Shown here: piece after piece, positions 1 to 64,000 of the stretch
Position numbering within the stretch: position 1 is the stretch's first letter
Layout of the letters: every line of letters starts with the position of its first letter
NCBI GenBank assembly: GCA_976551045.1
Contig: CDPCPM010000069.1
Coordinates: 4,278,001-4,342,000, forward strand
Reading direction: 5' to 3'
From: Glaucostegus cemiculus
Taxonomy: Eukaryota
Length of the DNA: 64,000 bases
Program-made: the position numbers and the translations under genes
The notes under the pieces: generated by a model
The model's database searches: none
What the model saw: the letters and a program-made list of their open reading frames with translations, nothing else
Told to the model about the DNA's origin: nothing

Positions 1-169
1 TGCCAGCATCAGTGGAGGATTTTTGCCTTAATTCTGGTGTTGTTTCTTTTGTACAGCTATACAACTAAAAGCATTCTCCTTCCACCATTCAGTAATTTGT
101 GTAAAAGTTAATAAAAACCTTTGGATTTATTAATAGAAGGAACAGGTAAATGAGTTTAGAACAGAATGG

Positions 170-790
170 AATTAACTTTGGAGAGTTTGTACGCAAATCC
201 TTGAAAGTATCAGGACAAGTTGAGAAGGCTGTTAAAGAATCATAGCGCCTTGTTTTTATAAAAAGAAACAGAATACAAAAGTAAGGAATTTATGATAAAC
301 CTTTATTCTTAAATAAAATTTCTAATTAGGTCTTAGCTGGAGAATTGCATTCAATCCTGGGCACACAATTTTAGAAAGGATGTTAAGATTGGAGAGGATA
401 CAGGAGAGTTTTAGTCCATTGTGTGGTGTGAATGAAGGTGCCAGGATTGTTCTCCTTAAAACACAGAAGGTTGAGATAAAATTTGATAGAGGTATTTAAA
501 ATCATAAATTGTTTGGATAGAGTAAAGAAGGATAAAAGGGTTTCATTGGCAGAGGATAAGAGGGCACAGGATACATGTAAAAGGTGATGTTAAAAATCAC
601 CAGAGGAAACAGAAGGAAGTTTTTAAAACCAGGTTAGAGCCTGGAAAACATTGGAGGAAACATGGTGGAAACAGATTCAGTAGAGAATTGGATGAATACT
701 TGAAGCAAAGAAATACATTAAGGTCATGGAGAAAGATCAGGGGGTTGGAACTAATTGAATAGCCTTAACAAAGAGCTGGCAAAGGCAAGA
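170..790 (+). mobile_element. Degraded CR1 LINE 3' fragment
   Basis: Decayed CR1 RT C-terminal motifs (ctggagaattgcattcaatcctgggcacacaattttagaaaggatgtt, LEYCVQFWAPH.RKDV-like). Confidence 0.75.
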
Positions 791-1437
791 CAGATCTGTG
801 TTGCATCATTCCATCACCACTTACGTCAGGCAACCTTGTGTAATGGGCAGTTAATACTCCCCATTTCCCATCAGCATAGAAATCAGTCACACGAGCAATT
901 ACAAGATATTGCAGAAGATCTTCTATTTTCCATCTTCATTTTTGAAGGAAGGCATTTAAAATGTTCTAAAATATCCTGACATTTCGGTAGTAGAATGAGT
1001 TGAAACTAAAAAATCTGCATTTACTTATGTTACAACAAGAGGGTGGAGACAAAGGTCAGTGCTGGTTGTGCCTATGAACTGCCTGGATAATTTCAAGGTT
1101 GTTGAAGTGCTATTTTTGTCTTTATTACATCCCAAAAATGAAAATGGAATAGCAGATAATTCAAATGTATTAAAAGCAATTTATGTCTCAGCACTGTTTT
1201 ATGTAACTTTTATTGCTACAGCAGATTTGGGCTGATGGATTCTGCAGACTGAGAATGAGTGATGAGTGAACGGATTAGCACCAATAGACACAATTCCACA
1301 CGGCCCCAGTTACACCAGCAAAACCATGGTGTCATCATTACAACCAATTCCTCTTCATATTAAACCTTCCTCCTTACTTTCTGTAAAGGATAGCATTCAG
1401 CTCATCCTGTTTTAAAAACTTCCATATTTACTTTCAA

Positions 1438-1600
1438 AGTTCAGATTCAGATTCAGTTTAGTTTATTGTCATATACACTAGGGTGCAATGAAATTCCTTG
1501 CTCGCAAGAAGCCGACAGAGAGCACATGGTAATAATAAATAAACAATAAATACAGCGATGAGCCCAAAACAACAGAGCAGTACAAAGTAAAACAGAATGG
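1438..1600 (-). mobile_element. Rex1/Babar-type LINE 3' tail
   Basis: (ttcaga)n tail followed by tttattgtcat, the same tail architecture as Rex1 copies at 14490-15007 and 52419-53336. Confidence 0.6.
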
Positions 1601-2329
1601 TGCAAAGAAATGCTTTTTGTGCTTCTTTAGACTGCACTACTTTCTCTTTCCCCATTCTTAGAAGCAACTGCGAAATAAAAGAGCCAGCGTATTTAGCACA
1701 ATAAATGTAAGTCAATTATTTTCCTTACACAAGACTACAGTGGAGATACTGGTAGGTGTCTTCTCTCTGTAGAAACGTTTAAAATGGACTAAAATAATTG
1801 AAACACATTCTCAGCTATAGATTCTTGTGTATGACCAATAACCCTGAAGAAAAGCTGCCTTTTTTTAAGCACAACTATATTCCAGTCAATATGTAAAAGA
1901 CCAGGATAAAGTGCTAGAAAGGATTTACTGATGTGCTTTTAATCTATATGCTTAGAAGATTACTGCTCGCTTACAGATCTGTGCAATTATAAAGGAAATG
2001 CAATTTGGGTTTAACAATTAAACCTCACATTTTTGAACAATTACTAATTTGAGAAGTTGCCTCAACTGACGAATTGGTGAAGCAATAAATCTAAAGTATT
2101 CATCTTGCTTCAAACTTATTCTTCTGTTGCATATTCTGTTCAAGAAAACAAAATCACACTTTTAAATGATATTCAGAGGAAATTGAGCAGTTTGGGTAAT
2201 AAGAGTACCTTATTATCTTGTGGTTTATAGCTTATCTTTTTGTATTTCTTTTTTGAAACCTAAGTGTAGCAGACACAATTTTTTGATTGACACCTAGCCA
2301 GCAAATTGTGCTGTGGAGCATGGCAAGTT

Positions 2330-2690
2330 GAGCCAGCCCCAGCAATCAGCATTTTGAGTGCGCTGATGTGAATTCCTGAAATGGCAGGCACAATCTCTCT
2401 GAATCATGAGAAGGCCACACAAATGAGATGTCTGATCCTTGCAGGAGTTCTTCTGTAAATTTGCCCTGCTTGTCTTCATCCTGGTCGCTCATTTCAAAAG
2501 AACATCGTGCCACCCTAAACCCACACTCTTGGTGATGAAGATCTCCTTTGTGTATTCTTGCAAGCACAGATGTTGTCCATTATCCAAAAAGTAGGAATTT
2601 AGGATGGGTTTGTTGGCAGATCAGCTGGAGCGTTTAAGCTAACCACTGTTTACATCTGTGTAATGGCTCCTTAGAACTTCTTGGCTATGA
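2330..2690 (-). mobile_element. Ancient RTE-like LINE 3' relic
   Basis: Minus-strand fragments PKFLLFG and RDC....SHQR resemble RTE ORF C-terminal motifs; heavily frameshifted. Confidence 0.45.
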
Positions 2691-2707
2691 AGCATGTGTT
2701 ACATAAT

Positions 2708-2965
2708 ATTGGTATTGGTTTACCATTGTCACTTGTACCTAGGTAGAGTGGAAAACTTGCATACTGTTCGTACAGATCAATTCATTAAACAGTGCATTGA
2801 GGCAGTACAGGGTAAAAACAATAACAGAATACAAAGTAACTTGCCGCAGATACAGGGAAGTACAATGCAGGTAGACAATAGGGTGCAAGGTCAAACAAGG
2901 TAGATTGTGAAGTCAAGAGTCCATCTCATCGTATAAGGGAATCATTCAATAGTCTTATCACCATG
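2708..2965 (-). mobile_element. Rex1-type LINE 3' UTR fragment
   Basis: Reverse complement matches 52305-52418 plus 53343-53444; also similar to 9530-9730. Confidence 0.75.
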
Positions 2966-4429
2966 GGAAATAGGAAATGGAGCACCACAGAGAGTATTTA
3001 GCAGGGGAACAGGAGCAGAAGTTCCATTGGGCATTATAAAGAATATCAGAGCCAACCTCAGTAAAAGTTGGCACCTGCTGATTAGATTAGCAGAACCATG
3101 AAGAAACTCCATCTTTGGAGAAGTAAAAGGAACAGAATCTTATTCCATTGTTGAAGTATGCAGTAGTGATAGAAATAATTTACTCACATCTCAGAGGAAT
3201 AGTCATATTCAATGAGAACATAAAATCTGAGTCTGACTGATGAGTACCCAGTAAAATATAGAAATAGAGAGGATCAGAGATGACTGGTTAGAATGAATAA
3301 ATATGGAGGTAAGATGGAAATGAGGACACTGCAAAGGGAGGTCCAGACTTGATGAAGAAAGAGTTAGAAGTCAAATAAATATTCAATAGCAACAATATGT
3401 ATATACAGTAAAATGGCCCACCTGGGTTTCACAAAGTAAGTACAAAAAGATAAGCTATGAATCATAAGATAATAAGGTATTCTTATTACCCAAACTGCTC
3501 TTTTTCCTCTGAGTATCATTTAGAAGTGTGATTTTTTTTCTTGACACAGACTATACAACAGAAGAATAAGTTTTAAACAAAAGGAGTATTTGAGATTTAC
3601 TACTTCACCAATTCACCAGTTGATGCAGCCTCTCAATTTCATAGGAACAGTATCAACCAACCACTCTTTTTAAAATATATTTTTGCATAAGTAGGTGCGT
3701 TAGGACTTGTCTAAAAAACTGGTAAGTTTTGGGAGTTTCTTAAAGGAGGAAAAAGGGGCAGAGAGATGTTCCAGAACTAATGAGATGGGGCAATTCCCAA
3801 GTTCAGGAATCACTGGACACAGAGACATTAGTATTGGAGAGTAAAAAAATTGGGACTTTTCAAGGCACTAGAGTTAGAGGAATGTAGATATCTCATAGGT
3901 TTTTGTATTTGAAGAAGATTATAAAGATGGGGTGGGGAAAACTCATGGAAAAAACTGAAAACAATTTAGAAAATGTTTAAAATCAATATTGCCAGTCTTG
4001 GAGTGATCTTGATCTGTGAGCACAGGTTTGATGAGTGAAGGGGATTTGATGCAGTTAGGACACAAGCAGCAGAATTTGAATGAGCTCAAATTTCACAATT
4101 CAGAACCTTTGGTGAAGCAACTAACACGTGATTTATCAAAGATTTTAAAATTCTTAGCAAATGGGGGATCTTCATTCCTCAATCAAAATACTCTATATAC
4201 AAAGTACTTTTCTTTATTTGCTAAAACTGTAATGCCACAAATGAAAGGTATGTATAAAATTAGCTGAGCTTAATGTTGGAAAATGAAACTATAATTTTTA
4301 AAACCAAGCTGCAACAGTCATTTACAAATGTCTTGAATTACTGTAATTGTAGACTGTGCTTAATTATTCAGATGCTTTGTGTGAATGTTTCCATTTTCCT
4401 TCCACAGAGTACAAGAACCTTTATAAAAC

Positions 4430-4910
4430 ACTGGTTCAGCTATAATTGCAGTAGAGTGATCAGTTATGGGACTGGAGAAGGTGCAGGAGAGAGTTACCAA
4501 AAAGATTCCACGAATGTGTGAGTATTCTTTATTGGATAGACCCTGGAAGCTGGAACAGTTCTTCTTGGAAAAGAGAAGATTGTAAAGGGGTCTGCAAGAG
4601 ATGTTTAAATTCATGAAAGATCTATATAGAGTAGGTGGGGATAAATTGTTACTTCTGCTGGAGTGGGTGAAGAAGCCATAGAATGAAATTGATTGGCTAA
4701 AGAACCAACAGTTTTTTTATGCAGTGAGTATTAAGGATGTGGAATGTATTGGCAGGGCCAGTAGCACAGGCAAATTGAATTGTTGTGTTTACAATGGAGC
4801 TGAGTCCAAATGGAAATAATTTAGAGAGCTACAGGGGGATGATGGTAGAGAGGGAATGGCTGGATTAGTCTTACATGGAGCCAGAACACACTCAATGGGC
4901 CAAATAACTG
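4430..4910 (+). mobile_element. Degraded CR1 3' fragment
   Basis: ctttataaaacactggtt...ctggagaaggtgcaggagaga, CR1 RT C-terminus and 3' UTR. Confidence 0.65.
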
Positions 4911-5009
4911 TAGACATCCTGTGTTTCTGATGTTGATTAAATTATCAGATGTTCTGCCTTTCAACAGGCAAGTGAAGATCATCCTCATTAAATTAATTTC
5001 TGGGATGTG

Positions 5010-5390
5010 GGAGATGTTTTACGAGGAGAGATTGAGTAAGATTGGTCAGTATTCACTGGAGTTTAAAAGAATGAATGGTGATCATACAGACATGTGAGAA
5101 TCTGGGATGATTGACATGATAGATACTAAATCTAGCTGGAGATCGTAGAATCCAAGTTCAAGATCTCAGCATAAGAGATAATCCATACAGGAATGAGGGG
5201 AAAAGAAATTTCTTTACACAGAATTTTTTTTTCCAAATTCTCCATCCCAGTTGTGGCTATTCCATATTCAGCATTGAGAATGATGGATTGTTAGGGACTG
5301 AGAGAATCAGAGAACATAGACATGGGTGGGAAAATGGACAACACAGGATCTTAATGAATGGCAGAGGGGCTGAAAAACCCTTTCCCCAGT
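5010..5390 (+). mobile_element. Degraded CR1 3' fragment
   Basis: gaggagagattgagt...tattcactggagtttaaaagaatga (YEERL..LGLYSLEFRRM motif). Confidence 0.75.
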
Positions 5391-6158
5391 TTCTGATATT
5401 TTAAAAGTACGATCTTTACAAAGTTAAAGAATTAATACCATTGTACAGTTCTGATTACATGTTAAGTTTCTATCTAATGCATTAATGTAATGCCATCTCC
5501 CATTTGTCTAATTTCTGACATTAAACTCAGTTTCTGCAAACTTTGTATATACCACTGCTACATCTGAAGTACAATGATTATCTAATGCCAACACTGATGA
5601 TGTAATACAATCACCCACAACCAAATATAAATGAAGACTGGAGGAAACCGACATGTGTGATGTCTTCAATAGTAAATGGAGTGAATGGTAGTCACGTAAA
5701 AGGTTCACGTTGACGTCAGCTTTGTTATTTGTCGAACCACTTTAGAGATTTAATTAGTGACAAGAAAGGCTGAATATTTGTTGGATTTAGTCATACTGTT
5801 CCTCAAGTTTTGCTTTAAGTTAGTTGTGTTCTTATTTCAACACAACACTAAAAGCTAAAAAATCTAGTTTATTGAAGGTTGATGTAAAATATATGCATTG
5901 AAACTGAGTACAAGCAGTAGAGTAAATATATTTTTGAATTCCTTTTGACACCTGTCCATTAGCTTTGAGTGAACCCCCTATGTGCATGTATTTGTGTGTG
6001 TTGTGGGTGTACTGTATGTCAGTTCATGCCTATTGCATCAGAGTCTGGTCTTAATGTCATTAATTCCTTTGGAAGATTATTGACAAACCTAGGGGCTACA
6101 TTAATCATTAAGTGAAAATAGAGTGGTAGAGTTTGAAATTCTATTCAAAACTGAAAAT

Positions 6159-6492
6159 TGTCACAATGTTGATTGAAGAGCAAGATCACAGAGAACCCAA
6201 ATGCAGCACACTGGTACAAGACTGGAGTCAGGATACTTCCTCAGGACCAGATACAGGCAACACTGGAAGGAAATCTTGCCTCGGAGATCTGAGTAGTAAT
6301 CCCAACACAAACTGAATCTTCAGGGTTGATCAATCCTCCGGCAACTAGTGCTAGAGAAACCCAGGTACTTATGCTAGGCCCCTGATGGGGCTCAGGTGTG
6401 TCATTGTGCAATCAGTCCAGCATGGAATCCATGTGCTGTACAACGAGGCATCTAAGGAACCAAATCAAGGGCCAGTACTCAGAATCATGACA
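6159..6492 (-). mobile_element. Solo LTR of a Tf1/sushi-like (chromoviral Gypsy) element
   Basis: TGTCA...TGACA termini; perfect 5-bp TSD AAAAT (6154-6158 / 6493-6497); near-identical to the LTRs at 10105-10513 and 10858-11132. Confidence 0.93.
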
Positions 6493-7819
6493 AAAATAGC
6501 AATCTCATCAATTCAATATGATAAGCAAATTTCTCAAAGGAACAGAAGTAGTGGTCTATTTCCACACATCTGCTGACCATCAAGTTCCAAGTAGGCTCTA
6601 AAGGTTTAAGGTGGTTCAGCAGTGGGGGTACAGGATTGCCGGACACACCTACCCTGTATTGCACCAATAAAAACTCAGATTTCAGTAACTTCATGCAAAT
6701 AAGGCTCATTCTATAAATGTGGAAATTACATAAAAAAGGCCAGAACTTTTAGAAAATGGTTAGTTGATTCATTTGAGGGCAGGTCAGTCTGATGTGACAT
6801 TTTCTGAAAGCAATAACATGCAACATGAATGGTAGAAGTAAGTGGGTATTCTCATTATCATACAGTTCTAGTAACACAAAAAGTGCTGTTCATTCACATG
6901 TATGCTTGGTAATTTAAAACCAGTATTGGCTGTGGATGTCCGTGCAAGGATTTTAGCCTCTGTGCTGAGAAATTTGATCAATTTGGGCAGTTTGGGGCAT
7001 GTTTCACTTTAATATGTCTGATGTTTGCACAATATCAAAGTTGCCTCCAGCAATGTCATCTGGTGCACAGCTCTTATTGCTGTACTTATGGCAAGAGTTG
7101 GCTTTTAACTTGTGACTTCTATATTCCACCCACTCTAAAGCCAGAAGTAAATTCTCCAGCAAACTGGCAAAGAGATAAATCAAGAGGCCCCATGGAGGAA
7201 CAGATTTTTTTGACCACAGCCTCTCTAGACTCATTTGCCTGCATGATCTCTAAGAAAGATTACAATATCTATATAACACAAACTTGAACTTGGCAAAAGA
7301 TTCTACAATCACGGGTCCCCTCATAATTCTGAACCTCACAGTGGCTTAAAGACGCTCAGGCACACAAGTCAACTGGACTATGTTGGGAGTGCTGAGAAGC
7401 ACAGGACAGCTCTGAGACCCCCTTCTAATGCACTCACCTGTATTCACTTGGAGTACTGTAGCTACCAGAGAGTGCTTTAGCGTCTGACTCACTCCCCAGC
7501 AATCAGCAAGGCAATGACCTACCGCTGTGACCTCAATGGGCAGCTGACATCAGCAAATGTGGAGACAAGTTTTCCTCACAATTCAGGGTGAAACCCACCT
7601 TAATTTTGTTTATTTAACTTAGTTTTTCACAAGATTTTTTAAAAAATAGATCACCCATTTAGCACATCCATGTAGAATGAATGCCAATTTCTAGGCAATA
7701 GCACCTGCACCTATCAAAATAGAAAATGTATGTTCTCTTTGAAAAATGTTAAAGCAATTCACACATCCTGAATTGGTCTGAAATGTGATGACAATTGTTA
7801 TGTGGAAATACTGAGGCAC

Positions 7820-8170
7820 ACATAGCTCAGTTTGTGCAACTCTTGCCTCTGATTCAGAAGCTTGGATTCAGGACCTGTCTCACACTGGAGAATGATGTTC
7901 CAGTACAGTAATGGGATCGACTGCTCCACTGGCAAAGGCGGTTCAGCCAGGCTCCATCTCAATAGATGTAAAAATTCCCACAGCACTACTTCAAAGAAGA
8001 GCAAAGGGTTTTCCCCCCAGTTCCTTACACATTCGTTATCCCTCTATCATTATCCCTGGTCATCATCATATTGCCGTTGGATCTTACTGTGAACACACTT
8101 CCTGTGACAGTGTTTCATTGATTGTGAAGTACCTTCAGAGGCTGTGAGAGGTGCTGTATGAATGCATGCA
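7820..8170 (+). mobile_element. Deu-domain SINE (SacSINE1-like)
   Basis: tRNA-like head (gctcag...ctcttgcctctgattcagaag), gatgtaaaaattcccacagcactacttcaaagaagagca, Deu-like core and ttcattgattgtgaagt tail, recognised from memory of the family. Confidence 0.7.
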
Positions 8171-9142
8171 CTGAATAAACAAGTTACTACATTTTGGATT
8201 CTTAATCAAGCAGAAGTGGCATTTAACTGGATATAGTTTACATCTCATGGACCTCCCATACACAGCCTAAGTCTGGAGGCCACCTGGAATTAGTTTCAAG
8301 AATTATACACTTTAGAAATAGAAAAAAAAAGTATGGTTCTTGTCTGTACATACCTGAAATATGCTTGTGTAATCAAAAGAACAACTAAAAGCTCAATCAG
8401 ATACAAGGGAATTATCTGCAAATTATCTTATTTGCAAACAGATATCTGTTGTGGTTGATAATCATGGGACAGGTTTCCACCTGGTAACATCTGACAACAG
8501 TAACAAGGTGACAGGCATAAACACCTATGTAAAACAGCCAGGTTCTTGTGGCAGCAGCTGACACTTCTGAAAAGACCTGCTGGTGTTTATCCATTTGAAC
8601 TGGAATAAGTTGCAGAATTGTTTGCACCTGCTAAAAGTTCAAGACCCATCAAGAAACTCCAGGGGTTAAATCTGTCAACAGATTTTGCATGGTCCAGCAG
8701 TGGAATGCAGCCTTGCTGGGATTGCCAGCATTAAATTGGGGATTGACTCGAGTCCAACACTGGGTCTGATCTGCCACAGGTTCTAACACTACACTCATTG
8801 CAATGGGTTTAGGCCTATGGATTAGCAGGCATATCTATAGACCCAGATGACCCACTGCAATTATGGTTAATTTTATTGAAGTATTTTGATATAGTTTATG
8901 TTTTTAAATTATTTCCATACTATTGTGTTTCAGTTAGTCCTGTTATTTTAATTTTTTTGATCATTTAGTTCAAATTTAATGGCTTTAAGTCACTTTGACT
9001 TAAAATGCTGTAGACAAAGCTTTAACAGAAAGCAAAGCTTTGCACACTGCAGACCTTTGCATTAGGCTGATCAAGATGTTTTAGACTCTGGTGCTGGACT
9101 CAAGGGCATAGAATGTCTCCACAACCAGTCTAGGTAAATGTG

Positions 9143-9273
9143 GGGACACAAGAGCCTGCAGTTGCTGGAGTCGAGAAGAACACACCAAATGCTGAAGGAA
9201 CTCAGCAGGTCAGGCAGCATCTCTGGAGGGAAATGGAGAGTCGACCTTTCCAGTCGAGACCCTTTAGCTGGAG
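9143..9273 (-). mobile_element. Penelope-like element terminal fragment (decayed hammerhead region)
   Basis: gacacaagagcctgcag...gctgaaggaactcagcaggtcaggcagcatc shared with copies at 15705, 24802, 32333, 34222, 35851, 54667. Confidence 0.8.
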
Positions 9274-9529
9274 CAGGTAAATGTGGTTGTGCAGAGATGT
9301 CAGGCGCCAAGTTCAGATAGTCCACGTGGGTATATATTTTGCAGTAAGCTCCATGTATCAAGAACAACGTTGTTTCATGGAAGGAAGAACTTTTAAGTCA
9401 TAAGGCTCTGGCCATTATAAAGTGCTTGATCAGTGCCTTAATGATTACTCTGATTGTTCATTGTACACACAGCTGATGACAGAGGCAATCTGCAAAATAG
9501 ACAGCACCCTGGGATACTTCAGTAACACC

Positions 9530-9730
9530 TGGTATTGATTTTTTTATCACATGTACCAAGATACAGTGAAAAAACTTTTGTGTGCCATCCAGGCAGGTCA
9601 TGTCATATCAAAGTAGTAAAACAAAACAGAATGCAGAGTATAGTGTAGCAGCTACAGAGAAAGTGCAGTGCAGGTAAAGAAATAAAGTGCCAAGGCCACA
9701 ATGAGGTTTATTGTGAGGTCAAGAATTCAC
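9530..9730 (-). mobile_element. Rex1-type LINE 3' UTR fragment
   Basis: Similar to 2708-2965 (cacatgtacc..gatacagtgaaaaa...tacagagaaagtgcagtgcaggta). Confidence 0.7.
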
Positions 9731-10049
9731 CTTAAACCCACAGGAACCTGTTGCCCTGGGTTGGAAACTAGTCACTATTCCTTCAACAACTTTGGTCTAT
9801 GTTCTTAATCACCCTCCCAGTAGTAATGTGAAGGTACCTCACAAGAAGAACAGCAGCAGTTCAAAAGAGCAATTAATGTGGTCCATGCCAGTGACACCCA
9901 CATTTGCAAAAAGTGAAGCTCAAATAATTATTTTTCCTGTAATTTTTCTTCTTTAAGCCTTTCCAGACATAAATTCAGTAAAAATGATTAAGATTTGTAT
10001 CTTTTTGAGGTGACAAATTATGAAGGTTCCAACCCAAATATTGTAGTAA

Positions 10050-11510
10050 ACCATAAGATATAGGAGCAAAATTAGGCCTTTCAGCCCATTGAGTCTGCTC
10101 TACCTGTCACAATGTTGATTGAAGAGCAAGCTCACAGAGAACCCAAATGCAGCACACTGGTACAAGACTGGAGTCAGGATACTTCCTCAGGACCAGACAC
10201 AGGCAACACTGGAAGGAAATCTTGCCTCGGAGATCTGAGTAGTAATCCCAACACAAACTGAATCTTCAAGCAGGATTAGAGAACACAGGACTGCTCTGGA
10301 GTAGACCACGCCAAGCAGCTAGGAACCAAATTGAATCTTCAAGGTTGACCAATGTTCTGGCAACTAGTGCTAGAGAAAACCAGATACTTATGCTAGGCCC
10401 CTGATGGGGCTCAGGTGTGTGTCATTATGACATCAGTCCAGCGTGGAATCCATGTGCTGTACAACGAGGCATCTAAGGAACCAAATCAAGGGCCAGCACT
10501 CTGAATCATGACAGTACCCCCCGCCCCCCCTCAAAGGGAGCCTCCCGGCAACCCACTGGGCTTGTCTGGATTGGTTCTGATGGAAGTCTCAAAGTAGGGG
10601 GAGATCCAAAATAAAGGAGCTAGGAACCCAGGGATGTTCCACCGGACCATATCCCTCCCAATCAACCAAGTACTGCAGGCCCCTACCCTGGCAACATACA
10701 TCCAATACTGGGGGGCAGAGGGGGCTTGGCTGGAGGGCACAATGGACCACTAGCCATTGGCTTCACCTGAGACACGTGGAAAGTGGTGCTCCTACTGATG
10801 GCCCAGGCTGGTCAGACAGGATTCCTATCCACTGGGTTCATGGTGGCCAGAGGATTCTGTCACAATGTTGATTGAAGAGCAAGCTCACAGAGAACCCAAA
10901 TGCAGCACACTGGTACAAGACTGGAGTCAGGATACTTCCTCAGGACCGGACACAGGCAACACTGGAAGGAAATCTTGCCTCAGAGATCTGAGTAGTAATC
11001 CCAACAAACTGAATCTTCAAGCAGGACTAGAGAACACAGGACTGCTCTGGAGTAGACCACTCTAAGCAACTAGGAACCAAACTGAATCTTCAAGGTTGAC
11101 CAAATCAAGGGCCAGTACTCAGAAACATAACACTGCCATTCAATCGTGGTTGATCCTTATAACCCCATTCTCCCACCTTCTCCCTGTTACCCTTAACTTC
11201 TTTACCAATCAAGAACCTATCAATCTCTGCCTTAAATACACACAATGACTTGGCCTCCACAGCCCTCTGTGACAATGAATTCCACAGATCCACACCCTCT
11301 GGCTGAAGAAATTCCACCTCATCTCAGTTTTAAAGGCATGTCCCTTTACTCTGAGGCTGTGTCCTTGGATCCTAGACTCTCCTACTAATGGAAACATCCT
11401 CTCCACTTCCATTCTATCCAGGCCTTTCAGTATCTGGTAGGTTTCAATGAGATCCCCCCTCATCCTTCTGAACTCTGTTGAGCACAGGTCCAGAGATATC
11501 ACATGCTCAA
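10050..11510 (-). mobile_element. CR1 LINE 3' end split by the LTR element (parts 10050-10104 and 11133-11510)
   Basis: ORF 11209..11520 EFRRMRGDLIETYQILKGLDR...GHSLRV; the 3' UTR reads through the insertion (gagtctgct[ctgcc]attcaatc). Confidence 0.9.
10105..11132 (-). mobile_element. Internally deleted chromoviral Gypsy (Tf1/sushi-like) LTR retrotransposon: 5' LTR 10858-11132, 344-bp internal region, 3' LTR 10105-10513
   Basis: Two direct LTRs; TSD CTACC/CTGCC; PPT GAGGGGGGGCGGGGGGTAC next to the 3' LTR; gag start MNPVDRNPV* at 10841; integrase tail TFHVSQVKP; chromodomain [34 protein letters not shown]. Confidence 0.93.
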
Positions 11511-13922
11511 CCTCAAACAATCTAAACTCTAAACAACCCCACCTGAATCATAGGCCTGGATTTACTTTTCCAGAAGGCAAAGGGCATTCCGTATAGTTCA
11601 ACATTGTTTTTTTACATTTCCAACATTTATTTTGTATTTGTAGCCATTGACATTTTGACACAGTTTGAATTTAACAGAGGTATTTCATATTAAAATGTTT
11701 ATTCTTTAAGAAAGTGACAAAGATTTTAATGTGCTTAAAAGATGTTATCTATTAAAATGTTTTCAGTAATTTGAGGTTTGGTGAATGTTATTTCAATTAG
11801 GAGTTTGCTTTCTATTTAATTTAACCAAAACATCTGAAAATGAACAGGTGTGGATAGGAGGATTCTGGATTTGCTGATGGCAGGAATGTTGTCTATTACA
11901 CTTGCCAAAATGACTGGCTCCAAGATTATCGCCTGACTGATCAAAGAAGCTCAAGAGAAGAAAGGTCATAGCAATCTGTTCTTTTTCAAATTGCTATTAC
12001 CATATCAATGTTCAAAACAGAAGACAAAATCCCAAGAGGGTCATCTTGTCCACTGTCAAGAAGATCTTGAGCATGTTATAACCTTGTTGTTAACTGTAAT
12101 AGATCAAAAGAGCTTTCAGCAGAATGTCAGTGAACAGGCTGAACAGCAAGTTATCAGTCCTTTGCTACAAAGGCTACTTCACATTGGCTTCAACTACTGT
12201 GCTCCTTGCTTCACTCAAAGGAACCCAGATGCATTCTCCTTTATCTGCAATATTTATACCATAAAAACATGTGCTGGCTTACTATGGGGATCAGTTTTGA
12301 GTGCAAAATTAATTACAAGTAAATCAACAGTCCCTCTGTAATCATCCTGCCTGTTGCAAAAACTGAAATATTTTTTAAGAAATAAAGCCGTTTTAAAAGT
12401 GAATCTCAAACCTGTAAATAAATTTCTGTGATATCCAAGCACATTTGACAGATTTGATATGTATGTTTTCAGCTCAGTTCTTCTTTTTATAATCTATCCT
12501 TTTAGATTAACAACTAAAGTTATCTTGCCTGCAGATATGGCATGGGAAAGATTTCTTATCATATTTATGTATGACATTCGTTTGTCCTTTTTCAAAATAT
12601 GGTGTGAGATGAATCACCAAGACAAAGCAGGTTATAGGCTAAATGTGGGTAAATAGGATTAGTACTGATACATACAATGGTTGGCATGGACATGGTGGCC
12701 GCACCTACAAATGGAATGAGGAATCAGGTCAAAAAGCAGCAAGGAAACCTCCAGTTGATTACCACCCACTGCCTTCCTTTTGCTGATGAAACCATATCCT
12801 GCCAAACTGAATACTGCATGGAAAAAGTACCGATAAACTAATGGCAGCAAGGGGCCATCACCAAGAGAGGTTTGGCAGTATTAGCACTGACCAAGCTGGC
12901 CGAGCCCTGAAGGTCAAACGTGTGACGGGCATTAGAGAAACAACCAGAACAAAGTCTTCCTGATCTGATTCTCCTCAGTTGCATCAATCCATGAAATTAT
13001 AAGAGGAGCGACCACTGTTCAGTCCTTGCGGAGCCAAAGTTCAACCTTTGTACAGAGTGATCATCTCAGACATATTCTGTGGTACTCCCATCACAGTAAT
13101 TCTGATAGATTCACAACAAATCTGGGCACAGGTGAGTCGCACTGAATCATTTGCAACAGCAGAATTATGTTCCACCATGTTCTGAGCCTTATAGCTGCGC
13201 CATTCCTTCCACCATTACTGTCATGCCTAGGGCCAGCTCTGGTTCAGTGAGGAGGGAACCTGGTAAAGGTACAATACAAGACTTAATGTATGCTAATCAG
13301 TGGAAACGGTACATTATAGATGAAACCAAGAAATTTCATAACCAGTGGATCATTAACTCACAAAATAAAAAGCTCAGCCAGATAAATGAGTATGCTGGTG
13401 GAGTGAAGCTGCTTTAGTTTCCATTCAAGGAAGAAACTTTGGATCCTCAGACCATCCTGGTGTTGGGATGGAAGACATCCATAGTAAAGATAATATAGTT
13501 GGGACCAGGAAAATGTCATATTAGTAGAATCCTGCCTTACATTATGGAAGCAAATTCTACTTCCTAGCTGTTGGTTGGAAGCCCACATCATTCTCATCCA
13601 AGTACTTTTTAAATTTGATTAGGGTGTTTGCCTCTTTCCTTTCTTTCAGGCAGTAAGTTCAATACCCCAACAATTCTTTTGGTAAAATGACCAATTACTG
13701 CAAATATTGACACGGCCCCCCCCCCCCCCCACCTCACCTCCTATTTAATGACTCTCCGCTGGGTCTTTTCATTTTTAGCCTGTCCATGCTTTCTATTATT
13801 ATATACTAATTGATTAAATCTCTCCGTCACTTCTTCTATTTCAAAATCAACCAACTCCATTCTAGGCTTGTTCTCACCTCATAATTACAGTTCTCTAAAC
13901 CTGGCAACATGATTGTAAATCT

Positions 13923-14225
13923 TAAGATAAGATGGATAAGATCTTTATTAGTCACATGTATGTCAAAACACACAGTGAAATACATCTTTTGCGTAATAAT
14001 TTTGGGGGGTAGTCCGCAAGTGTCACCACACTTCCGGTGCCAACATAAGCATCCCCATAACTTCCTAACCTAAAGGTCTTTGGAATGTGGGAGGAAACCG
14101 GAGCACCCGGAGGAAACCCACATAGACATGGGGAGAACACACAAACTCCTTACAGATGGTGGCTGGATTTGAACCCCCGTCACTGGCACTGTAAAGCATT
14201 ATGCTAACCATTATGTTACCGTGCC
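13923..14225 (-). mobile_element. tRNA-derived V-SINE with LINE-like tail
   Basis: V-domain gtttcctccgggtgctccggtttcctcccacat on the minus strand; A/B-box-like head; second copy at 50085-50387. Confidence 0.88.
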
Positions 14226-14489
14226 TGCAGTCCTATCATATCCTTCTGATTAAACATAGTCAACATGGTTTTATGAAAGGTAAATCATGCTTAACAAATT
14301 TGCTTGAATTCTTTGAGGATGTAACAGTAAGAGTTGATAGAGTGGAACCTGCAGATGTAGTGTATTTAGATTTCCAAAAGGCCTTTTTACAAGATGCCAC
14401 ATGAGAGGCTGGAGCATAAATTTAAAGCCCATGGTCTCAGAGGAAGTGTGTTAGAATGGATTGAAAACTGGTTGTCTCATAATAACAGC

Positions 14490-15007
14490 AGGGGTTTGAA
14501 GAGATTTGGTATGTCGCCAAAGACTCTAGCAAATTTCTACGATGTACAGTGGAGAACATTCTGACTGATTTCATCACCACCTGGTATGGAAGCTCCAATG
14601 TGCAGGATCGAAAGAGACTGCAGAGAGTTGTAGACTCTGTTAGCACCATCACGGGTACAATCCTCCCCACTATCAAGGACATCTTCAAGAGGCAGTGCCT
14701 GGCAGCATCCATCATTAAGGATCATCACCATCTGGGACATGCCCTCTTCTTGTTACTACCATCAGGGAGGAGGTATAGGAGCCTGAAGACCCACACTCAA
14801 TGTTTTAGGAACAGCTTCTTTCCTTCTGCCACCAGATTTCCGTATGGTCCATGAACCCATGAACACTACCTCTTTATCCCTCTTTTGCACTATTTACTTT
14901 TGTTTTGGGGAAACTTATAGTAATTGTTATGTCTTGCACTGTGTTGATGCTGCAGAATAACAAATTTCACAACGTAGGTCAGTGATAATAAACCTGATTC
15001 TGATTCT
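14490..15007 (+). mobile_element. Rex1/Babar LINE 3' fragment
   Basis: ORF 14549..14854 (ENILT..ITTWYG...LLPSGRRYRSLKTHT..FRNSFFP); aataaacctgattctgattct tail. Confidence 0.9.
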
Positions 15008-15704
15008 AAATGGGTTCTTTAAAGGCTGGAAGTAGGGAACTTGTGAAGTACCACATGGATCAGTTCTTGGACCACAGTTATTCATTACTTACATTAATGA
15101 TCTGGAGGAAGGAACAGTATGTGAGGTTTCCAAATATTGTTGATGATACAAAAATAGATGAAAGGGCATGTTGTGATAAACGTACTATAATTCTGCCATG
15201 GGATGCAGATAGGTTGAGTGAGTGGGCTAAAGTCTGTCAAATGAATTTTATGTGGGGAATTGTAGGGCATGCACTTCAGAAGGGAAATAAAAAGGCAGAT
15301 TATTATCTATATGGAGAGAGATGCAAACAAGTGAAGTTCAGAGGGGTGTAGGTGTTCTCGTGCATGAATCACAAAAAGCTAGCCTGCAGGTCCAACAAGT
15401 AGTTAAGAAGGCAAATGGCATTTTGGCCTTTATTGCAAAGGGGTTGGATTTTAAAGATAGGAAGGTTTTATTGCAATTGTACAGGGTGTGGGTGAGGCCT
15501 CAGGTAGAATACTGCATACAGTTTTGGTTCTCTTATGTTAAAAAAAATAGTAACATTTGAGGCAGTTCATAGGAGACTCACCAGGCTAACTCCTGGGCTG
15601 AGAATGTTGTCCTACCAAGAGAGACTAAGTAGTTTAGGTTTGTATTCCTTGGAGTTTAGAAGAATAAGGAGTGACTTTATTCAAGTATATAAAATCCTAA
15701 GTGG

Positions 15705-15836
15705 AAACACGAGATTGCAGATGCTAGAATCTGGAGCAACAAACAAGATGCTCAAGGAACTCAACGGGTCCGGCAGCATCTGTGGAAGGAAATGGACGGT
15801 CAACATTTCGGATCAATACCCTTCAGCTGGACTGAG
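15705..15836 (-). mobile_element. Penelope-like terminal fragment inserted in CR1
   Basis: Family terminus sequence; flanking imperfect direct repeat TCCTAAGTGG (15695-15704) / TTCTAAATGG (15837-15846). Confidence 0.8.
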
Positions 15837-15952
15837 TTCTAAATGGGCCTGACATGGTAGATGTTGAGAGGATTTCATTTGTGGGAGACTCTCAAACAAT
15901 GGGATAAGGTGCTGGTTATTTAAAACTGAAGTACATAGAAAATTCTTCTTGT

Positions 15953-17821
15953 AGACCATAAGACCACAAGGCATAGGAGCAGAATTAGACCATTTGGCCC
16001 ATCAAGTCTGCCTCACCATTCGACCATGGCTGATTTATTTTTCCATCTCAACCCCATTCTCATGCCTTCTTCTCATAACGTTTGATGCCCATAATAATCA
16101 AGAGTGTATCAACCTCTGCTTTAAATATACCCAATGTCTTGGCCTCCACAGCCATCTGGGGCAATAAATTCCACAGATTTAGCACCCTCTGGCTAAAGAA
16201 ATTCCTCCTCATCTCTGTTCTAAAGGGACGTCCTTCTATTCTGAGGCTGTGCCCTCTGGTCCTAGACTCTCCCACTACTGGGAACATCCTCTCCATGTCC
16301 ACTCTATCCAGGCCTTTCAATATTCAGTAAGTTTCAGTGAGATTCCACCCCCCCCCCCCACCATCCTTCTAAATTCCAGCGAGTACAGGCCCAGAGCCAT
16401 CAAACACGGCTCATATGTTAACCCTTTCATCCCCAGGATCATTCTTGTAAACGTCCTCTGGACCCTGTCCAATGCTAGCACATCCTTCCTTAGATATGGG
16501 GCCCAAAACTGCTCACAATACTCCAAATGGGGTCTGACCAATGCCCTACAAAGCCTCAGCATTACAACCTTGCTTTTAAATTCTAGTCCTCTCAAAATGA
16601 ATGCTAACATTGCATTTGTCTTCCTTACTATCAACTCAACCTGCAAGTTAACCTCTAGGGAATCCTGCACTGGGACTCCTAAGTCCCTTTGCACCTCCAA
16701 TTTCTGAATTCACTCCCCATTTATAAAATTGTCTATGCCTTTATTCCTTCTACCAAAGTGCATGACCATACACTTCCCTACCACTTCCCTATTCCATCTG
16801 CCACTTCTTTGCTCATTTTCCTAAACTGTCCAAGTCCTTCTGCAGACTCCCTGCTTCCTCTACACTACTTCCCCTTCATTTACCTTTGTATCATCTGCAA
16901 ACTAGGCCACAAAGTTGTCAATTCTGTCATCCAGATCATTAACATATAACATGAAAAGTAGCATATCCAACACCGACCCCTGTGGAACACCGCTAATCAC
17001 CAGCAGCTAACCAGACGAGGCCCCCCTTATTCCCACTCTTTGCCTTCTGCCAGTCAGCCAATCTTCAATCCATGCTAATACCTTTCCTGTAATACCAGGG
17101 GCTCCTATCTTGTTTAGCAGCCTCATGTGTGGCACCTTGTCAAAGGCCTTCTGAAAATCCAAGTCAACAACATCCAGGCAGGATAGACAAAGGAAACCCA
17201 GCCTATGACTTCCTCAAAGAATTCCAACAGATTTGTCAGGCAAGATCTCCCCTTAAGGAAATCATGCTGACTTGGGCCTATTTTATCATTAATATTGATA
17301 ACATTTTACCAACCACTGAAGTCAGGCTGATGGCCTATAATTTCCTGTCTTTTACCTCCCTCCCTTCTTAAAGAGTTGAGTGACATTTGCGATTTTCCAG
17401 TCCCCCAGAAACATTCCTGACTTGAGGGATTCTTGAAAGATCACTACTAATCTCCGCAGCTACCTTTTTCAGAACCCTGGGGTGTAGTCCATCCAGTCCA
17501 GGTGACTTATCCACCTTCAGACTTTTCAACTTCCCAAGCACCTTCTCCTTAGTAATAGCAACTACACTCACTTCTGCCCCTGACTGTCTCGAATTTTTGG
17601 CATGTTGCTGGTGTCTTCCCCAGAGAAGACTGATGCAAAATACACATTCAGTTCATCTGCTATTTCTTTGTTCCCCATTACTACCTCTCCAGCATCATTT
17701 TCCAGTGGTCCGATGTCCACTCTTGCCTCTCTTTTACTCTTTATATATCTGAAAATAATTTTGGTATCCTCTTTTATATTATTTGATAGCTTACCTTAAT
17801 ATTTCATCTTTTCTCCCCTTA
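15953..17821 (-). mobile_element. CR1 LINE, about 1.9 kb, with internal deletions
   Basis: ORFs 16060..16320, 16317..16700 (RPHLEYCEQFWAPYLRKD) and 17368..17571 (KVDKSPGLDGLHPRVLK); (accataag)n-like tail. Confidence 0.93.
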
Positions 17822-18212
17822 TGATGGTGAATCTCTGGGATTTTCTGCCTGGGTGGATGGTGGAAGGTGGATCAATCGAATTATTTAAAGTGGAGGTCGA
17901 TAAACATTTGATAAATCAATGAATAGAGGGGTATGGAGAAGTAGGACCGAAGAGGAGTTGAGGCCAACCTAGAACAGCTATGACCGTATTAAACAACAGG
18001 ACATGCTTGAAGACTTACTCCTGATCTTATTTTCTTGCATTCTTGTGTAGTAAGTGAATTGTATGATGTATAATTTTTTATATAGATCATCATGAGCTCC
18101 TTACACTTATATTTTAAACATATTAACTATCTGTTCTTTTACCATATGGAATATCTGGACCTGTACTCCAAGATCCTTCTGTTATTCTGAACTTCTCTCA
18201 GTCCTACTATTT

Positions 18213-18295
18213 ACAGAGAGTGCTCAGGTTACGACAGGTTTTCATTCCTGAGAACTGTTCGTAACCCCAAACTGTTAGTAAATTGGAAATTAACA
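18213..18295. mobile_element. Possible Tigger/pogo-like DNA transposon end
   Basis: ta|cagagagtgctcaggttacgac...ttcgtaacc resembles a Tigger-type terminal repeat; partner end not found. Confidence 0.4.
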
Positions 18296-18299
18296 AAAA

Positions 18300-18495
18300 C
18301 AGTGCTTCTTCCCTCCACTATCAGATTTCTGAGCAACCCCTGAACCCATGAACACTATCTCATTATTCTGATTTGTTTTTGCACTACTTATTTATTTTTG
18401 TAAATTGTAGAATTTTATGTCTTTGCACTGTACTGCTGCCTCAGAACTACAAATTTCACATCAAATGTCAGTGATAATAAATCTGTTTCTGATTC
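18300..18495 (+). mobile_element. Rex1 3' tail
   Basis: Near copy of 14810-15007 (tgaacccatgaacacta...cagtgataataaa..tgatt). Confidence 0.85.
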
Positions 18496-18749
18496 CGTGG
18501 CAGAGAATCACTGAAACAACTGTGATGGGAGAGCGAGCAGGGGCAGGGACAGTGGCTGTCAGCCGGCCTCACTGACTCAGCAGTGAGCAAGTGAGTCTGT
18601 TCAGTGCTTCCAGTTCTGCTCAGCTTGACCAGGCCCTGATCGTTGTGACTCAGGAGGGGGTGAGGAGAGAAAGCACAGAAATGTCCCCTTCCCACCCCGC
18701 AGAAGATGCCTCCAGGCCCTTTGGCCCACAGTGTTGTGCTTCTCCTCTT

Positions 18750-19210
18750 CAAATGTATTGAACTCCATTTGCTAGTATTCCCTTTGCTTGACTAGTATTC
18801 TTCTAGCAGCTACAACCTTTTTCCTCAGTGCCAACTATGTGGCTGTGCTTGTACCCTCTCTATGATCGAATCTCCCAAAGTTAATGTAAATCATTGAAGT
18901 GTGTCATAAGGACCAAGACCTAGAACTGTGCCCTGTCAAATGCCACTGCAAAACAGTCTTCTGGTCACTAAAACATCCATTGATCATTATCCTTTGATTC
19001 CTGCCAGAGTTAGTTTTGGTTCCCATGGGCATTTACTCTTCTGATGAGTCTGCCTTGTGGAATCATGTCAGATGCTTTCCAAAATTCATGTGGATTATAT
19101 CAAATGTACTGCCCTCATTGACCCTTCTAGTTACCTTCTCAAAAATTTCAATCATCAGTCAAACAGAACCTTCCCTTGACAAATCCATGCTAACTGTCTT
19201 TGAATAATCT
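18750..19210 (-). mobile_element. Degraded CR1 RT fragment
   Basis: cttcccttgacaaatccatgct is the reverse of the QHGFVKG motif. Confidence 0.65.
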
Positions 19211-22200
19211 GTGCCTTTCAAAATGAAGACAGATTTAACATAGCGTGACATTGGTCCTCTGACCCTTTCAATAGCTTCAGTATTTCTGAGGCAACAGGTG
19301 CAGGCATAAGGAAAACATGTTAATGAAGGAACAGATCGTGTCTTCGTCATTTACTATACCAAAGGTAGCTGGAAATTTTGACCAAATTCAGCTTCTCAGA
19401 AAAAATGTGCAGGTAACAACCTGGGTTGTGGTGGCTGGAATCAGAGCAGTGGGGGAGGTTGGAAAGGAAGTAGCAGCTCATGAAATGCCAAGAGGAGGAG
19501 GCTGATCAAATCTGGTTTTATTGTCTTCTCTCAGATTAAGTGGGCCTTCTCAGATTCAGCATCTAAAGCACATTACCCACCTTGTTATTTATTGACAACT
19601 TCAGCATTGTTATGAAGTGAAAGACCGTATTAACATTAAATGTAATTTGCTAGTTTCAACTTATTGATGTGAAATAAAAACCGAATTGCAATATCAAAGA
19701 AAACAAGCACCACTAAAACAATTGGGCAACATAATATTGCTTATTCATTCCTGAAAAAGATGCGGAAAATATCAGATATTGTAAATGATCCCACGGAAGT
19801 AATTCAATGTATGGCTTTAGATCATGTGGAGTACAATCTGATCATTTCATAACCACCTCTGCAATCCCTTGACAAGACTGCACACTGGTTGGAGAGTTTC
19901 CATCCCAGCCACAGTGACCAAGATCACATAATGCAGAATTACATTCTATTTTTAGCAATCTTCAGTCATTGAGATCATAAGGATTATTGACGGGTTGAGT
20001 GGAAATAGAGAAGAGTTTATTATATGTTGTTGGGCACTGTAGAGGGAATTTTATTCTGTGTCAGTTTGGTAGCTCTTTACTGAAGAATAAATGTGTAATT
20101 TCCTTGGTACCTGGCTCCAGAATCCATCACAAATTTTATAATTTGGGTTGTTGAGATTTTATTTACAGAAATACAAGTCCAACAAGCAAGTCTTGTCTCT
20201 GCCAAGCAACAACCTGCTCTTGAACTGCATTTCACTGCTCCATGATGCTATCACCCTGTTCCCTAGTGGCATATCACTGGTCCCTTTGAGTGTCAGTTGG
20301 CTCCCATGTAATGGAGACCAGACCTCTAAATGGATATGATTGAGATGACATAAAATCAGGAAGACCTTGTGCGGCTATTGTCTATACCAACACTGTGCAA
20401 GGGATTGCTGCCAAGTCCTTGAATGTGGTCTCTGCTCTGGATTACTTACACACTGCTGTGATAGGTAGTCTCCTTATATAAAGTATTTTTATGAGTGAGT
20501 TCCTTGTTGCCCAGACAGATATAATGAATAAAATTAAAAATGCAAGAGCAAGCAAAGCAACATTTTCCAGGTTAAAGACCTGTTACAAAATTGTGACAGT
20601 TTAGAACACTCTAAAGTACATGAAGTAATTTGTATTTAATGTGAGAAATACAGACCAATAGAGAATTGTACCAGTGTAGCAAAGACACAATTGGAGAACT
20701 AGAAAAAGGAGAACCTTTAGCGAGGCTATGAATCCATGCATTTAACATTGGAATATTTGACCAGATATAACATGGGAATAATTTAAAAGCAATATTTAGA
20801 ACAGAGTAAAAATAAGACTGCTTTGCAGCTGACATTACATTCTGCCATTAATCATTATAAATTAAGCACAATTATGAAACAACTTTGCTATAATAGCACA
20901 GAGTCACAATCTCAAAGGTTTCACTTAAGTTTTGAAGGTTTTCTGCAGCAGTGCTCCAAGGCAGTGTGCAGTGTAACATAACCCGGCTGAAAGGGTCAGC
21001 TAAGTAGGATTTAGAATGCTTTTTAAAAAGCCACATGCTGGACAGTCAGGATAAGAGTCATTTATTGTATTGACTGTTGCCAAGCTGCCCTAGTATAAAT
21101 ATAACCTTATAGGTGTTAAAAATAAATGTTGGTGTTAACTTTGAAGGCACAATGGGAGGTAGGACAGAATAAATTTATATACAGTATCACTTTCAAGATG
21201 CAAATCTCATATATCTGACGATATCCACAAAGATATTGTTGTATATCAATGTATGTTACAAAAAAGCACTGATATATTGGTTATTTGTTATGACTGTTAT
21301 CATAGATAAGATCTGATTGATCATACTTGCATTATATTTGTTTTAGAGATATAATCCCCAACATTTTCCATAGCTTGTTGGTTTTTAAGACAATACTGGC
21401 TTGTGATAGATACAGTTTCATGTACTGTTGTATCCTTGTAGTATCTCAATTAAAGTGTTCTTCAAGAGCCTGGGTGACAGATGGACTACTTGACCACAAA
21501 ATTTTGATAGGGAAGAGGTTTAATAATTTAGATATGTAATTTTGTCTTTTATAAATATAGAGAACTACATAATGTGTTCTGCTTAATATTCCCTGAAGAA
21601 AGGAGATACAGTATTTTTATTCATCTTGGTCTGGAATTTCTACTGTGGTGGTTCTAAAGGCTAATATACAAAGGCAACAATTACAGGATGGGAATTGCCT
21701 CTTTACATTTTAAATGTGATTATTTAACTTTAGATCTTAAAGATTGAGTTTCAACAATGCAGAGAGATAAAGCATTAAAAGTGCTGAATATTTAGTGCTC
21801 TGTGTAGAACTGGTAATTCTCTTGGCTCGGGCTCTAAGCCCCCTTAAGCTCCTGATAACACCAGCTGGAATGTTCATTCTCTCTGGACAGCTGGGAGGAG
21901 TGCAGGGGCCAGTCACAAATTAAATTAAGAGGTGTAAAATGCTGTGGGAAGAAAAACAATCCATGATGGAGCTAACAGGTGTCACCAGCCATTCTGTCAG
22001 ATTTGCCACTGTGCTGCTTTGGGAAAGTAAAGTCACCAGAATTTGCTGAATGAGTTTGGATCGCATTTGTTATGTCATTTTATATATTTCATCTTCATGG
22101 ATCAGTAGTCAGTCTAGTGGTCTGCTAGAAGCATATCTCAAATATGCTTCAAAAAAATGTTCTTTCACTAAAGACATCAGATAATGAAAATAAAATTGGG

Positions 22201-22869
22201 TGGTTTACTGCACAAAAATCAATGTTAAAATTGTGATTACAGGATTGAAATGAATTTTAGTTGGCTTTAAATAATTTCATTGACCTACTGTTACTGACTT
22301 GTTCTGCTGGGAAGCTAGTATGACTCAGCCCAAGGACTTCCCAATAATTAGCTTCATTGCAGTTTTCTGCCTGATCTACCATGAATCACACTCAAGAACA
22401 GGGATAGAATGCAGGAGGTGCAAACAGAGAACAGGGGCTCAAAACTCATGGGACCGAGAAACATTTACAAGGCAATGAACTTACTTTACAGAGAGATATT
22501 CACAAGTCTTAACTTACTTTTATTTGACAATGCAAATCACACCACAAGTGATATATATAGTGTTGAATTATGTAATTCTAGGGCTATTCCCAATTTAAAT
22601 TGTCAACCAGAAAACAACAGAAGTACACTATACTTATCAACTAAGAGATTGTTAGAACTATTTCTTTTATATATATCATACTGTATTGCTTTTTTAAATG
22701 ATTACCTATGATTGTTACCCGATCTCTCTGTAATGCATGTGTAAACATTGTTGTTATATATATTAACCTGTATTGATTTGTTATCAATAAAAAGATTGAA
22801 AAGAAAACAACAGAAGGATTGTAGCTTTGATAGAGTATATTGGAAACGATTATGAGGAACAAAATAATT

Positions 22870-23570
22870 TTATTTGGATAAGTATAGATTTATTAAAGGC
22901 AATCTGTGCTTGACTAATGACTGAACTTTTTGATGTAAAGAGAATGTGGATCTGTGTGGTGGATGTTGTTTATATGGAGTTTAGTAAGGCATATGGTGAA
23001 GAGGCACACATATTGCTTGATAAGAAGATGAAAGGCCATGGAATTGATGGGGAAAGCAGCAATAGTCACACAAAACTGAGTGATAGATAGGTTTTCAGAC
23101 AGACCTGTGGAGTACGGTATTTTGCTCCTATGCATACTGTATGTGTATATAGTGGTGACAATAAAACTGATTCTGATTCAGATTCTGATTCAGTGGCATT
23201 TCCCAATAGTTAATTTTGGACCTATTGCTATATTCAATTTTGATAAGTAACCTAGAATTTCATATTGGGGATAGCAATATAAACTTGTAGATGATATAAA
23301 ACCCAGCATAATGGTAGTAATGAAGATGGTAACAAGATATAACCAATGATTTATGATGTCCTGATTATAAACTTTAGAGGTTATACTGGGCATACTTATT
23401 CACATGTGTGAGAGTCGTGTGTGCATATTTAAAAGACATTTGGACAGGCATGGATCAAAAAGGTTTGGAGGGATGAGGGCCACATGGGGCTTGTTCAGGA
23501 AGGCACCTTGGTTGGCATGGACCAGTTGGGCCGAAGGGCCTGTTTCCATGCTGCATGACTCTATGACCCA
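22870..23570 (+). mobile_element. Degraded CR1 pieces with a short Rex1-type tail (about 23130-23190) inserted
   Basis: tgcttgactaat...gtggatgttgtttatatggagtttagtaaggcat (CLTN..VDVVYMDFSKA); CR1 3' end at 23420-23570. Confidence 0.7.
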
Positions 23571-23999
23571 ATATAACATTATCACAGAATGTCTGGAACA
23601 TTCCATCTACCAGTTTGAAGTCCTAACACATATATAATCCTAAATGTTCTGCTTTGGAAGTAAACCATCATACCCACGGAACAACCTTAGTGCTACTGCA
23701 TTTCTAAGCTTTGCAATATTGGGGATGGACTTCACTAATCCATTGTGCTTTGCACGTGGGTTTGGATTTCTCAATTACCGCTTGATAAATACATTGTGAA
23801 AACAGTATATATCCAAAGATGTTGTGGTATATGATTTGCAAGGCAGAACAATTAAAATATTTATATATTAAGCTTTAAAATGGCAGACTAAATATTCCAG
23901 ACTCTAACAATATTACATTGCTGCAAAGCAAAATTTCACATGACTCTCCCATCCAAGAGGATCATAATATGAAAGCATATGGATACAGAGAGAAGAGCA

Positions 24000-24490
24000 T
24001 GCTCGTGTTTAAACATACACTTAAGATCTCCCCAAAGCTTGTGGATAATTCTAAGCATCGCCTTTCAGAAGAGATGTAAAGAGCTTAAAAAGTGTACAAA
24101 ACAACATTACCAGAACATTAAATGGTTTAAGAAGTTTCAATTCTGACGAAAAGTTGAATCTATTCTCCTCAGTTCAATGAAGGCCAAAAGGTGACCTAAC
24201 AGAGGGTCTGAGGATGATAACAGGAACATAGAGGATATTATTCCCTCTGACTTGGCTCAGTAACCAATGGTTAGAAATTTAAAAATCAATGCAATACAAT
24301 TAAAAGGGGAGAGAGAGGAGGATGTTTTGTATCCATTTATTGAGTGGTCAGAGCCTAACATCTGACTGCTATGGTGGTGAAAACTGATTCCATAAATAAT
24401 TATAAAAGGGAGAGGGTTAGGTGTTTGAGGACTAGGAACATGCAGGGCTAAGAGCCAACATCAGCGCAATGGGACAAATGCCTCTTTTTG
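24000..24490 (+). mobile_element. Highly degraded CR1 3' fragment
   Basis: Colinear decayed RT C-terminal motifs (cgcctttcagaagagatgta, aggtgacctaacagagg). Confidence 0.55.
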
Positions 24491-24801
24491 CACAGCACTT
24501 TTGTGATCCAATGAAAAGAACAGAATACCAATACAGGAGATAAATCAACTGCATTACAGTCATGGGATTCAGTAATTAAACACAATTTACTTTAGACTTA
24601 TTGCTGTTTTGTTTTGCTTACTTAGTATACCATTCTTTATAAATACACTGCAAAGCAAAAGAGTGAGGAACCAATAAAATCTGTTGCATGCTGTGCTCTG
24701 TACTCTACGAATCAGTGCTTGTAGCTATTGAAATTACCTTCATTATGGAGGCTCAATTCTTCAACTTGTCTTTGAAAATACATCAAATTCCACTAATGAA
24801 T

Positions 24802-25020
24802 TAACACAAAAAGTGTTGGAGGAGCTCAGCGGGTCAGGCAGCTCCATGAATGGAAATGGATGGTCGACATTTTGGTTCGAGACTCTTCAACCCTGATGCA
24901 GGGTTTTGACCTGAAATATCAACAATTTCTTTCCTCTCACAGCTGTTGTATGACCCACTGAGTTCCTCCAGCACATTGTTTGTTGCTCCAGATTCCTGCA
25001 TCTGCAGTCTCTTGTGTCTC
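24802..25020. mobile_element. Fold-back (inverted) Penelope-like terminal element with central hammerhead-like core
   Basis: Left arm gtgttggaggagctcagcgggtca is the inverse of tgacccactgagttcctccagcac; CTGATGCA (24893-24900) and GAAATATC (24913-24920). Confidence 0.82.
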
Positions 25021-25597
25021 TATTGTAAGGGGGGTTGTTTTATAAATGAAAAGATGGGTATCTGTGGTCAGGAATATCATGTGCTTTGGTGTCATTAGTG
25101 TAAAGTGGAGAAGTGGTGCAAAGGAGATCTCCTGAGAAAGAAATCATAGTTTAATTTACAGTAAACTCTGCAAAGAAAGTAAACAACCTTGTAACACAGG
25201 ACATGGTGTTCAGCTAATCTCTTCAGGGACGTTCACCAAGATAAATGTCAACTGCTGCTGGAAAAGCATCAACTCAGTTGAACAATCCCATTCGGTCTGC
25301 ATGAAACTTGTTCATATTCTACACAAGGAACTTTTCATGACCAAGTAGCACAGACTAGATTATTCTCAGAGCTCAAGATTATTTGCTGAGTGATCCTCTG
25401 AAGCTTTCTGCAACCATTGCAAATACTCAAGAAGGAAAAAACCCATATCATCCCACTCTGCTCTGAGGGCTGGAACTTATTAAACCACTTGAGCTGTAGG
25501 AAACAGAAATGGTTAATGTACTTTAATGCGAATGCACTTCATATTGTAAGAAAGGAAAGGTAGCCTAATGCATTGGTGCATTAATTACTATATTGTA

Positions 25598-26238
25598 CAT
25601 AGAACATAGAACAGTAGAGCACAGGAACAGGGCCTTCAGCTCAAGATGCTGTGCTGAATTAATTAAACTAGTAATTAAACATTTAACTAAACTAATCCCT
25701 TCTGTCTACACAAGGTCTATATTCCCCCATTCTCTGCAAATTCATGTGCTAAGAGCTTCTTAACCACCTCAGTTGTATTTGCCTCCACCACCGCCCCTGG
25801 AAGTGTATTCCTGGCAGCCACCACTCTGTGTAAAAAAAAAACTTCCCCCATACAGCTCCTTTGAACTTACCCCCTCTTACCCTAAATGTATGGCCTCTAG
25901 TATTAGACCCTGGGAAAACAATACCAGCTGTCTACCCCTCTCATAATTTTATAAACTTCTATCAGGTCTCCCCTCCCCTCAGCCTCTATCAGTCCAGAAA
26001 AAAAAAACCCCTAAGTTTGTCCAACCGCTCCATGTAGCACATGCCCTCTAATCCAGGCAGCATCCTGCTAAACCTCTTCTGCACCCTCTCCAAAGCCTTC
26101 ACATCCTTCCTATAATGGGGTGACCAGAATTGAATGCAATACTCCAGACACACCCTAACTAGAGTTTTATAAAACTGCAACATAACTTCCTGACTCTTTG
26201 AACTCAATGCCTTGACTAATAAAGGCAACTATGCCACT
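25598..26238 (-). mobile_element. CR1 LINE 3' end
   Basis: ORF 25989..26228 (LEYCIQFWSPHYRKDVKALERVQKRF); (catagaa)n tail. Confidence 0.92.
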
Positions 26239-29200
26239 GGTGAATACAATGATATTGTATTTAATCTATTTAATTAACAATGCATGAAGCAAAATGCAAC
26301 ATTCTGCATGTAATAAATCTTCAATTTTTATTCCCAAGAATATATTTAATTGAAATTCTTTGTTAGGTCACTGCCAAGCATTTCAATTATGCTCTGAAGC
26401 AGTAATCCACTTGGATGAGATCTGTCTTATATCCAGGAAGATCTCTAATTGCTATGAGGGGCTCAGGGATATGATTACCTATGTGCAGACACCAGATTTT
26501 AATCGGATACATGAATAACAAATGTTCTTTCCAAAAGGGCATTTGGAAAGAGAACCTGCAATTGTGCTGTGGAGAATGCGTCTGGCCACGTCATCACATA
26601 AACTCCAATTTATTTGAACTGCTTTGTAGCACCTATCCCTCACAGAGCAGTTTGAACATTTTGACCAGTGCAGTGGTCTGCAATTAATGTCTTCCAGGTC
26701 CTACAGAAATAAAAGGTACTGTATCTCTTGGTAAAATAATAGTCATAAGGCAGAATGCCTTCTCACTAGATATTCAAGCAAGCACTGGTGCATAGTTGGC
26801 TGGTGATGTGGAGGGTTTAGATTTTAGATCTTAGATTTTTCAGACACATCTGGTGTCTCAGCTTTTTGGTAGTACTGGGGATTTGTAAGCATAAACTATA
26901 CATTTAATAGCAGTGAAGATTCTTCCTGAACTTGTGTATTTGTCAATAATTACTGCTGTTATTGGAAGTGTTTTCTCCAGAACTTAGGGATATTTCTTAG
27001 TCGTTATTGGTGTTATCAATATGAGGTTTTCTCAGATGCTGGAGTTTATGATTTTTATGACTTGATGATGGATTTTATCTCATATACACTTACTTCTGAC
27101 TGGAGGTGAGGGTGAGTGCTATTCAGGGGAGCTGAAGTTTTCTTTTAGGATAAACTAACATATTGGGATGAATGTAGTAACAATTGCACTGCAGATAATG
27201 AAGAAAAATGCAGTGATGTGCAGCTAGGGTGGGCAATGCTACATTATGAAAATAAAAACTTTTAAATAGTATGATTATTTAATAGTTTATATCTTTAATA
27301 CATATTTTACATAATGCAACCAACTTTTGGTGGAAACAACCAAAATTATTTAAATGTGTTTTTATAGTGTTAAAGCCATAAAAAAGCAGTGAGATGCCGT
27401 GCCTTTTCCTACCCTTGGAGATGAATTTATTTCTGATGCACATTCCTTTCTTATTGTCTCAGGAATGGGTGAAATCAGCAAAGGCTGCTGATGTCCTTCC
27501 TTGAATTACAATGAGATCATATCATATGCATGTACTTAAGTGGCATTTGATGAAAATGCCACCTCCACATGAAACATGAAAAAGCAGAATATGCTGCTGT
27601 TTCTTGGGAATGTGACTACAAACCACACGTAAACTGAATGAAAGGACTGGCCTGTGGGTTTTACAGATAACTTTAAATGTTATAGCCTTCTTCCATTCCA
27701 CCAGCATAACACTTTAAATAGTTTCTCTCTGTATTCTTTTTAATTGAGGACAATGAGGTGAATCCACTGGATTCTCAGCTCCTGGTTGATGGGACCCACT
27801 AAATCATCAGCTGTGGGGAAATTCCTCCTAAATAAGGAGGAGCTGAGGATCTACCAGATCCCCTACTGCATTCAACTTCATATTGAGGATCTAAGGGTTC
27901 AGCAGATCCCACACCAAAGCCTGGAAGGGCCTCCTGGTTGATGAAGACATTTCTGGAGCCTGTTGGATCTTTAGCTCCTCGTGGTTGATGGAGACCTTTC
28001 AGTTGTGTGTACGGACGTAGCACAAAAACCTAGTATATCGGTACCAGTCATCTTATCCACTGGCTGCCAGAACAGAAGGGCCAGAGTCACGCCTGATCTT
28101 TGTGGGGCTAGTTATTTGATGTCTTGGACTGGAGAGGTGGTTGGTGGGGGGGAGGGGGGTGGGGTGGGGGGTGTGGAAGATGCCTCTCCCCTGAGGGTTA
28201 ACCAGCTATGGCTGCAGCACACATAGATCCCAGAGGATGTTGATTAGGAAAGGGGCAGGGAAGAAGCAATTGTGTTGTTGAGTGTTAGTTTAGCTTGGTC
28301 GTTTGGTCAGAGGTAATGAAGGTGCAAGATTGTAAGTAGTAGTAAAACATTGAATGTGTAAGTGACGTAGTGTTTGTAAATATTAATTTTAACATCAAAT
28401 TAATTTGCAATACTGTTCAAATTGATACTGGAAAAATGTATTTTGCAATTGCAGTTTGGCTGACTTCATTTCAGTTTTGGTGTTTATTTCAGGGCTATTG
28501 CCATCGACCACAGGGACCCAATTCATTATAAAGATATTTTCACACTGGGAGAACAACTTACTTCATTCTCTCTCTTAGTACCAGCTGCATTTGTCCATTT
28601 TCCATATCCTGTAATACTCAATTTATTTCCCAAAACATAGCAACTTATGAACAGTTTATGTTGTTCATTATACCCATAGGTTTAATGTAGAAACTCGACA
28701 AAAGCACAATTTTAAACCATGGACTTAATTTAAGCCTTAATTTGAAAGAATTAAAAAAGAAGCACCAATCACAAGCTTAAAAAAAGTTTGTAATTCTATG
28801 GCTTCTTTATCTGTGTATACAATTTAGCACAGCAAAGGCAACTAGGTAAGAACACAAACAAAAATGCCAAAGAAATGAGAAAGCCGAGAGAAAAAGCATT
28901 TGGTCCAACACTTACCCTCTGCAACCACCTTCTTAATCAATTTGAAACAATTTATTACTCATTGAAACAATACATTAACAACTATATTGCAGCATTTGCT
29001 GTTTTAAAGACAGGTGTAAATATCAGTATAGTGGTTATTGTTGTTTTGCATTTGGGATAAGGAATCCTGACATGGCGAAGTTGCTTTACACCTCTACAGA
29101 GAATATTTTTGCAGATTTTTAAGAGTAACCCACATACAATAAGTGGTTTGACATATACTTCAACTTTCAGCACACTATTCTTGTAAAAAAAAGATATTGA

Positions 29201-31619
29201 ATCTGGTTTGATCATGAATAACTGAGTTTTTAGTGCAAATTTAAATTATAAACTGCTTACTAATTCTTGCAAAATATCTTTAAAAATGTCATCTCTACCT
29301 GAGTAACTTTAAAATTACATGATCACTTATCTTTTTAATTTGTTACTTCAGCTTTGTCATAATCTGGATTTCACTTCCCGTACAATGAATTACATTCCTT
29401 TTTTACTTCTCACTTTACTAAAATGAATGAGTTTTTCAACGTGTTTAGCTGACAAGCCTGCTTTTGCCTGCACTCTAAAAATCATGCTTCATTGAAGGTA
29501 ACATTGAGGAAACCATAGTAAAGAGCCTGCTAAATCTTTGAGAAACATTTTAGATGTTAATGTCTAACCCCATTCCCTTCACCACTGGCCACAAAATCTT
29601 TGTTAATTTAACACAGAAAACTAACATTTCAGTGTCTAGTGTCACCAGACATTCTTTCTGATTCTTAGTTTACTAATGATTGCATATCCCTAATATTTCA
29701 GTTCTTTGATGAATTGTCGATTACTTTCCCAATTAGAAAAAAGTGCTGTGCCAGTATCAATTCCTGAAATCTGATATTTATTCTGAGCCGCTCAAAAGGC
29801 ATGTTTTAAAACTTGTGGAATATTTAATTTTAATTTAATCTTTGTGGAATATTTAATTTAATGGACAAGAACAAATGTAGCAAATAACTTTCAAGACCAA
29901 TTTATAACTCATTAACACCTGATTCAGTTATTATCGTCAATATCAATTGCTTTCTATATAGAGAGTTTGGCATTCATTTATTCATTGGAAGTTTTAAATC
30001 ATGAGTTTGAACAATACTCTCAAAGCCAATATTTAACGATAATAATAATAATTGCTTGAGAAGGTAGCAATGACCCTTCTTCTTGAACCACTGCAGTTGC
30101 TGCTGTGAATGTATTCCTAGTCATGTTGGGTAAAAATCGGCAGGAGTGATGTATTTATGTACGATAATGGAAGGGAGCTTTTAGGTGGTAACATTCCGAT
30201 GCCACCGCTGCCTTCGTTTTCTCAGGTGTAGAGTTTGCAGGACTGGAGGTGGAAAATGCCTTTTTGAAACATATTTCCTAAGAAGGACAAAAACATATTT
30301 GACCAGATCTGCCAAACACAAGTTTCCAGCGTTTCAAATTTAAGACACGGTGCATGATTTATGAGCTTAGTGGTCTAAGGGTACTGGCATCAGTTAAAAC
30401 AGAAAATGGTCACTGATCACATGGACCTCAGAGGAATCCTCGTTGGACAGATGCAAGATAGAAATGAGCAGTTTAGAGATATTATAAACCTGGCATAGCC
30501 AGTGGCTTTATACAATGTACGTTTCAGCTATTTCCAAAGGTAATTCTGGGAGGCAGAGAGGAAAAAAACACTTGGATTTGGACCATTGTAAATTCCATAC
30601 AGAATAACAGTTGAAGGCAAGAGGCCTGTACAAGCAATAAGCAATAACATCAGTGTATTTCTGAGGCATGAAAATTGTCATAAAGTGGGAGATTGCAAAC
30701 CAGGGTTACCATCTAGGTCAGAGTTATCTTACTTTAAAGCAGACATGAACAAACGCATCAACTTGAAGTAGACTAACTCAGGCACTTGAGGTGATAGCCC
30801 TGTATACTGCTAGCTCTTAATGCTATTGACTGCACTGATGACTTCCCCTTTCTCAGCATCTCTTATCTGTCATACCAAGGTAGAAAGTGCTGCAAACTTT
30901 TTGTGGCAAATGTCACCACCAATTCATACAACTTCTAATCTAATTAAAATGCAGATTAATACAAGTGATTGATTTCACACAAGTGGCTGTTTCTAATGCA
31001 GTCAGAGCTGATGTAACAGTGACAGCAATGCCTCAGTCAGGGAGAGTTCTGTGGGAACAGTCCATGTAATGTTCTAGGGTTAAATGCCTCAGTTACAATC
31101 AGACCCTGTGTAATGAAATTTTACTGCCAATTGCATTCCATCATTTAAAGCTGTCACAGCTAAACTCAGCATGAGCCAAAATATTTAACTATTCATTAAA
31201 CATCAATATCTCACACAACTAAAAATCATTCATAATAGCTTATGGATATGTAAATAGCATAAATTTTAATTATTCCCTTAACACTATAACCATCAAATCT
31301 CACATGTAAATTAGACATTTTTAGCTGCTTTATGTACTAGAAAGAGCCAGCTTATTAAAGACAGTAAACATCCTTATGGCTTTCTATTCAGGTAATTATA
31401 CTGTTTCTAAAAATTGGCCATTAGTTATTCATAGTAAAGCTGATTTGCATACTATGTGGGCAATCATTTGCAGATCTGCAAATAATGAACTAAATTGCAT
31501 TCCACATTCAACTTCCATTCAAACATCTATTATCCACTTTTTCTTTTAGTATTATCACAACTAGTACAGTCATGTTTTATTTAATATTTCTCACCAGTTA
31601 AAGATTTACCTAGTCTACA

Positions 31620-32330
31620 TATTTATCTGTGGCAATGCAGGTAGATGCTGTGGTAAATTTGGCAAATGGCATGCTTGTCTTCATAGGTCAGGACATAGAA
31701 TATAAAACTTGAGACTGTGTTGCAACTTTATGAAACACTGGTTAGCCCTCATGGAGAGTTGTGTGTGCAATTCTGGTCATCACACTAAAGGATGTGGTTG
31801 AACTGTAGAGTGCGCAGAGAAGATTCATCAGGGTGTTGTCTAGGTTAGAGGACCTTAGTTATAGGGAGAGATTGGACAGGCTGGGTTGATTTTTCCCTGG
31901 AATGAAGGAGGCTAGGGCGTGACCAGATAGAGGTATGTAAGATTATAAGAGGCATAGGAAGGGTAGATAGTCTTAAAGGGTCAGTGCCCTTAAATCTTAG
32001 GAGTATGTAGGTACAGAATCTTTTTCCCCATAGTAGGGGCATCAAAGACAAGAGGGCATATGTTTAAAGTAAGAGGAAGTTTTAAAGGGAATTTGAGGGG
32101 AAGTTTTTTTATATATATATACTGAGCGTGGTTAACATCTGGAACTCACTGCCAGAGGAGGTGGTGGAGTCCTATGTTTAAGAGACATTTAGACAGGCAC
32201 TTAAATAGGCAAGACATAAAAAGATATGGAGCAAGCATGGGTAAATAGGAATAGTGAAGATGGACAAACATGTCAGCATAGGTGTGGAGGGCTGATGGGC
32301 TCATTTTTATGCTGTACAACTTTATGACTG
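31620..32330 (+). mobile_element. CR1 LINE 3' end
   Basis: gcaaatggcatgcttgtcttcatagg...gtgcaattctggtcatcacacta; 3' UTR ending gctgtacaactttatgact. Confidence 0.88.
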
Positions 32331-32332
32331 GG

Positions 32333-32748
32333 GAACAAGAAACTGCAGATGCTAGAATATGGAGCAACAAACAATCTGCTAGAGGAACTGAGCAGGCTGA
32401 GAGGCATGCGTTGGGGGTTGTTGCAGAAAGAAGCAAGGCCGTTAAGACCTTCCTGATGGGGGATAGAAGTGTTAAAAAAAATTAGACATCCACAGTGAAG
32501 ATGAGATGATGTGGGCTAGAGAATCAGAAGTTGTCAAAATGGTGGAAGGCATTCAAGGTGGCCTGGATGTAGGTTGGGAAGGAACTGGACACAGGGAGAC
32601 ATGAGTCAAGGTATAGTTCAGTAGGGCAAGAGAAGGCAGAAACAATGGGCCTATCAGGACAGTCCTGTTTGTGGATCTTGGGTAACTGATATAAGCATAA
32701 AGCAGATAGACCCTCCAGATTCTGCTCGACCTACTGAGTTCCTCTAAC
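32333..32748 (-). mobile_element. Penelope-like element: terminal arms enclosing an RT fragment (32482-32682)
   Basis: Minus translation PKIHKQDCPDRPIVSAFSCPTEL...PTYIQAT...LIFTVDV matches Penelope RT motifs (LPKIHK..PGRPIVS, PTYIRDT, TMDV); inverted terminal arms at both ends. Confidence 0.88.
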
Positions 32749-33539
32749 TGTATGATTCTTTGGCAAAGACTATATTTTCATCTTGACATCCAGAGTCATC
32801 AATTAGCCTGACAAACTTGAGGGCATATTGTAGTACGAGTCGAATCAAGATAGTAGTAGAATCCTGAGAGTCTTGGTGGATAGTGTGTAATAGATAGAAA
32901 ACTTTTAGTGGAGGGCAGAGTGTATGCACAACACTAAATAAATTACTAGCTTGTTTTCCATTAAGGTACAGATTCAGTTGCACAAGCTTAAGACAACTCA
33001 TTGAAATCAGTTAATTTGTATCCAGAATTCAAGGGACAGAAGAAAGACAGCATTTGGTTACATTTCCAAAAGCCTTAAGCCAAAGAACATAGTGATACCC
33101 CATTTAGGGAAGAACACAAGAAATGGCTAATGAGGAAATTGTTGATAGTGTACGGGATGAACTAATCAAGCATTTAAAGAAACAGAAGTCAATCAGAACT
33201 TGTGCAAGATTAATCCAATGTAAATGTTCCAAGGATGTCTTTTTTTTTAATGGCAGTTGTAGTTTATTTGGTTGCTTAAAGAATCTGATAAGGTGCAAAG
33301 GAGGCTGATGGCAAAGGAAATCTGGATATAAATGTTTAGCAAATGAAATAAAATTCTAAGAATGAACAAAATTTATCAGGCCGGGGAAAGTTGAAACAAT
33401 GACTCATGAGGATTCAGTTGTGACTAATTATTTTATTTATACATTAATAATTAGGATATTAATGATTAAAGTTCTCATCTAAAGACAATTAATAAAATTT
33501 AGTTAAACCACAAAATCAAGAGGATATGAACACTGGCCA

Positions 33540-34010
33540 AGTTTTTTTTTAATTTAAAAGCTAAAAGGAAACAGGATATCTGTATGGGGATATAAAAGCA
33601 GATGTTTTTAGATTTCATAAAAAAAGTAATAAATGTAGATTTAAATATGTTTGAAATAGAAGAATCTTAAGTGGAGAGAGTATTTGCTTTACAAATACAG
33701 GCAATGGTTAGAAAAAAAGAGAAGTTTACATTTTATGGTATTAAAGGACAAGATAAAAAGGGATCAAAGCAAAGTTGAATATGCAATTTAATTAAAGCAT
33801 GTTTATGTTATAATGTTATGACATTACACCATTAAATTCAAGGATATGAAGACTTTAAAAGTTATCAAGGATGTCATTTATGAAAACATGAGAAATTGGG
33901 GCTTACTTCACGGCAACTAAAAACTTATAAGAGTAGCCTGCAGGAGTCTTTAAGACTATGAAAGCTTAGGCGGAAAAAAATCAATTGAGTGGAATTCATT
34001 AAGAAAAATA
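33540..34010 (+). mobile_element. Very old CR1 relic
   Basis: Weak colinear similarity to the CR1 RT C-terminus. Confidence 0.4.
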
Positions 34011-34221
34011 TATAGGTGGGAAAGTCCTTTTCATGATGGCAAAGCTGCTCTTGTCCCCTTCGTTCTTCACATACATCTTGATAACTAAGTTGTGTGTGAA
34101 TTCAAGGCTACTTTAGTCGTAAAAGCTGTAGCACATTCAGCTCAAAAAAGTTCTGCAAGCTGAATGATTCATTCTAAGAGATATTGTAAGTTTAGTCAAA
34201 AATAAGAGTATGTAAGGAGGA

Positions 34222-34420
34222 AGACACACAAAATGCTGGAGGAACTCACAGGTCGGGCAGCATCTAAGGAGGAAAATAAACAGTGGATGTTTCAGGTCAA
34301 AATCCTTCATCAGGACTGGAAAGGAAGAGGCAGAAGCCAGAATAAGAAGGTCAGGGGAGGAGCACAGGCTGGCAGGTGATAGGTGAGGGGGAAGGGGGAT
34401 GAGTAAGGTGTAGGAAGCTA
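34222..34420 (-). mobile_element. Penelope-like element 3' terminus
   Basis: Family terminus followed by the purine-rich (plus strand) 3' UTR segment. Confidence 0.85.
34281..34318 (-). ncRNA. Minimal type-I hammerhead ribozyme motif (partly decayed)
   Basis: Minus strand cagtc-CTGATGA-aggattttgacct-GAAAC-ATC-cactg: conserved core boxes, stem II agg/cct, stem I cagt/actg. Confidence 0.6.
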
Positions 34421-34429
34421 AAAATCAGA

Positions 34430-35078
34430 CTCTTGAGTATAATGGAAGCAGGAAAGAACTTAAAACAAAGAATTAGAACTAAAAGGGGCTATGGAATGTC
34501 CTTGGCAAGTAGGATAACGGAGAATCTTTGGGGATTTTATATGTACATTAGAAACAAAGAGGTATGATAGCTAGGAAAAGGGTAGGTCCACTCAAAGACA
34601 AAGGAGGGAAATTATGGAGCCTGGGGAAGTGTGGTCCTAACTGACTACTTAGGACTGGTATTGACCAAGGAGGACATGGATGACGCCGAGATCATGGAGG
34701 GGCATGTTGTTATCAAGGAGGAAGAGGTGGCATCGACTGTCTTGAAAAACATTAAGATGGATGTTGCAAGGACCTGATGGAATCTATCCTTGGATACAGA
34801 GGGAGGCAAAGAAGGGAATTGCTGGAGACTGCCTTGTTAGAGATCTTTGTATCCTCTTTAACCACAGGTGAAGTACCAGAAAAATAGCCAGATAGGGAAA
34901 TTATTGGAGAAGATTTGTAAGGACTGTAATTTACTTGCATTTGGAAAAGCATGGACTTATTCATGTTGGTCAGCATGGCTTTGTACGGGGAAAGGTCCTG
35001 TCTCACTAATTTGACCGAGCTTTGTTATGAAGTGGTGACAAGGATGATTGATGGGGGTAGGACAGTGGATGTTGTCCA
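34430..35078 (+). mobile_element. CR1 LINE internal fragment
   Basis: ggacctgatggaatctatcct (GPDGIYP), cagcatggctttgtacggggaaagg (QHGFVRG). Confidence 0.85.
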
Positions 35079-35079
35079 C

Positions 35080-38000
35080 AAAGCAGTATTTACACAACTG
35101 GGATACTGTAAACCCTTTTTATACTAATGATATTCAGCACAGAGTGGGGAAAAGAGAGGATATCCTTCATGCATAATTACAAATCAATGAACAAAATATG
35201 AAGACAAGTAATGTTTAACTCTGTTGGCACTGTCATCAGAAAGCACAAATTTATTTTGCTTTTAGTAATGCACCTTCGAAAGTCTACCTTGGAGGGGCTA
35301 TCTACACATTTCCAGGTAACTCCATGAATTATCGGTGTATTTGTAATAAATCTCAAACTTGGGCATTTTGACTGTTTCTCTGTTTAGGAATAAAATGTGG
35401 CAACTTCAACTACATTAAAATTAATGAAAAGATTTTGTGACTAAAGGCAATTGTCTCCTCAATTTTTGAACTTTATTAGCAGTAAACAGATGTTTTCAGA
35501 TTTCTCTGGGATGAAATATTCCATTAATAGCACTGAATAATGCATTATTGCAGTGGTCATAGAAGCAGTATTTATCAAGTTATATGTCCCCAAATTCCAC
35601 TGAATAACAAGATATGCTTAACTCAATGTTTTACTGTTTTTCACCCATGGCTGTCCATTATCCAAAAAGTACGATTTGTATATATTCCATGAACTCCAAA
35701 GACTGTGCATAATGTTCATAATCAAAATACTGAAAAAATATTCCTTCCTTCGATATGTATTAATGCAAGACAAATAACATTCCTGTTTCAAGTGGAATAT
35801 TGTACTTATTTCATCAAAAATTATTTATAAAATAAACTACATAGGTATTAAGACAAACTGGTGAAGGAACTGAGCAGGTCAGGCAGCATTTGTAGAGGCA
35901 TAAGGGTGGTTGATATTTCTGGTCGAGACCCTGCATCAGACCCAGTCCTAATGCAGGGTCTGGACCCAAAATGTTGACCACAGATGCTGCCTGAATTGCC
36001 AAGTTCATCCAGTAGTTTGTTTTTTTGCTTTAGATTACAGCATTTATAATCTCTTGTATCTACATTGTCATTAGATACTCAGAAGGGAAGACAGTGTGCC
36101 TACAAAACTTGCATAGCTTTTGCTCTGCTTATTCATATTCAGTGGCTGTGAAACAGCAGTACACTCAGGATGGGGAAGAATTTGTTTTTAAAAACTAAGC
36201 AGCATCCATGCTCATGCAATATAGCATTGTAAAGTGATTATCTTAGAAATTTCATTATTGGATTCTATAGTATAGGGACAACAAAAAGTAAACATGCAAT
36301 CACTTTTCAATAACTTACATATCCCACTGATCATAAATAAAGTCTGTTTCAAACTCTTATTACAGTACAAAATATTACACCCATTGTTCAGCAATCTGCT
36401 AACAAATAATCAGAAGGGTTGAAAAAAAGCTTCTCAAACCCTAATGTACATAACAACTCATAACCAAAACAATCTCCACATTAAAACTTCTGTCAAATCA
36501 CAAATTGTTTGTCAAATATATAAAACCAAACTTTAGAGTCCCTTCAAAAGACTAGTTTAGAGTCTTTCACTAAAGAAAAATAAACTCCAATTTATGCAGC
36601 AGCTCAACTACAAGTATGGAAAAAATATAAATTTCACAAGCCAAATGATGTTTGTGTAATCATTCTTTCCAATGCTCTGGGCTGATGGTTCAGTTTTGTC
36701 TTAAGGTTACAAAAGCACAATAAATATAACATATCTATACACAATTTCTGAAGCTTCAGGGATTGATGAGTTGTATGAAGAACATATATGAAAACACAAG
36801 CAAAAATTGTATTTCAGTTAATACTTTTATTTAGTGTGATACCTTTCATCTGTTCTACTGAACATTTTAATAGCTCAAAGCAAACTCGAAAATTTAGAGT
36901 TCCTCTTCAGTCTATTAAAAACCACCAAGACATTCTGATTGACATTTGTTCTTTCATTACAGAAATAAGAAAAAGTTGACAGTACAATTAGGCACACTGT
37001 TGACACTGTACAATGAAATGCACAAATTCATTAACAGCTATTTACCATGTGCTCTTAGGTTCCCCCTGTAGTTTACAAGCTGTGCTCGGATGAGGAAATT
37101 TCATCCGTGACAAGTGAGTCTTACAAGGAGTGACAACCAAGACTTTTAAAACAAGTCCTTAAATAAACTTATGCATCAACAACAGAATGCAAGTTGTTGG
37201 GTTAAGAAGACTGCTAAACATATGAATCAAAACATTAAAATTTTTCATTATATGATTTATTTAAATGCACATATGCTAAAGAAAATATTGCACAAAATTA
37301 AAATCTCAGTATAAAGTATGTGGGTGGGTCTACTTAAATTAGTTTTTATGAAGAAATCTGTCAGAATTAAGTTTTGGTAATATGCATAATGCATTTTACA
37401 GATCATACCTTCCTGACAATTGCATAAATGGGCACTTTATTTCTGTGGCACGAGTGAAAACCAGCATTCAGAAAAGTTCTGGTCAGATTAAAATGAGAAA
37501 ACTAATTTTTTTTAAACAGGACATTTAAGGCTAATCTCAATTACATTTGTTAGTGGCAACATTATTCTGATCAATCCTAATCAGAGCACTCACTTGTTAC
37601 CTTGGACATTCCGACTTTGAAGTACATTAAAATCTCTGTACATTAAAATCTACAATCATGTCTGGAGGCTTTACAGTTGTATGAAAATACACGGCTCAGT
37701 AATTTCTTGAATAATGGATCTAGCACAGACATGTATGCAAAAAATTCTCTATTCAGCTGTTTGGGGAGTGCAGGTAATGGGATGGAAGATAATCCAAAGT
37801 TGTGGATCTCTCAGTCCAGTGAGCAAGTTTCCATTTAACTCAAAATCCCAAAGTACCATTCCTGCCAATAGGAATGTTTATTTCTGGTCTTTAGGCTCTT
37901 TCACATTTATACTCCCTTAATGTTATTTTTAAAACCAATTTCAATTAACCATCACATTCTCTGAATCATTTAGTTTTGTTCTGAGTTGCGCAGAATTCAT

Positions 38001-38498
38001 CATCTCCAAACTGGACACACATCAGTTTTATTCCAATGCAAAATCATTATAATTGTGCTTTGCTCTATCTTTAGGCAATATTGCTGCTACTCCCACTAAC
38101 TGTCCACAAGACAATTTAAAAGATGTATAATTGGTTTTGATGCCAACTAGATACAAGAAGACAGCTACAAGATGCAGCAGTTGAACCATGCATCTACAGC
38201 TCTTCTATTACAAATGAATACAGATTTTCTCGATGAGCTATGAACATGTAATAAATACAAACCACTTATGATACACAGGGGTATTATGAGCAAAAAAGTG
38301 CATTAGAAATCAAACACGGCAGACAATGATGTCTTCCGAAGTAAGCCACTGAGTCATGGCTCTGGAGGCTGGCACAAAGGTGGCATTGTAACTGGAACTT
38401 AACTTTGAGAGCCCCAGAGAAATTGCCATAACATAGACTGAACTAGAGAAGGTGCCTAAGATCCTGTCCTCAGAGCACAGTTTTCATGCTTGGCAGCG
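35080..38498 (-). other. SNX13: Probable long SNX13 3' UTR (distal end not resolved)
   Basis: AT-rich and nearly repeat-free for about 3.4 kb after the stop; several minus-strand AATAAA (e.g. 38027-38032, 37877-37882) so the used site cannot be chosen. Confidence 0.5.
35851..36060. mobile_element. Fold-back Penelope-like element with two opposed hammerhead-like cores, in the probable SNX13 3' UTR
   Basis: gaccctgcatcag / ctaatgcagggtc centre; imperfect inverted arms. Confidence 0.8.
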
Positions 38499-38746
38499 TC
38501 ACCTCTTTTGAGAGGAAGCAACTTGAGCTGACTGAGACTTCTGCTTGTATCTTTGCATCCGTTGCGATCGTGAATGCAATTTGATGAAAAGCTCACGAAA
38601 CTTATACTGTGGAAAAAGGGTTTCAAGGAAGCCCTCTAGAAACACATAAACCAATCTTCTGTTTAGCTGGTTATGTTGAAACATCTCAAAGACTCGTAAA
38701 ATGCCTTTGCGTGTGGTTTCAGCTCCAATAATATGTTTTAGCTCAT
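38499..38746 (-). CDS. SNX13: SNX13 terminal coding exon (DELKHIIGAETTRKGILRVFEMFQHNQLNRRLVYVFLEGFLETLFPQYKF...VASSQKR*)
   Basis: ttattccccag acceptor; includes ORF 38499..38684; TGA stop at 38501-38499. Confidence 0.97.
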
Positions 38747-39269
38747 CTGGGGAATAAAAATATCAATGAAGATAGAATCAAAGGAATAATACAACAGGAT
38801 AGAATTTTAGTATCTAATTTAGTACATGATTTATTTAAATATTTCACTCTTCCTTATAACCTAAAATAACTCTGAAATGGGAAAAAATCTCTCTGCGCAG
38901 GAGGAAGAGTTCATCGGTAATGTGTAACATGATTCTGTTTTCTCACCATCTAATGGTTCAGCTATGCATGTAATATAAATTAAATACAAGACACATTTCT
39001 CATTCTCCTCAATTGCCATTATGGCCTCTCAAACTCGTTTAGCACTAAGAAGTGGAGCTTGATGGGACGTAACTATGAATTAGGTCAATGTTCCTTTAAA
39101 CCTAAGAGCTCAAATCTAACTCCGAGGAAAAATTCTTCTGTTATTCTATGGATATTCTACTCAACTCCTAATCAGCAACAAAACCTGACTGAATTTTCCA
39201 ATCCATATTAACCCATGCAATAAAGTTATAAATTGATGAAGTCTTCAGAATTGGGTAAAAATCTCTTAC

Positions 39270-39382
39270 CTGGCATAATCATCAGCATTTTAGTCTTAGC
39301 TGCTACTCTTGACCTCATTCTTATGGCTTTTTCCCTGCGTGGTGCAGTCTCTGCTAAGATACCATTAGGCCAAAATGAATCT
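39270..39382 (-). CDS. SNX13: SNX13 exon (RDSFWPNGILAETAPRREKAIRMRSRVAAKTKMLMIMP)
   Basis: ttccttacag acceptor after an 86-bp intron, G|gtaaga donor; 113 bp, phase 2/1; FWPNG.LA PXC motif. Confidence 0.96.
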
Positions 39383-39468
39383 CTGTAAGGAAAACATAAT
39401 TATTTTAAAGATGTTACAGAATGAAAAATGAATACAGGAAATGCGTATAAATATTTGTTGTTAAATAC

Positions 39469-39537
39469 CTGAATCGTTTTACAGTTTCTGCAACTTGCTC
39501 CGGCGAAGTCATCCAATCAACATGGTCCACTATTTTT
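39469..39537 (-). CDS. SNX13: SNX13 exon (RKIVDHVDWMTSPEQVAETVKRF)
   Basis: Within ORF 39414..39659; ccatttctag acceptor, AG|gtattt donor; 69 bp, phase 2/2. Confidence 0.96.
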
Positions 39538-40797
39538 CTAGAAATGGAGAAGTACCAGAATTGAAAACAAACTGAACAGTTATTCTGAAAAATATATTTC
39601 AATGAATTCATCACCTCCCAGCACTCCAAGCACACAGTTTCATGACCATATCTGACCACAACCCTGCCTCAGTGAGAAATATACCATTTTAAAAGAAACT
39701 CTGCCCATGTACGAATGACTAATACTTGAATTCACTACCAGGTGGTCTGGGGAAAGAATGTTTGTGGCCATTGTGCTTTTTCTAAGAAATTTGGGAAATA
39801 CCCAACTTGACAATTACATAACAAACTTTTTAAACAAATATATTTTCCTTTTGATATTGATCTTAAGCCAACCCATTTACAAACAACTTAAAACATTTTT
39901 TTCTTTTACCCTTAATGAATATTAGCCAATTTCAGTTACACTTTAAAATCATGTTCAATGTGTGAAGTTGATGCCAAAGATACCTTAAGTATTCCATTTA
40001 CTAGAGTCCTAGAAGCAAATGACCATGTGGCTTAATAATTTAATACAGGGGTTAAATAGGAATTGGGTGCATCATAAAATAGCGAGTCATATCCCCAAAA
40101 TTGCTTTGACAGCTGGTTAAGCCACAGTTCCAGGATTACCATTGTCAAAATTGTCAAAAGTCTTTATGTATATCTGATGTTCACAACATTCAAACACTGA
40201 AAAAGCCATGCAAAATTTCACTTCACTCAAAAACACACAGACCTCCACAAAGCTATTCCACTCCTTTGAAATGAATGGAGTTTGCTGAACTGGTCTAAAC
40301 CAGCATATTTTCAGTGCACAATTTCCTGGCACAATTGCTAGGAAACAGTAGGAAGTCGCAGCTCTATCACAAGCAGTCAGAATGGCAGCAATGAGGAAAT
40401 CTGGTACTTTTGACTTTTCATGAGGGGATTCAGATTGCCAATCAGGCCCTCCCTTCAAAACAGTTGCGTGACACTGAAGTTGGTGGGGGGGGGGGAGAAA
40501 ATGTAGGGTGGAGGTGAAGAAACAAAGCAACAAGTGTGAACATAAACACTAATGTGAAGAGCTCCACATTACAAGTAGCTTTTTTTGCCTCCCATGGATA
40601 ATGCTACTTCTTGCCAGAATTGCACCTCTCACCACTTGAACATAGCCCTTCTCAGAACTAGTCAAACTCACTGCAGCTGAAGCCTTATTTTGCCTCAGTA
40701 TCAGTACATAAGACTCAACTTTAAGATTACAGAATATTCAGCAGTTTATTGTATAAAAATATTGTTTGTATTAAGGGGACAATTTGGTGTCACAAAC

Positions 40798-40943
40798 CTG
40801 TTAATTGTGTCTCCATAGGTAGCTCGGATAAGCTGCTGAAGCAAGTTTTTGATGTTCCTTCTTAACCAGTGATTTCTTTCTTTCAAGTCAAATACTTCAT
40901 CCATTAGCAGCAGCATAACTCTAAGAGGAATATTGTCATCAAC
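40798..40943 (-). CDS. SNX13: SNX13 PXC (nexin C) exon (VDDNIPLRVMLLLMDEVFDLKERNHWLRRNIKNLLQQLIRATYGDTIN)
   Basis: gttacag acceptor, AG|gtttgt donor; 146 bp, phase 0/2. Confidence 0.96.
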
Positions 40944-41218
40944 CTGTAACAGGTTTCAAGACAGGTAAGCAAATAATCTTGATTAGCATATAAAACCTCT
41001 AAATAACACTGAACTTGGATTTAGTTAAATATTAAAATTGACGTGCTCAATGGTTATAAATTCTTAATGCAGATAATTTCTCAAAACAGACTACTTATAA
41101 TGTTCTCAACAAAGTGTCCCATTAATAGTTAATACTTCTCATACAATAGCAGTGATGGCATCATAATCAATAAGCAGCAGTAATACACTGTAAAACTTAA
41201 ACATTTTAATAAACTAAT

Positions 41219-41568
41219 CATAGAGTCATGGAACGGGCACCCTTCAGCCCACTAAGTCCACACTGACCGCCAAGTACTCATTTTTACACCAATCCTACCC
41301 TAGTTGATTTTATTCTCTCTACATTCTCATCAGTTCCATGCCCCCCCACCCCAGATTCTACCACTCATCTACACACCAGGGGCAATCCAGAGTGGCCAGT
41401 TAACCTAACAACCCTCTCAATTTTTGGAATGCAGGAGGAAGCTGGAGCACCAACAAGAAAGCAGCCACAAGGAGACTGTGCAAATTCCACACACCAGATA
41501 ATACTGGAGGTCACTATTAAACCTGGGTCGCTGGAGCTGTGAGGCAGCAGCTCCACTTGCTGTGCCAC
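41219..41568 (-). mobile_element. V-SINE (HE1-like) with CR1-derived tail
   Basis: Minus head gtggcacagcaagtggagctgctgcctcacagctccagcgacccaggtt; V-domain gtgctccagcttcctcctgcattcc. Confidence 0.85.
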
Positions 41569-41834
41569 TGATCTCTAATCCTTAGAGTGTGAATTTTAAG
41601 TGCGACCTTTGTTTTTGAAAATGGTGAATGGAAAGGATCCTAGGTATGCTTTACACCAGTGCTTAATCATCAGCCCATCAGAAGAGGTAGGCAAAATAAA
41701 AACAAAATCCACAGGCTAAAGCAATTCCCTGAAAATAAAAATAAAATCAATAGCATCTACATCTGCAAAAAATATTAATCAAATATTAAGATTCATTGAT
41801 TTCTCATAATGTTAAACACAAAAATGTAACGCAC

Positions 41835-41900
41835 GTTATCATCCAGTTGGGCAGAAACACGAATATGTTCACTACCTTCTTCTGGCTTTAACGGAGGAAC
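41835..41900 (-). CDS. SNX13: SNX13 exon (VPPLKPEEGSEHIRVSAQLDDN)
   Basis: ttttgctttag acceptor, AAC|gtgcgt donor; 66 bp, about 2 aa shorter than the recalled human exon. Confidence 0.93.
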
Positions 41901-42329
41901 CTAAAGCAAAAAAAATAGTTAAGTCAATCATTGTATCAGTAAGATTAATGCAAGAAAAAATATTTTAAATACGGTATTTGCGAGAAGCTTTACATCTCCC
42001 AAAGCAATAATTTTCACTTCTGAGCCAAGTTTTAAGAAAAAAACTTCACTGATCTCTACCACATTGCACTCTCACACTATACTTGTGCATCCCTGATTCA
42101 AATCATTTCACCAATGGCAGCTGTGCTTTGATCCTAAACTCTTTAATTTATACTCTAGACCGTACCACCTCATTCCTCTAGTACCACACTCCCTGCAGCC
42201 TTCTTCGTTGACTTGAGTTCTGCCCTAATATCTTTTTATGTGGCATGGTATCAAATTTTATTGTGAAGTGCCTTGGGATGTTTTAGCATATTAATACTGC
42301 TACATTAATGCAAGCTGTTGTCAGAATAC

Positions 42330-42491
42330 CTTTAAAAATGTATTCTTAATTTCATGTCCTAGTTTATCAGACATTTTGCCCATATTGTCTGATACTTTTG
42401 TCATTCCTTCTGCCAGACTGTCTGGAATTGATTTCACAACATTTGAAACATTTCTCATTGAGTTACGCAGGGGATTTACTAGCGTGTCCAT
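42330..42491 (-). CDS. SNX13: SNX13 exon (MDTLVNPLRNSMRNVSNVVKSIPDSLAEGMTKVSDNMGKMSDKLGHEIKNTFLK)
   Basis: Within ORF 42321..42542; gttttgcag acceptor, AAG|gtattc donor; 162 bp. Confidence 0.96.
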
Positions 42492-42899
42492 CTGCAAAAC
42501 ACAAACAAGATGCACAGAATGTATTAAACTAAAAATAGCCATGATTCATTCAACCAAATTCTGCAGGTCAAATTGTACATCTTGCAATCAATAAAGCATT
42601 TCTCTCAGAAAAATTTAAACTTTTAACCAACTCTCAACCATTACCTAAATGACCTGTAATGGCAAATCATTCCATCATCAAGCTTGTATGTTACTTTTAA
42701 TACAATTGGTGAAGACTCTCCATAAAAAGGGCAACCTACATTTTTTTAATGAATGATCAGGTCAAACTACAACAATCCTTTTTTTTGTACACATCTAGCT
42801 TGGGCAGTTAAGTTATCCCATGATGCTTTTGGGTATGGGGTTAAACCCAAAGGCTATGAATGATCAGTTATATATTTGCATATCTGGATTTTGTGGATC

Positions 42900-44200
42900 A
42901 TAGAAAGTAACTTGCTGGTGATGGCATTCCCATGTGCCTGCTCCTTTATGCTTGTAGGTGGTTGATGGTATGGAAGGCAGTAAATGGAGTGCTAATTGAA
43001 AAAAAAAATGCTGTCTTGTTCAACTACTTGGGTGTTGTTTGATGATTACACTCATTCGCTTGCATGAAAACAAATACACAATATTTCACCAGTGGTGATC
43101 CTGAAATTGTTGATGGTGAGAATCTTTGGGATGGTAAGGTCACTGAATGTAACAGGGAAATGAATAATGCGTCTCACTGGAGAAAAGAATTGCCTGACAC
43201 TGGGATGACATGAATGTTATCAGATCCTCCTGGAAGTTGTCCAGGTCTTGTTGTAACACAGGCACTTACTGGTTCATTACCCATGGTGTTGTGAACAGAC
43301 TTGAATATTGTGCGATAATCACCAAACGACCCTACTTCTGACCCTATGACAGAAGGATGGTCATTATAATGAGCTTTGATGAATGGACAGTAACTAACTG
43401 GACAGAATTTGCCCTACTTTGTGGACTGTACATATCCATGAATTTTCCATATAGTTGAGGGAATACCAGTGTTGTAGTCATTGTAGAACAACTTGGTTAG
43501 TGGGTAAATTAGCTGAAGTACTTCACTGTTACTTTTGCTGGGGCATTCACTGAGTTAGCATTCCTGAATGGAATCAACTATTTTTTAATATCACAAGGAC
43601 CTAACCTCTAGACGCTGAAGACTTGTTTTTGTAATGGTGAGGTACTCTGTTCTCAAATATCCAATTTAGCATGGTATTAGGGGCATAGACTGGTGTCACT
43701 GCATGAGGATGACACATCATCGCTACAATGTGGTTGACATTTTATACCATTATTGTCAGTAGTTATTCTACAAATGGTGAGTACTGGATCAAATAAATTT
43801 ATTCTTTATGCTGTTTTTCTTAACACCAAATTGTACCAACTTGTCAGCTGCATCTTTCAAGATTGCCATTTTGTCAGTGGTGTGCTACCATGTCATTCCT
43901 GGTGGTTGATATTGATGTCCTTCATTGTATATACATTCTCTGTCCTTAATGAACAGTGTTTTTTCCAACTGGGATTCGGCATGGAGGATTAGGGGAGGTG
44001 AAGGTGGATGGGAGAAGGTTCAGGGATGATGAGGGGCGTCTGGAACATTGGTTGGAAGATATGATTCTGTGACTAATTTAGGATGTGTTACTAATCTTTG
44101 GGACAGTCCTCTCAAATTTAAGTACAACTCCCCAGTCTTTCATGAGCACAACTTTTCAGGATCTAAATCAAAAGCCCAGTTAATGTCAAGTGTTGTGCCT
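42900..44200 (-). mobile_element. Old degraded LINE (CR1/L2 clade)
   Basis: gttgtccaggtcttgttg, ttgaatattgtgcgataatcaccaaac (reverse of an FADD.T.F-like segment). Confidence 0.55.
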
Positions 44201-44689
44201 GATTTTATTTTTGTCATGTGCCACTAAGATGATAGCTGCAGAATGAAAGGCACGGGCCCAATACAAACCCTGCTCATGCTAGGATCACACCTACTTATGT
44301 TCTCTACTGTATCTTCCTTATAACTTTCAGGTTGAACAAGAATGAACATACTTGAGACTGACAAGTGTACATTTGATATTTACTTGCTCCATGCAGTTGG
44401 AATATTTGATACCTACCTATCTATGGGGCGAGAAGAAGAGTATCTTCTAGGTCTCATGCAGTTTTCTACTAATCCCACATGAATAGGAACTACCAACATA
44501 GGAAGTAACCACACCTAAATCTACCAGGTGTCATGTCACTTGAAATGGGTGACAGCACTCCTTAAAGGAATGCATGAAAATTTCCGAAACCTGGCACAAC
44601 TGGGTCTTAGCCATTTTCCAGGAGACTTTCCAGAAACAAAATTCAGGTAAAAATCTCCATGACTGAGGCCATGTTGTATGCAGTTCTCA

Positions 44690-45190
44690 TTAACCCATTT
44701 AGAGGAAGGATGTGGAGGCTTTAGAGAGGGTGCAAAAGTTCACCAGGATGCTGCCTGTATTAGAGATTATATAAAAGGAGAAGATGGACAAACCTGGATT
44801 ATTTACTCTGGAGTGTTGGGAGTCTGAGGGGAGACCAGAGAGAGGTTTATAAGACATGAGACACACAGATAGGGTAAATAGTCAAAATCCTTTTCCCAGG
44901 ATAGAAATGTCAAATACATGAGGACATAACTTTAAGGTGAGAGGGAGAAAGTTTAATAGAGATATGCGAGGTGTTTCTTCCCCCCCCCCGAGAAAGTGGT
45001 AGGTGCCTGGTATATACTGCCAGGGCTGGGGTGGCGGATAAAGGTACGATAATGGCATTTATACAGGCACATGGACATGCAGGGAATGTACGGATATTAA
45101 TCATGTGCAGATAGGTTTAGTTTAATTTGGCATCATGGTCAGCACATAGGCAGAACAGCTTGTCCCTGTGCTGTACTGTTCTATGTTCTA
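44690..45190 (+). mobile_element. CR1 LINE 3' end
   Basis: aggaaggatgtggaggctttagagagggtgca; ends gctgtactgttctatgttcta. Confidence 0.9.
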
Positions 45191-45422
45191 TATGCTATTA
45201 TGAAATGCAAATGGCTTCAGACACCAAAGTGATAATTTTTCATATGTAGAAAACTTCTAATAATGTTTTGTCGCAAAATTGTTAAAAGTATTGATAACCA
45301 TTTGTCAAATATCATAACTGAGAACTACAGAGGTTTAGGTACTGTGTCATAATAGAAAAACAAATGCAAACGAGGCTTTGGTAAGTGCATTATGTAATCT
45401 AGCCAACAGATGGCAGACTTAC

Positions 45423-45533
45423 CTTACGAGCAAAATCACCTTTTCCTTTGCTATAGGCTTTATTTTCCAGAAAGTCATTCACATATGGAATCAGAGCTGG
45501 ACAAGCTTTTACCACTTCAGGGTTGATTAATAA
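45423..45533 (-). CDS. SNX13: SNX13 exon (LLINPEVVKACPALIPYVNDFLENKAYSKGKGDFARK)
   Basis: ttttgtttag acceptor, AAG|gtaagt donor; 111 bp. Confidence 0.96.
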
Positions 45534-45930
45534 CTAAACAAAAGCAGAAAATAACTCAAGTAACTATGTCTTAATCATTTAATATCAGAATGTTTGAGTT
45601 ATTATTTTACAATAAACTTGAAAAGAGACATTAATGGTTACCTATTATGACAAAAGTTAATGATGCTGTTGGGATATGATACAGATTTTGGAATTTAGGT
45701 GAAACAGTTTAATATTTTCTTAAATTTTATAATTGATCAAGGTCTGGCTTGCTTATTTCAAGCTTTTCAATTAGCTATACAATTTGTGCAGTTCGTCATA
45801 TATTTTTGATGCGTGTTCGGTTTTTAGTATCTCATACATAGCTTAGAGTTAAATCATTTCAAAATCAAAGAATTCTAAAAGCAGTAACCTTGAATTAAGG
45901 CATTTTCTAACAGTGGCTGAAAAAACTTAC

Positions 45931-46038
45931 CTGCAAATATGTATTAAGGTCTTTTTTCCTCTTCCCCAAGAACTCTTTATCCATATTATTGAAGGTTTTT
46001 TTCCCAGGAAGTTTAAGAAAACTTGAAAGATGTTCAAA
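45931..46038 (-). CDS. SNX13: SNX13 PX exon (FEHLSSFLKLPGKKTFNNMDKEFLGKRKKDLNTYLQ)
   Basis: ctttattcag acceptor, CAG|gtaagt donor; 108 bp; PX motifs LPGKK and RKKDLN.YL. Confidence 0.96.
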
Positions 46039-47774
46039 CTGAATAAAGATAAACAATGTCATTTATTTTTCATATTACAATTATAAATATTCATGTAACT
46101 ACATTTTGCATAGAACATTTACTCTAAGAGTACATGTTATATGGTACATTCAAACCACAGCTGTTTAAATGGTGCATTAATCCAGTTATTCTCGTTTCCA
46201 GGTGTTAAATTGTAAGAATGCAGACAGATTAGTACAGGGCAGAGGGTACAGCTTTTGTCAACTGCTCCTTTTAGGGCAGCTGTTCAGTTTTCAGTCCTGC
46301 CAAATCTCATGCATTTTATGTGATACTTTAACATTTGCTCTGTTTCCCAAGCATAAGTTTGAGTTCTCATGCTTGGTGACCACAGGTCTGATAGTGAAAA
46401 TTCTCTAATTCCTTGGACTCAGGATTGGTCACATACATTACCCTCTAAAAAAATACTCCATGCATGTCACACAGGTGCAGAAGTTATGCATAAGTAACTT
46501 CAGAATGTTGCAGTCAAACTGAAGTCAGTGAGTTTTTTTTCATTTTGGGGAGGGGATCAGAATACATGTTGGGGGGAAAAAAGTCTCTTGCAAGTGAAAA
46601 CTACATTTCTGCACTGAGTTTGGTTTGTGAGGAAATGCTTTGTAATCTGTTGGCTGTTATTAAAGTACCCTAAGATTAAACCTTCCATAATGTTTCTTTG
46701 TAAACAAAAATGAAATATTTTTAAATAACAGATGACAACATTGTAACAACTTCAGCTGTAACACCATAACATGGAAATATATCTGACAATAAATCACAAA
46801 TTGATGTCAAACCAAGAATACATGCCAATGTGCAGAAAGCATTAAAACCAAGTTACTTGCATGATTAGCTCAAAGAACAAAGCTCAAAGAGCATGGAAAC
46901 AGGCTATTCTGCCCACCACATCCATGATGACCAGTAGGTACCCTTCTGTATTAATCTCATCTTCCAATACTTCAGCCATGCAGATACCACTTTTTGTCGT
47001 CACATGTTGACTAATTAATTGATTCAAATACTCCTGGAACTGATTTTTGCCTGATTATATTAAATTCCAGGATAAATATTCGTACAAATAAATAAGTCAA
47101 CTACATTCATTATGAAAGGGTCAGAGAACCTTGTATGTAACAACATGGTATCATATTTTGAAACTTAATTGAAAACCAAGTCAATATTGATCCTTTTAAT
47201 AATTTATTCACTAGGCTAGCAATTATGGGATGCTTCATAATCCATTAAATGCTTAGCTGTTAGTTTACGCTGTGCACAAACTCAATTTGACACCCTCATA
47301 TAATTTTTAGTTCGTGCTTTTTGTAATCTGCCTTAGAAATACTGGAAAAATCAAGTATGTTAGAATGTAGTATACTTGTATTCAAGTTACATTAATTAGT
47401 CTTGCCTATCTACACTAAATATAAATCTTACTTTTATTTAGTCACTCATCAATGGAACATCTGCTGTTCTAAAGTTAATTCTTATCCTTCATGCACTTAA
47501 TACAGCCATACTTACTAACAACTGGACACATGTTAGATCATAAATAAAGAAGTAAACTGCGAATATAAAATACAAGAAACAAACAGTAGCTGAACTTGCT
47601 TCTTTAGCAAAGACAGACTGAAGTTCTGAGTGTACATCCTTTGCTGGATTAGAAGAGCAAAATCAGCATATCAGCACATTTGGAAAAGAATGGTTAAGGG
47701 AAATGAATGGAATCACAAGTACTAACAGCACGTGGATGAGCTATAAACTCTTAAGACTAAAGGTTCCACCCCGT

Positions 47775-47995
47775 ATCGGGTGAGTTATCCCTAGCCCTGG
47801 CCAAATAGTCAGATAGCAATAGTTATCCCTTGAGCAATATTGAATTAAAACAAATTAAAAAGTCAAATTCATGTTATGTTTGTGAAAGCATGCTGCAATA
47901 CATCTCAGATTACAGTAGTGACAATAATTCAAAACTATTTCATTGGCTATAAAACACTTTGGAACTTTCTAAAAGGGAAACTAAAAGCATTATAC
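47775..47995 (+). mobile_element. Deu-domain SINE fragment
   Basis: gagttatccctagccctggccaa...ttcattggctataaaacactttgg, homologous to 7990-8170. Confidence 0.65.
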
Positions 47996-48224
47996 CACAA
48001 GGGAACGCAGAGAAGGTCGAGGTTCTTTTGAGAAAGTGAAGATTCTTTTCCTTGGGAAAGATGAAATTAATAAGGCAACTAAAGAGATATTTAAATTATG
48101 AATGGGGCATATGTGAGAAATATATCTAAACAGGCACCCAGATTAGTTTACCATTTGAAGGCTACTGTATTTGAGCAGGCTGCAATAATAGTAGCAGACC
48201 ACAGGAAATCCCCAGAAGTTGAGG

Positions 48225-48527
48225 TAACTCCAGGACCAGAGGGCATGAGCTAAGAATTAAGGGTATGCCATTTAGGACAGAAGTGAGGAGAAACTTCTTC
48301 TCACAAAGGGTGGTAAATCTGTGGAATGCACTGCCTCAGAGGGCAGTGGAGGCCAATACACTGGGCACTTTCAAGGAAGAGTTAGATAGGTTTCTTATAG
48401 ATAGGGGAATCAGGGGATATGGGGACAAGGCAGGAACAGGTTATTGAGGGTAGATGATCAGCCATGATCTCAAAATGGCGGAGCAGACTCGAAGGGCCGA
48501 AAGGTCTACTTCTGCTCCTATTGTCTA
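48225..48527 (+). mobile_element. Young, 5'-truncated CR1 3' end
   Basis: ORF 48265..48447 FRTEVRRNFFSQRVVNLWNALPQRAVEA is intact; 3' UTR tcgaagggccgaaaggtctacttctgctcctat retains CpGs. Confidence 0.92.
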
Positions 48528-49489
48528 TAAGGGTGGGATGGTGGAAAAATGAATGATAGTGGGTCAAGTATGAACTAGGAACAGCCCATGGCATTTTTAA
48601 GATAACTGTTTAAGTAGCCATTGCCAGTTCAACTGTGGTGCATGCTCAATTTTTATACAATTTGACATCAAAATCCAAAAACTGACTTTAGAGCCTGGTC
48701 GGGATCTTCCACATTTTTTAAGATGATATTTAGGTTACTTTCAGCGCAATCTAGCATGGGATATGACACAACAATTTCAACAACAGCTTAATGCTCAAAA
48801 GCATATCATAAAATGCACCAATTTCTTGTTTGCAAGCTAAATAAATCAACTCATTACAAAGGGAGAGATGTAGTCTTTAATACCTACAGCTTAAACCCCC
48901 TACACTGCTAAAATTACACAATTCATCATTTCAGCACACATGGGGAGAAAAGATCAGCATGGACGTAGTGGGTCAAAGGACCCCTTTCAGTCTTCTATGA
49001 GCAGAGATAAAAAATGAGAACCAAACTTGTTTTAAAATAAGAAACATTATTGACTGACTGAACATTCACTGAGGAGTAATTTAATAGAAACCTTTGATAT
49101 TCTGACCATATTGAACCAGAACTTCTAACCATAATTCTCAGTTAAAAGCTAAACTATCAATATGCACACCAATCAAACCAGGTGAAATTCAAATTAACCT
49201 GTGAATTACAGGCATCAGCTGATAAGCGCACACAAAAAAATAAGAAAAACTTCAAACCTTTGAATTTTTCAGCAGGAAAACATAAGCTATAACAGAAAAC
49301 CTATCTAAGATGAGCAAAGTGCTCCATGCTACATCAAGAAGAAATTAAGGCAGAGTTGAACAAGGTCAAGGCTGATTAAAATATGAACTGAAGCCAAGAG
49401 AAACTATAACAGCTTACTTAAAGGTTAAAGAAGTGAGATAGGTGACCAAGAGCTGCTCAGAAAGATTTAGAAAACTAACAAGTAGGAAG

Positions 49490-50075
49490 TCTAACAGAAG
49501 TTTTTTTTTGGTAGGGGAGTCACAAACAAAATCAGGCAAATATTGTTTTTCTTATATAGGGCTTTGGTGAGGCAACTTCTAGAATACTTTCAGTTTTAGT
49601 CTCCTTACTTAATGGTGTAAACGTATCGGAAGTTGTTCAGAGAAGATTTACTTGACTGACACCAGGAATGGGTAGGTTGCCTTATGAGAAAAAGTTGAAC
49701 TGACTAGGCTTCCATCCACTGGAATTTAGAAGAATGAGAGCGACTTAATTAAAACACAAGATTTGAGAGCTTGATGAGGGGGAAGAGATGTTTCCTCTTG
49801 TAGGAGAATCCTGAACTGGGGTCATTGCTTAAAAGACAAAGGATTACATATTGAGAAATAATGCAATGTTTTTTTCTCTCAAAGGGTCACAGACCCTTAC
49901 AACACTTCTTCAAATGGCAGTGGAAACAAAGTCTTTGAATATTTTTAAAACAGAGACAGAGAAGCAAAAGGGTGGGGGTGTAGATAAGAATGCAGAGATT
50001 ACAGTTAAATTAGCTTATATTTTATTGAATGGGGAGTGGGGCTGCATGGCCTAATCTTGTTCCTAGTGCTCGTGT
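49490..50075 (+). mobile_element. Degraded CR1 3' fragment
   Basis: tatagggctttggtgagg...ctggaatttagaagaatgag. Confidence 0.8.
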
Positions 50076-50084
50076 TCACCTGGA

Positions 50085-50387
50085 ATAAGAGATAAAGTAA
50101 GGTATCTTTACTAGTCACATGTACATCGAAACACACAGTGAAATGCATCTTTTGCGTAGAGTGTTCTGGGGGCAGCCCACAAGTGTGACCACACTTCCGG
50201 CGCTAACATAGCATGCCCACAACTTCCTAACCTGAATGTCTTTGGAATGTAGGAAGAAACCGGAGCACCTGGAGGAAACCCACGCAGATACGGGGAGAAC
50301 ATACAAACTCCTTACAGACAGTAGCGGGAAATGAACTCGGGTCACTGGCTCTGTAAAGTGTTACGCTAACTGCTACACTACCATGCC
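50085..50387 (-). mobile_element. V-SINE, same family as 13923-14225
   Basis: Near-identical over about 300 bp to the 13.9-kb copy. Confidence 0.9.
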
Positions 50388-51378
50388 TGTCCCTGCCAAA
50401 CTGGAGGGGTTTAGGGAGAGTTCCACAATAAATGAACAGAGCTGCTGGAAGTTTTGGCATGGCATGATTGAAGGGAGAGCAGGAACATTGCAGAAGTAGG
50501 GTAGAGTAAAAGGCATGGAAAAACCAAAACCCAATTTTTTTCCCTCCTAAGGTAATGAGCTAAAAAATGGGAAGCCAGGTACCTGAGACTTAATAAAGGA
50601 TAGCATGACTAAGTTCTTTACACATTCTTTATGAAGAAATCCAATCTTAGTGATTAAGCTGATGTGGAACAAATCAGTTGAAACTGTAACAGAATGCAGA
50701 TTTTGTTTACCAATGTAATAAACAGAGGAAGCTATGGAGGGATATTGCCAAATATAATAAAGTTACATCAAATGCTGGTCATCCAGGACTTGATTTAAAT
50801 AGACAGGTTGCATGAGAATATCCTGAGACAGAAAAGGTGTCACGATGGCCAGCATTTGAATGCAAATAAAAGCCAATTTGTTACATTAAAATCCACTAAG
50901 AAGTTGTATAGAGGTTTATGCATCCACACTACAATAAACATTTAGGTAAAAACTTACACTCACAAAAGCAACAGCATTCATCTCTAATAATGCAATGTGG
51001 TGCTCAGGGATTTTTGCTTGAATGTATCTAAATTCTAAGTAAACTATCTATAATTTCTTTAATTATATCAAACTGTCTCAAGGGACAATTTGGTAACATA
51101 CTAATTTAATGATTTTAGCAAAAAATGAATGGTTGCATTACATGGCAGTTGGTTGGAATGGTCACAAGACTAACATGCTATACAAAGCAGAGTTAAGAGG
51201 GAGCGACAGCATCTCACCCAGACCACCCAATTTACTTTGAGAATAGGTCTTATGTTATAGAGGCAACTGTTTCACTAATATGGCTCAGAGTTCAAAGTAA
51301 TCAATGCCACATGAAAATTTGCTGTGAAAAAGACCAGATTACAAGACAAATAATCTTGGGTGTGGATGATGTAGATAC

Positions 51379-51645
51379 TGTTAGGGATTATTTTAGTATT
51401 ATGATATTATGGATAGCAGATATTAATTAAAATGACGACACAAGAGACTGCAGAACCTGTCTCAAGGAAATAAAACCTGCTCACAAATTAACTTCAACTG
51501 ATACTTTAAGGCTACTGAAATCAATCACTGGGTGTGGGACATTCTGATTCAATTGAACAGTTCTCTAGTATGACTCTTTGTTACGAGCCAAGTCGCTACT
51601 TGGTGAATATCCCTCTAAGGCACCTGGGCAGTAGTGTAGCAGTAG

Positions 51646-51724
<79 letters not shown>

Positions 51725-52304
51725 CTGCAAGACGACAAGACTATATCTGGAGCGTTCTAGCTGTTGCGCAGAGAGTCAGAGAGACTGCTGGTCTCTGTAT
51801 CTATGGATGAAGAACAATAGCTGTCACTATACAATCCACGTATGGATTTTTGGAGCAATCTGTGGAGTCCACTTTGTCGTTAACCCGCACTGGAAAGCAG
51901 GAATATTTGTGGGCGGCCACGTATCAAATGCCTTTGGAGTAGAAGATACTTCAGAACAAAGCAATGGAGATCACTGGTGACTCAGGTGTCATATGGGTTC
52001 CATTGTGGAACATGTGGATTTTGTACATTCTCTCTACACTCTATCGCTACGGTCTACTGTGGTTTTCAAAAGCCACAGCTCATCGTTTTACCTAATGATT
52101 TGCTGAACTGAACTTTGAGAACTATTCCTAGACTTGAGGTTTGGGAATTTGCCACACACACACACACTCTTCAAGTTTATTTTTGGGGTCAATGCTTAAT
52201 ATTTAACATTTTTATTTCTCTTATTAATACAACCAGTTATTAATAAATAGATACTAACATTCATACATGGCTCTTTGTGTTTCTATTGTTGCTCGTATGT
52301 AACA
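51379..52304 (+). mobile_element. Probable solo LTR (about 926 bp), unrelated to the sushi-like LTR
   Basis: TGTTA...TAACA inverted termini, AATAAA about 60 bp from the right end, raised CpG content; no TSD found. Confidence 0.5.
51647..51720. repeat. (TG)37 microsatellite
   Basis: Perfect dinucleotide run of 74 bp. Confidence 0.98.
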
Positions 52305-52418
52305 CTCTTGACCTCAATCTACTTTGTTATGACCTTGAACCTTATTGTCTACCTGCACTACACTTTCTCTATAGCTGTAACACTTTATTCTGCTCTCTGT
52401 CATCGTTTTACCTTCTAC

Positions 52419-53336
52419 GACAGTGGTGGGTCTTGTCATGAACAACGATGAAACAAACTATAGAGAAGAGGTGAAGCAACTGGCCATGTGGTGCAGCAAC
52501 AACAACCTCTCCCTGAATGTGGAAAAAAACAAGGAGATGGTAGTGGATTTCAGGAAAGGTCGCCGTGTGCACACCCCACTGACCATCAACGGGTCTGCGG
52601 TGGAACAAGTCAACAGCACCAAGTTCCTGGGGGTGCACATCACTGGTGACCTGACCTGGTCCATTAACACCACAGCCCTCACCAAGAAAGCCCAGAAACG
52701 CCTCTACTTCCTGCGGAGATTGAGGAAAGTGAACTCCCATCCTTCTATTATGAAAACTTTTTATAGAGGGACCATTGAGAGTATCCTGACACACTGCATC
52801 ACCATCTGGTATGGGAGCTGCTTAGCTGCTGGACTAAAGTCCCTGCAGAGAATAGTGAGAGCGGCAGAGAAGATCATAGGTGCCTCTCTACCCTCTATTG
52901 CAGATATATACAAGGACCAATGTATCAGAAAGGCCACAAACATAATGTCGGACCCTTCTCACCCCTCCTACCACCTGTTTACACTCTTGCCATCCGGAAG
53001 AAGGCTCCAGTGCATCTGGGCAAGGACTACCAGACTGTGCAATAGCTTCTTCCCACAAGCTATCAGAACCATGAACTCCCTCATCCCTCCCGCCAATACC
53101 AAAGGATGTTAGGCGTACAAAAATGCACCAGCACTTTAAATGTCTGCTGCCTCAGTACGTTCATTTTAAGATTGTTTATTCAAGTTGCTATTTAATTTTG
53201 TGGTTCCAATGTTGTTAACGTCTTTCTGTCTCTCATTTTTTTTTAATGTGACGAGCACCTTGATCTGTGGAGTACAGTATTTCACTCCCATGCATACTGA
53301 ATGTGTATATGGAACTGACAATAAAACTAATTCTGA
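52419..53336 (+). mobile_element. Young 5'-truncated Rex1/Babar LINE nested in an older Rex1 3' tail (52305-52418 and 53343-53444)
   Basis: Uninterrupted 229-codon ORF 52423..53112 (WCSNNNLSLNVEK.KEMVVDFR, KFLGVHI, AQKRLYFLRRL, LPSGRR, NSFFPQAIR); flanking TTCTAC at 52413-52418 and 53337-53342. Confidence 0.92.
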
Positions 53337-54276
53337 TTCTACTACTTCAATGCACTGTGTAATGAATTGATCTGTATGAATGGTATGCAAGACAAGTTCT
53401 TCACTGTGCCTCAGTACATGTGACAATAATAAACCAATTCCAATCCTGTCCCACTGAAACTATGCAGGGCAAGACGAGAGATAAATGTTCATGTTAATTG
53501 GCAGTCATTGAAAACTTCAGGACAAGATCCAGGGAAGGCATAGACACCTCGTGTATTAGCACATTGTTAAAGGCATATCTCTGCCACTTAATGTGCAGTT
53601 CAAGACAGGTCTGTTTAGTCACTGAATATTCTGGCTAGTTGTACATTCATGAAGCTGTCCCTTAACATAGTAATAAAAGAGGTATATGTTGGATGTCTGG
53701 AGTTTGTACTGAGAGACTTTTGGGTCAGTCACCAGCATTGAATATTCAAAGGGGTTCTGCTAGTTGAGGTATGTTACCATTGTAAATAAGTAATTCTGCA
53801 GAGTTACTTGCCTGTATTCAAAATGTTAAAGTTAACTAGGTGATTACAGACATTGAAATTGTAGTTAATCATTTATTATTGTCTCTGTTCAAAAGGTATA
53901 ACACATTGTGTCAGGACACGTGAACGAGATTGTCCCCAGAAGAGCTGCTGTGTTTAATAAAGACTTTTATATCTCCCAGTTACAAATTCTATGTGGTTCA
54001 GTTTAGTCAGTCACAACAAACAACAATATACAAAAAGATGTAAAAATTGCTTGGTAGAATGACTCTGAAAATGATGTACAATTTTACAAAATTAGGATGA
54101 TCAAAATCCATCAATTTTTCAGTATTAATCCAGCATTGCTTATTAGAAGGGAAAAACAAATCTGTTTAAATTTGTATATTACATAATTGGTGACCTCATT
54201 GCACTAGTGGAAACAACCTTTGTCTAAAATATACTGATTGGAAAAAGCACAAGCAATTATCAGGCAGGACCTTTAC

Positions 54277-54452
54277 CTGCTCAGTTATCCGCATATGAAA
54301 GTCATGGAAATCGCTGTAGCGGCGATAAGTCTTCCAAATATCCTCACTTCCATCTGGGTTTCTCCTCTGAACAGTGATTGCATAAAGAGCATAGGTCTTG
54401 CCATGGTCATTGCATACTCCTGCCACAGGATATGGTTCATAATCAGCATGGA
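54277..54452 (-). CDS. SNX13: SNX13 PX-domain exon with two in-frame acceptors: long form starts 54452 (adds VHADYEPYPVA), short form starts 54419 (GVCNDHGKTYALYAITVQRRNPDGSEDIWKTYRRYSDFHDFHMRITEQ)
   Basis: ORF 54196..54426 carries the PX motif RRYSDF; acceptors tttttcgttgtgactag and gtggcag are 33 nt apart; CAG|gtaaag donor; phase 1/0. Confidence 0.95.
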
Positions 54453-54666
54453 CTAGTCACAACGAAAAAGAAATAGAGAGAAAAATGGGAAACACAAACA
54501 TCCATGAAAATGGGACAGGAACACAAGTAGAGAGGAGAAAACATGAGAGACAATAGTATGAAGATAACTAGAATGACAAGTGAATGTGGACAGAGTAGAA
54601 ATATTGCATGTCTATTATCATCATCCCCAGTTGCCCAAGTTACATTTAAATGACATCAAATATTTT

Positions 54667-54848
54667 GAGCAACAAACACAAAATGCTGGAGGAACTCAGC
54701 AGGTCAGACTCTGTCCCAATGAAGGGTTTCAGCCCAAAATATTAACTGTTCATTTCCCTCCATTGATACTGCCTGACCTGCTGAGTTCCTCCAGCATTTT
54801 GTGTTTGTTGCTCCAGATTTCTAGCATCTATAGTCTCTCTTGTGTCTC
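54667..54848. mobile_element. Fold-back Penelope-like terminal element
   Basis: 41-bp perfect inverted repeat 54667-54707 / 54773-54813 around a decayed hammerhead region. Confidence 0.88.
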
Positions 54849-56473
54849 AAGTGTTTTGAATTGTACTTTAACACATGATCTTTCATCTTTTAATCTTGGG
54901 TTATAAACAAGTGCACATCAGTTTTCTCTATCAGTTATTAAAGTCCAATATAAGATTAGTTGTTGCATTAGTCTAGCTTTTAATAGGTCAGAGCTCACTG
55001 CAGAAAAGGCTTTCCCAAATTGATATAACATTCACTAGGAGGCAAAAGTGTCTGCAGGACAGCTAAAAGTAGAATTAACTACCAGATGAGGAGATTTAGA
55101 AGGATTTGGCAGCACCATTTCTTTTCACCTCCAGGGTTGTAGGGATTTGAACTTGCAAACAAAGACTTGTACAGCAAGAAACCATCAGACTTAAAAAGGT
55201 ACTGGGATGTGTACTTGGCTACGACCTATAGGGACAAGTGCTGGAAATTAGGATTCAGCTGGGTAGCTCTTTTTCCAATTGGTATGCACACAATAGGCCA
55301 AGTTCCTTCTCTTTTGTAAGTTCACTGTGATTTGATAAGTTGAAATAATGTCAGGATCAAACAAGAAATAGCTTTAGTGTATAGCTGACATGGCTCAAAA
55401 GAAAGTTCATACTGTCTGAAAATAAAGGGAAAATGTTCAATTCTCAGGTTGTACTTGCATTAAGAAATGCAAAGAAAACACATTAAGTCTCAACCTCACT
55501 TCAGTGCACAGATATTGTCCCAAACTCACATCAAGCCATTATTTGCTTCAATGTCTGGTAAGTTGGGCTTGAATGAAATATATTTGAGCAGTGCAAGTGA
55601 AAATGAGCACAATGAAAAACTGCTGCCAGCTTCTGTGTCATGTGGATAGAAATAAAATGTTTAAATTCCTCAGTATTTTATTTACACTGAGGATGGAAAA
55701 AGCTTGACAGCTGTCAACTTTGAAAATACCTGACAACTCATTAAATGCACAGAATACACTATTTAACTTTTGCTATCAAATAACTAGAAAAAGCCCACAG
55801 AGAACTGAAATAATCTATTATCGCATTAACTTCGATTGAAAACTATAAAACCTAGAAGTTACGCAGATGTGAAAACAACAGATAGTGAAAAATGAACAGA
55901 AATGTAAATGCACGAAGGAAGAATGATAATCATAAACACAGAACATTGTCCAATTCAATTACTGCCACAATGAACTAACCCGATCGTTTGGAAGAGCATA
56001 TTCCAAAGAGACCAACAAAATTCCTTAACAAATCAATCCCATTTCTTTTAAGCTTATTATTATCAACCCATGCACATAACCTATCAATTAAAACTGCATA
56101 TTTCCTGTTGCTAAGTAGGGAATCTAGATTTACAAGGAACCAAGAAGCGTTCTGACCTTTAGCATCTGATAACTGACTAGTTTCTAGAGATAACCAATTC
56201 CTAAACTGTAATCTATAGAGTACGGTATGTATAAATGATTATTGTTACTCTTCCATTTTGGCTCAACAAAAATGCTCAGTTATCAAAGCAATAGGCATTA
56301 TTTCAATTGACGTAACTGATCTGTAAGTACACAAGACACAACAAATGCAACTGACACCTCAGCTAATTTTGTTCTATTCCTGAAGTAAATCTAGTAGCTA
56401 AAGTGGCATGCAAACAAAATCATGAGATTTGTACAAATCAGCTTTGACTGCAGGCTGTGTGCTCTTTACTTAC

Positions 56474-56543
56474 CAGTGTCACTAATGGTTACTTGCAGTT
56501 GCAATGACTCTTCAGAGCTGGTATTTGAAAGATCATCTAGTGA
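56474..56543 (-). CDS. SNX13: SNX13 exon (SLDDLSNTSSEESLQLQVTISDT)
   Basis: ttgttctgtag acceptor, G|gtaagt donor; 70 bp, phase 0/1. Confidence 0.94.
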
Positions 56544-57219
56544 CTACAGAACAAAACATACTAATTTTTCAACATGAATTTCAAACATTAAGCTTTCAGA
56601 GTGACACTAAGAAATCAAATTTTCACAGAATTATTAAACTTTTTTTTAAAGAAAGGAAATTTGTTCAAATTCTCAAAAGTAACAACCATTAGCTACCAAT
56701 ACCTACAGAGACAAAGCTCCTCAATGACAGAGGGGACCCCTGGTTTCTTTACCATGAATTTACCTTTATGAAAAATTTATTTCACTTTCATTTTAACCTT
56801 TCCATAAATTTGTAAAAAATATTGTGTTCTAAAGCCAAACGACAAAATCTTTTGAGAATGTTACCCACGAGGGCAAAGATAGCTAAGTAGGGTAAGCTAC
56901 AGAAACATAGACATTAGATATATTCTTTTGACTATTTATATCTTAACACAAGGGAACAAAATTATTTAAGTGGTCATCCATTTCAGATATGGAACTGGGC
57001 CAGAACAAATTAATGCATTCATATTAAAATACTTATATAAGCAATTTAAATTCAAGTAGCCGACAACTTTTGCCTCAAAGCATAGAGATGCAAAAGCCTT
57101 GGCTTAATTTAGGATTTGACAAACAGATAGAAAATAAGTTATTTTGGTCTGTGTACGTGCAGACAAGGGTGTTATCATCACCAAATGACCAAGGTTATGC
57201 AAAAGTCTCTAACACTTAC

Positions 57220-57257
57220 CGAATTTAAGCTACCAGTTGGGGAGCCGTTGAAAGACT
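57220..57257 (-). CDS. SNX13: SNX13 38-bp exon (ESFNGSPTGSLNS)
   Basis: ttttcccctctag acceptor, TCG|gtaagt donor; phase 1/0 fits both neighbours; matches recalled ESFNGSPTGSINL. Confidence 0.94.
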
Positions 57258-59129
57258 CTAGAGGGGAAAAAAACATGTCAATGTAAAAAAAAGCTTGGTA
57301 AGCAACAATGAAATACAGTAGAAGGTCATGTCCTTAAAATAAAAATCACAAAGTATGACTACACATTAACAAAGAAAAATGACTAATTCATGGCAAAATT
57401 CCCAATATCTAACACTGCAATACCCAAAGGATTCCTAGTAAAACAAGCATTTTCACCTGCAGGCAGCCACAAACTGAGCAGTCATGCATGAGAGAGTAGT
57501 TGAATTGTGATTTCAGGCTCACTTTCACAAGTATTCTGCGTACTTTAAGACTGGTATTTAAAACATAATGCAAGTCAATACACTAAGGGAAATTTTCTTT
57601 TTTATTTTCAGTTTTATCCAAATATGTGAGCATGGCACTGGTGCTGTCAAGGAACTGTTTTCCACAATTAACTTTGTATCATTGAAGTAATGTGTGTTTC
57701 AAAAATTTACTAGTGTCAACAAATGACCGAGCTCAATGCTGGATTTCAGTATCAATGCAGGTAGCCTTTTCTTGCACAAGTACATTATGCAAAAATGAGA
57801 TGTAGCTACTGGCAAAATAATATCTTCAATGGTACTATTTAGAAATCACATCAGTATTCAACATTTGTAATAATGCATGCCGAATAATGCACCATAAAAA
57901 TATAGGGATACTTAAATAGTGTTGAGCATGGAAGCAACACTGAGGAAAAGCATGCAGTTATAAGATGCAAGGAAGTGAAAGTCATGTGATTTGGCAGAAA
58001 AGATCAAGTTCTCTGTTAATTTCCCCCATTAATTTGGCTAAATACTTATGACTTCGCAAAAATGAAACATCAATTTGGCTTCCAGCTTTTTGATTTTCAT
58101 ATTTAAAATTGCCAAATATTGGAAGGCCAAATATTATTCCATAAATTACCAAATACTTAATAAAAACATAATTTTACTTTAATTAAGGAATAAAAGCCAG
58201 ATGAATATGGAGCATTATGACCCAGAAAATAAAAGTATGCACTACAAAAACACTTGAAAAAGTAAAATATAATAAAGACAATTTAAAACACTGAAGAATG
58301 GAAAACCCCATGCAATACTTTATTTTGCCACTAGATGTAGGTATAAAGCTTTGTAAAACACATGGAAACAATCTAGAAAGATTTGACAATCCAAAAATCC
58401 TTTTCCCAATTCCAATTTAAAATGTACTTTGATTCAATATAAACTTCTTGGGTGTCATCCAAAATCTATTGAACTTGGAATTTGAGCTGAATGTTATAGC
58501 CAGTAAAAATGCACATCCCTGAGTTTAGTTATTAAAATGAACCCAGAAAAATGATTGTTTTGTGTGACTGGAGTTTGATAGTTATTTCAATAACTCCCAA
58601 TACATCAACTGTTATCAGTACTATTCTGTGTATAATGAGACCATGCAGGTCTTAATCCTAATGTAGGACAAAGCAATAAAAAGACACCATTTTAATTACA
58701 TTTAGTTTGGCTCTTGTTTTTATAGTTGCATTTTACAAACTTCATTCAAAAGCAATTCAGGGATTTTAAGCTATGAATATTTGCATAGATGATATTCTAA
58801 GACAACTTCCAAGTATACTTGCATCATCCCAGAGAGCACAAATCTGAAATTTTGGAAGTTTATGCTTCTGTCATTGTGCATCTACTCTGCCCAGTGCTTA
58901 TTGTTTGGTGAAGAAATGCCCAAACACTAGGTATTCTGTTACATTAAAAAAAAGGTGGATGCACAAGGCAGGTTCAGATCACATCAGTCTACTGTGAGTG
59001 GGCAGAGAAATTTTTAGAGACAATAATGCAGGACAAAGCTAGTTGGCATTTGGAAATGTAATCAATCAATGTCAACATGGATTTGTTAAAGGCAAGTAGT
59101 ATATCGCGAACTGAGCATGTTCATGAGTG

Positions 59130-59400
59130 CTAAAATTTCCAACAGAGGCCCTAGTTACACATTAAGCAGGCTAAATCAGTTGCATATCCAACACTAGGTT
59201 CCTGACACAGCCACTGAGTCTGTCATAAGATTACCAGTCCAACAGAGGAAAAGATTCAAGGTTGTGCTCAAAACATTCTTGAAGAAATATGAAAAACTAC
59301 CCACCCACCTGTGAATATATTGGCCTCATTAGCCACCTCAGAACCCAAAAAAACCAGAATGAAGTAAACCAACCTTGAGCTTGAAGAACCAGCTAAGAGG
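59130..59400 (+). mobile_element. RTE LINE relic
   Basis: Translation QRKRFKVVLKTFLKK resembles the RTE motif GGQRKRFKD.LK.SLK. Confidence 0.6.
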
Positions 59401-59554
59401 AGAAACTCACAAAGTAGAGGATTGAAAAGGGTAGTGCAGTGACATTGTTTGCAAAATTTAAATTCTGAGGATTAAAGGGAATGTTAAATTGACCAAGAAT
59501 AGCTAGCAATGGAGATATTTTGAATTGCTGGGAAGTATGCTTGTTTGCCTAGGA

Positions 59555-59890
59555 GTCAGTAGTAAGACAGCACAGTTGCTCAACACTGTTGTGCCCCACA
59601 GCTCCAGTTCAATCCCAACCTCTGTGTTGTGTTCTCCCACATTCTCTATTACCATGTGGGTTTTCTCTGGGCACTCCAGTTTCCTCCCACATCCCAAAGA
59701 TGTGCATAATTGGCCAATGTAAATCATTCCTAGTTTAGCCGGGTGAAAAACAATCAGGATGGAGTCAATGGGCATTTGAGACAGAATACCTGACAGGGAA
59801 ATGTGTGGGGGACAAAGATTGATGGGATTGCTCTGAGAGCCTGCATGGATTTGATGGGTCAAGTGCCCTACTCCTATGTTGTGAGAAACA
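59555..59890 (+). mobile_element. V-SINE
   Basis: tgtgggttttctctgggcactccagtttcctcccacatcccaaagatgtgc V-domain; CR1-like tail. Confidence 0.85.
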
Positions 59891-60019
59891 TGAAAACATG
59901 AAAGGCCACTGGTATTTTAGATAAATGCTTGTGAATTAGATGTATAGTTTAATATTTCAAAATTACTTAGTCATTTCATTACGAGATTTTGACAAATTTC
60001 ATTAGGACAAAAGTAGCTG

Positions 60020-60380
60020 GTGATACTTAGATACAAATCAAATGAAATTCAATGTAGAGAACTATACTGTGATGCATTTTGGTGGACTGAATACAAAACA
60101 GCAACATATCTAAACAATATATTTTTTAAAAAATAGGGAAACAGACATTGGTAAGTTATATTCACAAACTTTCAAAGGTGCAGACGTTGAGAAAGCTGAC
60201 ACAGCTTTATTAATAGGTAGAATACAAAAGAAAGAAAGCACTAAACCTTTACAAAACACAGATTAAGCCTCAAAATGGAGTGCTGTGTTCAATTCTGGAA
60301 ACCACAATTTATAAAGGATGTCTAGATCCTAGAGGTGCAGAAGTGATCAACTTGAATGATAAGGGAACAATAGGTATTCA
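60020..60380 (+). mobile_element. Degraded CR1 fragment
   Basis: aatgaaattcaatgtagaga...gatgcattttgg; gtgctgtgttcaattctgg. Confidence 0.75.
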
Positions 60381-60419
60381 GTTAAATAATGACAGTGGGT
60401 GAGGTTACTGTAAAGCAGA

Positions 60420-61002
60420 GAAGCACATTTAAAGAATGATCTTTCATCAGAATTGTGTAAGATTAGAAACGTAAGAGGTTTAATACGAATGCAACAGATA
60501 GGCAGGGAGGTGAAGAAGTAACAAGTTGTGATAAGGTGGTAGAAGAGAGATTAATGTAGAATGTAATGCAACAAAGGAACTAATGGAAAGACAGTCTGAT
60601 TCTTTAACTTCAAACAATTCCTCAACTATAGATTAGGAACTTCATAGACCTCTGAACTCAAGATTGAATATAATGATTTCAGAACACAGCTCACATCTGC
60701 TTCTCTTTGGATGGGAAATGCTGATAAATAATTGCTATTACCATTTATACTTCTTCCTGATCCATCTTTTGTCTCTTTACCTGTCATTTTCACTCCCCTT
60801 CATCCTGTCATTTTCACTCCTTCCTCTTGCCTTTGGTTCTTTGCTCTCCTCTCTTTCCATGCCTCTGGATTTGGTTAAATGTGTTACAACTTTAAACTTT
60901 AGTCAAAGCAGGAAGAGTTCAATGACCTGAAACATTAACTAATTTTCTCTCTCTACAGATGACACCAGACTTACTGAATTGTTCCAACATTTCTTGCTTT
61001 TC
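60420..61002 (+). mobile_element. Old Penelope-like 3' terminal relic
   Basis: Pyrimidine-rich UTR then gacctgaaacattaact...ctctctctacagatg...ctgaattgttccaacatttc, a diverged form of the family terminus; inverted ctttcatcag piece at the left end. Confidence 0.55.
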
Positions 61003-61445
61003 ATGACAGAAAGCCAGAATTCTTTCTATCTCTTTAAACTACTGGTGAATTTTTTTTGCATATTGAAGTTAATGTCAAATGTTTTTGAGCTTCCACCTCA
61101 CCATATTAAGATGATTTCTATAAGAGAAGTGTGCTATTGAGAAATAATACAGCAGTTGTGAACGTCAAAAGGTTTTATAGATCAGAGAAAATCCCCTGGA
61201 CAGATTTCCATGTGCAAGTAGTGACCAAGGACTCTCAGAACGTGACAGGGAATACAATATCTAAAAGAACCACCAACAATGAGAGCATAAAGGAACAGCC
61301 TAATGGAGCCTTCATTCGGAACCTCAAGGACAACATATTTGTTTTGAATATATATCACGTTAAAAGTTTTCAGTAAGGTAGTATGGTTATGTAGTAATAG
61401 TTTTTCTGGTTTTAAACTTTGTGTGTACAAATACATTATTCATAC

Positions 61446-61578
61446 CCAGATCTCCATCATCTGATCCTCTGATACTAGGATCTTTCAACATGTCCAACTC
61501 AGCCAACATCCGCACATAAAGAGCATTTTGCCTGAAGGAGGGGTAGAATTGCTCATCCTTCAGCATCATGTCATAGAC
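61446..61578 (-). CDS. SNX13: SNX13 exon (VYDMMLKDEQFYPSFRQNALYVRMLAELDMLKDPSIRGSDDGDL)
   Basis: Overlaps ORF 61387..61569; ttattaag acceptor, G|gtatga donor; 133 bp, phase 0/1. Confidence 0.96.
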
Positions 61579-61809
61579 CTTAATAAAATGTAAACAAAAT
61601 ACATCAGTTCTCTAAGGAATAACAGTTCAGATTTTGTACAGAAATGTCAACATTTGAATTGTCACAAGATGACACTATTGTGGAGTAAGCCAATTCATTT
61701 TGACCCATGATTCCTCACAATGCCAAGTTCTAAATTTATTCATATCACTAATGGGAAAACTACTAGCATTCATCAGATACCAGAATCCATCACACACTGT
61801 CCCGACTCA

Positions 61810-63340
61810 TAAACATAGAAAATAGGTAAAGGAATGGACTGGTCCACTCCCACTGTTGAATATGATATCAACATTATATTCCCACTCTCTCCTTATTCTC
61901 TTAATGTCTCATGTCTAGATATCAATCTATGCACTTGAGTATATTCAGCAAATTGGCCTCCACCACCTTGTGTATTAGAGAATCCTACAGATTCGTCACC
62001 CGCTGAGTGGAGAAATTTCACTACATCTCTGTCCTAAGTATCTTAATCCATATCCTGAGATTGATCTGTCATTCTGGACAAATCTGAAAGATCCTCCCCA
62101 TATCTAACCTTGTCAGAATTCTGTATCTTTCAATGAGATACCCTCTCATTCTTCTACAAATGTTTAAATACTTGCTGCACCTGCATGTTTATTTTCAATG
62201 ACTGGTGTACAAAGACCAGTACAACAACATTTCCCAGTCCATTACTATTTAAACAATAGTGCCTTTTGTTTATCCCACTGGTAGATTACTTCACATCCGT
62301 CCACGTTATACTGCACCTACCATCTATTTGCGCACTCACTCAACTTTCTTGAATCTTCTTTGCATCTTCCTTAATTCACAATCACACCCTGACTACACAT
62401 TTCATTTGGTTACCATATACAATCATTGATGTATTTTATGATTAGCTTGGATTCATGCACTGATCCCCAAGGGGTAGTCCAGTGGTTAATGCCTGCCACC
62501 CTGAGAAAGTCCCATATATTCCTACGTTTTATTCCTGTCTGTTAATCAATTTTCAATTCATACCAATATTATAGCCAAGTTTGCATACTAACTTCTTATC
62601 TGAACTTTAGTAAAATCTTTGTTAAAAACTAAACACAAAATATTCACTAATTGTCCTTCATCTATTCTGCCAGTCATGGGCTCAAACAAACTCTAGTAGG
62701 TTTATCAAACATAATTTCCCTTCCAGAAATCCATGTTGACTTTGTCTGATACCATTGATAATTTCTAAGTGTCCTGTAAATACATCTTTTATTAAAAACT
62801 ATATTTTTCCCTGTCACTGATGTTAGGGTAACCTGTCTGTAGTTCCCCATTTTCTCTTTTCCCCTCTATTAAACAATGGGATTATATTTGCTACCCTCCA
62901 ATCTGGTCCATTACACAGATGGCAACCAATGTATTTACTATTTCCATGGCTACCTTTTTAGTATTCGGGGATGCAATGATCAGAACCCAGGGACTAATCA
63001 GCTTTCAGTGACATTAATTTCTCCAGTGCTTTATTAAAAAAGAAAAAATATTCTTCCCTTAATTCCTCCTTTTCATTAGAACTTTCAATCCCTAACATTT
63101 TGGGGAAGTTAGTTGTGCCTTCTTCCATAAAAGAACATAACCAATGTATTTGTTTAATTGCACTGTTGCTTTTTTGCTCCCAAAGAATCTTGTTTTTGAC
63201 ATTAATTTCCTATATTTGTCTTCACCAGTGTTTTTCTTCTTGCATATTAGTGGCAGTTTTTAAAGTTTATTTTTATGTTCCTTGCAAGTTTAATCTCATT
63301 CTCTTATTTTTCTTCTCTTTATCAAACTCTTGGTCCTTTT
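61810..63340 (-). mobile_element. Degraded CR1 LINE in an SNX13 intron
   Basis: (catagaa)-like tail at 61810; tttcccttccagaaatccatgttgact is the reverse of SQHGFLEGK. Confidence 0.8.
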
Positions 63341-63374
63341 TGCTGAAAATGTATCATTCTTTTATTGAACATAC

Positions 63375-63479
63375 TTTTCTTTGTACATCATCAAATATTT
63401 CTGGTGTAGGATCCTCATAATTCAACTTTTCTGCCAATTTAGCAACCAGGTTATCATCCACGTGAACTCTTGGCGATGC
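63375..63479 (-). CDS. SNX13: Sorting nexin 13, first coding exon visible in window (RGS domain, ASPRVHVDDNLVAKLAEKLNYEDPTPEIFDDVQRK); upstream exons lie beyond the window
   Basis: Manual minus-strand translation matches recalled vertebrate SNX13 (ASPRVTVDDYLVAKLADTLNHEDPTPEIFDDIQRK); ttctttgccag acceptor, AAA|gtatgt donor; 105 bp, phase 0/0. Confidence 0.95.
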
Positions 63480-64000
63480 CTGGCAAAGAAGAAAATAGAT
63501 CTTGTTGATAAATCAAAATTCTACTGGATGTTCAGTTTATTTTGTTATTTGTGTAATTTGATGTCATCAGATACTTATGTGAACCAACAGGATATTTTTA
63601 CGCATAATTCAGAACAGCAGATTCCCTTTTTTTAAAAAACAGGAAACTATTGCAAACATATTTATCCTTTTCATTGACAAATTTCACCAATAAATATTCC
63701 ATCTTTCAATTTATGTTGCCATCTTGAAATATTAACATCTTTTCTTTCCATTCCAATAGGACTTACAGCAAAAAAAATTAAACTGACCAATAGTTGGTGG
63801 TTTGAAATTATGAAAAGAGACAAACTCGAGGAAAGTACTCATCAGGGTTTTGGAAGAACCAATTTGGCAATATCAAATTAACAGGTTTAATCGGAGCCAG
63901 GATCGTAAACCTTCAGTTTTATATTGTCAGACGTGATCAACTTTGGTGGTGGGGGTTTTACGGTTTTTTTACGGTTTTACGGTGGTTTTACGGGCAGTGG

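Follow-up and report, generated by a model that had tools for sequence, protein, structure and literature searches.

A chromovirus family of Glaucostegus cemiculus very probably primes reverse transcription with the predicted 5' end of its own RNA

The window, the whole 64,000-nt stretch of Glaucostegus cemiculus DNA that was analysed, contains a miniature derivative of a Ty3/gypsy chromovirus, dead and non-coding, and a separate solo LTR. The family to which they belong very probably primes reverse transcription as Tf1 does, with what are predicted to be the first 11 bases of its own transcript. It is probably an additional member of the described Tf1/sushi self-priming group, whose mechanism is already known; self-priming is already in print as a common trait of that group, vertebrate elements included. 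Directly established for the family are its anatomy, complementarity in cis, two compensatory changes, a TATA-like box at a constant distance of 31 nt, the lack of any TGG-type primer binding site (PBS) and an identical geometry in a second family. The cis 11-mer, its covariation, the second family and the lack of a tRNA-type PBS support the original prediction that these elements replicate without a tRNA primer.

The miniature lies on the minus strand, as do all features below, between the target-site duplications (TSDs) GGCAG (11133-11137) and GGTAG (10100-10104, a 4/5 match to the 5' copy). It is a 1.03-kb deletion derivative in which the gag start is joined to the integrase tail and chromodomain. 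A leader and gag-start remnant (10782-10857) matches long-copy internal positions 1-39 and 197-240, and a frameshifted integrase C-terminal remnant (10514-10786) matches positions 4070-4336 at 85%. A chromodomain remnant (10604-10690; Pfam Chromo E 3e-4, 21 bits, under the 25.1 cut-off) and a polypurine tract (PPT, 10514-10532) precede the 3' LTR, which spans 409 bp (10105-10513). The 5' LTR (10858-11132, 275 bp, TG...CA) is 97% identical to it across the 245 bp in common. An internal deletion of ~130 bp by alignment takes out its TATA-like box and self-primer 11-mer (275 bp vs 409). There is a TTGG microhomology at the deletion junction (11100-11103), and the junction's right end coincides with the 3' boundary of the self-primer site (LTR position 162-165). 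The window copy is unable to self-prime because its 5' LTR has neither promoter nor primer.

The solo LTR (6159-6492, 334 bp) belongs to the same family, is 95.5% identical to the 3' LTR, has its own 5-bp TSD, ATTTT, and is a separate insertion. The letters and coordinates first read from this stretch hold throughout. After the 5' LTR and a 1-nt spacer, G, the element reads AATCCTCTGGC (10856-10846), a PBS of the short-copy type at LTR+2 that lacks the tRNA-type TGG layout. The solo LTR 11-mer GCCGGAGGATT (6342-6332) is complementary to it over 11 pairs with one G:U, and a TATA-like CATAAGTA (6366-6373) begins 31 nt ahead. In the 3' LTR the TATA-like CATAAGTA (10385-10392) is followed by GCCAGAACATT at the same site (10361-10351), with two mismatches to the PBS (-9.7 kcal/mol). 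The 11-bp pairing inside the window joins two insertions, because the element's own 5' LTR lost its 11-mer and the solo LTR is separate.

Complementarity was examined in cis across the family, where the LTRs do bear the expected 11-mer pairing with their own PBS. The genome carries at least 304 copies with a PBS. Among 80 copies, the 5' LTR matched its own PBS by Watson-Crick pairing at 11/11 positions in 30, at 10 in 29, at 9 in 12 and at 8 or fewer in 9, so that 59/80 reached 10-11. Shuffled LTRs gave at best 9 of 11 (2/80), and foreign PBSs 7-9. Within the window, chance would have been a fair objection: 24 of 2000 shuffled solo LTRs (1.2%) reached at least 11 contiguous pairs with the 18 nt past the LTR when G:U was allowed. 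Family copies, however, need no G:U, hold the pairing at one fixed position across two double changes and show it again in a second family, and the probability of chance complementarity is negligible; we regard it as already refuted by these observations.

A host tRNA, or a tRNA fragment, priming at or near the PBS is very improbable. A TGG does lie 8 nt past the end of the LTR, and the sample of tRNA genes, 41 sequences, is a partial set covering 7 isotypes only. None of these pairs over more than 1 nt directly past the LTR (at offsets 0-3 the 3' end pairs by 1 nt at best, at offset 8 by 5 nt; internally the longest match is 7 nt), and no TGG occurs at LTR+1 to +4. Moreover, PBS and LTR letters change together from one subfamily to another, which a fixed tRNA would forbid.

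This covariation of the two 11-mers, sought between subfamilies and in the second family, was found in both. Two compensatory changes distinguish three groups: long copies, short copies and an older subfamily. The first pairs PBS base 4 (A/C) with primer base 8 (T/G), at 23:12 versus 11:27 in 5' LTRs (p = 0.002) and 10:2 versus 5:22 in 40 two-LTR copies with TSD (p = 2e-4); of 36 further C-type copies, 22 carried G and 11 T at primer base 8, which was missing in 3. The second distinguishes the older subfamily (LTR identity 73-76%): GCCAGATTATT-type bases 7-8 occur in 25/30 LTRs and the AATAATCT-type PBS in 7/7. Within the main family, linkage of primer base 8 with PBS base 4 (r 0.38, or 0.61 in the 40-copy set) is no tighter than at some unrelated sites, such as LTR site 216 (0.62-0.64), and therefore subfamily descent alone accounts for the association. 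We count it as one event only and dropped within-family linkage as proof of selection.

The second family shows a gag identity of 42-49% and has an LTR without a blastn match. Here GTTCACTCAT(C/T) occurs in 17/30 LTRs opposite the PBS GATGAGTGAAC in identical register. The layout recurs in different letters, with the TATA-like box at -31, LTR+2 as the PBS position and a further duplex between U5 and leader; the TATA-like box (TATAAG in the older subfamily) begins 31 nt upstream of the 11-mer in all three groups. Decayed copies of this family score 7-11/11 versus 7-8 when shuffled (7 copies). In two candidate further families, L297 and L236, an LTR pair was not seen.

A second predicted duplex would flank the primer helix. 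In the window its U5 arm (10892-10907) pairs with the leader directly past the PBS (10828-10845), overlapping the gag ATG (10842-10840). Across copies its median energy is -19.4 versus -12.3 kcal/mol for shuffled sequences (110/121). These counts follow in part from the search pattern itself, and 23/144 contexts were dropped. The copies lend support to the central and downstream duplexes of the predicted three-duplex 'pretzel', a pseudoknot that the folding program cannot represent; by inspection the upstream duplex has only 4-5 bp.

The long-range pairing might instead be a regulatory or packaging structure, with priming by something else. A decamer in the R region of many LTRs is predicted to form a local hairpin that competes for the 11-mer, so that alternative folds exist, and long-type copies often lack the primer/PBS helix in pseudoknot-free folding. 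The paired segment nevertheless lies precisely at LTR+2, the point from which minus-strand synthesis has to begin. In two unrelated LTR families its length is 11 nt and its end coincides with the predicted transcription start, and a further primer site is absent; we consider such a structural role improbable. A role of the competing hairpin as a conserved switch was also considered and rejected, since the hairpin shows no covariation with primer base 8 and has little strength in the older subfamily; the hairpin is retained as a lead.

For self-priming, we propose that transcription would begin at the first base of the LTR 11-mer, as the 31-nt TATA spacing suggests, that this RNA 5' end would fold onto the PBS with the aid of the U5/leader duplex, and that a long partner element would supply the RNase H to cut past base 11. 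A splice-junction primer is unneeded, the 11-mer being contiguous. The long copies encode gag-PR-RT-RH-IN with a CCHC motif and a chromodomain, a domain order read in a long copy (L085) whose LTR is shared with the family; an env match was not seen in them. The nearest PDB matches are PEG10 for Gag and Ty3 for RT, and a PDB search with the chromodomain gave 41 matches at E up to 1, mostly chromodomains. The chromodomain motif is present in 4/5 of the main- and older-family long copies read and was not found in the single second-family copy read. Short copies have an LTR of ~409 bp and an internal region mostly of 330-390 bp (no more than 600 bp in 31/34 C-type two-LTR copies), and may have borrowed Gag and Pol from the long copies.

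The 11-mer could also often act in trans, from a co-packaged RNA, a variant that does not exclude self-priming. Primer and PBS alleles are mismatched in 23/73 copies at the dimorphic site. Single insertions carry mosaic LTR pairs, whose members differ at 42/183 comparisons (five transversion dimorphisms) versus a 1.6% background; RNAs or cDNAs of separate copies therefore mix. Matched primer/PBS combinations predominate, however, and mismatches may come from recombination or later gene conversion without priming. The predicted 5'/3' linkage asymmetry was not found (P about 0.5); a first linkage test had hinted that a single RNA templates both the PBS and R-U5 of the 5' LTR, which the stricter 40-copy set did not support (P about 0.5). 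We consider frequent priming in trans unlikely.

Breakpoints at the predicted cleavage site, base 11/12 of the predicted RNA (LTR 162-166), occur in 9 copies, the window copy included, with 6 junction types. Of the deletion types, 48 after cleaning by hand, three overlap 163-165 (P = 0.023 under a uniform null), a number that four other LTR regions likewise reach, and TTGG microhomology accounts for the commonest type there. Among 36 fresh copies, no new 5' deletion fell at the cluster and one 3' junction fell at 165. The excess of deletions in 5' LTRs (42/144 vs 15/100, p = 0.013; p = 0.12 with unclassified LTRs counted) is inflated by misaligned truncated copies. Cluster and excess were set aside as firm evidence, and the cluster stands as a weakly supported lead. 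We speculate, tentatively and with more doubt than belief, that the breakpoints record primer cleavage, that short copies outdid their long partners and that the two LTRs routinely come from different molecules. As part of this, short copies may have moved the primer duplex stepwise to G-C (-14.0, -16.3, -18.5 kcal/mol) and also weakened the competing R-region hairpin.

In Schizosaccharomyces pombe, self-priming of Tf1 was shown by experiment (PMC7175516; bioRxiv 10.1101/2022.12.06.519325). As described there, Tf1/Tf2 share with our family an 11-nt complement of the predicted RNA 5' end to a PBS adjoining the LTR, no tRNA PBS, a U5/PBS-adjacent flanking duplex and a chromodomain integrase. Our elements differ in their vertebrate host and in a Gag with a CCHC motif, which those accounts give as absent in fission yeast; one of two flanking duplexes is supported here, and start and cut are predicted.

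Descriptions of the vertebrate Tf1/sushi group (sushi-ichi; V-clade chromoviruses), for which Butler et al. 2001 is cited, state self-priming as a common feature. The likeness extends to a Ty3/gypsy chromovirus with PEG10-like Gag and a predicted self-priming 'pretzel'; the 11-mer letters differ, and our family has a large non-coding short derivative. A narrow literature search found no paper on such elements with self-priming in sharks or zebrafish.

TRIMs (terminal-repeat retrotransposons in miniature) are defined as under 1000 bp with terminal repeats of 100-250 bp and a tRNA-complementary PBS (PMC6934838). The short copies resemble them as short non-autonomous LTR elements amplified to many copies with a PBS region, PPT and 5-bp TSD. 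Unlike TRIMs so described, they measure ~1.15 kb with ~409-bp LTRs, have a PBS that is not tRNA-complementary, and keep clear coding remnants and an identifiable long partner.

The mosaic LTRs mean that dating by LTR divergence overestimates ages in this family, and should the breakpoint cluster prove real, the primer cut would be legible from genome sequence alone. In the sources cited, self-priming is experimental for Tf1 and proposed for its vertebrate relatives. This genome lends the proposal comparative support: one lineage shows two compensatory changes, and a second family keeps the geometry although its letters have changed completely. The analysis pinpoints the exact bases at which the 5' ends of the family's RNA are predicted.

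The window carries a miniature LTR retrotransposon on the minus strand (11132-10105), composed of a 275-bp 5' LTR, a 344-bp internal region, a PPT and a 409-bp 3' LTR and bounded by the TSD GGCAG/GGTAG. A solo LTR of the same family, also on the minus strand (6492-6159), is flanked by a TSD of its own. Every sequence claim of the original prediction is borne out: just after the 5' LTR, the primer binding site (PBS) AATCCTCTGGC begins at LTR+2 and pairs over 11 bases, one of them G:U, with an 11-mer of the solo LTR that begins 31 nt after the TATA-like CATAAGTA, and the primer site of the 3' LTR has two mismatches to the PBS. Equally good pairing occurred in 24 of 2000 shuffled solo LTRs. The element's 5' LTR lacks about 130 bp that would hold both the TATA-like box and the 11-mer; because of this and the two mismatches in the 3' LTR, the window copy cannot fold back on itself.

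Its internal region is a gag start fused to an integrase tail and retains a chromodomain remnant. Long copies sharing its LTR encode DUF4939/Retrotrans_gag/Ty3_capsid, protease, RT, RNase H, integrase and SH3_Tf2-1 domains with CCHC and chromodomain motifs, and the reading frames are broken in both long copies whose frames were listed. The best PDB match of Gag is PEG10 (E 1.8e-6), the product of a sushi-ichi-related gene (PMC4340606). The main family is a Ty3/gypsy chromovirus and the window copy a non-autonomous deletion derivative. The LTR-end/PBS region gave 961 first-look candidates in the same genome (2.85 Gb), and the LTR-end/PBS/ATG pattern 304 exact matches, 136 with the window's PBS type. 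One copy, L001 (G000:C113:138029-141169, on a 263-kb contig), repeats window 9290-12430, element and flanks, at 99.9% identity, reflecting either a segmental duplication or haplotypes left uncollapsed in the assembly.

Complementarity in cis was assessed in 80 copies, 40 of each PBS type, taken from the first 100 pattern matches listed. The best 11-mer of each copy's own 5' LTR formed 11 pairs with the PBS in 30 copies, 10 in 29, 9 in 12 and at most 8 in 9; shuffled LTRs reached 9 pairs at most, and the PBS of a second family gave 7-9 pairs on main-family LTRs.

The two 11-mers also covary, at PBS base 4 and its partner, primer base 8 (T or G). PBS base 4 is A in long copies and C in short, non-coding ones: 23 of 30 A-type copies exceed 1300 bp, and 31 of 34 two-LTR C-type copies have an internal region of <=600 bp. 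Its association with base 8 was 23:12 versus 11:27 for 5' LTRs (p=0.002), 14:13 versus 5:29 for 3' LTRs, and 10:2 versus 5:22 in 40 two-LTR copies with a TSD, which overlap the 80-copy sample (p=2e-4). In 36 fresh C-type copies, base 8 was G in 22, T in 11 and missing in 3. Linkage is equally strong at other LTR sites, so the association counts as one inherited double change and is no proof of ongoing selection. An older subfamily (LTRs 73-76% identical), with TATAAG at -31, has TT at primer bases 7-8 in 25 of 30 LTRs and AA at PBS bases 4-5 in 7 of 7, which gives a second double change. Predicted duplex energies are -14.0 (older), -16.3 (long) and -18.5 kcal/mol (short); for mismatched pairs the values are -12.3 and -12.9 kcal/mol.

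A host tRNA is an unlikely alternative primer. No TGG follows the LTR, and the PBS letters change in step with the LTR, which argues against a host primer. Pairing with a partial set of 41 tRNA gene sequences (7 isotypes) from the same genome did not exceed 1 nt for offsets 0-3 or 5 nt for offset 8. Lys-TTT makes up 30 of the 41 distinct sequences recovered, and dense tRNA gene arrays lie on contigs C594 and C1156. In Tf1, RNA bases 1-11 anneal to the PBS and are severed from base 12 by RNase H (PMC7175516). By analogy, transcription of the main family would start at the LTR 11-mer, the leader would then fold back to place it on the PBS, and the RT of a long copy would make the cut and extend the primer.

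The second Ty3/gypsy family, older and located via its integrase SH3 domain (e.g. L298, G000:C363:1381500-1391400), bears its own self-priming signature. It consists for the most part of solo LTRs (115 first-look candidates), and blastn found no match between its LTR and that of the main family. A TATTTAA-like box precedes by 31 nt the start of this family's LTR 11-mer GTTCACTCAT(C/T), exact in 17 of 30 LTRs, and the 11-mer is complementary to GATGAGTGAAC at LTR+2. The seven copies that retain a PBS are decayed, with scores of 7-11 versus 7-8 for shuffled sequence.

The leader after the PBS is predicted to pair with U5 through a core of 7-8 bp plus a 3-nt bulge and an additional arm, consistent with one of the arms in the 'pretzel' of Tf1 (bioRxiv 10.1101/2022.12.06.519325); a candidate for the other, upstream arm spans 4-5 bp by inspection. 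The second family has a predicted U5/leader duplex in other letters. Real energies had a median of -19.4 kcal/mol versus -12.3 for shuffled sequence and were better in 110 of 121 contexts, drawn with a pattern that favoured conserved copies. In pseudoknot-free folding, the minimum-energy structure contained the primer/PBS helix for 23 of the 30 perfect copies and for 1 of the 12 with a mismatch at base 8. An R-region decamer, ATACTTTGGC, ~26 nt past the primer start (e.g. copies L085, L099 and L122), closely resembles the long-type PBS and is predicted to fold with the T-type primer into a local hairpin that competes with the primer/PBS helix. This hairpin is weaker with the G-type primer and weak in the older subfamily; the window's LTR type has a duplicated downstream segment in place of the decamer.

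At five transversion dimorphisms, 42 of 183 comparisons show a difference between the two LTRs of a single insertion (background 1.6%), and in copies L061-L140 and other two-LTR copies 17-37% of family dimorphisms differ between a copy's own LTRs. Differences within single insertions include a 12-bp indel, and TSDs are intact. Template mixing during reverse transcription or later gene conversion may be the cause; assembly error is less likely. No 5'/3' direction was found in this mosaicism, and LTR-divergence dating (median 5.8%) is unreliable in the main family. Nine copies, with junctions of six types, terminate at LTR 162-166, which is the 3' end of the primer: three independent insertions of the window deletion type, three copies with two further deletions, an inversion and two joins to internal sequence. 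This clustering has weak statistical support, and microhomology is an alternative explanation. Copy L030 (G000:C13:10164741-10167881) is two short elements fused head-to-head, one LTR starting at position 163. In copies L061-L063, L101, L121, L355-L357 and L378, the 5' LTR begins at position 133, joined to the same LINE-like sequence in all five with flank inspected, and none has a 3' LTR within the fetched range; they appear to represent a chimeric junction that itself multiplied. Tandem elements with a shared or abutting LTR (L025, L055/L056, L223) resemble tandem Tf1/Tf2 insertions (PMC11042837).

Elsewhere in the window, a 243-aa plus-strand frame (52381-53112) with ALKBH8_N and weak RVT_1 matches is probably a LINE 3' end. 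A 46-nt inverted repeat (54662-54818; arms 96% complementary, 65 nt apart) is part of a short dispersed repeat that occurs 7 times in the window.

A narrow literature search found no shark or zebrafish case of self-priming, and the relevant passages of a TRIM paper (PMC6934838) mention it for other elements only, not TRIMs. Comparable covariation may already stand in the text or supplements of Butler et al. 2001 and the Levin papers. In print, self-priming counts as a general trait of the Tf1/sushi group, from yeast to vertebrates (PMC6317226, PMC4600332, bioRxiv 10.1101/2022.12.06.519325). That the self-priming signature of the main family is real is well supported, and it is a trait already known from the Tf1/sushi group.
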